40,214 bases of DNA. Source: Candidatus Methanomethylicia archaeon. Lineage in GTDB: Archaea > Thermoproteota > Methanomethylicia > CALHIW01. Positions 1 to 40,214 of the stretch are shown here, one piece after another. The translations under genes and the position numbers were made by a program. Each line of letters opens with the position of its first letter. Position 1 is the stretch's first letter. The DNA lies in assembly GCA_038845975.1 (NCBI GenBank), contig JAWBQF010000024.1, forward strand, positions 1 through 40,214. The letters run 5' to 3'. The notes under the pieces are model-generated. The model saw nothing but the letters and a program-made list of their open reading frames with translations, searched no databases and had not been told where the DNA came from.

Positions 1-489
1 CTAACAAACATAGCCAAAGAGCTACAATAAAAGCATACATATACAACACAATCATAAACCTATAAACACAAACCTAACACCAAAACAAAGAGCAAACACA
101 CAACAATAATTAAGCCACAAAGCTCAAATTAACAGAAAGCATAGATTCATTATGCTTTATCTTTAGAATCTAGAATAATAACTATTTTATTTTTAGGATT
201 TTACAGTAAGCAAATACATCGTTGATGTCCTTATATGTATAGGTTAACTAACTCCTACTGTGAAAGGATTTCATTGGGAACTCATGTAATTTTATCATTT
301 CCTTTTCATCCTCATCAAATTTGAAGTGTTGATTATCAAACACTAATTCGATCGATGAGAATTAGGTTTAAATATACTGAAAATCTCGTAATATTGAGGT
401 GCTAGAAGAGTTTAAAGTTTTTCACCTATATATTATGCATACTATACTTATTATGATATAGTAACATTAAATGTTATTATGACTAACAA

Positions 490-731
490 GGCTTTGTTGA
501 CTTAAGCATGTTTATTACCTATATTTTTGGTTTGTGTTTCTATGAATTCCTTAGCTTTATCTTTTTGTAATCCAGTTTGTTAGCTATACTATTGGTTTTA
601 TAAGATGGATACATGTTCACTATCACATTTATTCTCATGCATGGTATGTAGTTATCGAATAGTTTAATCCTTAATGTATTGTATGATTCTCTTCATTAAT
701 TCTAGTTAAACTATATCATGTTAACAAAGCC
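490..731. mobile_element. MITE (~242 bp) derived from the IS6-family element at 26064-26791
   Basis: Terminal inverted repeats GGCTTTGTTGAC (490) and GTTAACAAAGCC (ends 731). The body is colinear with ~26064-26310. No ORF. Confidence 0.8.
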
Positions 732-1006
732 AACAAATACCTGAGTAAAAAACATATATTCAACTAATAATTATAGTAGCCATAGCAATTATATTAGTTT
801 TCAAAATGTTAAACTTACTTTACAAACTTAAGCTATCAACTAAGTATACTTCATATTAAAATTCACATGGCCGATAAATTAAACTAATTTAAGAGTATGT
901 CTTAAATATAATATTAAAGTTTCGCACTTTATTATGTTTTAAAGCAGGCAATCAGTAGGAAATCATAATTTGTAAAACTCCAAGTAGTATTTAAGTATAA
1001 TGGTGG

Positions 1007-1786
1007 TTACGGCCATGGTCTAGCTAAAACTAGAGTTTCATTATACCCTAAATAAAATTTAATATATAACCCTAAACCAGTAAGCATAATGCATAATAGT
1101 GTAAACAGCATATCATGTAGGGTAAAGTTAAGCTCGTGAAAGTATGATCTTTTATTTGAATAGCCAAATGCTCTTGATTCCATGGCTTCAGCTATTTGAG
1201 CTGCCCTTCTAAATGAATTTATAAAAAGAGGTATAAGAATCGGCGTAAATCGTTTAATTCTAATAATAAAACTTCCGCTTTCAAGTTCAAGACCTCTAGA
1301 TCTTTGAGCGTCGATTATTGTTTGGGTTTCCTTAGCTAAAGTAGGGATAAATCTTAAAGCCATTGTGAATGCTAATGCATAATCGTATGGAACCTTAAGC
1401 TTTATCAATGCTCTTGCAAAGTTTTCAGGATAGGTTGTCATGAAAAAAATGGAAAATGCGGAAATTATTGTTAAAAACCTTAATGCTAACGAGCTAGATA
1501 AAGATAATGCATTTTCAGCTGGAAGTAAAAAGTAATTTAGTATAAATATCATTAGAACTATTATGAAGCTACCTTTCATTGATTTTAGCCATTCATTTAC
1601 AGCTTTTGCAATAATTACTAATGGGATTGTTGATATAAATAGAATTAACATAGGGTATAGTTCTGAAAATATTAAAGATAGGATAAGTACTGATACTATG
1701 TATATTAGTTTAGCTCTAGGATCAAGACCGTGTAAAACAGTATTATTTCTATTAAACTTAAAGCCTTGAACTATATTTAAACTCAT
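1007..1786 (-). CDS. ecfT: ECF transporter transmembrane component T
   Basis: N-terminal LDPRAK, hydrophobic helices, AQRSRG and AMESRAF coupling motifs; follows two ABC ATPases. Confidence 0.93.
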   Translation of the reverse strand: MSLNIVQGFKFNRNNTVLHGLDPRAKLIYIVSVLILSLIFSELYPMLILFISTIPLVIIAKAVNEWLKSMKGSFIIVLMIFILNYFLLPAENALSLSSSLALRFLTIISAFSIFFMTTYPENFARALIKLKVPYDYALAFTMALRFIPTLAKETQTIIDAQRSRGLELESGSFIIRIKRFTPILIPLFINSFRRAAQIAEAMESRAFGYSNKRSYFHELNFTLHDMLFTLLCIMLTGLGLYIKFYLGYNETLVLARPWP

Positions 1787-1790
1787 ACTG

Positions 1791-2627
1791 TTACCTCCTT
1801 ATAGCTCGTAAAAGTTCATCTCTCATTTCCCATACATACAATACATTTTTTGATACTATTGAATCAAACCTAGATGCAAGATAAGGAATTTGAGGTGGAA
1901 GAAGACGGGCCTTTAATAGAAGTTCAAAGTTTGTTAAAATATTCCTTGTGAGGTCATATGCAAGAACCTTACCTTGTGAAAGAATAATGGTTTTAGGAAA
2001 ATTCTCACATACAAATTCAATATCATGAGTTACAACAATAATAGTTTTACCTTGAATATGTAGGAGCCTAATTATTTCCGAAAGTTTTTGTTTCTGAGCG
2101 TAATCTTGACCGATAGTAGGTTCATCCATTACGATTATAGACGGGTCGTAAGAAAGAATAGATGCTATAGCAACTCTTTTACGTTCACCCCCACTAAGTG
2201 AAAATGGAGAGACTTTACGATATTCCCATAAATCAAGCATTTTTAAAATTTTTTCAACACGTAGTGAAATTATATGTTCTGGATAATTAAAATTTCTCAA
2301 TGCAAAGGATACCTCATCTTCAACTGTTTCAGCAAACAATTGATGATCTGGGTTTTGGAAAACTATTCCAACCTTTTTGGAAAGTTTAGCTACACTTGTA
2401 TTTTTGGTATTTTCCCCATATATGTAGACATTACCATGTGTTGGCTTAAGTAGACCATTTAAATGCTTTATAAGTGTTGTCTTACCAGCTCCGTTTTCAC
2501 CTAGAATAGCAATAACTTCTCCCTCATTAATACGCAAGTTAACCCCTCTTAGTATTGGCTCTAAGTCTGAATAGCTAAACCATACATCTTCAAATACGAT
2601 AACTGGATAATTAAGCTTAATTATCAT
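1791..2627 (-). CDS. ecfA2: ECF transporter ATPase
   Basis: Walker A GENGAGKT, FQNPDHQLF, LSGGE signature, DEPT Walker B. Confidence 0.92.
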   Translation of the reverse strand: MIIKLNYPVIVFEDVWFSYSDLEPILRGVNLRINEGEVIAILGENGAGKTTLIKHLNGLLKPTHGNVYIYGENTKNTSVAKLSKKVGIVFQNPDHQLFAETVEDEVSFALRNFNYPEHIISLRVEKILKMLDLWEYRKVSPFSLSGGERKRVAIASILSYDPSIIVMDEPTIGQDYAQKQKLSEIIRLLHIQGKTIIVVTHDIEFVCENFPKTIILSQGKVLAYDLTRNILTNFELLLKARLLPPQIPYLASRFDSIVSKNVLYVWEMRDELLRAIRR

Positions 2628-2631
2628 AATT

Positions 2632-3480
2632 TTATCTACTTAAAAGCTTTCTTAAGAGCAGTTCTGCCTCATCAATGTTGAGCGGAGGAAAATCGAGTTT
2701 AAGATTATTTAAAAGTAAATCTTCATATAGTAAAATTAACTTTGGAACCCCTATGCCGATAGCCTTTATGATGGGATTCGTAAAAACTTCACGTGGTCTA
2801 CCTTGAAGTATTATTTGTCCCTTATCCATAACAATAACTTTATCAGTAATTGAAGCTACCATATCAAGCCTATGTTCAACAAGAATTATAGTAAGATTTA
2901 ATCTCTTTCGAATACTAGATAAAGTATCAAACAGTACTTTACTACTTAATGGATCAAGATGAGCTGTCGGCTCATCAAGTACAAGTATTTTAGGTCTCAT
3001 AGCAAGGCATGCTGCAATAGCAACTTTCTGTTGTTCACCACCTGAAAGTTCATATGGAAATTTATGTCTTAAATGTTCAATTCCAAGAATACTTAGAACT
3101 TCATCTACCCTCTCTCTTATAATATCCCTTGGAAGATTAAGATTTTCAAGACCAAAAGCTATTTCATCTTCAACACTTAACATTATAAGTTGGTTTTCGG
3201 GATTTTGAAAAACCATACCTACTCTTTGAGCAAGTTTGCAAGTTTTGTTTTCAGCAATATTGAGACCATCAACAGTAAGTATTCCTTTGAGCTCCCCTTC
3301 ATAGAAGTGGGGAATTAAACCATTAAAACATCTACAGAGAGTTGTCTTACCACATCCACTTGGGCCAGTAATAAGTACAAATTCTCCAGGATAAATTTTA
3401 AGATTAATTGATTTAATTGCCCATCTTTCTTCACCAGAGTATCTAAATGATAAATTTAAAGCTTCAATAATTGGATTCAT
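2632..3480 (-). CDS. ecfA1: ECF transporter ATPase
   Basis: GPSGCGKT, NGLIPH, FQNPENQ, LSGGE, DEPT. Confidence 0.92.
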   Translation of the reverse strand: MNPIIEALNLSFRYSGEERWAIKSINLKIYPGEFVLITGPSGCGKTTLCRCFNGLIPHFYEGELKGILTVDGLNIAENKTCKLAQRVGMVFQNPENQLIMLSVEDEIAFGLENLNLPRDIIRERVDEVLSILGIEHLRHKFPYELSGGEQQKVAIAACLAMRPKILVLDEPTAHLDPLSSKVLFDTLSSIRKRLNLTIILVEHRLDMVASITDKVIVMDKGQIILQGRPREVFTNPIIKAIGIGVPKLILLYEDLLLNNLKLDFPPLNIDEAELLLRKLLSR

Positions 3481-4514
3481 TTATATTGATCCCTCTTTAT
3501 TAACTTTTCAATCGTTAAAACGCATAATTTCAAGATATTTTCGACATTATCACTAAAAACCTCAGCGCATGCTGCAAGATTATGTCCCCCACCATACCCA
3601 TTAAACATTCTGCCAATAGGGTCCATTAAATCTCTACTTAAACTTAAACTTGTATTTTCGTAAAATTTTTCACTACATCTAGCACAAATACGTATCTTAT
3701 CTTTATCTAATTTATTAGCTACAATTGCAACATCAGCTCCTAAACTAATAAGAATATTAGCTACTGATGATTCATAAGCTCCAATATACGTTGTAACAAC
3801 AATGTAGTTTTCAATTCTATTAATGCTAATTCTTTGACAGGCCTTTAAGCGAGCAATACGTTCAGAGTTGGATAATGGCTCATGTAGAAGCTCCAAAACA
3901 GCATTATAATTAACGCCTGCTTTTATAAGACTTAAAGTGGATTTAAAAGTTAATGGGGAAGCTCTCTGAAAACGGGATGTATCTGAAATTATTCCAGCAA
4001 TTAAAAGAGAGCCCACTTCTAATGGAATATTTACATTAAGCTCTTCATAAATTTTAACGATTATCTCTGAACATGATTGAGCTGTCGGGTCACATATAGT
4101 TATCAATGCATTTTCAACAATATCATTATCTAATGAGTGATGGTCAATAATTATCAAGTCTTTATTTAAATGTAAAATTTTACTAGAATATTGAGCAAGC
4201 ATACCTAAAGAAGCAGTATCCACAATTACTATAGTTTTAAAGTCTTCAAGATTAAAGCTTTCAAAACTAACCTCAACATTAAACTTTTCAGCTATACGTT
4301 TAGCAGTAAGATTTAGACCGTTAGGAAAAACCATTTTTACATTTGCATTAGGTTTAATCAGCTTTATTAATCGATAAATAGCATATACGCTAGCAAGAGC
4401 ATCAACATCAGCATACTTATGGGTAAGAATAACTATAGATGAGAAAGAATATTTACAGAACTTAAATAATTCCTCATTAAGATCCTTTAAGAATTTTTGA
4501 GAGTTCACGGTCAA
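3477..4514 (-). CDS. DHH/DHHA1 family phosphoesterase (NrnA-like)
   Basis: TH..AD.DA, VDT, IDHH, SDT motifs and C-terminal GGGH. Confidence 0.88.
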   Translation of the reverse strand: MTVNSQKFLKDLNEELFKFCKYSFSSIVILTHKYADVDALASVYAIYRLIKLIKPNANVKMVFPNGLNLTAKRIAEKFNVEVSFESFNLEDFKTIVIVDTASLGMLAQYSSKILHLNKDLIIIDHHSLDNDIVENALITICDPTAQSCSEIIVKIYEELNVNIPLEVGSLLIAGIISDTSRFQRASPLTFKSTLSLIKAGVNYNAVLELLHEPLSNSERIARLKACQRISINRIENYIVVTTYIGAYESSVANILISLGADVAIVANKLDKDKIRICARCSEKFYENTSLSLSRDLMDPIGRMFNGYGGGHNLAACAEVFSDNVENILKLCVLTIEKLIKRDQYK

Positions 4515-4767
4515 TCACTTGAAAACCCATACTAATACTCTCATCAATAATATTGTTAATATTAACATTCATTGACCAACCTAGATTAATATCAACAGAT
4601 ACATCAAATGTAAGTTCATCATTTCTTAGTACCTCAATAGATACATCAATGTTTACAGCATTATTTACCCCAATATGTTCACTAATAAAATTTATAATAG
4701 CATCATATGCCTTGGATGCTATATTAGCTATTTCATCATCAGATAATTCAGTAGCTCTCTTAACCAT
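4477..4767 (-). CDS. small acidic protein, probably DUF3194-like (usually follows prefoldin beta)
   Basis: 96 aa alpha/beta pattern, position directly after pfdB, overlap with DHH gene. Family assignment rests mainly on synteny. Confidence 0.55.
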   Translation of the reverse strand: MVKRATELSDDEIANIASKAYDAIINFISEHIGVNNAVNIDVSIEVLRNDELTFDVSVDINLGWSMNVNINNIIDESISMGFQVIDRELSKILKGS

Positions 4768-4780
4768 AGCTTTATCATTC

Positions 4781-5161
4781 TTATTCAGACCCTGAAGACT
4801 TACCTAATGATAGAAATTTTAGATCAGTAGTCAAATCTTTTTGGAGCTCTTGAATTTGAGCACGAGCTACACTTTCCTGTCTAGCTAAAGTCTTAATATG
4901 AAGTTCAAGAGTGTCTTTTTTATCGTTTAATTCACTTAAAATTTTATCTCTGGGAACTCTTACTAGAACATAACCCGTAGATTTATATACGGGAGTTTCA
5001 TCAGATATATTACTAAGTTCAGCTATTGCTTCTTGAACTTCATGAAGTTCATTTTCATATTGACTTTTACGTATAGTAATGACCTTTAATCTTTCCTGGA
5101 GATCTTGAAGACGTAATAGTTTATGTTGGGTTTCTACTGGTAGTTCCTCAATACTACTCAA
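4781..5161 (-). CDS. pfdB: prefoldin beta subunit
   Basis: Coiled coils flanking the VYKSTGYVLV beta hairpin; TTG start preceded by SD GAGGTGAGG. Confidence 0.92.
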   Translation of the reverse strand: MSSIEELPVETQHKLLRLQDLQERLKVITIRKSQYENELHEVQEAIAELSNISDETPVYKSTGYVLVRVPRDKILSELNDKKDTLELHIKTLARQESVARAQIQELQKDLTTDLKFLSLGKSSGSE

Positions 5162-6689
5162 CTACCTCACCTCTTAACTCGATTATTAGCCCTAATTAAT
5201 AAATCTTAAGTAGCAAACTTAAACTTTTTGCATATACTTGTCGATATCATAACAGCATCAATATAGTTACTAATGATTTCAGTAACGATTAGATACTGTG
5301 AATTCTAGATCAACTTTAGCATTAGCAGTTTTTGAATATATGTTTAATTCTTTTCAGTATTCAAAAAGACTTTTTATTTCTTCTATTAATATCCATAGCA
5401 ATTAGTTGCTTTACCTAAATTTCTATAATCTTCAATTAATCTTCTTTAACCTTATTAAGCACTAACTCACAAAAATAAGAGAACAACTTCATAAATAGTA
5501 GAGAGTAGTTTTTATGCTAATATGATTTGCTTTAAACATTACATCAATAATATCAAGCTAGTATAGTATTTCAGACAACTAAAAAGATATTATACTTGTT
5601 AACATGTTTATAAATATAAACTTCCATTTCAAAAACAAGTAAAACTTAAAATTATAAATGCTTAAGTTTATTTCATGTAGGACGTGGAAATATAATTATT
5701 TTAGGTCCTTAACTCTTATATTTCTCTGCTGTATATTGTTTATGAGGTTAGGGTTCTTATTGATCGATGAAGAGGTAATCTCTTTGCATGTTTTCATGAA
5801 AAAGCAAGAATATTTAAAGTATAGGAGAACTTAGCAATAACTATGAATTGTTTGATTAAGCAATGAGATAGAAAAATCATAGTTAAGCGGCATTAAAATA
5901 TCTAAGCTATTTGATATCTCTTAGATTGAAGTATTGATTACTATATGGAACACTCAACAAGAATTCTATATATAAGATAAATAAAAGCTACACATGAAAG
6001 ATATTAATGAGGTACAAGAATAGTCTATAAAAGACTTAAAGAGTTATTTAAAGCCTAAATCCAGAATGCAATAAGAAGATGAAAAGATAAGAATTCTTAA
6101 AGAAGATAATTTTAAAGATAAGCTTGAATTGAACATATTCAATAATAACTTTAAAGTGTATACCTAAGGGCATAATGGAGATAAAACATTTGAGAGAAAT
6201 AAGAGATTAACATATTCATAACAAGTTATATTCAATGAAATAAAAAGATAATATTTAACATTTGATAGAAGGAAGAATATAAAATTCGAGAAGTACATAA
6301 ACCATATATTAAGTAATAATTGTAATAGATAATTCAAACACATAATTAGAGAAAAAATGAAGTTCCTTAAATAAACATGAAATATTTAGAGCTATTCTAT
6401 TATTAGAATGCTTACTACACTAACAAGCATACAATAGAGCATTGAGATACACGATATACTTAACAAACACTGCGAGAACTTCAATGAACTAAAAAGAATA
6501 ACAGAAAACGATCAGCAGCTAAAGGTTGTTAGAAGAATGATAAAATTATACTCCTAGAATATAGCAAAAATAGACTTAACTTAAACTTAGCATTTAGGAG
6601 AAGCTACAATATATTATTAAGTTGTCATAATCTTAACTTAAAAGAAAATAATTTAATGCTCTTTAATGAGGTTGCTGTGGTTGTTAGTT

Positions 6690-7649
6690 TGTAGATTGTT
6701 TTAGAATTTCTGTTATTGTTTCAGTTGGGTTTGTTCTTCTTAATTTTCTACATGTTTAAATGCTGTTAGGTATGGGATTATATTACATATTTCTCTATGT
6801 ATTGTTAGCTATTGTCTTAGTATTGATGCCTTATTCTTATAATTATTTACATGGCATTTATCTTTAATCCATTCACCATCTGAATGGTCTACGTATTCAT
6901 GAATATATCCTAGCTTGCTTAAGCCCATGTACAAGTTGAAGCTATCCATGTATATCGTTGAGCTCTTCTCAACCCGTCTACCTAAGATCTTAAGAGCTGC
7001 TTGGATTCAACATTGCTTAATGGAACATAATCCCCTGCTCCTACCAGCGATTATGAATACGTTGGCTTATCGTAACTCCATAACCCACGTCTTCTCATAC
7101 TCCAGTCTTGATGGTGTTTACTATTCTAGGTTTGGTCTTATAAGATATCTCTGTAAGGATTGCTGGTTTAATGATCAGACTGAAACAGCCCTCCACTATT
7201 CTAGACCTAGCCTTAGAGAATGACCTCCCTCCTAAACCATGAAGCTTATATAATTCACCTCATGATTTAAGCTTGCTTCCAGATAAGAGCCCAATGACTA
7301 TCTTTAGGGCTTTAAAGAAGCTCATGTTAAGAATTAGAAGTAAGATTGATAAAATTAAGTTTAAGAGAGCTATTAAGGTTGATGAACTATACGTTAACGC
7401 TTAATTGAAGGGTAGGAATAATGTTGAGCTCTTTCTAACTTCCACGTTTCCTTAAGATATCTCTTAAGGCCATCTTTATAATTCCCATGACCATTAACTC
7501 TACTAGAATATATCTGGAACAGTAAACATCATTAACCCATACCTAACAGTCCTAAACAATATAGAGCAAACAAGCTCACTAGAAAGAAAACCGAGAACAT
7601 TCATAGAAAACATCAGAAAGCAGTCACAAAAACCTTATTGAATAGTGCC
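6690..7649. mobile_element. scrambled IS1595-family transposase remnants
   Basis: Minus ~7100-6740: RRRG..DKP, VEKSSTIYMDSF, GYIHEYVDHSDGEW, CHVNN. Plus ~7105-7420: RYLCKDC.FNDQT and KVDELYVNA*LKGRNN. Minus 7649-7450: end GGCACTATTCAATAAGG and Zn-ribbon remnant. Many stops and frameshifts. Confidence 0.75.
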
Positions 7650-7680
7650 ATTTAAAAGCATTAATATTTTAATCATCAAG

Positions 7681-7738
7681 GGCTCAGTACTCAAGATCTA
7701 AATCATCAACATCATCAGGGTTGGAATAATCATCGCCT
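7681..7738 (-). ncRNA. box C/D guide sRNA (predicted target C34 of tRNA-Leu(CAA))
   Basis: Minus strand reads G-GCGATGA (C)-TTATTCCAACC-CTGA (D')-TGATGT-TGATGA (C')-TTTAGATCTTGAGTA-CTGA (D)-GCC, ~58 nt. TTTTTATG lies ~25 nt upstream. Confidence 0.82.
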
Positions 7739-7770
7739 ATATTTTAGAACGGGTAAACATAAAAACTTAG

Positions 7771-8160
7771 CTACAGAAAACCTTTTCTTTTAAGCGATTT
7801 AATAACTCTTTTAATTTCATCAACATTATCCTCGCCAATGAGTTTAGCAACATCTGTAGGTCTAAGATTAGGGCTTCTTTGTAGAACTTCTAAAACTTTA
7901 CGTTCAATAGAGCTCATAGATTCAAGTATTGAAGATGATGGATGAATAAGTATGTATAGTATAGCGCTGCCAGAAACAACAGCAACCTTAGATTTTTTAT
8001 CCAAATTATCAACAACATCTTCTAATATCATGTTAAAGTAGTCTGTATCGATAGATGTTAATGTTCCTCTCATAACACGTCCATCAACAAGATATACTTC
8101 AACAATATTGCCGATAAGCTTTCTGAGTCTCATTGAAAATCTAGATGTAGATCGACGCAT
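7771..8160 (-). CDS. Lsm/Sm-domain protein with C-terminal winged helix-turn-helix
   Basis: Sm1-like LIGNIVEVYLVDGRVMRGTLTSID..FNMILEDV and Sm2-like VVSGSAILYI, then IERKVLEVLQ..PNLRPTDVAKLIG..VDEIKRVIKSLKRKGFL. Start moved from track 8211 to ATG 8160 because TTTTTATA lies ~30 nt upstream. Confidence 0.8.
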   Translation of the reverse strand: MRRSTSRFSMRLRKLIGNIVEVYLVDGRVMRGTLTSIDTDYFNMILEDVVDNLDKKSKVAVVSGSAILYILIHPSSSILESMSSIERKVLEVLQRSPNLRPTDVAKLIGEDNVDEIKRVIKSLKRKGFL

Positions 8161-8339
8161 ATTAGACACTAAACATATCAGAGAGCTTCCAATATAAAAA
8201 TTTTTATACATAAAGTTCTTAAGATTTTTCTTTATTGTTTTGCAAGTAGCTCTATACCTGCTTGGTTGAAGCTATATTTTAGCATTTAAAAATAGATTTT
8301 CCTCTTCATCCAAATAAGTATCAAAGATTGTAGTTAGTA

Positions 8340-8776
8340 TATGCTCTATGAGGTAGATTGTTTATGTTGCATTTAAACTATTGTTAAGGAGGATTCTATA
8401 TGTATGGGTTTGTGAGTTGCAGCATATTTACATCCTTAATATTCATTAAGAAAATTAGAGCTCTCTACGGTTCTAACATAATTGTATTAAGTGATGGTAC
8501 TCATTATTATAGTCATGTAGAATATTGAATTTAAACATGAAGTATATAGTTTAGAAGTTAGTTAATGGAGAGGATCATACAGTATGTTAAGGATAGAACT
8601 AGAGTATTCGATAACTACATACCGTGTATGAAGGATAAATGTGATAGTGAACATGTATCCATCTTATAAAACCAATAGTATAGCTAACAAACTGGATTAC
8701 AAAAAGATAAAGCCAAGAATTCATAGAAACACAAACCAAAAATATAGGTAATAAACATGCTTAAGTTAACAAAGCC
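8340..8776 (+). mobile_element. 3' half of IS6-family element (pseudogene)
   Basis: Homologous to the reverse complement of ~26064-26520; encodes LSDG and MERIIQYVKDRTRVFDNYIPC..KCD.EHV; ends in TIR AAGTTAACAAAGCC. Confidence 0.8.
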
Positions 8777-8805
8777 GTTGATGTTTGAATCTATAGCTTA
8801 CCTTA

Positions 8806-9105
8806 TTAATATCTATCATTAACTTTATATTCACTAGAATCAATTCTATTTAAAGATTCAAATACTCTACTAAGCAAGATATTAACAGGGTTGTTTTTAT
8901 CTATTTTAAAGATTCTGATTTTACCAAATCTCTTCTCCTTAACTAATCCAGCCTCTACAAGCTTTCCTAAGTGGTACACTACTGCTGAATAGTTAAGAGC
9001 ACATTTATGCATTATAGCTGAAATATTAAGTTCCTCCTGCTCTAAAAGTAATTTTAAAATCCTAACTCTACCTCTTGATGATAATATATCCTCAATGCTT
9101 ATCAA
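8806..9105 (-). CDS. ArsR-like winged-helix DNA-binding protein
   Basis: RVRILKLL, ELNISAI, YHLGKLVEAGLV..KRFGKIRIF wing; overlaps the cdc6 stop. Confidence 0.82.
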   Translation of the reverse strand: MISIEDILSSRGRVRILKLLLEQEELNISAIMHKCALNYSAVVYHLGKLVEAGLVKEKRFGKIRIFKIDKNNPVNILLSRVFESLNRIDSSEYKVNDRY

Positions 9106-10348
9106 GACGTCTTCCTCTTGTAACTTGTTTATTTACTTCATTCGTAATTATTTTAATCAGCTCTTTTTCAATTGCTTCTGCTGGAGCATCTACAAGACCT
9201 ATTAAAGTTGTTTTTCCACGGTAACCTGAACCTGAAATCTTAGTGTTTATTACTCCAATATTTTTAAGATTTTGAATATACATATATACTTGTGTATGTT
9301 TTCTTGGGTCTTGGCTCCATAAAGCACATAATTGTATGTATTCATCTTCTACTTCACCCATAGTAATGTACGCTGTTTGCTTTTTTCTAAGTGCTTTAGC
9401 TACCGAAAGTAAAATTAGTTTTTCATGCAATTGTAAGTTTTGAATATCTTCAATGCTTATCGTTCCTTCAGCCCTGGCCATTCTAACATGTTCTGGAAGT
9501 ACCCTAATAGCATTTAATCTTTCAGCTATTTTTGCTGCTTTCCACAGTAATCCAAGAGCATAACGAGCATCACCACGATGTCCACTTTCATAGGGGGCTG
9601 AAACCATGTCAGATATTAACTCAATAGCCTCTTCAGAAACTACTCCAGGATAGAATGTTTCAATAATCCTAGCATTCAATATATCTCTTAGTTGTGTTGA
9701 TGTGTATGGTTCAAATCTAATCGTATTATGTAATAATGTACTTACAGTAGTTTTATCAAGCTCGTATAAGATATTTGTTTTTCTTGATATCAGTATAATG
9801 CTTATTCTCTGTGGTTCATTAAGTTTTTCATCTGCAAGTCTAATTAAGTCATAAATAAGATCTTCCCCACTTTTAGGTATTAAAAAATCAGCCTCATCAA
9901 GGGTTATTATAGCATGCATTGTATGGGAATTTAAATAGTCATGGATCATAGCAAGCAATTCAAAGGGTGAAAATCCTCTTTTAGGTAATTCAGGACATAT
10001 TTCCTGAACCATTTTACGAGTAATAAGGAAAAGCGTTCTATCTTTATGACAATTTATGTGAATGTATTTAAGCTTTAAACCCTTATGTGTTGCATAATCA
10101 ATTACTGATTGACCGAAGCGTTTTGCAACAGCAGTTTTTCCAGTTCCAGTTTCACCCGTTAGCATAGCTTTCTGAAAGGTTTTTCCCTTTGTTTCTATAA
10201 CAATTTTAAAAATTTCAGCTAATCTTCGTAAATGTTCCTCTCTATGTGGGAGAGATGGTGGAACATACTCTGGAAGAAGTTTACTCTCATCTTTTATAAG
10301 CCGTTTCAATGTAAATACGTCCTCAATAATTTTATACATACGATACAC
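9092..10348 (-). CDS. cdc6: Orc1/Cdc6 AAA+ protein (Orc1-2-like by its C-terminal wing)
   Basis: YVPPSLPHREE, Walker A GETGTGKT, HINC, LDEAD, FEPY, GDAR sensor 2, wHTH with SGSGYRGKTTLI. Confidence 0.95.
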   Translation of the reverse strand: MYRMYKIIEDVFTLKRLIKDESKLLPEYVPPSLPHREEHLRRLAEIFKIVIETKGKTFQKAMLTGETGTGKTAVAKRFGQSVIDYATHKGLKLKYIHINCHKDRTLFLITRKMVQEICPELPKRGFSPFELLAMIHDYLNSHTMHAIITLDEADFLIPKSGEDLIYDLIRLADEKLNEPQRISIILISRKTNILYELDKTTVSTLLHNTIRFEPYTSTQLRDILNARIIETFYPGVVSEEAIELISDMVSAPYESGHRGDARYALGLLWKAAKIAERLNAIRVLPEHVRMARAEGTISIEDIQNLQLHEKLILLSVAKALRKKQTAYITMGEVEDEYIQLCALWSQDPRKHTQVYMYIQNLKNIGVINTKISGSGYRGKTTLIGLVDAPAEAIEKELIKIITNEVNKQVTRGRRLDKH

Positions 10349-10869
10349 TAATTTAGTTTTACCACTGGTTAGATAAAAATATAAGAGTTAGCTGAAAGTA
10401 TTCATAATCAATTTTAAATTATTTAGAATTGAATGAAACTAATATATGTTCTAAAAGGAATGAACACTCTATGAACTTAGCATGTTTAATCATTTTAATA
10501 TTGTTTTTGTAAATTTTCAACATTTATTTCCACTATCTATGTTTATAGAATATTATTGTTCTCATAGCACTAATGAATAATTTTCACATCCTACTCATAA
10601 TTATTGAAGATTTTAGTTCTATTCTCAAAGAGCAGATATTTAAAGTCTCATTTTACTCTTATTTAGCAATCTTCTGTTACTGATCGTTTTATCATAGAAG
10701 CTCAGCTTTATAATAAGAGTAGTAACAAAACGGACTTAATAAATTTAAAATGGATTAAAAAGTTGTAGGAAAATATTATTAATGAAATAATTAACATGCT
10801 TGAGTTTATAGAATCTATAAGTTATCATATAGATTTATTAGGAGGAGAAAGTATTTTCATTGGTTAGCA

Positions 10870-11070
10870 ATGTCATACATATGTCCTGAATGTGGTGGGA
10901 ATTTAAAATTGACACGTGGGATGCTTATATGTTTAAAATGTGGATTAACATTTAAGAGATATGAGCTTAAAGAATTAATGGATAGACTTAAATCATCAAT
11001 TACCGAGGAAAATAATGAGGAAAGAAGAAAGAAGGAATATTTAAAATGGTGGCTTAGTAATAAGAAGTAA
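10870..11070 (+). CDS. small zinc-ribbon protein
   Basis: CPECGG and CLKCG pairs; charged helix ending EYLKWWLSNKK. Confidence 0.72.
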   Translation: MSYICPECGGNLKLTRGMLICLKCGLTFKRYELKELMDRLKSSITEENNEERRKKEYLKWWLSNKK

Positions 11071-11114
11071 TCAAGTAATAAGGTTTAAACGTAGCTTATT
11101 TAAAATAATAATTT

Positions 11115-11879
11115 ATGTTTTACCTAGTTATACTTGGTACTGCAGGTTCAGGTAAAAGTACGCTTACTTCAACACTTTATGAATGGTTACTTGATCATGA
11201 ATTAACGGCAGCAACAGTAAACTTAGATCCAGGTGTTGAAGAATTACCATATACTCCTGATATTGACGTTAGAGAATTCATAGATATTCATGACATAATG
11301 TCAAAGTTTAGGCTTGGACCAAATGGTGCATTAATAGCATCAGTAGATTTTCTTGCCTCATATATTAATGAAATAAACATTTTAATAAATGAGATTGGAT
11401 CAGACTATGTAATTATAGATACACCTGGGCAAATGGAAATATTTGCATTTAGAGATGTCGGGCCATATATAATCTCAAACATTGCTAGAGGCAGAACATG
11501 TATAATATATCTTACGGATTCTTTCTTTGCAAGAAGTCCAAGTCAATTTGCATCAATAATGCTGCTTACAGCTTCAACTCAATTTAGATTTAATAAACCG
11601 CAAATCAATGTACTCTCAAAGTCGGATCTACTGAGTAAGAGTGATGTTGAGAGAACATTGATGTGGGTTGATGAGCCAGAAACACTATCTAATGCTATTG
11701 AGGAGGAAGTGAGAGGTATTAATAGGGAGCTATCATTAGCTCTTGCAAATTTGATATCTCATCTTGCCACTGTTTCTCACCTAATTCCTGTTTCATCGAT
11801 TAAAAATGAAGGGTTAGATGAGCTATACGCTGGGATTCAGAGAGTACTCTATGCTGGAGAAGATTATTTTACTGAGTAA
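11115..11879 (+). CDS. GPN-loop GTPase
   Basis: GTAGSGKS, NLDPG, LGPNG, DTPGQME, SKSD. Confidence 0.95.
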   Translation: MFYLVILGTAGSGKSTLTSTLYEWLLDHELTAATVNLDPGVEELPYTPDIDVREFIDIHDIMSKFRLGPNGALIASVDFLASYINEINILINEIGSDYVIIDTPGQMEIFAFRDVGPYIISNIARGRTCIIYLTDSFFARSPSQFASIMLLTASTQFRFNKPQINVLSKSDLLSKSDVERTLMWVDEPETLSNAIEEEVRGINRELSLALANLISHLATVSHLIPVSSIKNEGLDELYAGIQRVLYAGEDYFTE

Positions 11880-11956
11880 GAAATTGAAGAATAGTTTCTT
11901 AACAATTCTAATAGAGCAAACTTAAAATTTATAATATGGTTAGTCTATGATGTCTT

Positions 11957-12832
11957 GTGAAGGTAGTAAGCTGCTCAAATGATCCTGGAATAGGGGAGTC
12001 AGTAGCTAGGATTATGAATGTTGATTTAATTAAGACTTTTTTTAAAAAATTTCCTGATGGAGAACTTTATGTTAGAGTTGAAGAAAATTTAAATGGAGAA
12101 GATATTGTTGTAGTACAGACAACATATCCTAATCAAAATGAAAGTTTAATAGAGCTTTACTTTACTATAGATTCGCTAAGAAGCTACAAACCACATAAAT
12201 TAATAGTTGTTGTACCATACCTAGCGTATATGAGACAGGATAAAAGGTTTCTAATGGGTGAATCTCTATCAGCAAAAGTAATTATTAGTATTTTAAACAT
12301 GTTAAATATTGACTACTTCATTACTGTTGATATACATAATGATTATTGTTTAAAATGGTTTAAATGTAAAGTAATAAACATTCATGCAGCCCCCCTATTG
12401 GTTAACTACTTTAGGGAAAGAGTAAGTAAACCAATTATTTTGTCTCCTGATATTGGATCACTTAGTAGAGCTATGGAGGCAGCAAATACTCTTAAAGCAG
12501 ACTATGACTTCCTTATTAAGGTAAGAGATAGAGTAACAGGAGGTATTCAAATAAAGCCTAAGAAGATAGATGTAGCTGGAAGAGATGTTATTATTATTGA
12601 TGATATTATAAGTACTGGCGGAACCATAATTAACGCGGCAACCATGCTTAGAAAATTAGGGGTTAACAAATTATTTGTAGGATGTACTCATCCATTACTA
12701 ATTAATAATGCATTAGAGAAAATATTAAAAGCTAGAGTAGATGACGTCGTGGGATCAAATAGTGTAAGAAGTACTATTAGCAAAGTTCAACTTCAAGAAG
12801 AAATAGTCAAATCTATTAAAGAAATCATTTAA
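11957..12832 (+). CDS. prs: ribose-phosphate pyrophosphokinase
   Basis: FPDGE, PYLAYMRQD, SPDIG, IIDDIISTGGT. Confidence 0.96.
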   Translation: MKVVSCSNDPGIGESVARIMNVDLIKTFFKKFPDGELYVRVEENLNGEDIVVVQTTYPNQNESLIELYFTIDSLRSYKPHKLIVVVPYLAYMRQDKRFLMGESLSAKVIISILNMLNIDYFITVDIHNDYCLKWFKCKVINIHAAPLLVNYFRERVSKPIILSPDIGSLSRAMEAANTLKADYDFLIKVRDRVTGGIQIKPKKIDVAGRDVIIIDDIISTGGTIINAATMLRKLGVNKLFVGCTHPLLINNALEKILKARVDDVVGSNSVRSTISKVQLQEEIVKSIKEII

Positions 12833-12834
12833 AA

Positions 12835-13851
12835 ATGAAAATATTCGTATTACTCTCAGGAGAACATATAGAACTATCAGAAGCAGAACTGTATTCGATT
12901 CTTAAAGCTGAAAACATTAAATTTAGCGTTCTAGATAGACTACCACAGGTAATAGGTTTAAAGCTTAATAAGAAAGATATTGGTAAAATCATAGCTAGAA
13001 GCTCTATGTGTAAGTTAATTGGGAAACTATTATTGCTATGCGATGCAGATAAGAATGTAATTATTAATTCCCTAAGTAGAATTAATATAAACTTAAAATC
13101 TAAAACATTTAATGTTAGAATTGATAGAATACGTGGATGCTGTAAACATATTAGCGGTTATGAGCTTGAAGTATTAATAGGTAATATTATTAGGGAGAGG
13201 AGTTCAGGGTCAGTAAACCTGAGCTCACCAGATATTAGATTTTATGGAGTATTAACTGGAGAGAAATTTATTTTTGGAACAGTTATTTCACAAATTAAGC
13301 GATCAAAATTTAATGAAAGAAAACCTCGGAAGAGACCATTTTTCCATCCTGGAACTATTGAACCATTATTTGCAAGACTTCTAGTTAATTTATCAGAAGT
13401 ACCATCTGGAGAAATACTTTTTGATCCCTTTTGCGGTGCTGGTGGAATATTAATAGAGGCCGGACTCATTAATTGTAGAGTTATAGGTTCAGACATAGAT
13501 CCAGCAATGGTTATGGGAGCAGCTATAAATCTAAAATACTATAATATTGACTATGACCTTGTAGTTGCCGATGCAAGATTTTTACCATTTAGAAACATTA
13601 AATACATATCAACAGATCCACCGTATGGTGTATCATCAACAACAATGGGAGAAAATGTAAAAAATTTAGTTGAAACATTTCTAAAAAATATCTATCAATG
13701 TTTAAATAGAGAAGCAAAAATCTGTATTTCAGTCCCTCAAAGGTTAGATATTAATTTTAGAACAAGATATAGATTAATAAATGAATATTTTATGCGTGTA
13801 CATAAAAGCCTAACGAGAAGAATAGTTTTACTAGTAAAGGATAATATTTAA
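12835..13851 (+). CDS. trm11: tRNA (guanine-10-N2) methyltransferase, THUMP + MTase
   Basis: LSGEH N-terminus, RPFFHP, DPFCGAGG, TDPPYG, VHKSLTR. Confidence 0.9.
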   Translation: MKIFVLLSGEHIELSEAELYSILKAENIKFSVLDRLPQVIGLKLNKKDIGKIIARSSMCKLIGKLLLLCDADKNVIINSLSRININLKSKTFNVRIDRIRGCCKHISGYELEVLIGNIIRERSSGSVNLSSPDIRFYGVLTGEKFIFGTVISQIKRSKFNERKPRKRPFFHPGTIEPLFARLLVNLSEVPSGEILFDPFCGAGGILIEAGLINCRVIGSDIDPAMVMGAAINLKYYNIDYDLVVADARFLPFRNIKYISTDPPYGVSSTTMGENVKNLVETFLKNIYQCLNREAKICISVPQRLDINFRTRYRLINEYFMRVHKSLTRRIVLLVKDNI

Positions 13852-13901
13852 AACTTAATTTAAGATATATTAGCTTGAACATCATTAGACGTGGTGAGTA
13901 C

Positions 13902-14801
13902 ATGATTAGGATTGTATTTCTAGGGACATCTGCTGGAATTCCCACTTCTAAAAGAGGTCTTCCAGCTATTGCTATTAAAATACATGGAGATTTGATTCTA
14001 CTTGATTGTGGGGAAGGATCTCAAAGACAAATGATGACAGCAAAAATTAGATTTGGTAGTTTAAAAAGAATATTAATAACACATTTGCATGGAGATCATG
14101 TTTTTGGGTTACCAGGACTACTACATACGTTTTCCTTAATGAATAGAGAAGAAAACCTAGAAATCTATGGTCCTCCAGGACTAGCCGAACTTATTAATTG
14201 TTTTGTTAATACATCACAGCTAACATATAGAATCAATATTATTGAATTAAAAAATGGAGAAGTACTTGATTTTAAAAACTATAGAGTTATAACTAAAACT
14301 ACAGATCATACTCTAACAAATTATGCATATGCTATTATTGAAAGAGAAAAACCAGGAAAATTCCATCCGGAAAAAGCACAGTTACTCGGTATCCCCCGTG
14401 GGCCATTATGGAGAAAGCTTCAACAAGGAGATAAAGTTGAGCTACCAGATGGTAGGATTATAAATCCATGGGAAGTTGTAGATAAGCCTAGATCAGGATT
14501 AAAGATAGTTTATACGGGGGATACGGCTAAATTTGATGGTCTTATTAGTTTCAGTAGGGAAGCTGACGTTTTAATACATGAGGCAACATTTGAAAACTCA
14601 ATGATTAAAAAGGCTACTGAAGAGAAACATTCAACAGCTGCTCAAGCAGCTGAAATAGCAAGAGAAGCAAAGGTTAAATTACTTGTATTAACACATATAA
14701 GTCCTAGATATGATTGCTATGAGAATCATTATAATGAGGCAGCCAAGATTTTCAGCAATACTATGGTAGCAGAAGATTTTAAAACTATAAGTCTAAGCTG
14801 A
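13902..14801 (+). CDS. rnz: ribonuclease Z
   Basis: LGT, DCGEG, THLHGDH, GP flexible arm, GDT, HEAT, HST, THIS. ATG 13902 follows SD GGTGA (track start 13875). Confidence 0.96.
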   Translation: MIRIVFLGTSAGIPTSKRGLPAIAIKIHGDLILLDCGEGSQRQMMTAKIRFGSLKRILITHLHGDHVFGLPGLLHTFSLMNREENLEIYGPPGLAELINCFVNTSQLTYRINIIELKNGEVLDFKNYRVITKTTDHTLTNYAYAIIEREKPGKFHPEKAQLLGIPRGPLWRKLQQGDKVELPDGRIINPWEVVDKPRSGLKIVYTGDTAKFDGLISFSREADVLIHEATFENSMIKKATEEKHSTAAQAAEIAREAKVKLLVLTHISPRYDCYENHYNEAAKIFSNTMVAEDFKTISLS

Positions 14802-15236
14802 TTCAACTTCGGTATCCTCTAGTTCATAGAGAGGTTTACCATTAGAAGTAGGAGGGGCAAGCCAGTCTATTAGTTTTTCTGGAGATGGACAAGTTATTAT
14901 GAATGTAATTGGACCTAGGGGTGATTCATGTTCTGGAGCTGAAAATGATAAACGACCAATATATGCTACCTGCTTGTTAATGTGAAATTTCAATGTTTTT
15001 CCCTCAATAGATTTTCTAAAGGTACTACGCGCAGCATCAAGTATTTGCTCGCTTCTTAATAGACTACGTAAGTTTCGTAAGCAGCTCAAGCCTTCTCCTT
15101 CAGCAACAATAAAACGCTTGTTCCCCTCTTCAATGACTGATATACATAGTGGACTAAAAACGTTTCTAATTGCCTTTTCGACTTTACTGATATCCTCAGT
15201 TACTCTAACCTCAGCTTTAACTATAACTTTAATCAT
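14793..15236 (-). CDS. UPF0201/DUF54 family putative RNA-binding protein
   Basis: TED..KV..A, ILDAAR, NKQVA..G, SPLGPI, WLAP.T. Confidence 0.85.
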   Translation of the reverse strand: MIKVIVKAEVRVTEDISKVEKAIRNVFSPLCISVIEEGNKRFIVAEGEGLSCLRNLRSLLRSEQILDAARSTFRKSIEGKTLKFHINKQVAYIGRLSFSAPEHESPLGPITFIITCPSPEKLIDWLAPPTSNGKPLYELEDTEVESA

Positions 15237-15780
15237 TGTTTATCACCCTTACAATATATTCAAATATTTTACGAGATTCCTCAATTGAGCCTTCATTAAT
15301 AATCATGTAATCAGCAAGAGATATAACATTTCCTAACCCAATACTAAGTTCCCTGAAATCTCTTTCAACAAATTCACTCCAAGATTTGGGATCATCTTGT
15401 CTACCGCGACTATAAAGCCTTTTAAATCTTGTTACTGGCGAAGCATGAACAGCAACAATTAGGACCTTACTGAAGCTACGTTTATACTCTTCAACTTCAT
15501 CTAAACTTCTAACACCATCAATTATAACAACATCAGTATTCATTAAAGCTATCTTCTCTAAACATAGTTTAGCTACTATTGATGGGCCATAGTTTTTTCT
15601 AAGCTCAATCATTATTTTACCGAGGTTTTCGGATAATGGCTTAATGCCTCGCTTAGTAGCCTCCTCCCTAATTATATCACCCATAGCAATAACAGGAATA
15701 CCTCTATTCTTTAAAGGTTCAATAATTGATGTTTTACCTGCACCAGGCATTCCACTTACACAGATAATTTTTCTAATCAT
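15229..15780 (-). CDS. UPF0200 family P-loop kinase-like protein
   Basis: GMPGAGKT, MGDIIREE, DGVRS, RGRQDD, RD.REL..G; typical pairing with DUF54. Confidence 0.82.
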   Translation of the reverse strand: MIRKIICVSGMPGAGKTSIIEPLKNRGIPVIAMGDIIREEATKRGIKPLSENLGKIMIELRKNYGPSIVAKLCLEKIALMNTDVVIIDGVRSLDEVEEYKRSFSKVLIVAVHASPVTRFKRLYSRGRQDDPKSWSEFVERDFRELSIGLGNVISLADYMIINEGSIEESRKIFEYIVRVINND

Positions 15781-15927
15781 ACCTGCTACCTGAACTTACA
15801 TTTAATTTCCTTCAATAAAGCAGAATATATAAAACTACAGTTCTTTAAATAGGTTCTGGAAATCATAAGTTGAATATAGACTATAACAATTTCAATATAA
15901 ATTTTTAAGCTAGAAGAAAGTTTAGTA

Positions 15928-16497
15928 TTGATTAGGATGGAGAGAGTTCGAGCATTTATAGCTGTTGATTTTAACGATGTAGAAATAGTTAATGGCATTT
16001 TAATGTTACAGAATAGAATTACTAGCATAGGAACAGATATAAAATTTGTTGAAAAGGAGAATTTACATATAACTCTAAAATTTCTAGGTGAGGTTCCACA
16101 TGATGTAATTATCAATATTCAGAAGGTTCTATCAGGGATTAAGTTTAAGCCATTTAGTGTAACTGTTAAGGGTTTAGGTGTATTTCCAAATTATAGAAAT
16201 ATTAGAATTGTATGGATTGGTATTGAGGAAGGAGTTGATAAGTTGAAAAGTCTTCAAAACAATATTGAGGAGAAACTATTAGTGTTAGGTTTTAAAAGAG
16301 AAAAGGATTTTACACCTCACTTAACGATTGGCCGTATTAGAACTGGAAGAAATAAAGATAAATTAATAAACGTCTTAAATGAATTTAGAGACTTCACCTT
16401 TGGTAAGCAGCTTATAGATGTTTTTCATTTAAAGAAAAGTATATTAACATCGAAAGGTCCTATTTACAACAATTTATATAGCATTAAAGCTACATAG
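15928..16497 (+). CDS. thpR: RNA 2',3'-cyclic phosphodiesterase (2H family)
   Basis: RAFIA and two HxT motifs (HITLKFLG, PHLTIGR). Alternative start ATG 15937. Confidence 0.93.
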   Translation: MIRMERVRAFIAVDFNDVEIVNGILMLQNRITSIGTDIKFVEKENLHITLKFLGEVPHDVIINIQKVLSGIKFKPFSVTVKGLGVFPNYRNIRIVWIGIEEGVDKLKSLQNNIEEKLLVLGFKREKDFTPHLTIGRIRTGRNKDKLINVLNEFRDFTFGKQLIDVFHLKKSILTSKGPIYNNLYSIKAT

Positions 16498-16512
16498 TAA
16501 ACTTGGCAAACT

Positions 16513-17943
16513 ATGCTTGGTAATTTTACTATCAATAATTCACATAGAAAATCTAAGTTAGAAGAAATGTCAACTCTAAATATATTGAGAGAGGTTCTAG
16601 AAAAAATAACACCTAGCACTAGTGAGAGACTTAAAGTTTCACGCATTATAAATGAGGTTAAGCAGAGAATCCTTAAGAAAGCGTATGAGTACGGTATTAA
16701 TGTTGAAATCAGTGTTGAAGGATCAATAGCTAAGGATACATGGCTTTCAAATGATAAGGATATTGATGTTTTTATTCATTTACCAAAAGAGTTAGGAAAT
16801 GAATCCCTAAAAACAGTTGGACTTGAAATTTGCAAATCTGCATGTGAAAACTGGATTGAGGCATACGCTGAACATCCATATATTCAGGCCAATATGAATG
16901 GATTTAAAGTTGACATTGTACCCGTATTTAAAATTAATAGTATAGATGAAGCCGAAACAGCGGTGGCTAGAACGCCGTTTCATACACGGTTTATAAACTC
17001 CAAGTTTAATAACTACATGAGGAAGGAAGTAAGAATATTAAAACAATTCATGAAAGGAACTGGAGTATATGGAGCTGAAATAAAAGTTAGAGGATTCTCA
17101 GGATATCTTTGTGAGCTACTTATATATAAGTATAAATCATTCACGAATTTGCTGGAAAATACTTCAAAGTGGAAACCATACCATGTAGTAATCGATCCTG
17201 CTAGACACTACAGTAACTTAAATGAGGTGAAAAAGATATTTGTGGATCCACTCATTGTTATCGATCCTGTTGATAAGAAAAGAAATGTAGCAGCCGCATT
17301 AAGTATTGATAAAATGTCAAGGTTCATTGCCGCATCAAGAGCATTTAAAGAAAACCCTAGCCTAAAGTTTTTCTTTCCAACTATTGATAGGATAACTAAG
17401 AATGAAATGATTAAAATAAGAAAAAAGGGCTTTAAAACATTATTTATAATTTTAAAATGTCCAAAATTAGCTCCTGACATACTATGGGGTGAAATCTTTA
17501 AATCCCTTGAAGGGCTTTCAACGTTGCTCGAAAAATACGACTTTAAAGTTCTAAGTAAAGATGCATGGAGTGATGAAAAAAACGTAGTGGTTTTAGCATT
17601 TCAGCTAGAAAGTATGAAAATACCCAGAATTAAGAAACATATCGGCCCACCCATATCTCTATGTGAAAGCGAGAAAAATTTTTTGAAAAAGAATATTTTA
17701 AGCAGGGATGTAGTATCTGGTCCATGTATTGAGAGGGATAGATGGGTTATTTATAAATTAAGAAGTATAACTAAAGCCGACGATCTTATACGTAATAAGT
17801 TTATGGAGGCTAAACATGGTCCTCACATTAAAACGCAAAATTTTGAAGTCGTAATAGATGAGAAAATACTTGATAAAATTGATACCGACGATTTTAGAAT
17901 TTTTCTAAAGAAATTTATGAGTAAGAAGGAAAACTGGATCTAA
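16513..17943 (+). CDS. cca: class I CCA-adding enzyme
   Basis: GSIAKDTWL..DIDVF, YAEHPY, RTPFH, GFSGYLCEL, DPVD..RNVAAA. True start may be downstream at MSTLNILRE. Confidence 0.96.
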   Translation: MLGNFTINNSHRKSKLEEMSTLNILREVLEKITPSTSERLKVSRIINEVKQRILKKAYEYGINVEISVEGSIAKDTWLSNDKDIDVFIHLPKELGNESLKTVGLEICKSACENWIEAYAEHPYIQANMNGFKVDIVPVFKINSIDEAETAVARTPFHTRFINSKFNNYMRKEVRILKQFMKGTGVYGAEIKVRGFSGYLCELLIYKYKSFTNLLENTSKWKPYHVVIDPARHYSNLNEVKKIFVDPLIVIDPVDKKRNVAAALSIDKMSRFIAASRAFKENPSLKFFFPTIDRITKNEMIKIRKKGFKTLFIILKCPKLAPDILWGEIFKSLEGLSTLLEKYDFKVLSKDAWSDEKNVVVLAFQLESMKIPRIKKHIGPPISLCESEKNFLKKNILSRDVVSGPCIERDRWVIYKLRSITKADDLIRNKFMEAKHGPHIKTQNFEVVIDEKILDKIDTDDFRIFLKKFMSKKENWI

Positions 17944-18019
17944 CCAATAGTAAAACAACTATAAAAAAGATGTAACATTTTTAAGTTAATAATTCTAGTA
18001 AGCACTATTCTTAAATGAT

Positions 18020-18433
18020 ATGGAGAAAAGAGAAATAAGTCTTAATGATAAGGATTTTGAATGTATTGAAGAAAAAGATCTAGTAGATTACCTAGAATCA
18101 TTAGATAGTAATATTAAAAATATTGTAAGCAACATTGAAGAGCTTAATAAGAAAACAGAAATGATGCAGGGAAGCCTAGACTTGGCCATAAAAATGATGG
18201 GGTCTATTTTAAAAAAGATGAAAATCATGACCTTAACGGTCAGAGGAAAAGAATCAATAATATTAGAAAATGATAAAAACTCAGAAATTAAGGATAAAAT
18301 AAACCAGATATTAGATATGTTAAACTACATAAAAAATCAGTATGGAATAAATGCAGAGTTAAAAAGCAGGGCCTCCAATGTTTCATTATTATTTAAAATA
18401 TTAAAAAAATTAAGAATTAAAAGCCAAACCTAA
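18020..18433 (+). CDS. hypothetical coiled-coil protein
   Basis: 137-aa ORF, K/E/N-rich with heptad pattern; no family recognised. Confidence 0.5.
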   Translation: MEKREISLNDKDFECIEEKDLVDYLESLDSNIKNIVSNIEELNKKTEMMQGSLDLAIKMMGSILKKMKIMTLTVRGKESIILENDKNSEIKDKINQILDMLNYIKNQYGINAELKSRASNVSLLFKILKKLRIKSQT

Positions 18434-18435
18434 AG

Positions 18436-18443
18436 TTTTTAAG
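18436..18443 (+). promoter_or_regulatory. TATA box of tRNA-Pro gene
   Basis: TTTTTAAG ~20-27 nt before 18463. Confidence 0.5.
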
Positions 18444-18476
18444 CAAAATTGCTAAGTATTTTGGGGCCGTCTTTAC

Positions 18477-18579
18477 GGGGCCGAATAAAGCTTAATCGTC
18501 CAGCTTGGGCTAGGATGCCATCATTAATGGTATAAGCCTGGGGCGCTGGTGGTCCGGGGTTCAAATCCCCGCGGCCCCA
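18477..18579 (+). tRNA. tRNA-Pro(GGG) with two non-canonical introns (18484-18495 at 7/8; 18521-18535 at 29/30)
   Basis: Spliced form folds as GGGGCCG TC GTCC AGCTTGGGCTA GGAT G CCAGC CT-GGG-GC GCTGG TGGTC CGGGG TTCAAAT CCCCG CGGCCCC A. CCA not encoded. Alternative 5' end at 18463. Confidence 0.92.
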
Positions 18580-18979
18580 CTAAAACTTCTAACTTAATTT
18601 TTCCAATAGTATCTCTTAGTGTGTTTCATAACCCTTAATGTCCTTTAATAAGCCCTGTGGGATTACCATCAGTGATGACATCAAATTAATGAAGGATCTA
18701 ATGCTAACAACAATCTTATTAAAGAGCAACCCTTAAAATATCCAATTTTAACTCTCTAGTTTTCCTCCACTTTATTAAATATTAAGCTAATATTAGCTGC
18801 CATATTGCTCTGACTATTTAAAGGTTAGAGGTGGATACTTAGGACGTAGCGATCTAATAAGTTTTCTGTTGCTAGTATTTGTCCTATTAACTTTGGATGC
18901 TACATCATTTCACTCTTTAATAAGTTCTCTGTAGTTACCGTTAGCGATAGCATTAAATTAATGGAGTGACTAATGTCAG

Positions 18980-19335
18980 GGCTTTGTTAACTTTAGCTTT
19001 ATTTGGTTTCTCTCTTCCTTATTTATGGTGTTAGTATGGTTAAATTTGTTAGGTTTGTAGGGAGAGAACTCCATTTACTCTAGTTGTTATGGTGCTTATA
19101 TATATTTTCGTTCATGTTCTTCTAGAATGGCTTCAGATATTTTAGGCTTCATTATTGCTAGAAGCTATGTATCTGTATTGTCGTGGTTTAGGTCTTTAAG
19201 CTTCCTATTTGAATTTGATAAAAGAGATGTTAGGATTGTATGGTTAATGATACTATCATTAATGTAGGCTCTATGAAGAAAATTATATATATTGTTTTCG
19301 AGCCATTATTGAGGAGTATTCTATATTAGATGTTG
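18980..19335 (+). mobile_element. 5' half of IS6-family element
   Basis: Starts with TIR GGCTTTGTTAACTTTAG; colinear with the reverse complement of ~26791-26455 (shared GGGAGAGAACTCCATTTACTCTAGTTGTTATGGTGCTTA). Confidence 0.85.
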
Positions 19336-19400
19336 AAAATGGTTTAGAGCATTTAGTAGTAAATTACTTAAAGTATAGCAATATATTACTATGAGTAATT

Positions 19401-20597
19401 ATGTCAGATACTAATATGGACAAGTACAAGTATTTAAGAAGAGAACTTAATAAATCTGAATTAATAAACTTAAATCCGATTCAAAGGGGAGGAATACTTA
19501 CTAAAGAAGCTAGAGAAGCTTTGTTAGAATTTGGTGATGGCTATTCAACATGTGATTGGTGTCCACCTAAATTTGCTAGACTTGATAGAATTGAGAAACC
19601 CCCAATAAAGGATTTCTATGAAGACCTAGCTGAATTTCTTGGTATGGATGTTGCTAGAGTTGTTACTAGATGTCGTGAAGCTATGTTTATAGTGTTTAAG
19701 ATGCTTAGTCTTCCAGGTGACTATATAGTAGTAGATAGTTTAGCTCATTATTCAACTTATTTAGCAATTGAGTTTGCAGGACTTAAAGTCAAGGAAGTTC
19801 CACATACTAGCTATCCTAATTTCCAGTTACTACTAGAAATGTATAGGGATAAAATAGAAGAAGTTAAAAAAGAAACAGGCAAACTTCCAGCGGCAGTTTT
19901 ACTTACTCACGTTGACCATTTATATGGTAATTTTAATGATACTCTTATAGTTTCAAAAATAGCTCATGAATATAATATTCCAGTAATACTGAATGCTGCA
20001 TACACAGCTGGAATTATGTCAGTAAATGGTAAAAAACTTGGAGTGGACGTTATTGTAAGTAGCGGCCATAAGAGTTGGGCTGCTAGTGCACCTACAGGCA
20101 TACTTGCCCTAACTGAGGATATGGCAAAGAAAATACTACCAACAGCTACCATAACCGGAGACTGGAGTAAAAGAAGTTTTAAGACTAAGGAAATGCCTCT
20201 TCTTGGCTGTACGGTTATGGGAGCACCTCTAATCACTCTTATGGCATCATTTCCACATGTAGTAAAGAGAGTTGAAAAATGGAATGAGGAGTTAGAGAAG
20301 GTTCAATATTTTGTTAAGGAAATCGAGAAAATTGAAGAAACAAGAGTTCTTGGAGTTAAACCTAAGAAACACACATTAATACATGTAGAGTCTATCGGTT
20401 TACATAAAGTATCTGAAAAACATCATAGAAGAGGATTTTATCTCTATGATGAGTTAAAAAAAAGAAAAATAGTTGGAATACAGCCTGGATTATCAAAACA
20501 CTTTAAACTGAATATATATGGTTTAAGCTGGGATGAAGTTAAGTATGTAGTAAATGCATTTCATGATATAGCTGCTACATATGGATTAAAAATCTAA
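19401..20597 (+). CDS. pscS: O-phosphoseryl-tRNA:Cys-tRNA synthase (SepCysS)
   Basis: NPIQRGG, GDGYSTCDWC, AHYSTY, YGN, NAAY, PLP lysine motif SGHKS, LLGCT, RGFYLY.ELK. Confidence 0.93.
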   Translation: MSDTNMDKYKYLRRELNKSELINLNPIQRGGILTKEAREALLEFGDGYSTCDWCPPKFARLDRIEKPPIKDFYEDLAEFLGMDVARVVTRCREAMFIVFKMLSLPGDYIVVDSLAHYSTYLAIEFAGLKVKEVPHTSYPNFQLLLEMYRDKIEEVKKETGKLPAAVLLTHVDHLYGNFNDTLIVSKIAHEYNIPVILNAAYTAGIMSVNGKKLGVDVIVSSGHKSWAASAPTGILALTEDMAKKILPTATITGDWSKRSFKTKEMPLLGCTVMGAPLITLMASFPHVVKRVEKWNEELEKVQYFVKEIEKIEETRVLGVKPKKHTLIHVESIGLHKVSEKHHRRGFYLYDELKKRKIVGIQPGLSKHFKLNIYGLSWDEVKYVVNAFHDIAATYGLKI

Positions 20598-20683
20598 ATT
20601 ATGTACAACTATATTTCATCGATAGCTAAAGTACTGAGACCTAGATATTTAAGCTTCCCTTTATAGTTAATTATGGTGATAAC

Positions 20684-22060
20684 ATGTCGCTTCAAGATGT
20701 AATCAGTAGGTATGGATCAAGTGATGTAAAAAAGATATTTAGTGAAGAGACAAGAATAGAGAAAATGCTTAATGTAGAGGCAGCTCTTGCAAGAGCTTTA
20801 GCTGAATTCAATGAAATTCCTAAAGAGGCTGCAGATGTAATATCACAGAAAGCTAAAACTGAATTTGTAACTCCTGAAAGGATTAAAGAGATAGAAAAAA
20901 AGTTTAAACATGACATTGTAGCTCTTATTAATGCTCTTGCTGAGCAATGTGGGGAATACGGCGAATATGTTCATTTCGGAGCTACTAGTAATGATATTAT
21001 AGATACAGCATGGGCTCTTCAATTGAAAGACTCAATTAAGGTATTAGGAGAAAAACTAATTGAAATTTCACAAATACTTTGTGAATATGCATTAAAATAT
21101 AAAGATTTAGTTATGGTTGGTAGAACTCATGGCCAGCATGCTATACCAACAACATTAGGATTTAAGTTTGCAGTTTATGCTGCGGAGGTAAGCAGGCATA
21201 TTGAAAGACTTCAAGAAATGTTAAAGAGAATTCTTGTAGGTAAAATACGTGGAGCTGTAGGCACTATGGCATCATTTGGGCCTAAAGCATTAGAAATTGA
21301 GAGAAGGGTATTAGAAGAACTTAAACTTAAACCAGCTGAAATAACAACTCAAGTGATATGTAGAGATAGGTATGCAGAATTAATTTCCTGGATTGCAATA
21401 ACGGGGTCTACTTTCGATAAAATAGCTATAGAAATTAGAAATCTTCAAAGAATCGAAATACTCGAACTAGCTGAGGGGTTTGACATTAATGAACAGTTTG
21501 GAAGCAGTACTATGCCTCATAAGCAAAATCCAATAGATTGTGAGAAAATATCCGGATTAGCTAAAGTTTTAAGAGGATTTGTAATACCCTCTCTTGAAAA
21601 CATACCACTATGGCATGAAAGAGATCTTACAAACTCAAGTAGTGAAAGATTTGTAATACCCTTATCTATAATTATTCTAGATGAAATTCTATCAACAATG
21701 ATAAAGGTATTAAAAGGGTTAAGAGTTTATCCTGAAAATATGAAGAGAAATCTTGAGTTGAGTAGAGGAGCTATAATGGCTGAAGCTGTAATGATGGCTT
21801 TAGCACGGAAGGGAATGGGGAGACAAAAAGCTTATAAGCTGATTAGAGAACTTACAATTAAATCTCAAGTTGAAAATAGGGATTTTAAATCAATACTTCA
21901 AGAAAATAATGAAGTAAGAAATTATTTAAGTGCTGATGAGATAAACTACATAACTATTCCAAGTAACTATCTAGGAAAAACTAGAGATATAATTTCCAAT
22001 ACTATTAAAATTGTACAGGAAAGAATAAAATATTTTAGAAGCTGTGAATATTTAGAATAA
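20684..22060 (+). CDS. purB: adenylosuccinate lyase
   Basis: HFGATSNDI, GRTHGQHA, GSSTMPHKQNP, WHERDLTNSS. Confidence 0.96.
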   Translation: MSLQDVISRYGSSDVKKIFSEETRIEKMLNVEAALARALAEFNEIPKEAADVISQKAKTEFVTPERIKEIEKKFKHDIVALINALAEQCGEYGEYVHFGATSNDIIDTAWALQLKDSIKVLGEKLIEISQILCEYALKYKDLVMVGRTHGQHAIPTTLGFKFAVYAAEVSRHIERLQEMLKRILVGKIRGAVGTMASFGPKALEIERRVLEELKLKPAEITTQVICRDRYAELISWIAITGSTFDKIAIEIRNLQRIEILELAEGFDINEQFGSSTMPHKQNPIDCEKISGLAKVLRGFVIPSLENIPLWHERDLTNSSSERFVIPLSIIILDEILSTMIKVLKGLRVYPENMKRNLELSRGAIMAEAVMMALARKGMGRQKAYKLIRELTIKSQVENRDFKSILQENNEVRNYLSADEINYITIPSNYLGKTRDIISNTIKIVQERIKYFRSCEYLE

Positions 22061-22335
22061 CCATATTGACCAATTTAATAACTAACTACTATCAACTATC
22101 ATTATCAGTATTAATTCTTAGAACTTAAATAATCTAAACTCCTATATTTACATTGAAAGCTAATGATCGTAGCAATGATTGTATGCTAAAATACCAGTAT
22201 ATTCAAATCGATAAAACTTAAACTGTGGTTCACCAATCCCTTAGTTCTTTTAATTTCTCTTAAATACAATGCTTAGTATATCTTGATATATTTTCATGTT
22301 TAAATCCATAGCATTATCATAGACATTGAATGGTT

Positions 22336-24423
22336 TTAAACTCTTGCAATTTTTCCACGTGATGGCGAGTACAGTATGCCCTGTTCCTTTAATTGGTGAA
22401 TTGTTTTCTCAACAAATCTCCTAGTAAAGCCCTCAGCTTCAGCTCTCTCATAAAATTTCTCTTCATCTATTGGATTACCGTCAACTTCACTCTGCATAGT
22501 TGATATTAAATCAAGGAGGCGTTGTAGCTCCTCTCTTTGAGATCTAGAAACACCGGTCATTATTTTATCTATATCTATAGCTTTCCTTGATTCATCAAAA
22601 CCAACTTTTGTAAGAAATGACATTAATAATCTTATAACAGCTTCTGAATCCTCTCTTGTAACTATATTACTTAAACGTATTCTAGCTCTAGCCTCAGCTA
22701 GTCTAACAAGAGATTCAAGTTGACGGGGAGATATTGGTATTGGTAGCTGCTCACTTAATGCTTGAGTCCTCATATTTAAGAAGAACTCCTTAATTTTCTC
22801 TTTTGCTTCATCACTTAGTCTTGGTCTGACATTTGCCTTAGCGTAAATTATATATTTTCTTAACAATTCTGGAGGTATTATTTCAGGTGAAAGTGATGAT
22901 TCTGTTCTTTGATGAAGCATAAGTATATGTGATGTCATAGCTTCATCACGTTCAGGCTCGGGTTCATCTCTTAGTGGAAATATTAGATCAAATCTTGAAA
23001 GTATTGTAATTGGAAGATTTGTATTCTCCCTAAGAGAACGATTAGGTTGATATCTTCCAAGAATTGGATTGGCTGCAGCTAGTATAGCAGTTCGTGCATT
23101 TAATGTTGCAACAATTCCAGCTTTAGCAATACTAACGGTTTGCTGTTCCATAGCTTCATGCATAGCAACTCTATCTTTTTCATCCATTTTATCAATTTCA
23201 TCAATACATGCAATACCACCATCGCTTAAAACCAAGGCTCCAGCCTCAAGATAATATTCACCTGTAGACTTATCCCTAATAACTGTAGCTGTCAATCCAG
23301 CAGCTGTTGTACCTTTTCCTGAGGTATACAGCCCACGTGGAGCCAATTGTGCAACATATCTTAAGAGTTGTGATTTTGCTGTTCCAGGATCACCTATTAA
23401 TAGAATATTTATATCTCCTCTAATTCTTACACCATCAGGTAAAATCTTAGGCTCACCCCCAAAAAGCATGTAGGCTATTGCTTCCTTAATATCGTCGTAA
23501 CCATATATAGATGGCGCTACTGATGCTTTAATTCTTGAAACAATCATGAGGTCTCTACTTAATTCATGTATTTTAGCTATATCTTCTTGAGTTATTTCAA
23601 GATTTATTGAATCCTTCTGCTGAACTTCAATACAGTTTGCTTCAAGAACACTTGAAAATACTGATAACCGTAATCCTTTTGCTGATACTTCAACTCTTGG
23701 TTTGAGTATGCCTAATATTGAAACTCTATCACCAGGTCTAGCTATATCTACTATGTCGTCTGTAATTATAACTTCAATAGATCTAGGTAGCTCTCCTGGA
23801 GGTAGTTCTTCAGGCTTTTCTTGAAGCGTTGCTTTCTGCCAATCAATATAACTACTTTCCTCAAATACTAGCTTAAACGCTACAGTATTCTTACATCTTG
23901 CATTAACACATCTATTTGGCTTCACTAAATTAAGCTCTCTTTGTTCAACAGCGATCCTTTCGTGACATACTTGACATTCAAAAACAGCATTCACCAGTTT
24001 ATGTCTAACTTGAGATATTCTAGTTAGTATACCGTCAATTCTAACAAATCTATTTACATGTTCAGCTCTTACTTGTCTTAACGGTAAAACATCTGGAAAA
24101 CCCTTAAACCTTACATTTAATCTCGGATTAAGTCTAGCATATTCAGCATTTTCAACCTTCATAACTGAAAGAAGAGCTCTTGATGCGGACTCTATAGTCT
24201 TAGTGGGATTTAAAAGAAGGTATTCTACAAGTCTTTTATCGTAAATTAAAATATCGTCAAAATCAACATATAATGATCTCTGATTACGAAGAACCATCTG
24301 TCTTATTAGCTCCCTATACTTGAACTCTCCCTTTTTAGCCTGAAATGATTTTAGAAATGATTCAAAAACCGACTGTATATCAAACATTTCTGAAATAGTT
24401 ACTATTTCATTCAAATTATTCAA
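22336..24423 (-). CDS. mcm: MCM replicative helicase
   Basis: C4 Zn motif, GDPGTAKS, IDEIDKM, SRFD arginine finger, C-terminal wHTH; no intein. Confidence 0.98.
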   Translation of the reverse strand: MNNLNEIVTISEMFDIQSVFESFLKSFQAKKGEFKYRELIRQMVLRNQRSLYVDFDDILIYDKRLVEYLLLNPTKTIESASRALLSVMKVENAEYARLNPRLNVRFKGFPDVLPLRQVRAEHVNRFVRIDGILTRISQVRHKLVNAVFECQVCHERIAVEQRELNLVKPNRCVNARCKNTVAFKLVFEESSYIDWQKATLQEKPEELPPGELPRSIEVIITDDIVDIARPGDRVSILGILKPRVEVSAKGLRLSVFSSVLEANCIEVQQKDSINLEITQEDIAKIHELSRDLMIVSRIKASVAPSIYGYDDIKEAIAYMLFGGEPKILPDGVRIRGDINILLIGDPGTAKSQLLRYVAQLAPRGLYTSGKGTTAAGLTATVIRDKSTGEYYLEAGALVLSDGGIACIDEIDKMDEKDRVAMHEAMEQQTVSIAKAGIVATLNARTAILAAANPILGRYQPNRSLRENTNLPITILSRFDLIFPLRDEPEPERDEAMTSHILMLHQRTESSLSPEIIPPELLRKYIIYAKANVRPRLSDEAKEKIKEFFLNMRTQALSEQLPIPISPRQLESLVRLAEARARIRLSNIVTREDSEAVIRLLMSFLTKVGFDESRKAIDIDKIMTGVSRSQREELQRLLDLISTMQSEVDGNPIDEEKFYERAEAEGFTRRFVEKTIHQLKEQGILYSPSRGKIARV

Positions 24424-24979
24424 CCTCTAATATTGCTCTACTCCAGCTATTAACTAGTTTACTTAAAATAATAAATAAGAATTTTTCTTCATCTGTTGTG
24501 TTAGGTATAGCTTCAAGCTTTCCAGGAGCCATTAAAGACGCTTTCACTATTTTTTGTAAACGAGATGTTATAAGATCTAGGGAATACATATATACAACCT
24601 CATAATCTTTATGTGTTGCAGGATCTGATGATTGACTAGCTCTTTGCTTTAATGTTTTAATCATTCTTCTAAGTTTTGCATAAAATAATGGTTCGAGAGG
24701 CATTATAGCCTGAGACCGGGATTCAGACCATGCTAGCTTTGAAATCCAGACTATGGATGGAATATCCTCAATTTTACTACCATAACCTTGCTCTTCAAGC
24801 TTATCACAAACCCATCTGGGAAGTTCTATAGTTGCACCTTGACTGAAGGGACCTATTTTCTCTCCACATATTTCAATTTGTGGAAGATTTTGATTTAGGT
24901 TAAATTTAATATTTTCATTTAGTAATTCGAGATCTGACATTTCAAATACTCTTTTAAATAGCATCCTCACAGTCCTCAC
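24416..24979 (-). CDS. GINS subunit (Gins23-type)
   Basis: N-terminal B-domain GPF..G..IELPRW, helical A domain, overlaps the mcm start as in crenarchaeal operons. Confidence 0.75.
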   Translation of the reverse strand: MRTVRMLFKRVFEMSDLELLNENIKFNLNQNLPQIEICGEKIGPFSQGATIELPRWVCDKLEEQGYGSKIEDIPSIVWISKLAWSESRSQAIMPLEPLFYAKLRRMIKTLKQRASQSSDPATHKDYEVVYMYSLDLITSRLQKIVKASLMAPGKLEAIPNTTDEEKFLFIILSKLVNSWSRAILEVE

Positions 24980-25142
24980 TATAATAATTATTATAAAAGG
25001 AGTAAAAAAGGTTTTTCAATTATCTTATTTTCATATTTCTGGTGAATGATTATTTGCTATTCTATCCTTGTTTGATATAAAGGTATTAGTAAGCTAGCAT
25101 TACGACAAAGTATTAAACTAACTTAAACGGAAATCTATTTTA

Positions 25143-25969
25143 GAACTCATTGCAAAACCCTTAGGTATATTATTATGCATGCTATTTGTATGAATGCTAG
25201 GAATGTTGATGCTAGTCTTTCGTATCTTATGGTTATTCTTCTGAATGATGTTATCCATGAGAAGAATCTTTCAACAGCGCTCCTCATGCTCTTATATGCC
25301 TTCCCATCGAGCCTGTATGGTCTTCCATGCTTGGGCTTACGCCTCGGGTTGACATCTATGTTTGCTTTCACTTCTCTACGCTTGAGATAATCTCTAATCT
25401 CCTAGCATCGTATGCTGAGTCTCCGTAACCTCTTTAGGTCTACTCCTAGGCCTACCATGCTTAACCCTTACATCTTCAAGGAGCTTTATGAAGCGTTTTG
25501 AGTCATGCTCATCGCCAGGTCCTACTTGAACGCTTAGCGGTAGGATTCAGGCGATACAATAGCATGAATCTTTGTACCCTTAATACGCTTATATCCATCA
25601 TAGCCTACAAGCCCCCTTTCCTAGCCTTTATAGTCGTGTTATCAACGCAACTTTATCAAGGCTTAACAGTAGAATAAACCTTAGATATCAGGGCATTAAG
25701 TATCTGCTTCCAAACACCTAGCTCCATCCATCTCTTAAGCCTCCTAAAGTTGGGTAATGCCCATACCTAGAAGCATATCCATCCATCTACAACCAGTAAC
25801 AAGCATGTACAAAATACCATTCAACAAGCTTATCATCTATCCTAGGCCTACCAACCCTAGCCATAGGAGGAAGCAAAGACCTAATAAGCCCCCTCACAAT
25901 CACTAATCTCACGAAACTTCATAAAGAAAGTATAAAAGAAGAAGGCTTAAATAGTTTTGCAATGAGTTC
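25143..25969 (-). mobile_element. IS5-family element (IS427-like), full length, transposase pseudogenised
   Basis: Perfect 16-bp TIR GAACTCATTGCAAAAC/GTTTTGCAATGAGTTC flanked by TTA on both sides. Fragments MKFREISD, LLPP..VGRPR, NGILY..TGCRW, GYDGYKRIKGTKIH, VERFFSWI..FRRITIRYER. Confidence 0.92.
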
Positions 25970-26063
25970 TTAGATAAGAACTAGTGTTTTTGAAAAGTTT
26001 GCCATAATGAATTAATGAATGTTTACATGATATAATAGTTTATCATAGAAACTTAATTTAAGT

Positions 26064-26791
26064 GGCTTTGTTAACTTAAGCATGTTTTATCACCTCTATT
26101 TTGGTATTTTATCTTCTATGAATTCTTAGCTTTTATTTTCCTGTTAATCCATGTTTGTTTAGTATGTATATTATTGATTTTATAAGCATTAATGCATGCT
26201 CATTACCGCATTTATCCTTCATGCATGGTATATAATTATCGAATAGCTTAGTTCTATCCTTAATGTATTGTATTATTCTCTCCATTAGATTCTTAACCTC
26301 TAAACTATATCGTGTTTTAATTTTAATATTTTACATGATGCTTTATAATATTGAGCTCCATCACTTAATAAACTATATTAGAACCGTAAATAGCTCTAAT
26401 CTTTTTAAGGAATGTTGGGGATGTAAGCATGTTTGCAACATCGCAAACCCATATGTAGAGAATCCTCCTCAATAATGGCTCGAATGCAACATAAATAACC
26501 TTACTCTTAGAACCTACACTTATAATAGTATCATCAACCATAACAATCCTAACATCCCTCCTACTATCAAATAGGAAGCTTAAAGATCTAAACCACGATA
26601 ATATAGATACATAACCTAAAACAATAAAGCTTAAAATATCTGAAGCCATTCTAGATGAACGAAAATATATGTAAGCACCATAACAACTAGAGTAAATGGA
26701 GTTCTCTCCCTAACAAACTTAACAACTTTAACCATAGATTCACCGTAAACAAGGGAGAGAACTCCCAAATAAATCTAAAGTTAACAAAGCT
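26064..26791 (-). mobile_element. IS6-family element, full length (~728 bp), transposase pseudogenised
   Basis: TIRs GGCTTTGTTAACTT and AAGTTAACAAAGCT. DDE remnants VMVDDTII (track ORF 26365-26649), SDG, MERIIQY..DRT..FD. Possible decayed 8-bp target duplication ATTTAAGT/AAATAAGT. Confidence 0.85.
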
Positions 26792-26841
26792 AAATAAGTA
26801 TAGGCTAGTAAGATTTTAATATAGGTTATGAAAATAGTAGA

Positions 26842-27528
26842 ATGATCAATATGATAAATGATAGAGTTATTGCTATTATTGGCGGAACTGGAGATCAAGG
26901 ATTTGGCTTAGCTTTAAGATGGATTAAAGCTGGAGAAAATATAATTATAGGTTCTAGAGTTAAGGAGAAGGCAGAAGCAGCTGTTGAAAGATTAGAGACA
27001 ATATTAGGTGCTCAATGTAATGCTGAAGGATTAGAAAATAGGGAAGCTGTCTCCAAAGCTGACATTGTTGTGTTAACGGTTCCATTTAATGGATTATTTG
27101 ATATACTAAAAAGTATAAAGGAATTTCTTAGACAAGAATCTATACTAATAGATGTTACTGTTCCGTTAGCTTCAACAATAGGTGGCAAACCAACACAAAC
27201 AATTATTCCATGGCATGGTTCAGTATCTAAAATGATAGCTGAAATGTTACCTAATGTTAAAGTAGTTTCAGCATTTAAAGAAATTAGTGCGGAAGCACTT
27301 CAAGATATACAGAGTCCTATTGAAAGCGATACTATTGTTTGTAGTGACGATGATGATGCTAAAAGAGTAGTTATAAAGTTAGCTGAAAAAATACCGAATA
27401 TTAGAGGAATAGATGGTGGAGGACTTGAAAATTCAAGAATATCTGAATATTTAACAGCATTTCTAATTGGTGTAAACATAAGATATGGTGTAAAAAAGGC
27501 TGGTATTAGAATAACTCAGCTAAAATAA
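26842..27528 (+). CDS. npdG: NADPH-dependent F420 reductase (F420H2:NADP+ oxidoreductase)
   Basis: IIGGTGDQGFGLA, IGSR, VVSAF, DGGGLENSR, N.RY..K.AGI. Confidence 0.9.
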   Translation: MINMINDRVIAIIGGTGDQGFGLALRWIKAGENIIIGSRVKEKAEAAVERLETILGAQCNAEGLENREAVSKADIVVLTVPFNGLFDILKSIKEFLRQESILIDVTVPLASTIGGKPTQTIIPWHGSVSKMIAEMLPNVKVVSAFKEISAEALQDIQSPIESDTIVCSDDDDAKRVVIKLAEKIPNIRGIDGGGLENSRISEYLTAFLIGVNIRYGVKKAGIRITQLK

Positions 27529-27599
27529 TTGTAATTATTTTAAAAATGTAAACTATTTTACAAGCTCTAGCTTTCAGTTAGTATCTTACAGAAAGAGCT

Positions 27600-27835
27600 G
27601 GCATTAACCCTAACCCTACTCTTATCAAACTCAAATAGGAAGATTAAAGATCTAAACCATAGTATAGATGCATAACTCGTAGCAATAATAAGCTTGGAAT
27701 ATCTGAAGTCATTCTAAATGAATGAAAATATATGTAAGCACCATAACAACTAGAGTAAATGGAGTTCTCTCCCTACAAACCTAATAATCCTCACCATAAA
27801 TAAGGAAGAGAAAACCCAAATAAAGCTAAAGTTCA
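27600..27835 (-). mobile_element. 5' fragment of the same IS6-family element
   Basis: Direct similarity to ~26540-26785 (e.g. GTAAGCACCATAACAACTAGAGTAAATGGAGTTCTCTCCCTA); decayed TIR CTAAAGTTCATAAGG. Confidence 0.82.
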
Positions 27836-27898
27836 TAAGGTGATCAAATTATTAGAAAAATTTAAGTGTATGCATATATTTAAGGGAATGGTGATTAC

Positions 27899-29269
27899 GT
27901 GAAAAAAGCCACTGTTGAAGAACTTTTAGCTAAAGCATATAAACCATCTAAACTTGCTCCTGCTTATCATAAGTTTTACGGAGGAAAGGTTCAGGTGATG
28001 GCTAAATGTATTATTAGGGATCTATCAGATTTTGATATTTGGTATACGCCAGGTGTAGCTGAGCCATGTAGGATCATAAATAAAGATGAGGAAGCATCTT
28101 TTGAATATACAAGCAGGTGGAATTACGTGGCTGTTGTTAGTGATGGAAGTAGAGTTCTTGGGCTTGGAAATATAGGTGGAATGGCTGGATTACCGGTTAT
28201 GGAAGGAAAGGCATTACTATTCAAGTATTTAGGTGGAGTTGATGCATTTCCATTATGTCTTAGTACCCAGAACCCTGATGATATTATTACAGCTTGTAAA
28301 TGGATTGAGCCAACATTTGGAGGAATAAACCTTGAAGATATAGAGAAACCTAAATGCTTCTATGTTCTTGAAAAAGCAAGAGAAAATTTAGAAATTCCTG
28401 TATGGCATGATGATCAACAAGGAACTGCAACAGTAGTTCTTGCAGGTGTTTTAAATGCACTTAAACTTGTAGGTAAGAAAATCGATGAAGTAAGTATAGC
28501 AATGATTGGAGCTGGTGCTGCAAACATTAAATGTGCTGATGTACTTGAGTTGGCAGGGGCAAAGCCAGGAAATATTATCATGGTTGATAGTAAAGGAACT
28601 CTAGGTCCTTGGAGAGAAGATATAATTAAGAAAGAGAATGATCCCTGGAAATGGAAATGGGCTCAGAAAAGCAATGCTGAAAAAAGAGAAGGAGGAATGC
28701 CGGAAGCTATGAAAGGGGCTGATGTTGTAATAGCTATGTCACGCCCAGGTCCAGGTGTTATAAAGAAGGAATGGTTTACATTGATGAATACTAATGCTAT
28801 AGCTTTTCTCTGCGCGAACCCTATTCCTGAAGCATGGCCTTGGGAGGCGAAGGAAGCAGGGGTGAAAATTGTTGGAACTGGTAGAAGCGACTTTCCAAAT
28901 CAAATAAACAATTCTCTAGGATTTCCAGCAATATTTAGAGGAGTACTTGATGTAAGAGCTAAAACAGTAACAGATGAAATGTGCGTTGCTGCAGCAGTAG
29001 AACTTGCAAGATTTGCTGAAGAAAGAGGGATAAATGAAGACAATATAGTACCAAAAATGACTGAATGGGAAGTATATCCGAGAGTGGCTGTTGCATGTGC
29101 CTTAAAATCAATCGAGCAGGGAGTAGCTAGGATAAAACCAAGCAAACAAGAACTTTGGGAAAGAGCAGTTAAAATAATTAGAGAAGCAAGAGAATCTGTA
29201 GAAGCACTAATAAGAGCCGGAATCATTAAACAGCCACCACCAGAAGAAGAAATACTTAAAACCACATAA
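27899..29269 (+). CDS. NAD(P)-dependent malic enzyme
   Basis: YTPGVA, VLGLGNIG, PVMEGK, GGINLEDI, HDDQQGT, GAGAA, TGRSDFPNQINN. Confidence 0.96.
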   Translation: MKKATVEELLAKAYKPSKLAPAYHKFYGGKVQVMAKCIIRDLSDFDIWYTPGVAEPCRIINKDEEASFEYTSRWNYVAVVSDGSRVLGLGNIGGMAGLPVMEGKALLFKYLGGVDAFPLCLSTQNPDDIITACKWIEPTFGGINLEDIEKPKCFYVLEKARENLEIPVWHDDQQGTATVVLAGVLNALKLVGKKIDEVSIAMIGAGAANIKCADVLELAGAKPGNIIMVDSKGTLGPWREDIIKKENDPWKWKWAQKSNAEKREGGMPEAMKGADVVIAMSRPGPGVIKKEWFTLMNTNAIAFLCANPIPEAWPWEAKEAGVKIVGTGRSDFPNQINNSLGFPAIFRGVLDVRAKTVTDEMCVAAAVELARFAEERGINEDNIVPKMTEWEVYPRVAVACALKSIEQGVARIKPSKQELWERAVKIIREARESVEALIRAGIIKQPPPEEEILKTT

Positions 29270-29522
29270 TAATTCATTTTTTACTACTAATTCTAGCTTA
29301 ATCTTAATAGGTTTTCCTAATTTATCCTAACTCTGTAAGTTCTAGATGTAAAGTAATAGATTGAGTTAGCAAGGTATTTGTGCTTATGGAATAAAACGAG
29401 GAAGAATATAGTTAAACTATAAATGACTATTAACTAGTACCTTAGATAAAAGATACTTTACAATGTATTAGTATGTGGTATGGGAATACAAAAGTTTTAA
29501 ATTAAAGTTCAGTTAGTAATTA

Positions 29523-30746
29523 GTGAATATAAACATGCTCATAGGCATTGTTGGTAAGCCAAATGCTGGTAAAAGTACTTTTTTTGCAGCCGCAACACTT
29601 GCGCCTGCAAAGATAGCTCCTTATCCCTTTACTACAATAAAGCCTAATAGAGGAGTTGCATATATTAGAATTAAATGCGTATGTAAGGAATTTGGCGTAG
29701 TTGATAATCCTAGAAACTCTAAGTGTATAAACGGAGTAAGATATGTTCCGATCGAGCTACTTGATGTTGCAGGACTTGTTCCAGGAGCATGGCAAGGTAG
29801 AGGATTAGGAAATAAATTCCTTGATGATTTAAGGCAAGCTGATGCCTTAATACATGTTGTTGATGTTTCTGGAAGTACAGATTTTGAAGGAAAAATTGTA
29901 GAACCAGGAAGCCACGATCCTCTCGAAGATGTTAAATTTCTTGAAAATGAAATAGACATGTGGTTTAGCCAGATACTAAAAAGAGATTGGGATAAAATTG
30001 TTAGGGTAGTTGATGTAGGGAAAAGCGGAGACATAATTGATATATTAACTCAAAGGCTTAGTGGGCTATCTATAGAAAGAAAACATATAGTAGCAGCTAT
30101 GAGAACTCTTGAATTAAATAGTAAACCATCTTCATGGAATGAAGATGATATTCTTAAATTTGCATCAACACTAAGGAAAATTTCGAAACCAATCATAATA
30201 GTAGCTAACAAAATGGATTTGCCTAAAGCTGAAGATAATTATAATCGCTTAATCGAAGAATTTAAAAACTATATTATTGTACCTTGTTTTTCTGAGGGGG
30301 AATTAGCATTAAAAAGAGCCGCTGAGAAAGAGTTAGTAAGATACTTACCCGGAGAGCCTAAATTTGAAATAGTTAATGATAAGCTATTAACTGAAAAACA
30401 GAAATCTGCATTAAAGTTTATTCAAGAATATCTTAATAAGTGGGGTTCAACAGGAATTCAAGAGGCATTAAATAGGACTGTATTTAATGCCCTAAAGGCA
30501 ATATCTGTATTTCCAGTTGAGGATCCTAATAGACTTACAGACCACTCTGGTAGGGTGCTGCCTGATGTTTTTTTAGTTCATGAAAGTACAACTGCAAGAG
30601 AATTTGCATATAAGATTCATAGTGAATTAGGAGATGCATTCATACATGCTATAGATGTACGGACAAAGCAAAAACTAGGAGAAAACCATATACTAAAGGA
30701 TAGAGATGTGGTAAAAATCGTTGCTGCAAAAGGAATTAAATCATAA
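29523..30746 (+). CDS. ychF: YchF/Obg-family TRAFAC NTPase with TGS domain
   Basis: GKPNAGKST, YPFTT, DVAGL, GLGNKFL, NKMD, TGS-like C-terminus. Confidence 0.92.
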   Translation: MNINMLIGIVGKPNAGKSTFFAAATLAPAKIAPYPFTTIKPNRGVAYIRIKCVCKEFGVVDNPRNSKCINGVRYVPIELLDVAGLVPGAWQGRGLGNKFLDDLRQADALIHVVDVSGSTDFEGKIVEPGSHDPLEDVKFLENEIDMWFSQILKRDWDKIVRVVDVGKSGDIIDILTQRLSGLSIERKHIVAAMRTLELNSKPSSWNEDDILKFASTLRKISKPIIIVANKMDLPKAEDNYNRLIEEFKNYIIVPCFSEGELALKRAAEKELVRYLPGEPKFEIVNDKLLTEKQKSALKFIQEYLNKWGSTGIQEALNRTVFNALKAISVFPVEDPNRLTDHSGRVLPDVFLVHESTTAREFAYKIHSELGDAFIHAIDVRTKQKLGENHILKDRDVVKIVAAKGIKS

Positions 30747-31934
30747 TTTAAGCTCAACTTTCGATAGCTGTGTCAATACATGATTTCTTATCTCTCTTGC
30801 TGTTGGAAGCTTCCTAACAAGTTCACCATTTAATATGAAAGGTTTAAGTAATGGTTCCATTTTGTTTTTACAAATAGGACATTTATTAACTTCCTTACCA
30901 AAGGGATTTATTACATCATGAAAACAGCTTAGACATCTATAAACTTGCTTTCTTCCAGGCATTTTACCCCTCTTTGCTATAGGCTTACCATTCACTTCAA
31001 CTATATCAAATGCTAAATCTATAGATTTAGGAAATGATATAGCTGTACCTACACCAAAAATATCCACAATATCAGAAAGTTCCGATATTACATATTCATC
31101 AACACCACTACTAACGACTATTTTAACATGCTCATATCCATGAAGGTTAAGGGTCCATCTGATTTCTTCAACAATTTTCCTAATATCTCCCTTTCTTGAT
31201 TTGGGTGTATCTATTCTAACCCCGTAAAGTTTCATTCCAAGTGTTTGGGCTGCTTTTAATGCTTCTATTCTTTCATCAAACCAAGTGTCACAAAGCATAA
31301 TTCTAGGAATATCAGCAGGCATAATTTCATCAAAAGCTTTCCATGCATTAACTTGATCGCCGAAAATTATTATTAATTCATGAGGCATTGTACCGACGGG
31401 TTTTTCACCTATTAGTTTTGCACCGAGCACGCCAGAAACATAATCACATCCTCCTATGTATGCTGCTCTATCAACCATTGGAGCTATTGCTGGATGTACA
31501 GCTCTAATACCAAAATGAACGATGATTTTATCTCCTGCCGCTTTCTTACATCTAGCTGCTGCTGTAGCTATACTTGAATAATGTCTAAGAATGCCATCAA
31601 TAGCCGGTTCATAAACTCCTAAAGCTTCATATGGCCCTTCAATACTAAGTACTGGTTCATAGATTCTAAATATTGTTCCCTCATCCATTGCGTATACATT
31701 TACATTTTCTTTACCAATAAATAGATGAAGTACTTCTTCTAATCCTGCTAAAACAGCCCAATTATAGTTTGAGGGAAAAGAGTAAGCATGAACATCCATG
31801 ACAACTCTAGTATTAAGCAATCCTTTCTTGAGAAGGATTTCTACTGCACGTGAGTAATATATATCAGTAACGCTACCATTAATTATCTCATCGGGTAATG
31901 CTATGTAAAACTTACGATCTATATTCATAACCAT
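30741..31934 (-). CDS. pncB: nicotinate phosphoribosyltransferase
   Basis: TDIY, FGIRAVHP, GTMPH, GVRIDTP, FGVGT, AKRGK, C-terminal CxxC pairs. Confidence 0.93.
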   Translation of the reverse strand: MVMNIDRKFYIALPDEIINGSVTDIYYSRAVEILLKKGLLNTRVVMDVHAYSFPSNYNWAVLAGLEEVLHLFIGKENVNVYAMDEGTIFRIYEPVLSIEGPYEALGVYEPAIDGILRHYSSIATAAARCKKAAGDKIIVHFGIRAVHPAIAPMVDRAAYIGGCDYVSGVLGAKLIGEKPVGTMPHELIIIFGDQVNAWKAFDEIMPADIPRIMLCDTWFDERIEALKAAQTLGMKLYGVRIDTPKSRKGDIRKIVEEIRWTLNLHGYEHVKIVVSSGVDEYVISELSDIVDIFGVGTAISFPKSIDLAFDIVEVNGKPIAKRGKMPGRKQVYRCLSCFHDVINPFGKEVNKCPICKNKMEPLLKPFILNGELVRKLPTAREIRNHVLTQLSKVELKL

Positions 31935-31989
31935 CGGCTAAATTAGGTAGGTTAATATATTTAAATTTGTCGATAAAAGTAGGGGATAT

Positions 31990-32560
31990 GATAATTTAGT
32001 TTATCTTCTATGTGGTTGTAGTGTAGTATGAATAGTTTTATGATTAGGTTTATTCAATTGCTTTCTTATCATCTAGGATTTAGTTTATTTGGTTGACGTT
32101 GTTATTAATAATGTTTAGTTGTTACTGGATGGTGTCTTATTCTACTATACTTCTCTTACTGAAAGTTTTAACTATGATGGTTTAAGTTCTTCAGTAAGTT
32201 TAGAAAGCCATATGTACTACCAATGAAGAATACTAATCCCATCACAATATTTTTAAACCACATCGAGAATCATCGGATATCATGATATTTCTGTAGGATA
32301 GCTTTCAGCTATTACCTCACTCCCATCAATATCTAGTATAAATCCAACAATTCCCATCATTAGTCTTAACTTTAACCTCATCTATAGCTCTTATAAATCT
32401 GATAATTTATACCTACCCCAAAAGCTTACTCACTCTTACAACAACATCCTATAAACCTAAATAATACTTTAGAAACCCATTAAACTAACATCTACATGAA
32501 TACTATACCAGATTAACATCTAATAGAAGTTATTATATCTATTTGCTTAAAATGGTAAGT
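31990..32560 (-). pseudogene. heavily decayed transposase of a second IS6-like family
   Basis: Minus-strand fragments AIDEVKVKTNDGNCWIY (~32390-32340), DIDGSEVIA and TFSKRSIVE (~32166-32140). Confidence 0.55.
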
Positions 32561-32651
32561 ATAATTACTCTGACTATCACTACAACTCAAGCATCTAAGT
32601 GGAACTTAATATGATGTAGGTAATTCTATATCTCTAAATGGGTTTAGATTA

Positions 32652-32712
32652 GGCCTCAGTTACCCAAGGATTCTTCATTTTTCCGTAGGTAGGCATGACT
32701 TTCTTCATTGGC
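32652..32712 (-). ncRNA. box C/D guide sRNA candidate
   Basis: GCCA-ATGAAGA (C)-AAGTCATGCCTACCTA-CGGA (D')-AAA-ATGAAGA (C')-ATCCTTGGGTAA-CTGA (D)-GGC, with terminal GCC/GGC stem. Confidence 0.65.
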
Positions 32713-32760
32713 AAACTATATTACTAGATTAAGCTCTAAAATTTAACTACTATATTATGC

Positions 32761-32980
32761 AACTTTGTGAACTTAAGCACGTCTACTATTTCTATACTGT
32801 ATTCATTATTTAAGTTGGAATGGACTGCTAATCGTAGAAACTTAAACACTTCTGGCTGCCAATTGGTTTCCGCGAATTAAACCATTAATTGTAATGTTTG
32901 CACCTAAGCTTGTAAGGCATCGTTTTTATGAATAAGAGTAAAAGAATTACTCTTTATAGCAAGCTAAAGTTTACAAGGCA
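32761..32980. mobile_element. decayed MITE with IS6-like ends
   Basis: Left end ACTTTGTGAACTTAAGCAC resembles GGCTTTGTTAACTTAAGCAT; right end CTAAAGTTTACAAGGC resembles CTAAAGTTAACAAAGC. Confidence 0.5.
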
Positions 32981-32996
32981 GTTTTATGTATGAGTA

Positions 32997-33056
32997 ACTT
33001 TGTAAAATTACATGGATGATTTTATTTACATGTAGTATAGCTTAATTTTACAAAGT
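32997..33056. repeat. perfect 14-bp inverted repeat with 32-bp spacer
   Basis: ACTTTGTAAAATTA (32997-33010) and TAATTTTACAAAGT (33043-33056). Confidence 0.8.
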
Positions 33057-33129
33057 ATTCTGCTTTATGGAAAGATTTATAAAAGAGAAGCTATAGAAAT
33101 TTTAAGAATTAAAACAAGGGTTTTAGATT

Positions 33130-33858
33130 ATGTTTAGCCCTAGCACTATGGGATATGATCGAGCAATAACTGTGTTTTCACCTGATGGTAGATTATTTCA
33201 AGTTGAATATGCACTTGAGGCTGTTAGGAAAGGATGGACAACTATAGGTATTCTTTGTCCTGATGGAGTTATATTAGCTGTTGAAAAAAGAAGACCATCA
33301 CAATTAATAACACCAACTTCAATGGAGAAAATACATAAAATAGATGAACATATAGGTGTCGCATTTGCTGGATTGGCTTTTGATGCTAGAGTGCTTATTG
33401 ATCAAGCTAGAATATATGCTCAAAGCTATCGTTTAACATATGGCGAATCTATAGATGTTGAGCTTCTAACTAAATGGGTATGTGATATTAAACAAGCATA
33501 TACACAACATGCTGGAGTAAGGCCATTTGGAGTATCATTTATAATTGGTGGTGTTGACTCAACTGGACCTAGACTCTTTGGAACAGAGCCTGGAGGAGCT
33601 TATGTAGATAGTTATGCGTATGCTATTGGTATTGGTGGGCAGGTTGCAACGGATTATCTTGATAAGCATTATAGACATGATTTAAGCCTTGATGATGCGC
33701 TTATACTTGCTGTTCAAACGCTAAATAAAGCAATTGAAGGAGGAGTGGAGTCTGAAAGAATTGAAATGGCTGTAATTAAGACATCAACTAAGAAATTCGA
33801 AAAATTATCGCATGATGTTGTTAAAAAATATATTGAAGAGGTTAAGAAGGAAAAGTAG
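33130..33858 (+). CDS. psmA: proteasome alpha subunit
   Basis: YDRAITVFSPDGRLFQVEYA signature; RPFGVS. Confidence 0.98.
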   Translation: MFSPSTMGYDRAITVFSPDGRLFQVEYALEAVRKGWTTIGILCPDGVILAVEKRRPSQLITPTSMEKIHKIDEHIGVAFAGLAFDARVLIDQARIYAQSYRLTYGESIDVELLTKWVCDIKQAYTQHAGVRPFGVSFIIGGVDSTGPRLFGTEPGGAYVDSYAYAIGIGGQVATDYLDKHYRHDLSLDDALILAVQTLNKAIEGGVESERIEMAVIKTSTKKFEKLSHDVVKKYIEEVKKEK

Positions 33859-33872
33859 AGCTGAATTAAACC

Positions 33873-34565
33873 ATGAAGGATAAGTATGTAATAGCAAGAT
33901 ATGATTCTCAAGGAGAACATTTTGAGCTTATTGTAGATCCGAATAAAGCATTCGATTACAAAATGGGTAAAAGAATAAATTTATCAGAAATTCTTATTTC
34001 TGATGAAATATATAAAGACGCTAAAAAAGGACTTAAAGCTTCTGAAGAATCATTAATAAAAGTTTTTAAAACATTAGATGTAAGTAAAATAGCATCTACA
34101 ATATTGTTAAAGGGGCAGGTTCCATTAACAGCTGAACAGAGACAAAAACTTATAGATGTTAAAAGAAAACAGATAATAGCTTTCATATCTAAAAACTGTA
34201 TAGATCCACGCACAAATTTACCACATCCACCGACAAGAATTGAACTAGCAATTAATGAAACACATATCTCAATAGATCCATTTAGAGATGTTGAAGAACA
34301 AGCAATAGAAGTCATAAAGGCCTTAAGAGCAGTTCTACCGCTTAAGGTAGCACAAGTAATAGCTAAGGTTAAAATACCTCAAAAATATGCTTCTAAAGCA
34401 CAACCAATAATCTCAAAACTTGGTGAATTGAAAAAATCTAACTGGCTAGATGATGGAGGGTGGCAAGGTGAAGTTGAAATACCTGCAGGAATGCAGATTG
34501 AATTTATTGAAAAAGTAAACTCTCTAACTCATGGTGAAGCTGAAATTCAAATAATCAGAGGATAA
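33873..34565 (+). CDS. ribosome maturation factor SBDS/Sdo1
   Basis: GEHFELIVDP, DAKKG, IDPRTNLPHPPTRIE. Confidence 0.95.
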   Translation: MKDKYVIARYDSQGEHFELIVDPNKAFDYKMGKRINLSEILISDEIYKDAKKGLKASEESLIKVFKTLDVSKIASTILLKGQVPLTAEQRQKLIDVKRKQIIAFISKNCIDPRTNLPHPPTRIELAINETHISIDPFRDVEEQAIEVIKALRAVLPLKVAQVIAKVKIPQKYASKAQPIISKLGELKKSNWLDDGGWQGEVEIPAGMQIEFIEKVNSLTHGEAEIQIIRG

Positions 34566-34573
34566 ATGTCAAT

Positions 34574-35272
34574 ATGCCTATTTACTTTAATTCAAGACAG
34601 ATCGTTATACCTGGAGACTTGCTTGCAGAAAATGGTTATCAAGCAGGACTAAACACATATAAAATTGAAAATAGAATATATGCATATACAGTTGGTTTAC
34701 TCGAAATCAAAGGAAATAGAATTGACATTATACCAATTCATGGATGTTATGTACCTAAAGCTGGAGATATGGTTATTGGTAAAATAATTGATTATGGCTC
34801 TAATATGTGGGCTGTAGATATAAACTCACCATATTTAGGTGTTTTAACAATATCAGAAGCCCTATCAAAACCTATAAATCCTTTTAAAAATAATCTTCTT
34901 AAATACCTAAATATTGGAGACTTCATTAAAGCTAAAGTAATAGCCTTTGATAAAACAAGGGATGCTGCTTTAACGATCAAAGAGCAGGGATTAGGAAAAA
35001 TTAATAAAGGATTTATTTTAACGATAGAACCAACAAAAATTCCACGAGTAATTGGTAAAAAGGGATCTATGCTTACGGTTCTAAAAAGCAAATTAAATGG
35101 ACATATTGAAGTTGGAAAAAATGGTAGAATATGGATTGTTCCTAAACGTCAGGAAGATAGTTTCTTATATATAAAGATCCTTAAGAAAATTGAAGAGGAA
35201 GCTCACATTTCAGGATTAACAGATCGAATAACTAAATACATAGCTGAAACGTTAAGAAGTACATATATCTAA
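34574..35272 (+). CDS. rrp4: exosome RNA-binding subunit Rrp4
   Basis: VIPGD, YVPKAGDMVIG (S1), PRVIGKKGSM (KH), GKNGRIW, AHISGLTDRI. Confidence 0.95.
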   Translation: MPIYFNSRQIVIPGDLLAENGYQAGLNTYKIENRIYAYTVGLLEIKGNRIDIIPIHGCYVPKAGDMVIGKIIDYGSNMWAVDINSPYLGVLTISEALSKPINPFKNNLLKYLNIGDFIKAKVIAFDKTRDAALTIKEQGLGKINKGFILTIEPTKIPRVIGKKGSMLTVLKSKLNGHIEVGKNGRIWIVPKRQEDSFLYIKILKKIEEEAHISGLTDRITKYIAETLRSTYI

Positions 35273-36290
35273 CCTAGTAAAATTCATTATTAAGTAATCA
35301 CAACATACCTATCGACTTTTTCCATCTTCAAAAACCAAGTCAATCAATGTTTGTCAAATTGTACATATTCATCATATTATATTGTAGAATTGTATAAACT
35401 TAACTGATAGAAGTAGTTTTTAATTTTGATAAATGCTATATACTTTCTTTCTACAACCTTTTATATAGCGCTTAATGTTACATGTTATAACTTACCATGA
35501 AGCATAGTTTCCATACATAATTCAACAACTCTATAAAAATCTAAATTTAAGATATTATATTCATGGAATTGCTAATTACTAAAATAGAATAGATCTAATT
35601 ATATATTACTCTACTAAAACTCATAACATGAATAAACATGTTAACAGAAACTCATAGATCAAGTATGGAAACACTATAGTTCTTTACAAACTCACCATTT
35701 TCAATTATTATATTACTTTAAAATACAATTCTCAGTCTTGATTAAATCAATAACTTATAATTTAGTATTTTGTTTACATTGAAGCTTATTGTGAAACTAT
35801 TTATTCTTTACGTCTTCTGGTAGTATGGTTGTTGCTAATTTATTAGAGATATGTATTCATTGGCATTTAGGCTGTAGGTTTGAATGTTAGGTTGAGTGCT
35901 AAAAGGATTGTTAAGATTATTAGGATATTCGATTTTCCAATGGTGCTTGCTATATTAAGTATGGTAAGATTTATGAGAAACTTTATGGGCAAGGTTACCA
36001 TAAGCTTATAAATGCTGGCTAATAATCTTACAAGTTTTGGAGATGAAGTAAAGAGTGGATACTAATGGACTGCTAGACTTGACATCACATCACTATAATG
36101 TTTCAAGTTATTTGCCAAATTGCAGTCTTAATTTCGATGTGCTTTACCAATTACAATTTACTAAATTTTATTCGAATACTATAGCGTAATTGTTAGAGTA
36201 TGTTAAACTAAGATTGTAAATCAGCAAATTCGCAAAATACATAGCTCCTATAATAGGAATACTTATAAATCACCTCAACTATCACATGGT

Positions 36291-37046
36291 ATGTTTAGAG
36301 AAAATAATAAGAGTGTAGAGAAGATTCCTCTTCTAATAAATGAGGAAGGCATAAGGCTTGATGGACGTAGAGCTGAAGAACTCAGACCAATTAAAATTGA
36401 AATAGGAGTACTTGGAAATGCTGATGGATCGGCATTTATTCAACATGGAGAGAATAAAATATTAGCTGCAGTATATGGTCCAAGAGAAACGTATCAAAAA
36501 CATGTTTTATCACCTGAAAAAGCAATATTAAGATGTAGATATCATATGGCTCCATTTTCAGTTCCAGAAAGAAAATCGCCGGCACCAGGTAGAAGGGAAA
36601 TTGAGCTTTCAAAAGTTATTAGGGAAGCACTTGAGCCTGCAATATTTCTTGAGAATTATCCTAGAACGGTTATAGATGTATTCATAGAGGTACTTGAGGC
36701 ACAGGGAAGTACAAGATGTGCTGGTATAAATGCTGCTTCATTAGCTCTTGCAGATGCAGGTATACCGATTAGGGATCTTGTTACTGCATGTTCCGTAGGT
36801 AAAGTTAATGGAAAAATAGTTCTTGATTTAACTGATTTAGAAGACCAATATGGAGAAGCTGATATGCCGGTAGCTATGCTTGTAAAATGGAATGAAATTA
36901 CATTATTGCAAATGGATGGAGAATTTACACTTGATGAGTTTAAAAAGGCTTTAAGTCTTGCTACCAAAGGCTGTGAAAAGATATATGAACTACAGAGAGA
37001 AGCATTAAGAAGTAAGTATTCGTCACAATCCAATATGGGGCAATAA
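36291..37046 (+). CDS. rrp41: exosome catalytic subunit Rrp41
   Basis: [39 protein letters not shown]. Confidence 0.97.
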
Positions 37047-37048
37047 CT

Positions 37049-37849
37049 ATGAACAGTACAGTTTCAAATCTTGAAAGAGCGCACATTATTGAACTTATAA
37101 AAAATGGTAAGAGAATTGATAATAGAGGTTTTGAACAATACAGGAATATTTCCATTAAAACTAATATTATAACGAAAGCTAATGGATCAGCTCAAGTAAA
37201 ACTTGGAGAAACATACGTTATAGCTGGTGTAAAAGCTGAAGTAGGAACTCCATTTCCAGATGAGCCTAATAAGGGTGCATTCACAATTAATGCTGAGTTC
37301 CTACCATTAGCTTCACCAGTATTTGAGCCTGGACCCCCTGATGAGAACTCAATAGAACTTGCAAGAGTTGTAGATCGTGGTATTAGAGAATCAAAAACAA
37401 TACCTACTGAAGAACTGTGCATAATACCTGGAAGAAAAGTTTGGTTATTGTGGATTGATCTTTACATACTTAACCATGATGGAAATCTAATAGATGCATC
37501 TGCAATAGCAGCGTTGTCCGCTCTTGCAACAGCAAAGATACCCTGTATTGATGTAAGTGGAGATCAAATTAAAATATTGGATGAAAAAAGAAATCTAAAT
37601 ATAAAATCTTTTCCAGTAACCATGACATTTTCAAAAATCGACGAGCAAATAATTCTCGATCCATGCTTAGCTGAAGAAGAGGTACAAAGCTGTAGATTAA
37701 CTGTTACTATAACAGAGAATGGAAATATCTGTTCTTTACAGAAAGGCTTAAATGGATGCTTTAAACCTGCTGAGGTACTTAAAATAGTTGAGATCTCCTA
37801 TAAAGAGGCTCCTGCAATCAGAGAAATAATAAAAAGCATGGTGAAATAG
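37049..37849 (+). CDS. rrp42: exosome subunit Rrp42
   Basis: ANGSA, PFPD, FEPGPPDE, ELARVVDRGIRES, DGNLIDA. Confidence 0.97.
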   Translation: MNSTVSNLERAHIIELIKNGKRIDNRGFEQYRNISIKTNIITKANGSAQVKLGETYVIAGVKAEVGTPFPDEPNKGAFTINAEFLPLASPVFEPGPPDENSIELARVVDRGIRESKTIPTEELCIIPGRKVWLLWIDLYILNHDGNLIDASAIAALSALATAKIPCIDVSGDQIKILDEKRNLNIKSFPVTMTFSKIDEQIILDPCLAEEEVQSCRLTVTITENGNICSLQKGLNGCFKPAEVLKIVEISYKEAPAIREIIKSMVK

Positions 37850-37851
37850 CA

Positions 37852-38091
37852 ATGGTTATAGATGTAAAAAGTTTTGGTCCGAGATATGGAGCTGGTGTAC
37901 GAAAAAAATACAAGAAAATAATTGATAAAATGAAGGAACCAGCTCGTTGTCCATATTGTGACAAAGTAGTAATATTGAGAAGAATTAGTGTAGGTATATG
38001 GCAATGTAAGAAATGTAATACGATATTTACTGGTGGAGCTTACACTCCAAGAACAACTTTGGGTAAAACCTTTATGCATGGAGAAAGGTAA
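37852..38091 (+). CDS. rpl37ae: 50S ribosomal protein eL43 (L37Ae)
   Basis: FGPRYG, CPYC, GIWQCKKC, FTGGAY. Confidence 0.96.
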   Translation: MVIDVKSFGPRYGAGVRKKYKKIIDKMKEPARCPYCDKVVILRRISVGIWQCKKCNTIFTGGAYTPRTTLGKTFMHGER

Positions 38092-38144
38092 AGTATAACT
38101 AAATTAAATTTGACATTTTAAATTCATGACTAAATAGTTAAATA

Positions 38145-38690
38145 ATGAATAGAATATTAATAACTACTTCACATAAACCTTCAAAAAGAGTTAGAAGCTT
38201 TATAAACGATTTAAGACTAGTTATTCCAAATTCTGTTAGAATTAATAGAGGGAAAATGGGATTACGTAACGTCATGATAACTGCATTAAAAAATCAATGT
38301 GATAGAATAGTTATTGTAAATAGATGGAAAGGTAATCCTGGAAAAATTTGTTTTTATAAACTATCCTCTAAAAATACCTATATTCAAGTAGACCCAGTAG
38401 TATACATATCTAGTGTAAAACTTATTAGGGAAATTAAAGATAGGGTATATTTCAGACCTAAGGAAATCATTATGGATGTAGATAGCAATAATAAAACTTT
38501 GATTGATTTTGGAAATATGCTGTCTAATGCCCTAAACATTAAAAAACAGAATCAAACAAATCTTTACGTTAGAATTAAGATAAAGGAATCACAGAATTTT
38601 TTTTGTACAATTCTATTTGTAAAAGACAATACAGATATGCTATGTGGTCCTATTATTAATGTGAGACATATATGTCGACTAAAGAATTAA
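38145..38690 (+). CDS. Brix-domain (Imp4-like) ribosome biogenesis protein
   Basis: ITTSHKPSKRVRSF, NRGK, KGNPG, GP at C-terminus; position in exosome operon. Confidence 0.88.
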   Translation: MNRILITTSHKPSKRVRSFINDLRLVIPNSVRINRGKMGLRNVMITALKNQCDRIVIVNRWKGNPGKICFYKLSSKNTYIQVDPVVYISSVKLIREIKDRVYFRPKEIIMDVDSNNKTLIDFGNMLSNALNIKKQNQTNLYVRIKIKESQNFFCTILFVKDNTDMLCGPIINVRHICRLKN

Positions 38691-38932
38691 GAAAGATAAC
38701 TGTAGAAATACCTTTTAAAAATGAAGATACTGCTTTAATTATTTATAAATCCATATTACCGGAAATTACAAATAAAAAATCAAGAAGAAATCAAGTTAAA
38801 GCAAAAATCAAGAATAACAAGATTATTTTAGCATTTTATTCAAGAAAGACAACTATGATTAGAGCATTATGGAACTCATATATTAGATGGATATTATCAA
38901 TAGTTAAGGTCTTAGAAGTACTTAGTCAATAA
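38672..38932 (+). CDS. pcc1: KEOPS complex subunit Pcc1
   Basis: A..IYKSILPE and RALWNSYIRW pattern; synteny after Brix. Confidence 0.85.
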   Translation: MSTKELRKITVEIPFKNEDTALIIYKSILPEITNKKSRRNQVKAKIKNNKIILAFYSRKTTMIRALWNSYIRWILSIVKVLEVLSQ

Positions 38933-39242
38933 TTTATTTAAGACATTAGTATTTTGAAGGTTTACTTCGCTATTTATGGAGCTTTACAGATTAATATTTC
39001 TCATTACTCTTTAATAGGATTTTGTTTAATTAATGTTATTTACTTTACGCTAAGATTTCTCGTATTTTATATAAAATTGAACTTAGAATTTCAGAATTAA
39101 GTTGTAAGCAATTTATGGATTTGATGAGGCTTGTCAGCTTTGTAAACTTTATATGTGGAGGTATATGTGGTTGAGGCTTGAGTTTACGAGACGACAAAGT
39201 AACATAAGAAAGTATTTAAGTATCCCAAACTAAGAGTTTAAG

Positions 39243-39962
39243 GTGTTATTAATGTTAAATGAAGCTTTAAAGTTAATTAAGTTAGCATATGAAGACGGTA
39301 GAACTTTTCTTCTTGAACATGAAGCGAAATCTCTATGTATGCTATATAACATCCCAACAACTTTATTTAAGGTTGCACAGGATGTGGATGAAGCTTTACA
39401 AGCAGCTCGAGAGATAGGATATCCTGTTGTTATTAAAATTATTTCAAGAGATATCATACATAAGTCTGATGTTGGTGGAGTTATTGTTAACATTAGAAGT
39501 GATGAAGAAGCTATTAATGCATGTAAAATAATCGAGAATAATGTATTAAGACATAATCCAAATGCGAAAATTGATGGCTTTCTAGTAGAGAAGATGGCTC
39601 AGCCTACGACCGAAGTTATAGTTGGTATGATTAAGGACCCTCAATTTGGACCAGCTATAATGTTTGGGCTTGGAGGTATATTTGTTGAAGTTCTTAAAGA
39701 TGTATCGTTTAGAGTAGTTCCATTAACAAGATATGATGCTGAGGAAATGATTAAAGAAATTAAGGCCTATCCCATTTTAAAAGGTATTCGTGGAAGACCA
39801 CCGGCAGATATTGAAGCTCTAATCAATATAATACTAAACGTATCAAAAATGTCCTCTGAAATAAGTGAAATAAATCAAATAGATCTTAATCCAATATTTA
39901 CTTATCCTAAAGGAGCCATAACTGTTGATGCAAGGATAATACTTGAAAAAAGACAACTATAA
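39243..39962 (+). CDS. acdB: ADP-forming acyl-CoA synthetase beta subunit (ATP-grasp)
   Basis: LLEHEAK, GYPVVIK, HKSDVGGV, DPQFGP, FGLGGIFVE, DLNP, VDAR. Confidence 0.93.
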   Translation: MLLMLNEALKLIKLAYEDGRTFLLEHEAKSLCMLYNIPTTLFKVAQDVDEALQAAREIGYPVVIKIISRDIIHKSDVGGVIVNIRSDEEAINACKIIENNVLRHNPNAKIDGFLVEKMAQPTTEVIVGMIKDPQFGPAIMFGLGGIFVEVLKDVSFRVVPLTRYDAEEMIKEIKAYPILKGIRGRPPADIEALINIILNVSKMSSEISEINQIDLNPIFTYPKGAITVDARIILEKRQL

Positions 39963-40214
39963 TCCAATGTTTAGCTCGAATTTCCATGATTTTAGTACTT
40001 ACTTAAGATCAGAAAACTACAATCTGTTAAATAGTTAAAAACTATCAGTATGATACTGTTACTTTTAGGTTTATGTTATTGCTGGTGGTTTTCCTATGGT
40101 TTGATGAGGTCTTATCCAGTTATACCAGAGGATGAAGAAGTTTAGGAATAGGTTGATCTTTATGAGTTTCTTGTCTGAAGTTGTGTAGAATCTTTGTTCG
40201 ATCCTTAATTGTTC

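Follow-up and report, generated by a model that had tools for sequence, protein, structure and literature searches.

Organisation of the locus

The window, a stretch of 40,214 nucleotides from the genome of a hot-spring archaeon, carries four elements on its minus strand between positions 7681 and 10348, namely a cdc6 gene, an ArsR-type helix-turn-helix (HTH) gene, a gene for a fusion of an Sm (Lsm) domain with an HTH domain (here called Lsm-HTH) and a candidate box C/D sRNA. All four were found where an earlier reading of this DNA, made from the letters alone and referred to below as the sequence-only reading, had placed them.

The cdc6 gene (9092–10348, minus strand) encodes a protein of 418 amino acids with the Pfam domains Cdc6_C, Cdc6_lid and AAA_22, which scores 405 bits against NF001623 (cut-off 311). 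It is one of two Orc1/Cdc6 copies in the genome. The other copy scores 424 bits against S. solfataricus Orc1-1 and passes NF001625, whereas the window's copy reaches 152 bits against the same protein and has its best match, with 194 bits, in the Pyrobaculum Cdc6 1fnn; the order of Pyrobaculum is described in a passage of PMC3914693 as having lost Orc1-1. The window's gene is thus the non-Orc1-1 paralogue, which supports its earlier assignment as Orc1-2-like. The 520-nt spacer that precedes cdc6 showed no ORB-like repeats. The HTH gene that had been noted downstream (8806–9105, minus strand) shares 14 nt with the 3' end of cdc6 and encodes a 99-aa protein of the ArsR/SmtB type, as indicated by its match to HTH_5 (E 2.5e-9); its score against NF033788 (48 bits) is under the cut-off of 55.

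The 594 nt between the ArsR-type gene and the Lsm-HTH reading frame contain a dispersed non-coding repeat of about 445 nt (8335–8779, no strand assigned) with at least 40 further copies in the same genome at 78–83% identity and without a terminal inverted repeat. Logan contigs from four runs of four studies tile the ArsR-repeat-Lsm junction; none of them spans it, and all break in the repeat. A joint from 8370 to 8753 that skips the repeat occurred once per run at single-copy depth, with only 24 nt on its short side, and was not counted. A second family of dispersed repeats is represented by fragments (6638–7657, no strand assigned; 26 partial matches elsewhere in the genome, 67–92% identity) that lie within a 1.8-kb stretch (5847–7650) that is absent from the sister species (G001), and other copies of this family are also intergenic. 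Open reading frames (ORFs) over the second repeat matched no Pfam family, and no transposase family was matched by the ORFs of the 594-nt spacer or of positions 5658–7404. The intervening DNA had been described as mostly insertion sequence debris; it holds short dispersed repeats, and an insertion sequence origin was not borne out.

The mechanically called Lsm-HTH ORF runs from an upstream ATG at 8211 (7771–8211, minus strand) and encodes 146 amino acids. Judged by the ORF list, the length of relatives and family alignments, the true start is most likely the ATG at 8160, which gives a gene of 129 codons plus stop (7771–8160, minus strand), because relatives in the databases have 129 amino acids, the frame of the sister species opens only five codons before that methionine, and the ATG at 8211 sits within an A/T-rich, TATA-like stretch.

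The candidate box C/D sRNA (57 nt, 7681–7737, minus strand) begins 33 nt past the Lsm-HTH stop codon. It displays the boxes C, D', C' and D in this order (GCGATGA ... CTGA ... TTGATGA ... CTGA), and shares 55 of its 57 nt with the sister species. The four-box pattern occurs three times in the genome and in none of five random sequences. The Rfam search gave no match at gathering scores; SNORD52 aligned over exactly 7681–7737 with 23.9 bits (E 0.022), below its gathering score of 45. Spacers of archaeal C/D guides are about 12 nt long, and those of the candidate, 11 and 15 nt in the best box assignment, depart from this rule. The genome assembly lacks rRNA genes. Complements of at least 10 nt to the guides were absent from seven rRNA sequences of four relatives, and with up to two mismatches 16 tRNAs gave none except two weak Ala-tRNA matches. 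The single perfect 11-nt match in the genome (C11:5327) was rejected as a target, since it falls where a protein-coding frame begins and agrees with chance expectation. The element is a reasonable candidate for the C/D sRNA that had been proposed.

An Sm barrel fused to a helix-turn-helix domain

The Sm domain of Lsm-HTH was recognised by Pfam LSM (PF01423) with 34.6 bits (E 1.6e-8; residues 29–87 of the 146-aa ORF), above the curated cut-off of 23.4 bits. An AF2 model (pLDDT 85.8) consists of an N-terminal helix, five strands and four helices in that order, with the first helix at residues 5–13 and the strands at 19–24, 29–38, 43–51, 56–62 and 67–73. The barrel, which is of the SmAP3-like type, comprises residues 1–73 (7942–8160, minus strand), close to the roughly 70 residues given in the sequence-only reading. 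It is followed by the serine-rich linker PSSSILESMSS (residues 74–84; 7909–7941, minus strand), in which six of 11 translated residues are Ser and where the pLDDT falls to 69, and by three helices at residues 85–129 (7774–7908, minus strand). Archaeal SmAPs were the top Foldseek matches to the model (5mki, E 1.6e-6, TM 0.8).

The match of HTH_24 to the window's own protein is weak (E 0.049; 0.0031 for the domain alone), but the profile matches all 28 family members, with a best E of 3.2e-12. MarR and TrmB profiles were each matched by 26 of the 28 C-terminal domains and HTH_AsnC-type by 22 of the 28 members. Compared with the PDB, the family profile retrieved chains of Lrp/AsnC proteins (PH0140, PH0061), AdcR and TFE at E 4e-8 to 5e-7, and the modelled domain superposes on Lrp/AsnC HTH domains with TM 0.68–0.76 and an rmsd of 1.0–1.6 Å over 46–51 columns. 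The sequence-only reading had proposed a fusion of the two folds in one ORF and a separate check of each half; the curated LSM score and the family-wide HTH_24 matches establish the fusion as real, with SmAP folds for the Sm part and an Lrp/AsnC-type HTH for the C-terminal part. The three-helix HTH stands, while the term "winged" is loose, as the domain has no beta wing. The AF2 chain ends three residues past the last HTH helix, and the Pfam matches of Lsm-HTH included neither a RAM (AsnC_trans_reg) domain nor, at E ≤ 1, a member of the WYL family.

The matches to TFE raise the question of a co-transcriptional adaptor, in which the HTH would contact RNA polymerase or the opened strand like the TFE winged helix, the ring would hold nascent RNA, and the protein would couple RNA to DNA in the way that the sequence-only reading had suggested. 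Archaeal TFE (1q1h) is matched by the family profile at E 5e-7, and at E ≤ 0.1 the Pfam family TFIIE_alpha is found in 23 of the 28 sequences. However, Lrp/AsnC and MarR-type proteins match equally well or better, so that the likeness to TFE appears generic to the fold, and the loci of relatives revealed no gene-context link to the transcription machinery. We regard such an adaptor as improbable.

In structures of SmAPs with RNA, the uridine pocket is formed by an aromatic residue and an Asn of the Sm1 loop together with the Arg of the Sm2 "RG" motif. The Sm1-loop Asn (N43) is nearly invariant in the family alignment, and two positions before it the aligned members have Tyr, Phe or Leu, usually an aromatic residue. 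Part of the pocket is thus retained, and the ring may still bind RNA. All aligned members have Ser, Pro or Met in place of the Sm2 Arg. The Sm part is acidic, with a median net charge of −4 (27 full-length members), and the C-terminal part is basic, with a median of +6 (32 members) and an extra K/R-rich tail in most of them. The window's own protein is off this trend, with +3 in both parts and without the basic tail. A four-copy structure prediction, run without controls, gave scores of 0.47, 0.09 and 0.08 and bears neither way on ring formation.

Conservation of the fusion and relation to SmAP1, SmAP2 and SmAP3

A locus search with the single Lsm-HTH protein recovered the sister species and, beyond it, a single weak match, and the ESM Atlas gave no usable match. 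Among 59 further genomes from the class, 45 encode a full-length homologue, compared with 6 among 341 further genomes from the phylum; in a second genome set, 32 of 41 genomes contained a full-length match. The fusion is therefore conserved. At E ≤ 1e-10, 53 clusters of the protein collection were matched, and database labels of members read "snRNP-like protein", "LSM domain-containing protein" or "winged helix-turn-helix transcriptional regulator". The pair P0062/P0060, considered as a natural split into separate Sm and HTH genes, was rejected as a frameshifted copy of the fusion. One family member, on a contig of 1733 nt, is labelled "Candidatus Atribacteria bacterium", which is probably a binning error. 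Full-text literature searches retrieved no paper describing an Sm-HTH fusion, and the fusion appears to be undescribed.

Archaea of the same supergroup are described in a section of PMC12817955 as having three Sm proteins. The window's genome encodes a separate SmAP1 (79 aa, adjoining an L37e-like gene), a separate SmAP2 (75 aa) and, on contig C21, a protein of 144 amino acids whose C-terminal domain is of the SmAP3 type, which makes Lsm-HTH a fourth Sm paralogue. That its C-terminal domain differs from that of SmAP3, as had been suggested, is supported by an hhalign probability of 0.3% between the 28-member alignment and five SmAP3 C-terminal domains. The SmAP3 of Pyrobaculum aerophilum (1m5q) matches Lsm-HTH in sequence at residues 27–73 only, that is, in the Sm part (E 0.58), and superposes poorly (rmsd about 7 Å over 89 columns), whereas alignments of 1m5q with SmAP3-type proteins of another family extend over the whole length of these proteins (E 8e-12). 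Given the separate SmAP3 gene on C21, Lsm-HTH is not the genome's SmAP3 orthologue, and the two are paralogues. With a family profile restricted to the Sm domain, two SmAP3s of another family scored 50.5 and 46.3 bits, the genome's own SmAP3 29.4 and its SmAP1 and SmAP2 21–22; by profile score, the barrel is most like that of SmAP3. Together, these data demonstrate a conserved two-domain architecture that is distinct from SmAP1, SmAP2 and SmAP3.

Gene neighbourhood

In the loci of 31 relatives, the cdc6-ArsR pair was found in eight, with about 7 kb examined per locus. The remaining 23 had no cdc6 within the DNA examined, and some of their contigs are short. The neighbourhood map omits L044 and L054, where the Lsm ORF was removed by the overlap filter, and the cluster counts cover all 31 loci. 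The ArsR gene adjoins a cdc6 homologue in nine of nine loci that contain one, and the two form a conserved overlapping pair. Seven of the eight loci lie outside the genus; there the gene order runs the other way, and Lsm-HTH, which comes first, is separated from cdc6-ArsR by two or three unrelated genes (Lsm-HTH, an MBL-fold gene, in some an S51 peptidase, a THUMP protein, cdc6, ArsR, MoaC, MoaA). Locus L056 keeps the same block without cdc6-ArsR, and in the sister species a 7.4-kb block with Lsm-HTH is inverted relative to the pair. The linkage of Lsm-HTH to cdc6-ArsR is loose. The co-oriented series of the sequence-only reading is present in the window, while its conservation as a module is contradicted by these loci.

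A module of Lsm-HTH, Orc1-2 and the ArsR-type protein, acting for example in the DNA-damage response, would fit the adjacency and common orientation of the genes in the window and the presence of a same-strand cdc6-ArsR pair at a distance of up to about 3.5 kb in seven loci of three other families. It would also agree with the role of Orc1-2 as a DNA-damage regulator, which is known only for Saccharolobus. The loci without cdc6, the mixed housekeeping character of the block where the pair is present (with MBL, THUMP, MoaC and MoaA genes), the arrangements in L056 and the sister species, and the multi-copy repeat between the genes in the window all argue against it, and we consider it highly improbable.

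The commonest neighbour of Lsm-HTH is a gene for an MBL-fold hydrolase of the PRK04286 type, found in 16 of the 31 loci. It lies directly 3' of Lsm-HTH on the same strand in 11 loci, which could point to RNA metabolism rather than regulation, and in L056 the two genes share a 4-nt stop/start overlap. One family has Lsm-HTH downstream of aNop56 and fibrillarin genes on the same strand. These neighbours, the true Sm domain, the nearly invariant Sm1 Asn and the C/D sRNA candidate past the stop codon in this genus would suit an RNA chaperone or processing cofactor like SmAP1 and SmAP2, with an RNA-binding ring, the HTH as an accessory RNA or partner module and the MBL enzyme as partner. However, the only nuclease-related match of the MBL protein is a weak local one to aCPSF1 (E 4e-4; 18.7 bits against a cut-off of 580), the gene is convergent and not co-transcribed in five of the 16 loci, and its orthologue lies on another contig in the window's genome. 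The loss of the Sm2 Arg, the acidic Sm part and an HTH of DNA-binding type also speak against a role of this kind, which we consider unlikely.

A possible DNA-binding regulator on an Sm scaffold

At chances slightly below even, we tentatively favour a reading in which this fourth archaeal Sm protein, combining a SmAP3-like barrel with an Lrp/AsnC-type HTH, acts as a DNA-binding regulator in the form of an HTH-bearing ring. In Lsm-HTH, a three-helix HTH, joined by a linker that is short and flexible, takes the place of the C-terminal domain of SmAP3. By analogy with other Sm proteins, the barrel would form a ring with several basic HTH domains round its rim, an arrangement that the sequence-only reading had also proposed. 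The ring would be mainly an oligomerisation platform, perhaps also sensing a ligand or RNA, comparable to the RAM domain of Lrp/AsnC proteins or, in bacterial HTH-WYL regulators, to the Sm-like WYL domain. The HTH domains would bind DNA multivalently, so that the protein would be a transcription regulator or a nucleoid-associated protein, and RNA or oligonucleotides may modulate its binding to DNA. The gene is independent and forms no operon with cdc6-ArsR.

A division into a scaffold ring and a nucleic-acid-binding HTH is suggested by the acidic Sm part and the basic C-terminal part. The loss of the Sm2 Arg in all aligned members also points to a scaffold, as does the similarity of the barrel to SmAP3, which in S. 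acidocaldarius was dispensable and co-purified with negligible RNA, according to a part of PMC12817955. The scaffold-regulator reading is opposed by the charges of the window's own protein and by the retained Sm1 Asn. An odd-numbered ring, moreover, would lack the two-fold HTH pairs used at classical Lrp-type operators.

It may further be speculated that the Sm ring is an oligomerising and nucleic-acid-sensing core, in which binding of RNA or oligonucleotides alters how the HTH rim engages DNA; this more specific proposal appears doubtful to us. If true, it would represent a direct RNA-to-transcription or RNA-to-chromatin switch in archaea and an independent counterpart of bacterial HTH-WYL factors. 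A class-wide fourth Sm paralogue with a recognisable DNA-binding HTH offers a concrete handle on the role of augmented Sm proteins, and with 129 amino acids Lsm-HTH is a small, easily expressed candidate for linking RNA-type and DNA-type recognition.

Comparison with known systems

Among known proteins, SmAP3 (P. aerophilum 1m5q; Sulfolobales) shares with Lsm-HTH an N-terminal Sm barrel followed by a C-terminal domain of about 55–70 residues, and the Sm domains have the same loop lengths and align without gaps, but the C-terminal domain of SmAP3 is unrelated to the HTH. A passage of the review PMC3710371 names SmAP3 as the only augmented protein with an N-terminal Sm domain and a solved structure, its extra domain being without clear function. 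The same source suggests that the add-on of the zinc-finger-Hfq fusions of thermococcal plasmids is perhaps DNA-directed. By description, these fusions are likewise augmented Sm proteins with a nucleic-acid-binding addition, although theirs is an N-terminal C2H2 zinc finger on an Hfq-like barrel.

The Lrp/AsnC proteins (FFRP: PH0140, PH0061, FL11, LrpA) display the same three-helix HTH on a domain expected to oligomerise. They form discs via the RAM domain, in whose place Lsm-HTH has an Sm barrel, and their HTH is N-terminal, in contrast to the C-terminal position in Lsm-HTH. The bacterial HTH-WYL regulators (PafBC, DriD, BrxR) combine an Sm-like beta-barrel with an HTH and resemble Lsm-HTH in logic only, as Lsm-HTH has no WYL match, the opposite domain order and a far smaller size. 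According to PMC4012209, PMC6789036 and PMC12340889, the HTH-WYL barrel senses nucleic-acid ligands and controls transcription, including that of DNA-damage genes.

Domain architecture of the Lsm-HTH protein

We show here that in the Lsm-HTH protein a flexible linker connects a SmAP3-like barrel to a helix-turn-helix (HTH) of the DNA type, and that this combination is kept as one gene. Its ORF (7771-8211, minus strand) matches Pfam LSM with 34.6 bits (cut-off 23.4, E 1.6e-8). ATG 8160 is the likely start, which would give a protein of 129 aa, because database relatives at 84-100% identity have this length, the frame of the sister species opens just five codons ahead of that methionine and the alternative upstream ATG sits in an A/T-rich, TATA-like stretch. 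The AF2 model (input alignment of 13 sequences, mean pLDDT 85.8) comprises an N-terminal helix, five strands and four helices, and its top Foldseek matches are archaeal SmAPs (5mki, E 1.6e-6, target-relative TM 0.8). Residues 74-84 (PSSSILESMSS) form the linker, with serine at six of the 11 positions.

Taken alone, the C-terminal 45 residues of this protein are weakly HTH-like (HTH_24 E 0.049; 0.0031 for the domain by itself). HTH_24 was matched in all 28 family members scanned, with a best E-value of 3.2e-12, and MarR and TrmB were each matched in 26 of the 28. PDB matches to a profile of the domain were the Lrp/AsnC proteins PH0140, PH0061 and FL11, the MarR-type AdcR and archaeal TFE (E 4e-8 to 1e-5). 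The last of these brings to mind a TFE-like co-transcriptional adaptor, a role that we regard as improbable. Lrp/AsnC HTH domains can be superposed over 46-51 columns on the domain folded alone (pLDDT 85.8), with TM 0.68-0.76 and rmsd 1.0-1.6 A; the corresponding Foldseek E-values (0.06-0.5) are weak because the domain is short. Pfam LSM, the translation, the family-wide HTH_24 matches and the Foldseek searches agree with the Sm fold, Ser-rich linker and three-helix HTH described in the sequence-only reading. Its term winged helix is loose, as the domain has three helices and no beta wing.

The claim that the C-terminus differs from the extra domain of SmAP3 was borne out. The SmAP3 of Pyrobaculum aerophilum (1m5q) matches the Sm part alone (residues 27-73, E 0.58) and superposes poorly (rmsd ~7 A, 89 columns), and in a profile-profile comparison the family's C-terminal alignment (28 members) reached a probability of 0.3% against the C-terminal domains of five SmAP3s. 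In another family of the same phylum, proteins of the SmAP3 type align with 1m5q across both domains (E 8e-12). The genome encodes four Sm proteins: Lsm-HTH, SmAP1 (79 aa, adjoining an L37e-like gene), SmAP2 (75 aa) and SmAP3 (144 aa), whose C-terminal domain is alignable with those of other SmAP3s. An Sm-only profile of the Lsm-HTH family scored the SmAP3s of the other family at 50.5 and 46.3 bits, and the genome's own SmAP3, SmAP1 and SmAP2 at 29.4, 21.8 and 21.2 bits, respectively. Together with a gapless alignment to SmAP3 across the barrel, these scores show that the barrel is SmAP3-like and that the C-terminal domain has been exchanged.

Distribution of Lsm-HTH

With the single protein as query, both domains were matched in 32 of 41 genomes, its own included, with 30-42% identity outside the genus and no match in the seven genomes of genus g5. 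Within the class, a profile search returned full-length matches (E <= 1e-30) in 45 of the 59 other genomes (29/32 in family f4, 0/10 in f5 and 0/1 in f9). Elsewhere in the phylum, 6 of 341 genomes, belonging to three families, contain one. HMMER with the single sequence against 1.84 billion representatives yielded 15 proteins (E <= 1e-3), and a word-indexed search with the alignment 53 clusters (E <= 1e-10). The latter are labelled 'snRNP-like protein', 'LSM domain-containing protein' or 'winged helix-turn-helix transcriptional regulator' and stem from bins of Methanomethylicia or Verstraetearchaeota.

Locus and gene neighbourhood

As had been proposed, four co-oriented parts are present on the minus strand. 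In transcription order these are an Orc1/Cdc6 gene (cdc6, 9092-10348; Pfam Cdc6_C, Cdc6_lid and AAA_22; NCBIfam NF001623, 405 bits vs a cut-off of 311), an ArsR-type HTH gene (8806-9105; Pfam HTH_5, E 2.5e-9) that shares 14 nt with the end of cdc6, the Lsm-HTH ORF after a 594-nt spacer, and a 57-nt box C/D-like element (7681-7737) beginning 33 nt past its stop codon.

The label 'Orc1-2-like' for this cdc6 is fair. It scores 152 bits to Orc1-1 of S. solfataricus and best matches Pyrobaculum Cdc6 (1fnn, 194 bits), and Thermoproteales are inferred to have lost Orc1-1 according to Raymann et al. (PMC3914693). The other of the two Orc1/Cdc6 genes in the genome matches Orc1-1 with 424 bits and passes NF001625. 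In S. solfataricus, Orc1-1 alone is reported by the same authors to coincide with an origin; in the literature drawn on here, a DNA-damage-response role of Orc1-2 is known for Saccharolobus only. GC skew switches sign near ~10 kb, at a 520-nt AT-rich spacer (10349-10869) which separates cdc6 from a divergent gene for a 66-aa zinc-ribbon protein. The spacer showed no ORB-like repeats, and the skew may simply reflect gene orientation.

To survey the context, we clustered the ORFs in the DNA flanking 31 Lsm-HTH homologues (at most 7 kb per side). Eight of these loci contain cdc6, in each case directly followed by the ArsR gene, so that with the window the pairing holds in 9/9 loci with cdc6. The two genes, the second of ~90 aa, form an overlapping pair in the window (8806-10348), L031, L039-L043 and L053. 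Seven of the cdc6-bearing loci lie outside the genus and have another gene order, namely Lsm-HTH, an MBL-fold gene, (an S51 peptidase gene, in one family and on the opposite strand), a THUMP-domain gene, cdc6, ArsR, MoaC and MoaA. Locus L056 retains the Lsm-HTH/MBL/THUMP/MoaC block without cdc6-ArsR, as if the pair were a cassette. In the sister species, a 7.4-kb block bearing Lsm-HTH (789-8216) is inverted relative to cdc6-ArsR, and 1.8 kb (5847-7650) are absent. One inversion breakpoint coincides with the edge of a dispersed repeat. Given the different order in the seven loci and this inversion, the direct adjacency of cdc6-ArsR and Lsm-HTH is therefore specific to the window's genome. The postulated series does not represent a conserved module, and a functional one of Lsm-HTH with Orc1-2 and ArsR is very unlikely.

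The MBL-fold gene is the most frequent neighbour (16/31 loci; same strand in 11, convergent in 5) and in L056 shares a 4-nt stop/start overlap with Lsm-HTH. It encodes a ~320-aa protein of the PRK04286 group (archaeal hypothetical proteins), for which no PDB relative was found by sequence, and lies on another contig in the window's genome. Same-strand arrangements were noted in L033-L037, L039, L041-L043, L056, L059 and L060, convergent ones in L031, L032, L036, L053 and L058. In other families the neighbours are unrelated (GH57, OsmC, glycosyltransferase, aNop56, fibrillarin, DUF61, PRK04140 regulator and radical SAM/SPASM enzyme genes).

Box C/D candidate and dispersed repeats

Between GGC/GCC termini, the box C/D-like element has four boxes, in the order GCGATGA (a C box deviating at one position), CTGA, TTGATGA and CTGA. 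Spacers of 11 and 15 nt lie within the first and the second pair, respectively, and a 5-nt loop lies between the pairs. The four-box pattern occurs three times in the 2.77-Mb genome and in none of five random first-order Markov genomes. The other two matches (C15:39282 and C44:605) have canonical 12-13-nt spacers and are likely box C/D sRNAs. The sister species matches the element at 55 of its 57 nt, compared with 33/38 nt before and 19/22 nt after the element and much less beyond. Rfam gave no match at gathering scores; the SNORD52 model covers exactly 7681-7737 below its gathering score (23.9 bits, E 0.022). No convincing guide complement was found in rRNAs of relatives or in 16 tRNAs of the genome (aragorn without intron settings), and no SSU or LSU rRNA genes are assembled in this genome (93% complete). 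The element is a reasonable but unproven candidate for the proposed C/D sRNA, and may be processed out of the 3' UTR of the Lsm-HTH mRNA.

The ArsR–Lsm-HTH spacer carries a non-coding ~445-nt repeat (~8335-8779) with at least 40 further near-full copies in the genome (78-83% identity; 40 scored among 228 first-look candidates). It has neither a terminal inverted repeat nor an ORF family, and a MITE-like element or an RNA gene are candidate readings. Fragments of a second family (~6638-7657) have 26 partial matches, with copies elsewhere likewise intergenic. The small ORFs in 5658-7404 match no Pfam family and a transposase origin is therefore not shown; what had been read as IS debris consists of dispersed repeats. 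In public contigs of four hot-spring metagenome studies both single-copy flanks are present and the ~445-nt repeat is tiled, with no contig bridging it entirely. One contig per run, at single-copy depth in four runs from the four studies, joins 8370 to 8753 and skips the repeat. Such a junction might represent an empty-site allele, though its short side is just 24 nt.

Proposed function and comparison with known Sm proteins

The barrel would assemble into a ring as in other Sm proteins; published descriptions give a homo-heptamer for SmAPs and a 14-mer for P. aerophilum SmAP3 (PMC12817955, PMC3710371). We tentatively propose a multivalent DNA-binding ring, possibly RNA-responsive, in which the ring would serve mainly as a scaffold and nucleic acid would be bound by the HTH. 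This division is suggested by the acidic Sm part (median net charge -4, 27 full-length members) and the basic C-terminal part (median +6, 32 members, usually with a K/R-rich tail), by substitution of the Sm2 Arg in every aligned member, and by SmAP3, the nearest barrel, with which negligible RNA co-purified in S. acidocaldarius, where it is reported as dispensable (PMC12817955). It is weakened by the window's own protein, which lacks the tail and carries +3 on both parts, by the nearly invariant Sm1 Asn and by the MBL-fold neighbour, which could hint at RNA metabolism. The latter two would favour an RNA-centred role, which we consider the less probable option.

Lsm-HTH is a further variant of the augmented Sm proteins, of which a review of archaeal Sm proteins names SmAP3 and zinc-finger-Hfq fusions; the terms 'helix-turn-helix' and 'winged' are both absent from that review (PMC3710371). 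A full-text literature search covering main texts retrieved no description of an archaeal Sm-HTH fusion. The architecture is already visible in precomputed Pfam annotations and Lsm-HTH is therefore catalogued, but uncharacterised. Among the known forms, SmAP3 shares its barrel type with Lsm-HTH, whereas the C-terminal domains of the two proteins are unrelated.

Follow-up and report, generated by a model that had tools for sequence, protein, structure and literature searches.

A conserved same-sense copy of the 5' acceptor strand in the leader of an archaeal tRNA-Pro(GGG) gene with an intron at position 7/8: a candidate surrogate strand for splicing

Archaeal tRNA introns are thought to require just a local bulge-helix-bulge (BHB) motif. 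The splicing of introns in or next to the acceptor stem is a puzzle, because a motif formed there destroys the helix that holds the 5' exon. This question is raised by a tRNA-Pro(GGG) gene in a 40,214-nucleotide stretch of DNA (the window) from a Candidatus Methanomethylicia archaeon. One intron of the gene directly follows the 5' acceptor strand, and a second, same-sense copy of that strand is found in the 5' leader. How could such an intron be recognised while the tiny 5' exon is kept in place, and could the spare strand have a part in it? In the following, the genome of the window is referred to as G000 and its sister genome as G001, while L264, L281 and L245 are metagenome loci.

Anatomy of the gene and its splicing motifs

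The tRNA-Pro(GGG) gene covers 18477-18579 and contains two introns, one of 12 nt between tRNA positions 7 and 8 (7/8) and one of 15 nt at 29/30. Together with the leader, 18463-18579 appears to form one transcription unit, which would give an essential-looking tRNA-Pro(GGG) after removal of two introns of the endonuclease type (Table 1). The preliminary description of this DNA had located the two occurrences of GGGGCCG exactly to the base, and in the window sequence the insert AATAAAGCTTAA and the following T8 (18496) are also where it had placed them. Removal of 18484-95 and 18521-35 gives GGGGCCG-TC-GTCC..., a tRNA-Pro(GGG) for which inspection reveals a cloverleaf with the anticodon GGG, G37, a GGGGCCG/CGGCCCC acceptor stem and A73; CCA is not encoded in the G000 gene. 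The exons are collinear inside 117 nt behind a single promoter-like box, which rules out a split or permuted tRNA gene.

Table 1. Features of the tRNA-Pro(GGG) gene and its leader in the window
Feature	Position	Strand	Remarks
TATA-like box TTTTTAAG of the tRNA gene	18436-18443	+	Found by word search; putative function
Upstream copy, GGGGCCG, in the same sense as the 5' acceptor strand	18463-18469	+	Proposed surrogate strand in the 5' leader
Spacer TCTTTAC	18470-18476	+	Final two bases and G1 form a 3-bp outer helix with C9, G10 and T11
Exon 1, true 5' acceptor strand	18477-18483	+	tRNA nt 1-7
Intron 1, 12 nt, at 7/8	18484-18495	+	Relaxed hBH motif; central helix GGGC/GCTT; 3' bulge AA/T
Exon 2	18496-18520	+	nt 8-29 (U8, D arm, 5' part of the anticodon stem)
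Intron 2, 15 nt, at 29/30	18521-18535	+	Strict hBHBh' motif with ATGC/GTAT as its central helix, between an outer helix of 5 bp and an inner one of 2 bp
Exon 3	18536-18579	+	nt 30-73; anticodon GGG 18540-42; T arm 18555-71
3' acceptor strand CGGCCCC	18572-18578	+	Discriminator A at 18579

The gene was compared with its orthologs in 62 genomes of the class, in which 28 loci were found and 26 of them were read, the other two being without a T-loop by script; the order and family of the window comprise only G000 and G001. With both introns out, the gene has the same sequence as the intronless orthologs, which in all 26 class relatives read GGGGCCGTCGTC... or GGGGCCGTAGTC... without interruption, and against one of them (L026) the spliced gene showed four differences, one in the D stem and three in the D loop. 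Thus, intron 1 is missing in 26 out of 26 of these relatives, and intron 2 is likewise missing from the class relatives and is identical in G001. In many of the relatives (L026-L053), the discriminator base of tRNA-Pro(GGG) is followed by an encoded CCA, which is absent from G000 and G001. The standard tools do not detect the gene: ARAGORN does not call it, also with introns allowed, Rfam gave no match at the gathering threshold, and the model RF00005 scored only 18.6 bits on the 3' part. In E-value mode an Rfam tRNA-clan model aligned to 18477-18582, starting at the true exon 1.

Splicing motifs were enumerated by a rule that pairs exon nt n-5..n-2 with intron nt last-5..last-2 in a 4-bp helix and asks for 3-nt bulges and flanking helices. 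The relaxed classes hBH and HBh', as defined in section 4.8 of bioRxiv 10.64898/2026.10.13.758758, place the 3' site in a 3-nt bulge and ask for one or more flanking helices of at least 2 bp. For intron 1, the enumeration returned the bulge-helix-loop that had been proposed earlier, with cuts at exactly 7/8, a full central helix (4/4), an outer helix of 3 bp and no inner helix. The outer helix joins ACG (18475-77) to CGT (18497-99), the central helix joins GGGC (18478-81) to GCTT (18490-93) by two G.U and two G-C pairs, and the 3' bulge AAT is 18494-96. As the G000 motif has no inner helix, the 5' splice site lies in an 8-nt loop. Intron 1 of G000 is accordingly outside the strict hBHBh' class, in which intron 2 and the 7/8 intron of G062, a Nitrososphaerota MAG that looks unrelated, were placed (in G062 the outer helix has 5 bp and the inner helix 2 bp), and in both G000 and G001 it falls into the relaxed class with a 4/4 central and a 3-bp outer helix.

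The motif is maintained in G000, G001 and L264 by changes that preserve pairing, which supports the 12-nt intron at 7/8 that uses the downstream copy. Opposite GGGC, the intron contributes GCTT to the central helix in G000, GCCT in G001 and GCCC in L264, and the last two spacer bases of the outer helix are AC, AC and AT, respectively; pairing is kept throughout.

G000 encodes two EndA paralogs (PF01974; C1:60193-60450 and C30:24213-24473) with open frames of 188 and 182 aa, and this is consistent with a heterotetrameric (alpha2-beta2) enzyme that accepts relaxed motifs. The RNase P protein Rpp29 is encoded at C28:24062-24304, and therefore RNase P-free, leaderless maturation is not supported. 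For the same reason, the fact that the archaeal RNase P RNA model RF00373 had no match in G000 (93% complete) does not count as evidence of absence.

Recurrence and conservation of the leader copy

A scan of the whole of G000 for T arms, combined with one for sequences that could pair with each 3' acceptor strand, gave 36 tRNA genes. In seven of them the intron motif uses the acceptor strand or the leader (introns at 3/4 to 10/11), which left 29 other genes. Six of the seven genes with a 5'-proximal intron and none of the 29 others have a leader 7-mer able to pair over its full length (7/7) with the 3' acceptor strand of the same gene (Fisher exact p ~4e-6), and the chance rate of such pairing was 0.28% of random 30-nt windows in G000. 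The six genes are those of tRNA-Pro(GGG) with its intron at 7/8, tRNA-Pro(TGG) at 3/4, tRNA-Lys(TTT) and tRNA-Met(CAT), both at 9/10, and tRNA-Gln(TTG) and tRNA-Gln(CTG), both at 10/11; for the seventh, tRNA-Trp with an intron at 3/4, the best leader 7-mer pairs 5/7, a partial copy. The six copies are located 8-14 nt 5' of +1, read GGGGCCG, GGGCTCG, GGGCCTG, AGCCCGG (twice) and GGGGCTG, and belong to four different acceptor sequences. The upstream GGGGCCG is no chance repeat.

In most ordinary tRNA genes of G000, a TATA-like word starts at a distance of 27-30 nt upstream of the mature +1. In tRNA-Pro(GGG) and four of the five other copy-bearing genes, such words are 27-29 nt from the copy and not from the true +1, while the word search gave no TATA-like word for tRNA-Gln(CTG). 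Since the spacing from the copy equals the ordinary spacing from +1, the copy is probably the very 5' end of the transcript.

Within four tRNAs, the copy is identical between G000 and G001 at 28 out of 28 positions, while all four spacers are altered, two of them by indels (tctttac to ttttcac, ggggag to ga, aaggggt to aagagggggt and ga to aa). This pattern suggests that the copy is under purifying selection. The tRNA-Pro(GGG) copy GGGGCCG is the same in G001 and L264, and the spacer varies at four of its seven positions across G000, G001 and L264. The upstream repeat had been described as identical to the spliced nt 1-9; this is true of G000, but in G001 the identity is 8/9. Conservation in relatives, which the preliminary description had named as a test, was found in that the copy is kept in G001, L264 and G062. 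The tRNA-Pro gene of G062 has the same layout as that of G000, namely the copy, an 8-nt spacer, the true strand and a 15-nt intron at 7/8, and those G062 tRNA genes in the T-loop scan list that have no 5'-proximal intron carry no copy within 30 nt.

A broader picture was obtained from tRNA-Gln by searching 401 genomes of the phylum with a pattern of 5' strand, insert and D-arm start in which the copy was not required. Of 36 matches, 34 were tRNA-Gln genes with an intron at 10/11 and two were not tRNAs. The leader element was present in all 34, which represent several to many families: an exact copy in the same orientation precedes 26 of them by 1-12 nt (matched by coordinates), five have GGCCCGG, which pairs 7/7 via G.U (A1>G opposite U72), and three pair 6/7. 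A separate reading of 30 loci found 17 tRNA-Gln genes, all 17 with the intron. As the compared genomes are relatives, counts of this kind overstate the independence of the cases.

The link between copy and intron is not complete in either direction. An unconditioned metagenome scan, from which 80 loci were read, revealed at least three tRNA-Pro genes with 7/8 introns among the matches listed. L264 has the copy at -14 and L281 has GGGGCTG at -34, but in L245, whose intron forms an inner helix of 5 bp, the copy is absent; the copy is therefore no absolute requirement. Conversely, tRNA-Pro(GGG) of three Acidilobaceae/Desulfurococcales MAGs (L082, L085 and L097) has GGGGCCG and a 6-nt spacer before GGGGCCGTCGTC with no 7/8 intron, only a canonical one, and this could be a relic or a pre-adaptation. 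The tRNA-Gln genes of G213 and G148 also have a copy but no 5'-proximal intron, their introns being elsewhere in the gene. The earlier proposal of a splicing-linked copy is thus supported in part, in the conservation and recurrence of the copy and in its tie to 5'-proximal introns.

Other repeats of exon-like sequence were seen during the scans. The tRNA-Glu(CTC) gene of G000 (C50 ~11690-11790, + strand) has a D-arm intron of ~27 nt that contains GCTTTGG; this 7-mer pairs 7/7 with the gene's own 3' acceptor strand via G.U and is conserved in G001 (L005), and no convincing BHB motif was found for that intron. D-loop introns at C21 ~28466-28580 (- strand) and C43 ~385-505 (+ strand) repeat an exon stretch, for example GGCTAGATCT ... 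GGCTAATCTGG. Exon-like copies beside introns may be a wider habit of the lineage. In L190 (G232:C7), a tRNA with the acceptor strand GGGCCCG has AGCCCGG repeated across a D-loop insert. At C10:266-350 (-), C43:416-504 (+) and C57:547-656 (-), G000 apparently has two different tRNA-Pro(TGG)-like genes and one more, to which ARAGORN gives the anticodon AGG. As the contamination of G000 is 4%, one of them may be foreign or misread. Finally, the GNRA-type hairpin AGCCGGGCGAAAGCCCGGT is exactly conserved in dozens of genomes of the phylum (e.g. G275:C9:29949-29967) and is presumably part of another structured RNA.

A proposed role for the copy and its alternatives

Beside the observed anatomy, recurrence, conservation and pairing-preserving substitutions, we set the following model, to which we give a probability of about 0.6. 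The leader copy would act as a surrogate acceptor strand that holds the 3' strand while the true 5' strand forms the splicing motif and, because it occupies the 3' acceptor strand, it would also tether the tiny 5' exon. From the sequences we infer that this pairing occurs in vivo, that the copy serves as tether and decoy, and that the events follow the order given here. The 7/8 intron could be recognised only if nt 1-7 leave the acceptor stem, so that their GGGC can pair with the intron GCTT and, together with the last spacer bases, they can pair with nt 9-11. Without a surrogate, the 3' acceptor strand would be naked and, after cleavage, the 5' exon would hang on only 3 bp. Sitting where an ordinary tRNA gene has its +1, the copy would form 7 bp with the 3' strand and so build a surrogate acceptor stem. 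Such a stem would remove the competitor of the splicing motif, would tether the 5' fragment (copy, spacer and nt 1-7) through cleavage and ligation in a hot-spring organism, and would preserve the acceptor/T minihelix for the end-processing enzymes. After ligation, the true strand would reclaim the 3' strand, a switch that would need the tertiary structure or RNase P as its driver, and RNase P would then remove the copy and the spacer.

The model depends on the partner of the copy. The copy is complementary 7/7 to CGGCCCC (18572-78), and where copies and true strands differ, 10 out of 12 differences, five C>T and five A1>G, leave the pairing with the 3' strand intact, while the two that break it are both at the terminal position 1. 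Since conservation extends over the whole 7-mer, of which only the self-complementary core would be able to bind the true strand, the evidence favours the 3' acceptor strand as the partner. Folding was less informative. In minimum-energy folds at 37 C the copy is paired with the 3' strand in six out of six cases, and its ensemble probability of doing so is at least 0.9 in four out of five pre-tRNAs at 37, 60 and 80 C, both of which are weak evidence; at 60 and 80 C, the true stem is favoured in tRNA-Gln(CTG). The preference for the copy remains after in-silico removal of the 5' intron, so it is a generic property of the outermost helix, and folding was discarded as a discriminating test. In the minimum-energy fold of tRNA-Pro(GGG), the freed true strand pairs elsewhere and the GGGC/GCTT motif is not formed.

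The copies contain self-complementary cores (GGCC, CCGG or GGGCCC), through which they might bind the true 5' strand instead of the 3' strand, and a leader hairpin formed in this way might delay formation of the acceptor stem or the action of RNase P. The Lys and Met copies could indeed make 6-bp hairpins, in which the C>T changes would be tolerated too, but the Pro (GGGGCCG) and Gln (AGCCCGG) copies are limited to 4 bp and are nevertheless conserved over the full 7-mer, including position 1, where A>G retains a G.U pair with U72; we regard this reading as quite improbable. A passive origin, in which the copy is a by-product of the origin of the intron (a small tandem duplication of the 5' end or an ancestral +1 left behind) and has no role in splicing, is unlikely but deserves more weight. 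It would account for the promoter at the normal distance from the copy, as if from an old +1, for the copies without a 5'-proximal intron and for the copy-free 7/8 intron of L245. A passively carried sequence is difficult to reconcile with 28 unchanged positions next to four changed spacers, with an element kept in all 34 tRNA-Gln genes of many families across spacers of 1-12 nt and unrelated sequence, and with the 10 differences out of 12 that maintain pairing with the 3' strand.

The preliminary description had also offered a gene that starts at 18463 and has a 26-nt intron (18470-18495) that includes the second copy, with an identical product. The TATA spacing suits a +1 at 18463, the upstream GGGC can pair with the same GCTT, and in G001 this gives a formal hBHBh' motif with an outer helix of 2 bp and an inner helix of 3 bp. 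Yet in G000 the motif has an outer helix of 2 bp and no inner helix, and none passed the filter in G062, so that this option came out as the weaker one, while the downstream-copy motif is supported in G000, G001, L264 and G062. It does not extend to the other genes either: the analogous cut in Lys and Met would leave GG at positions 8-9 instead of U8 A9, the central helix fails in Gln, and in none of these three does U8 come after the upstream copy. We therefore consider it improbable. As standard tRNA finders do not see the locus, it might be suspected of being a dead pseudogene or a product of misassembly, but this is exceedingly improbable. The same structure was found in G001 and in the metagenome contig L264, the exons agree with the relatives and the introns are at proper motifs, synteny with G001 is kept, and the T-loop scan of G000 found no second gene with a GGG anticodon loop. 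The stretch is present in hot-spring metagenome runs, with no RNA run among those listed, and 0.96 of the sampled words recur in runs X2-X9, from four studies besides the possible source. An assembly artefact, raised earlier as a possible refutation, is thus contradicted by the independent occurrence of the layout in G001, in L264 and in the runs of other studies.

The possibility that a tiny intron separates the copies was tried and rejected. For Lys, Met and Gln, no motif with a full central helix (4/4) brings the copies together with the correct product, and with a GGCC/GGCC helix between the Pro copies the cut would fall at the wrong place.

The tRNA gene has a CCA-adding enzyme gene and a SepCysS-like gene as neighbours, in the same gene order in G001. 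The CCA-adding enzyme gene (16513-17943) is ~0.5 kb upstream. An ORF of 137 aa (18020-18433, + strand) without a Pfam match ends 3 nt before the TATA-like box and is conserved with G001 at the DNA level. Downstream, 18580-19352 (~770 nt) is without an ORF of at least 60 aa and is not alignable to G001, where the gap is ~370 nt, while both flanks of this stretch align to G001 at 88-92%. A mobile-element origin was rejected, as no nuclease or integrase domain is found beside the gene and synteny with G001 is intact. Partial duplicates of tRNA genes at the borders of integrated elements are known as att sites (described in PMC3293823), and the present copy resembles them in being a same-sense partial copy of the tRNA 5' end upstream of the gene. 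However, att duplications comprise tens of nt at the edge of an insert, whereas the repeat here is only 7-9 nt long and 7 nt away, there is no integrase, and the gene order is that of G001, so an att-site duplication was rejected as well.

Relation to known tRNA genes and meaning

Non-canonical BHB tRNA introns are described for Thermoproteales and other Thermoproteota, with 3/4 as an extreme position (PMC4090602, citing Sugahara 2008). The introns described here resemble them in being of the protein-spliced type with a 4-bp helix and 3-nt bulges, in the presence of multiple introns per gene, in the relaxed hBH form and in the two EndA paralogs encoded. The difference is the leader copy of the acceptor strand, which the parts of the sources consulted do not mention for those introns. 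Position 7/8, which the preliminary description had not counted among the common ones, is not among the positions given in the text consulted of PMC4090602.

A closer parallel to the proposed tether is provided by split tRNAs. In Nanoarchaeum equitans, Caldivirga and Staphylothermus, tRNA halves are joined by means of GC-rich leader and trailer helices and BHB motifs, as described in passages of PMC4090602, PMC4033280 and PMC3218864. There too, an extra helix outside the mature tRNA holds the pieces for the endonuclease and the ligase. In contrast to the split genes, the helix proposed here would act in cis within one transcript, would use the tRNA's own 3' acceptor strand together with a decoy of its partner, and the decoy would have to be displaced later and trimmed. 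A leader copy of the acceptor strand was not found mentioned in the parts consulted of PMC4090602, PMC4033280, PMC3218864, PMC3293823, PMC8450103 and bioRxiv 10.64898/2026.10.13.758758.

If the proposed model is true, the conserved spare acceptor strand would be a second, non-local requirement for splicing. It yields a testable folding pathway, from decoy stem through splicing and strand exchange to RNase P cleavage. The copy would also allow hidden 5'-proximal introns to be found by a simple rule where standard annotators overlook them, as they do in this gene, which is invisible to ARAGORN and at the Rfam thresholds. Tentatively, and with a little less than even confidence, we suggest that leader-encoded surrogate strands are a general cis-acting device of archaea. 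They would make the junction of the acceptor stem and the D arm habitable for introns by holding the 3' strand, tethering a 5' exon of 3-10 nt through cleavage and ligation and imposing splicing before RNase P, and would have persisted in tRNA-Gln across much of Thermoproteota. Copies without introns would then mark intron loss, or a pre-adaptation that preceded intron gain, and the spare strands would offer a handle on the spread of intron positions in intron-rich lineages.
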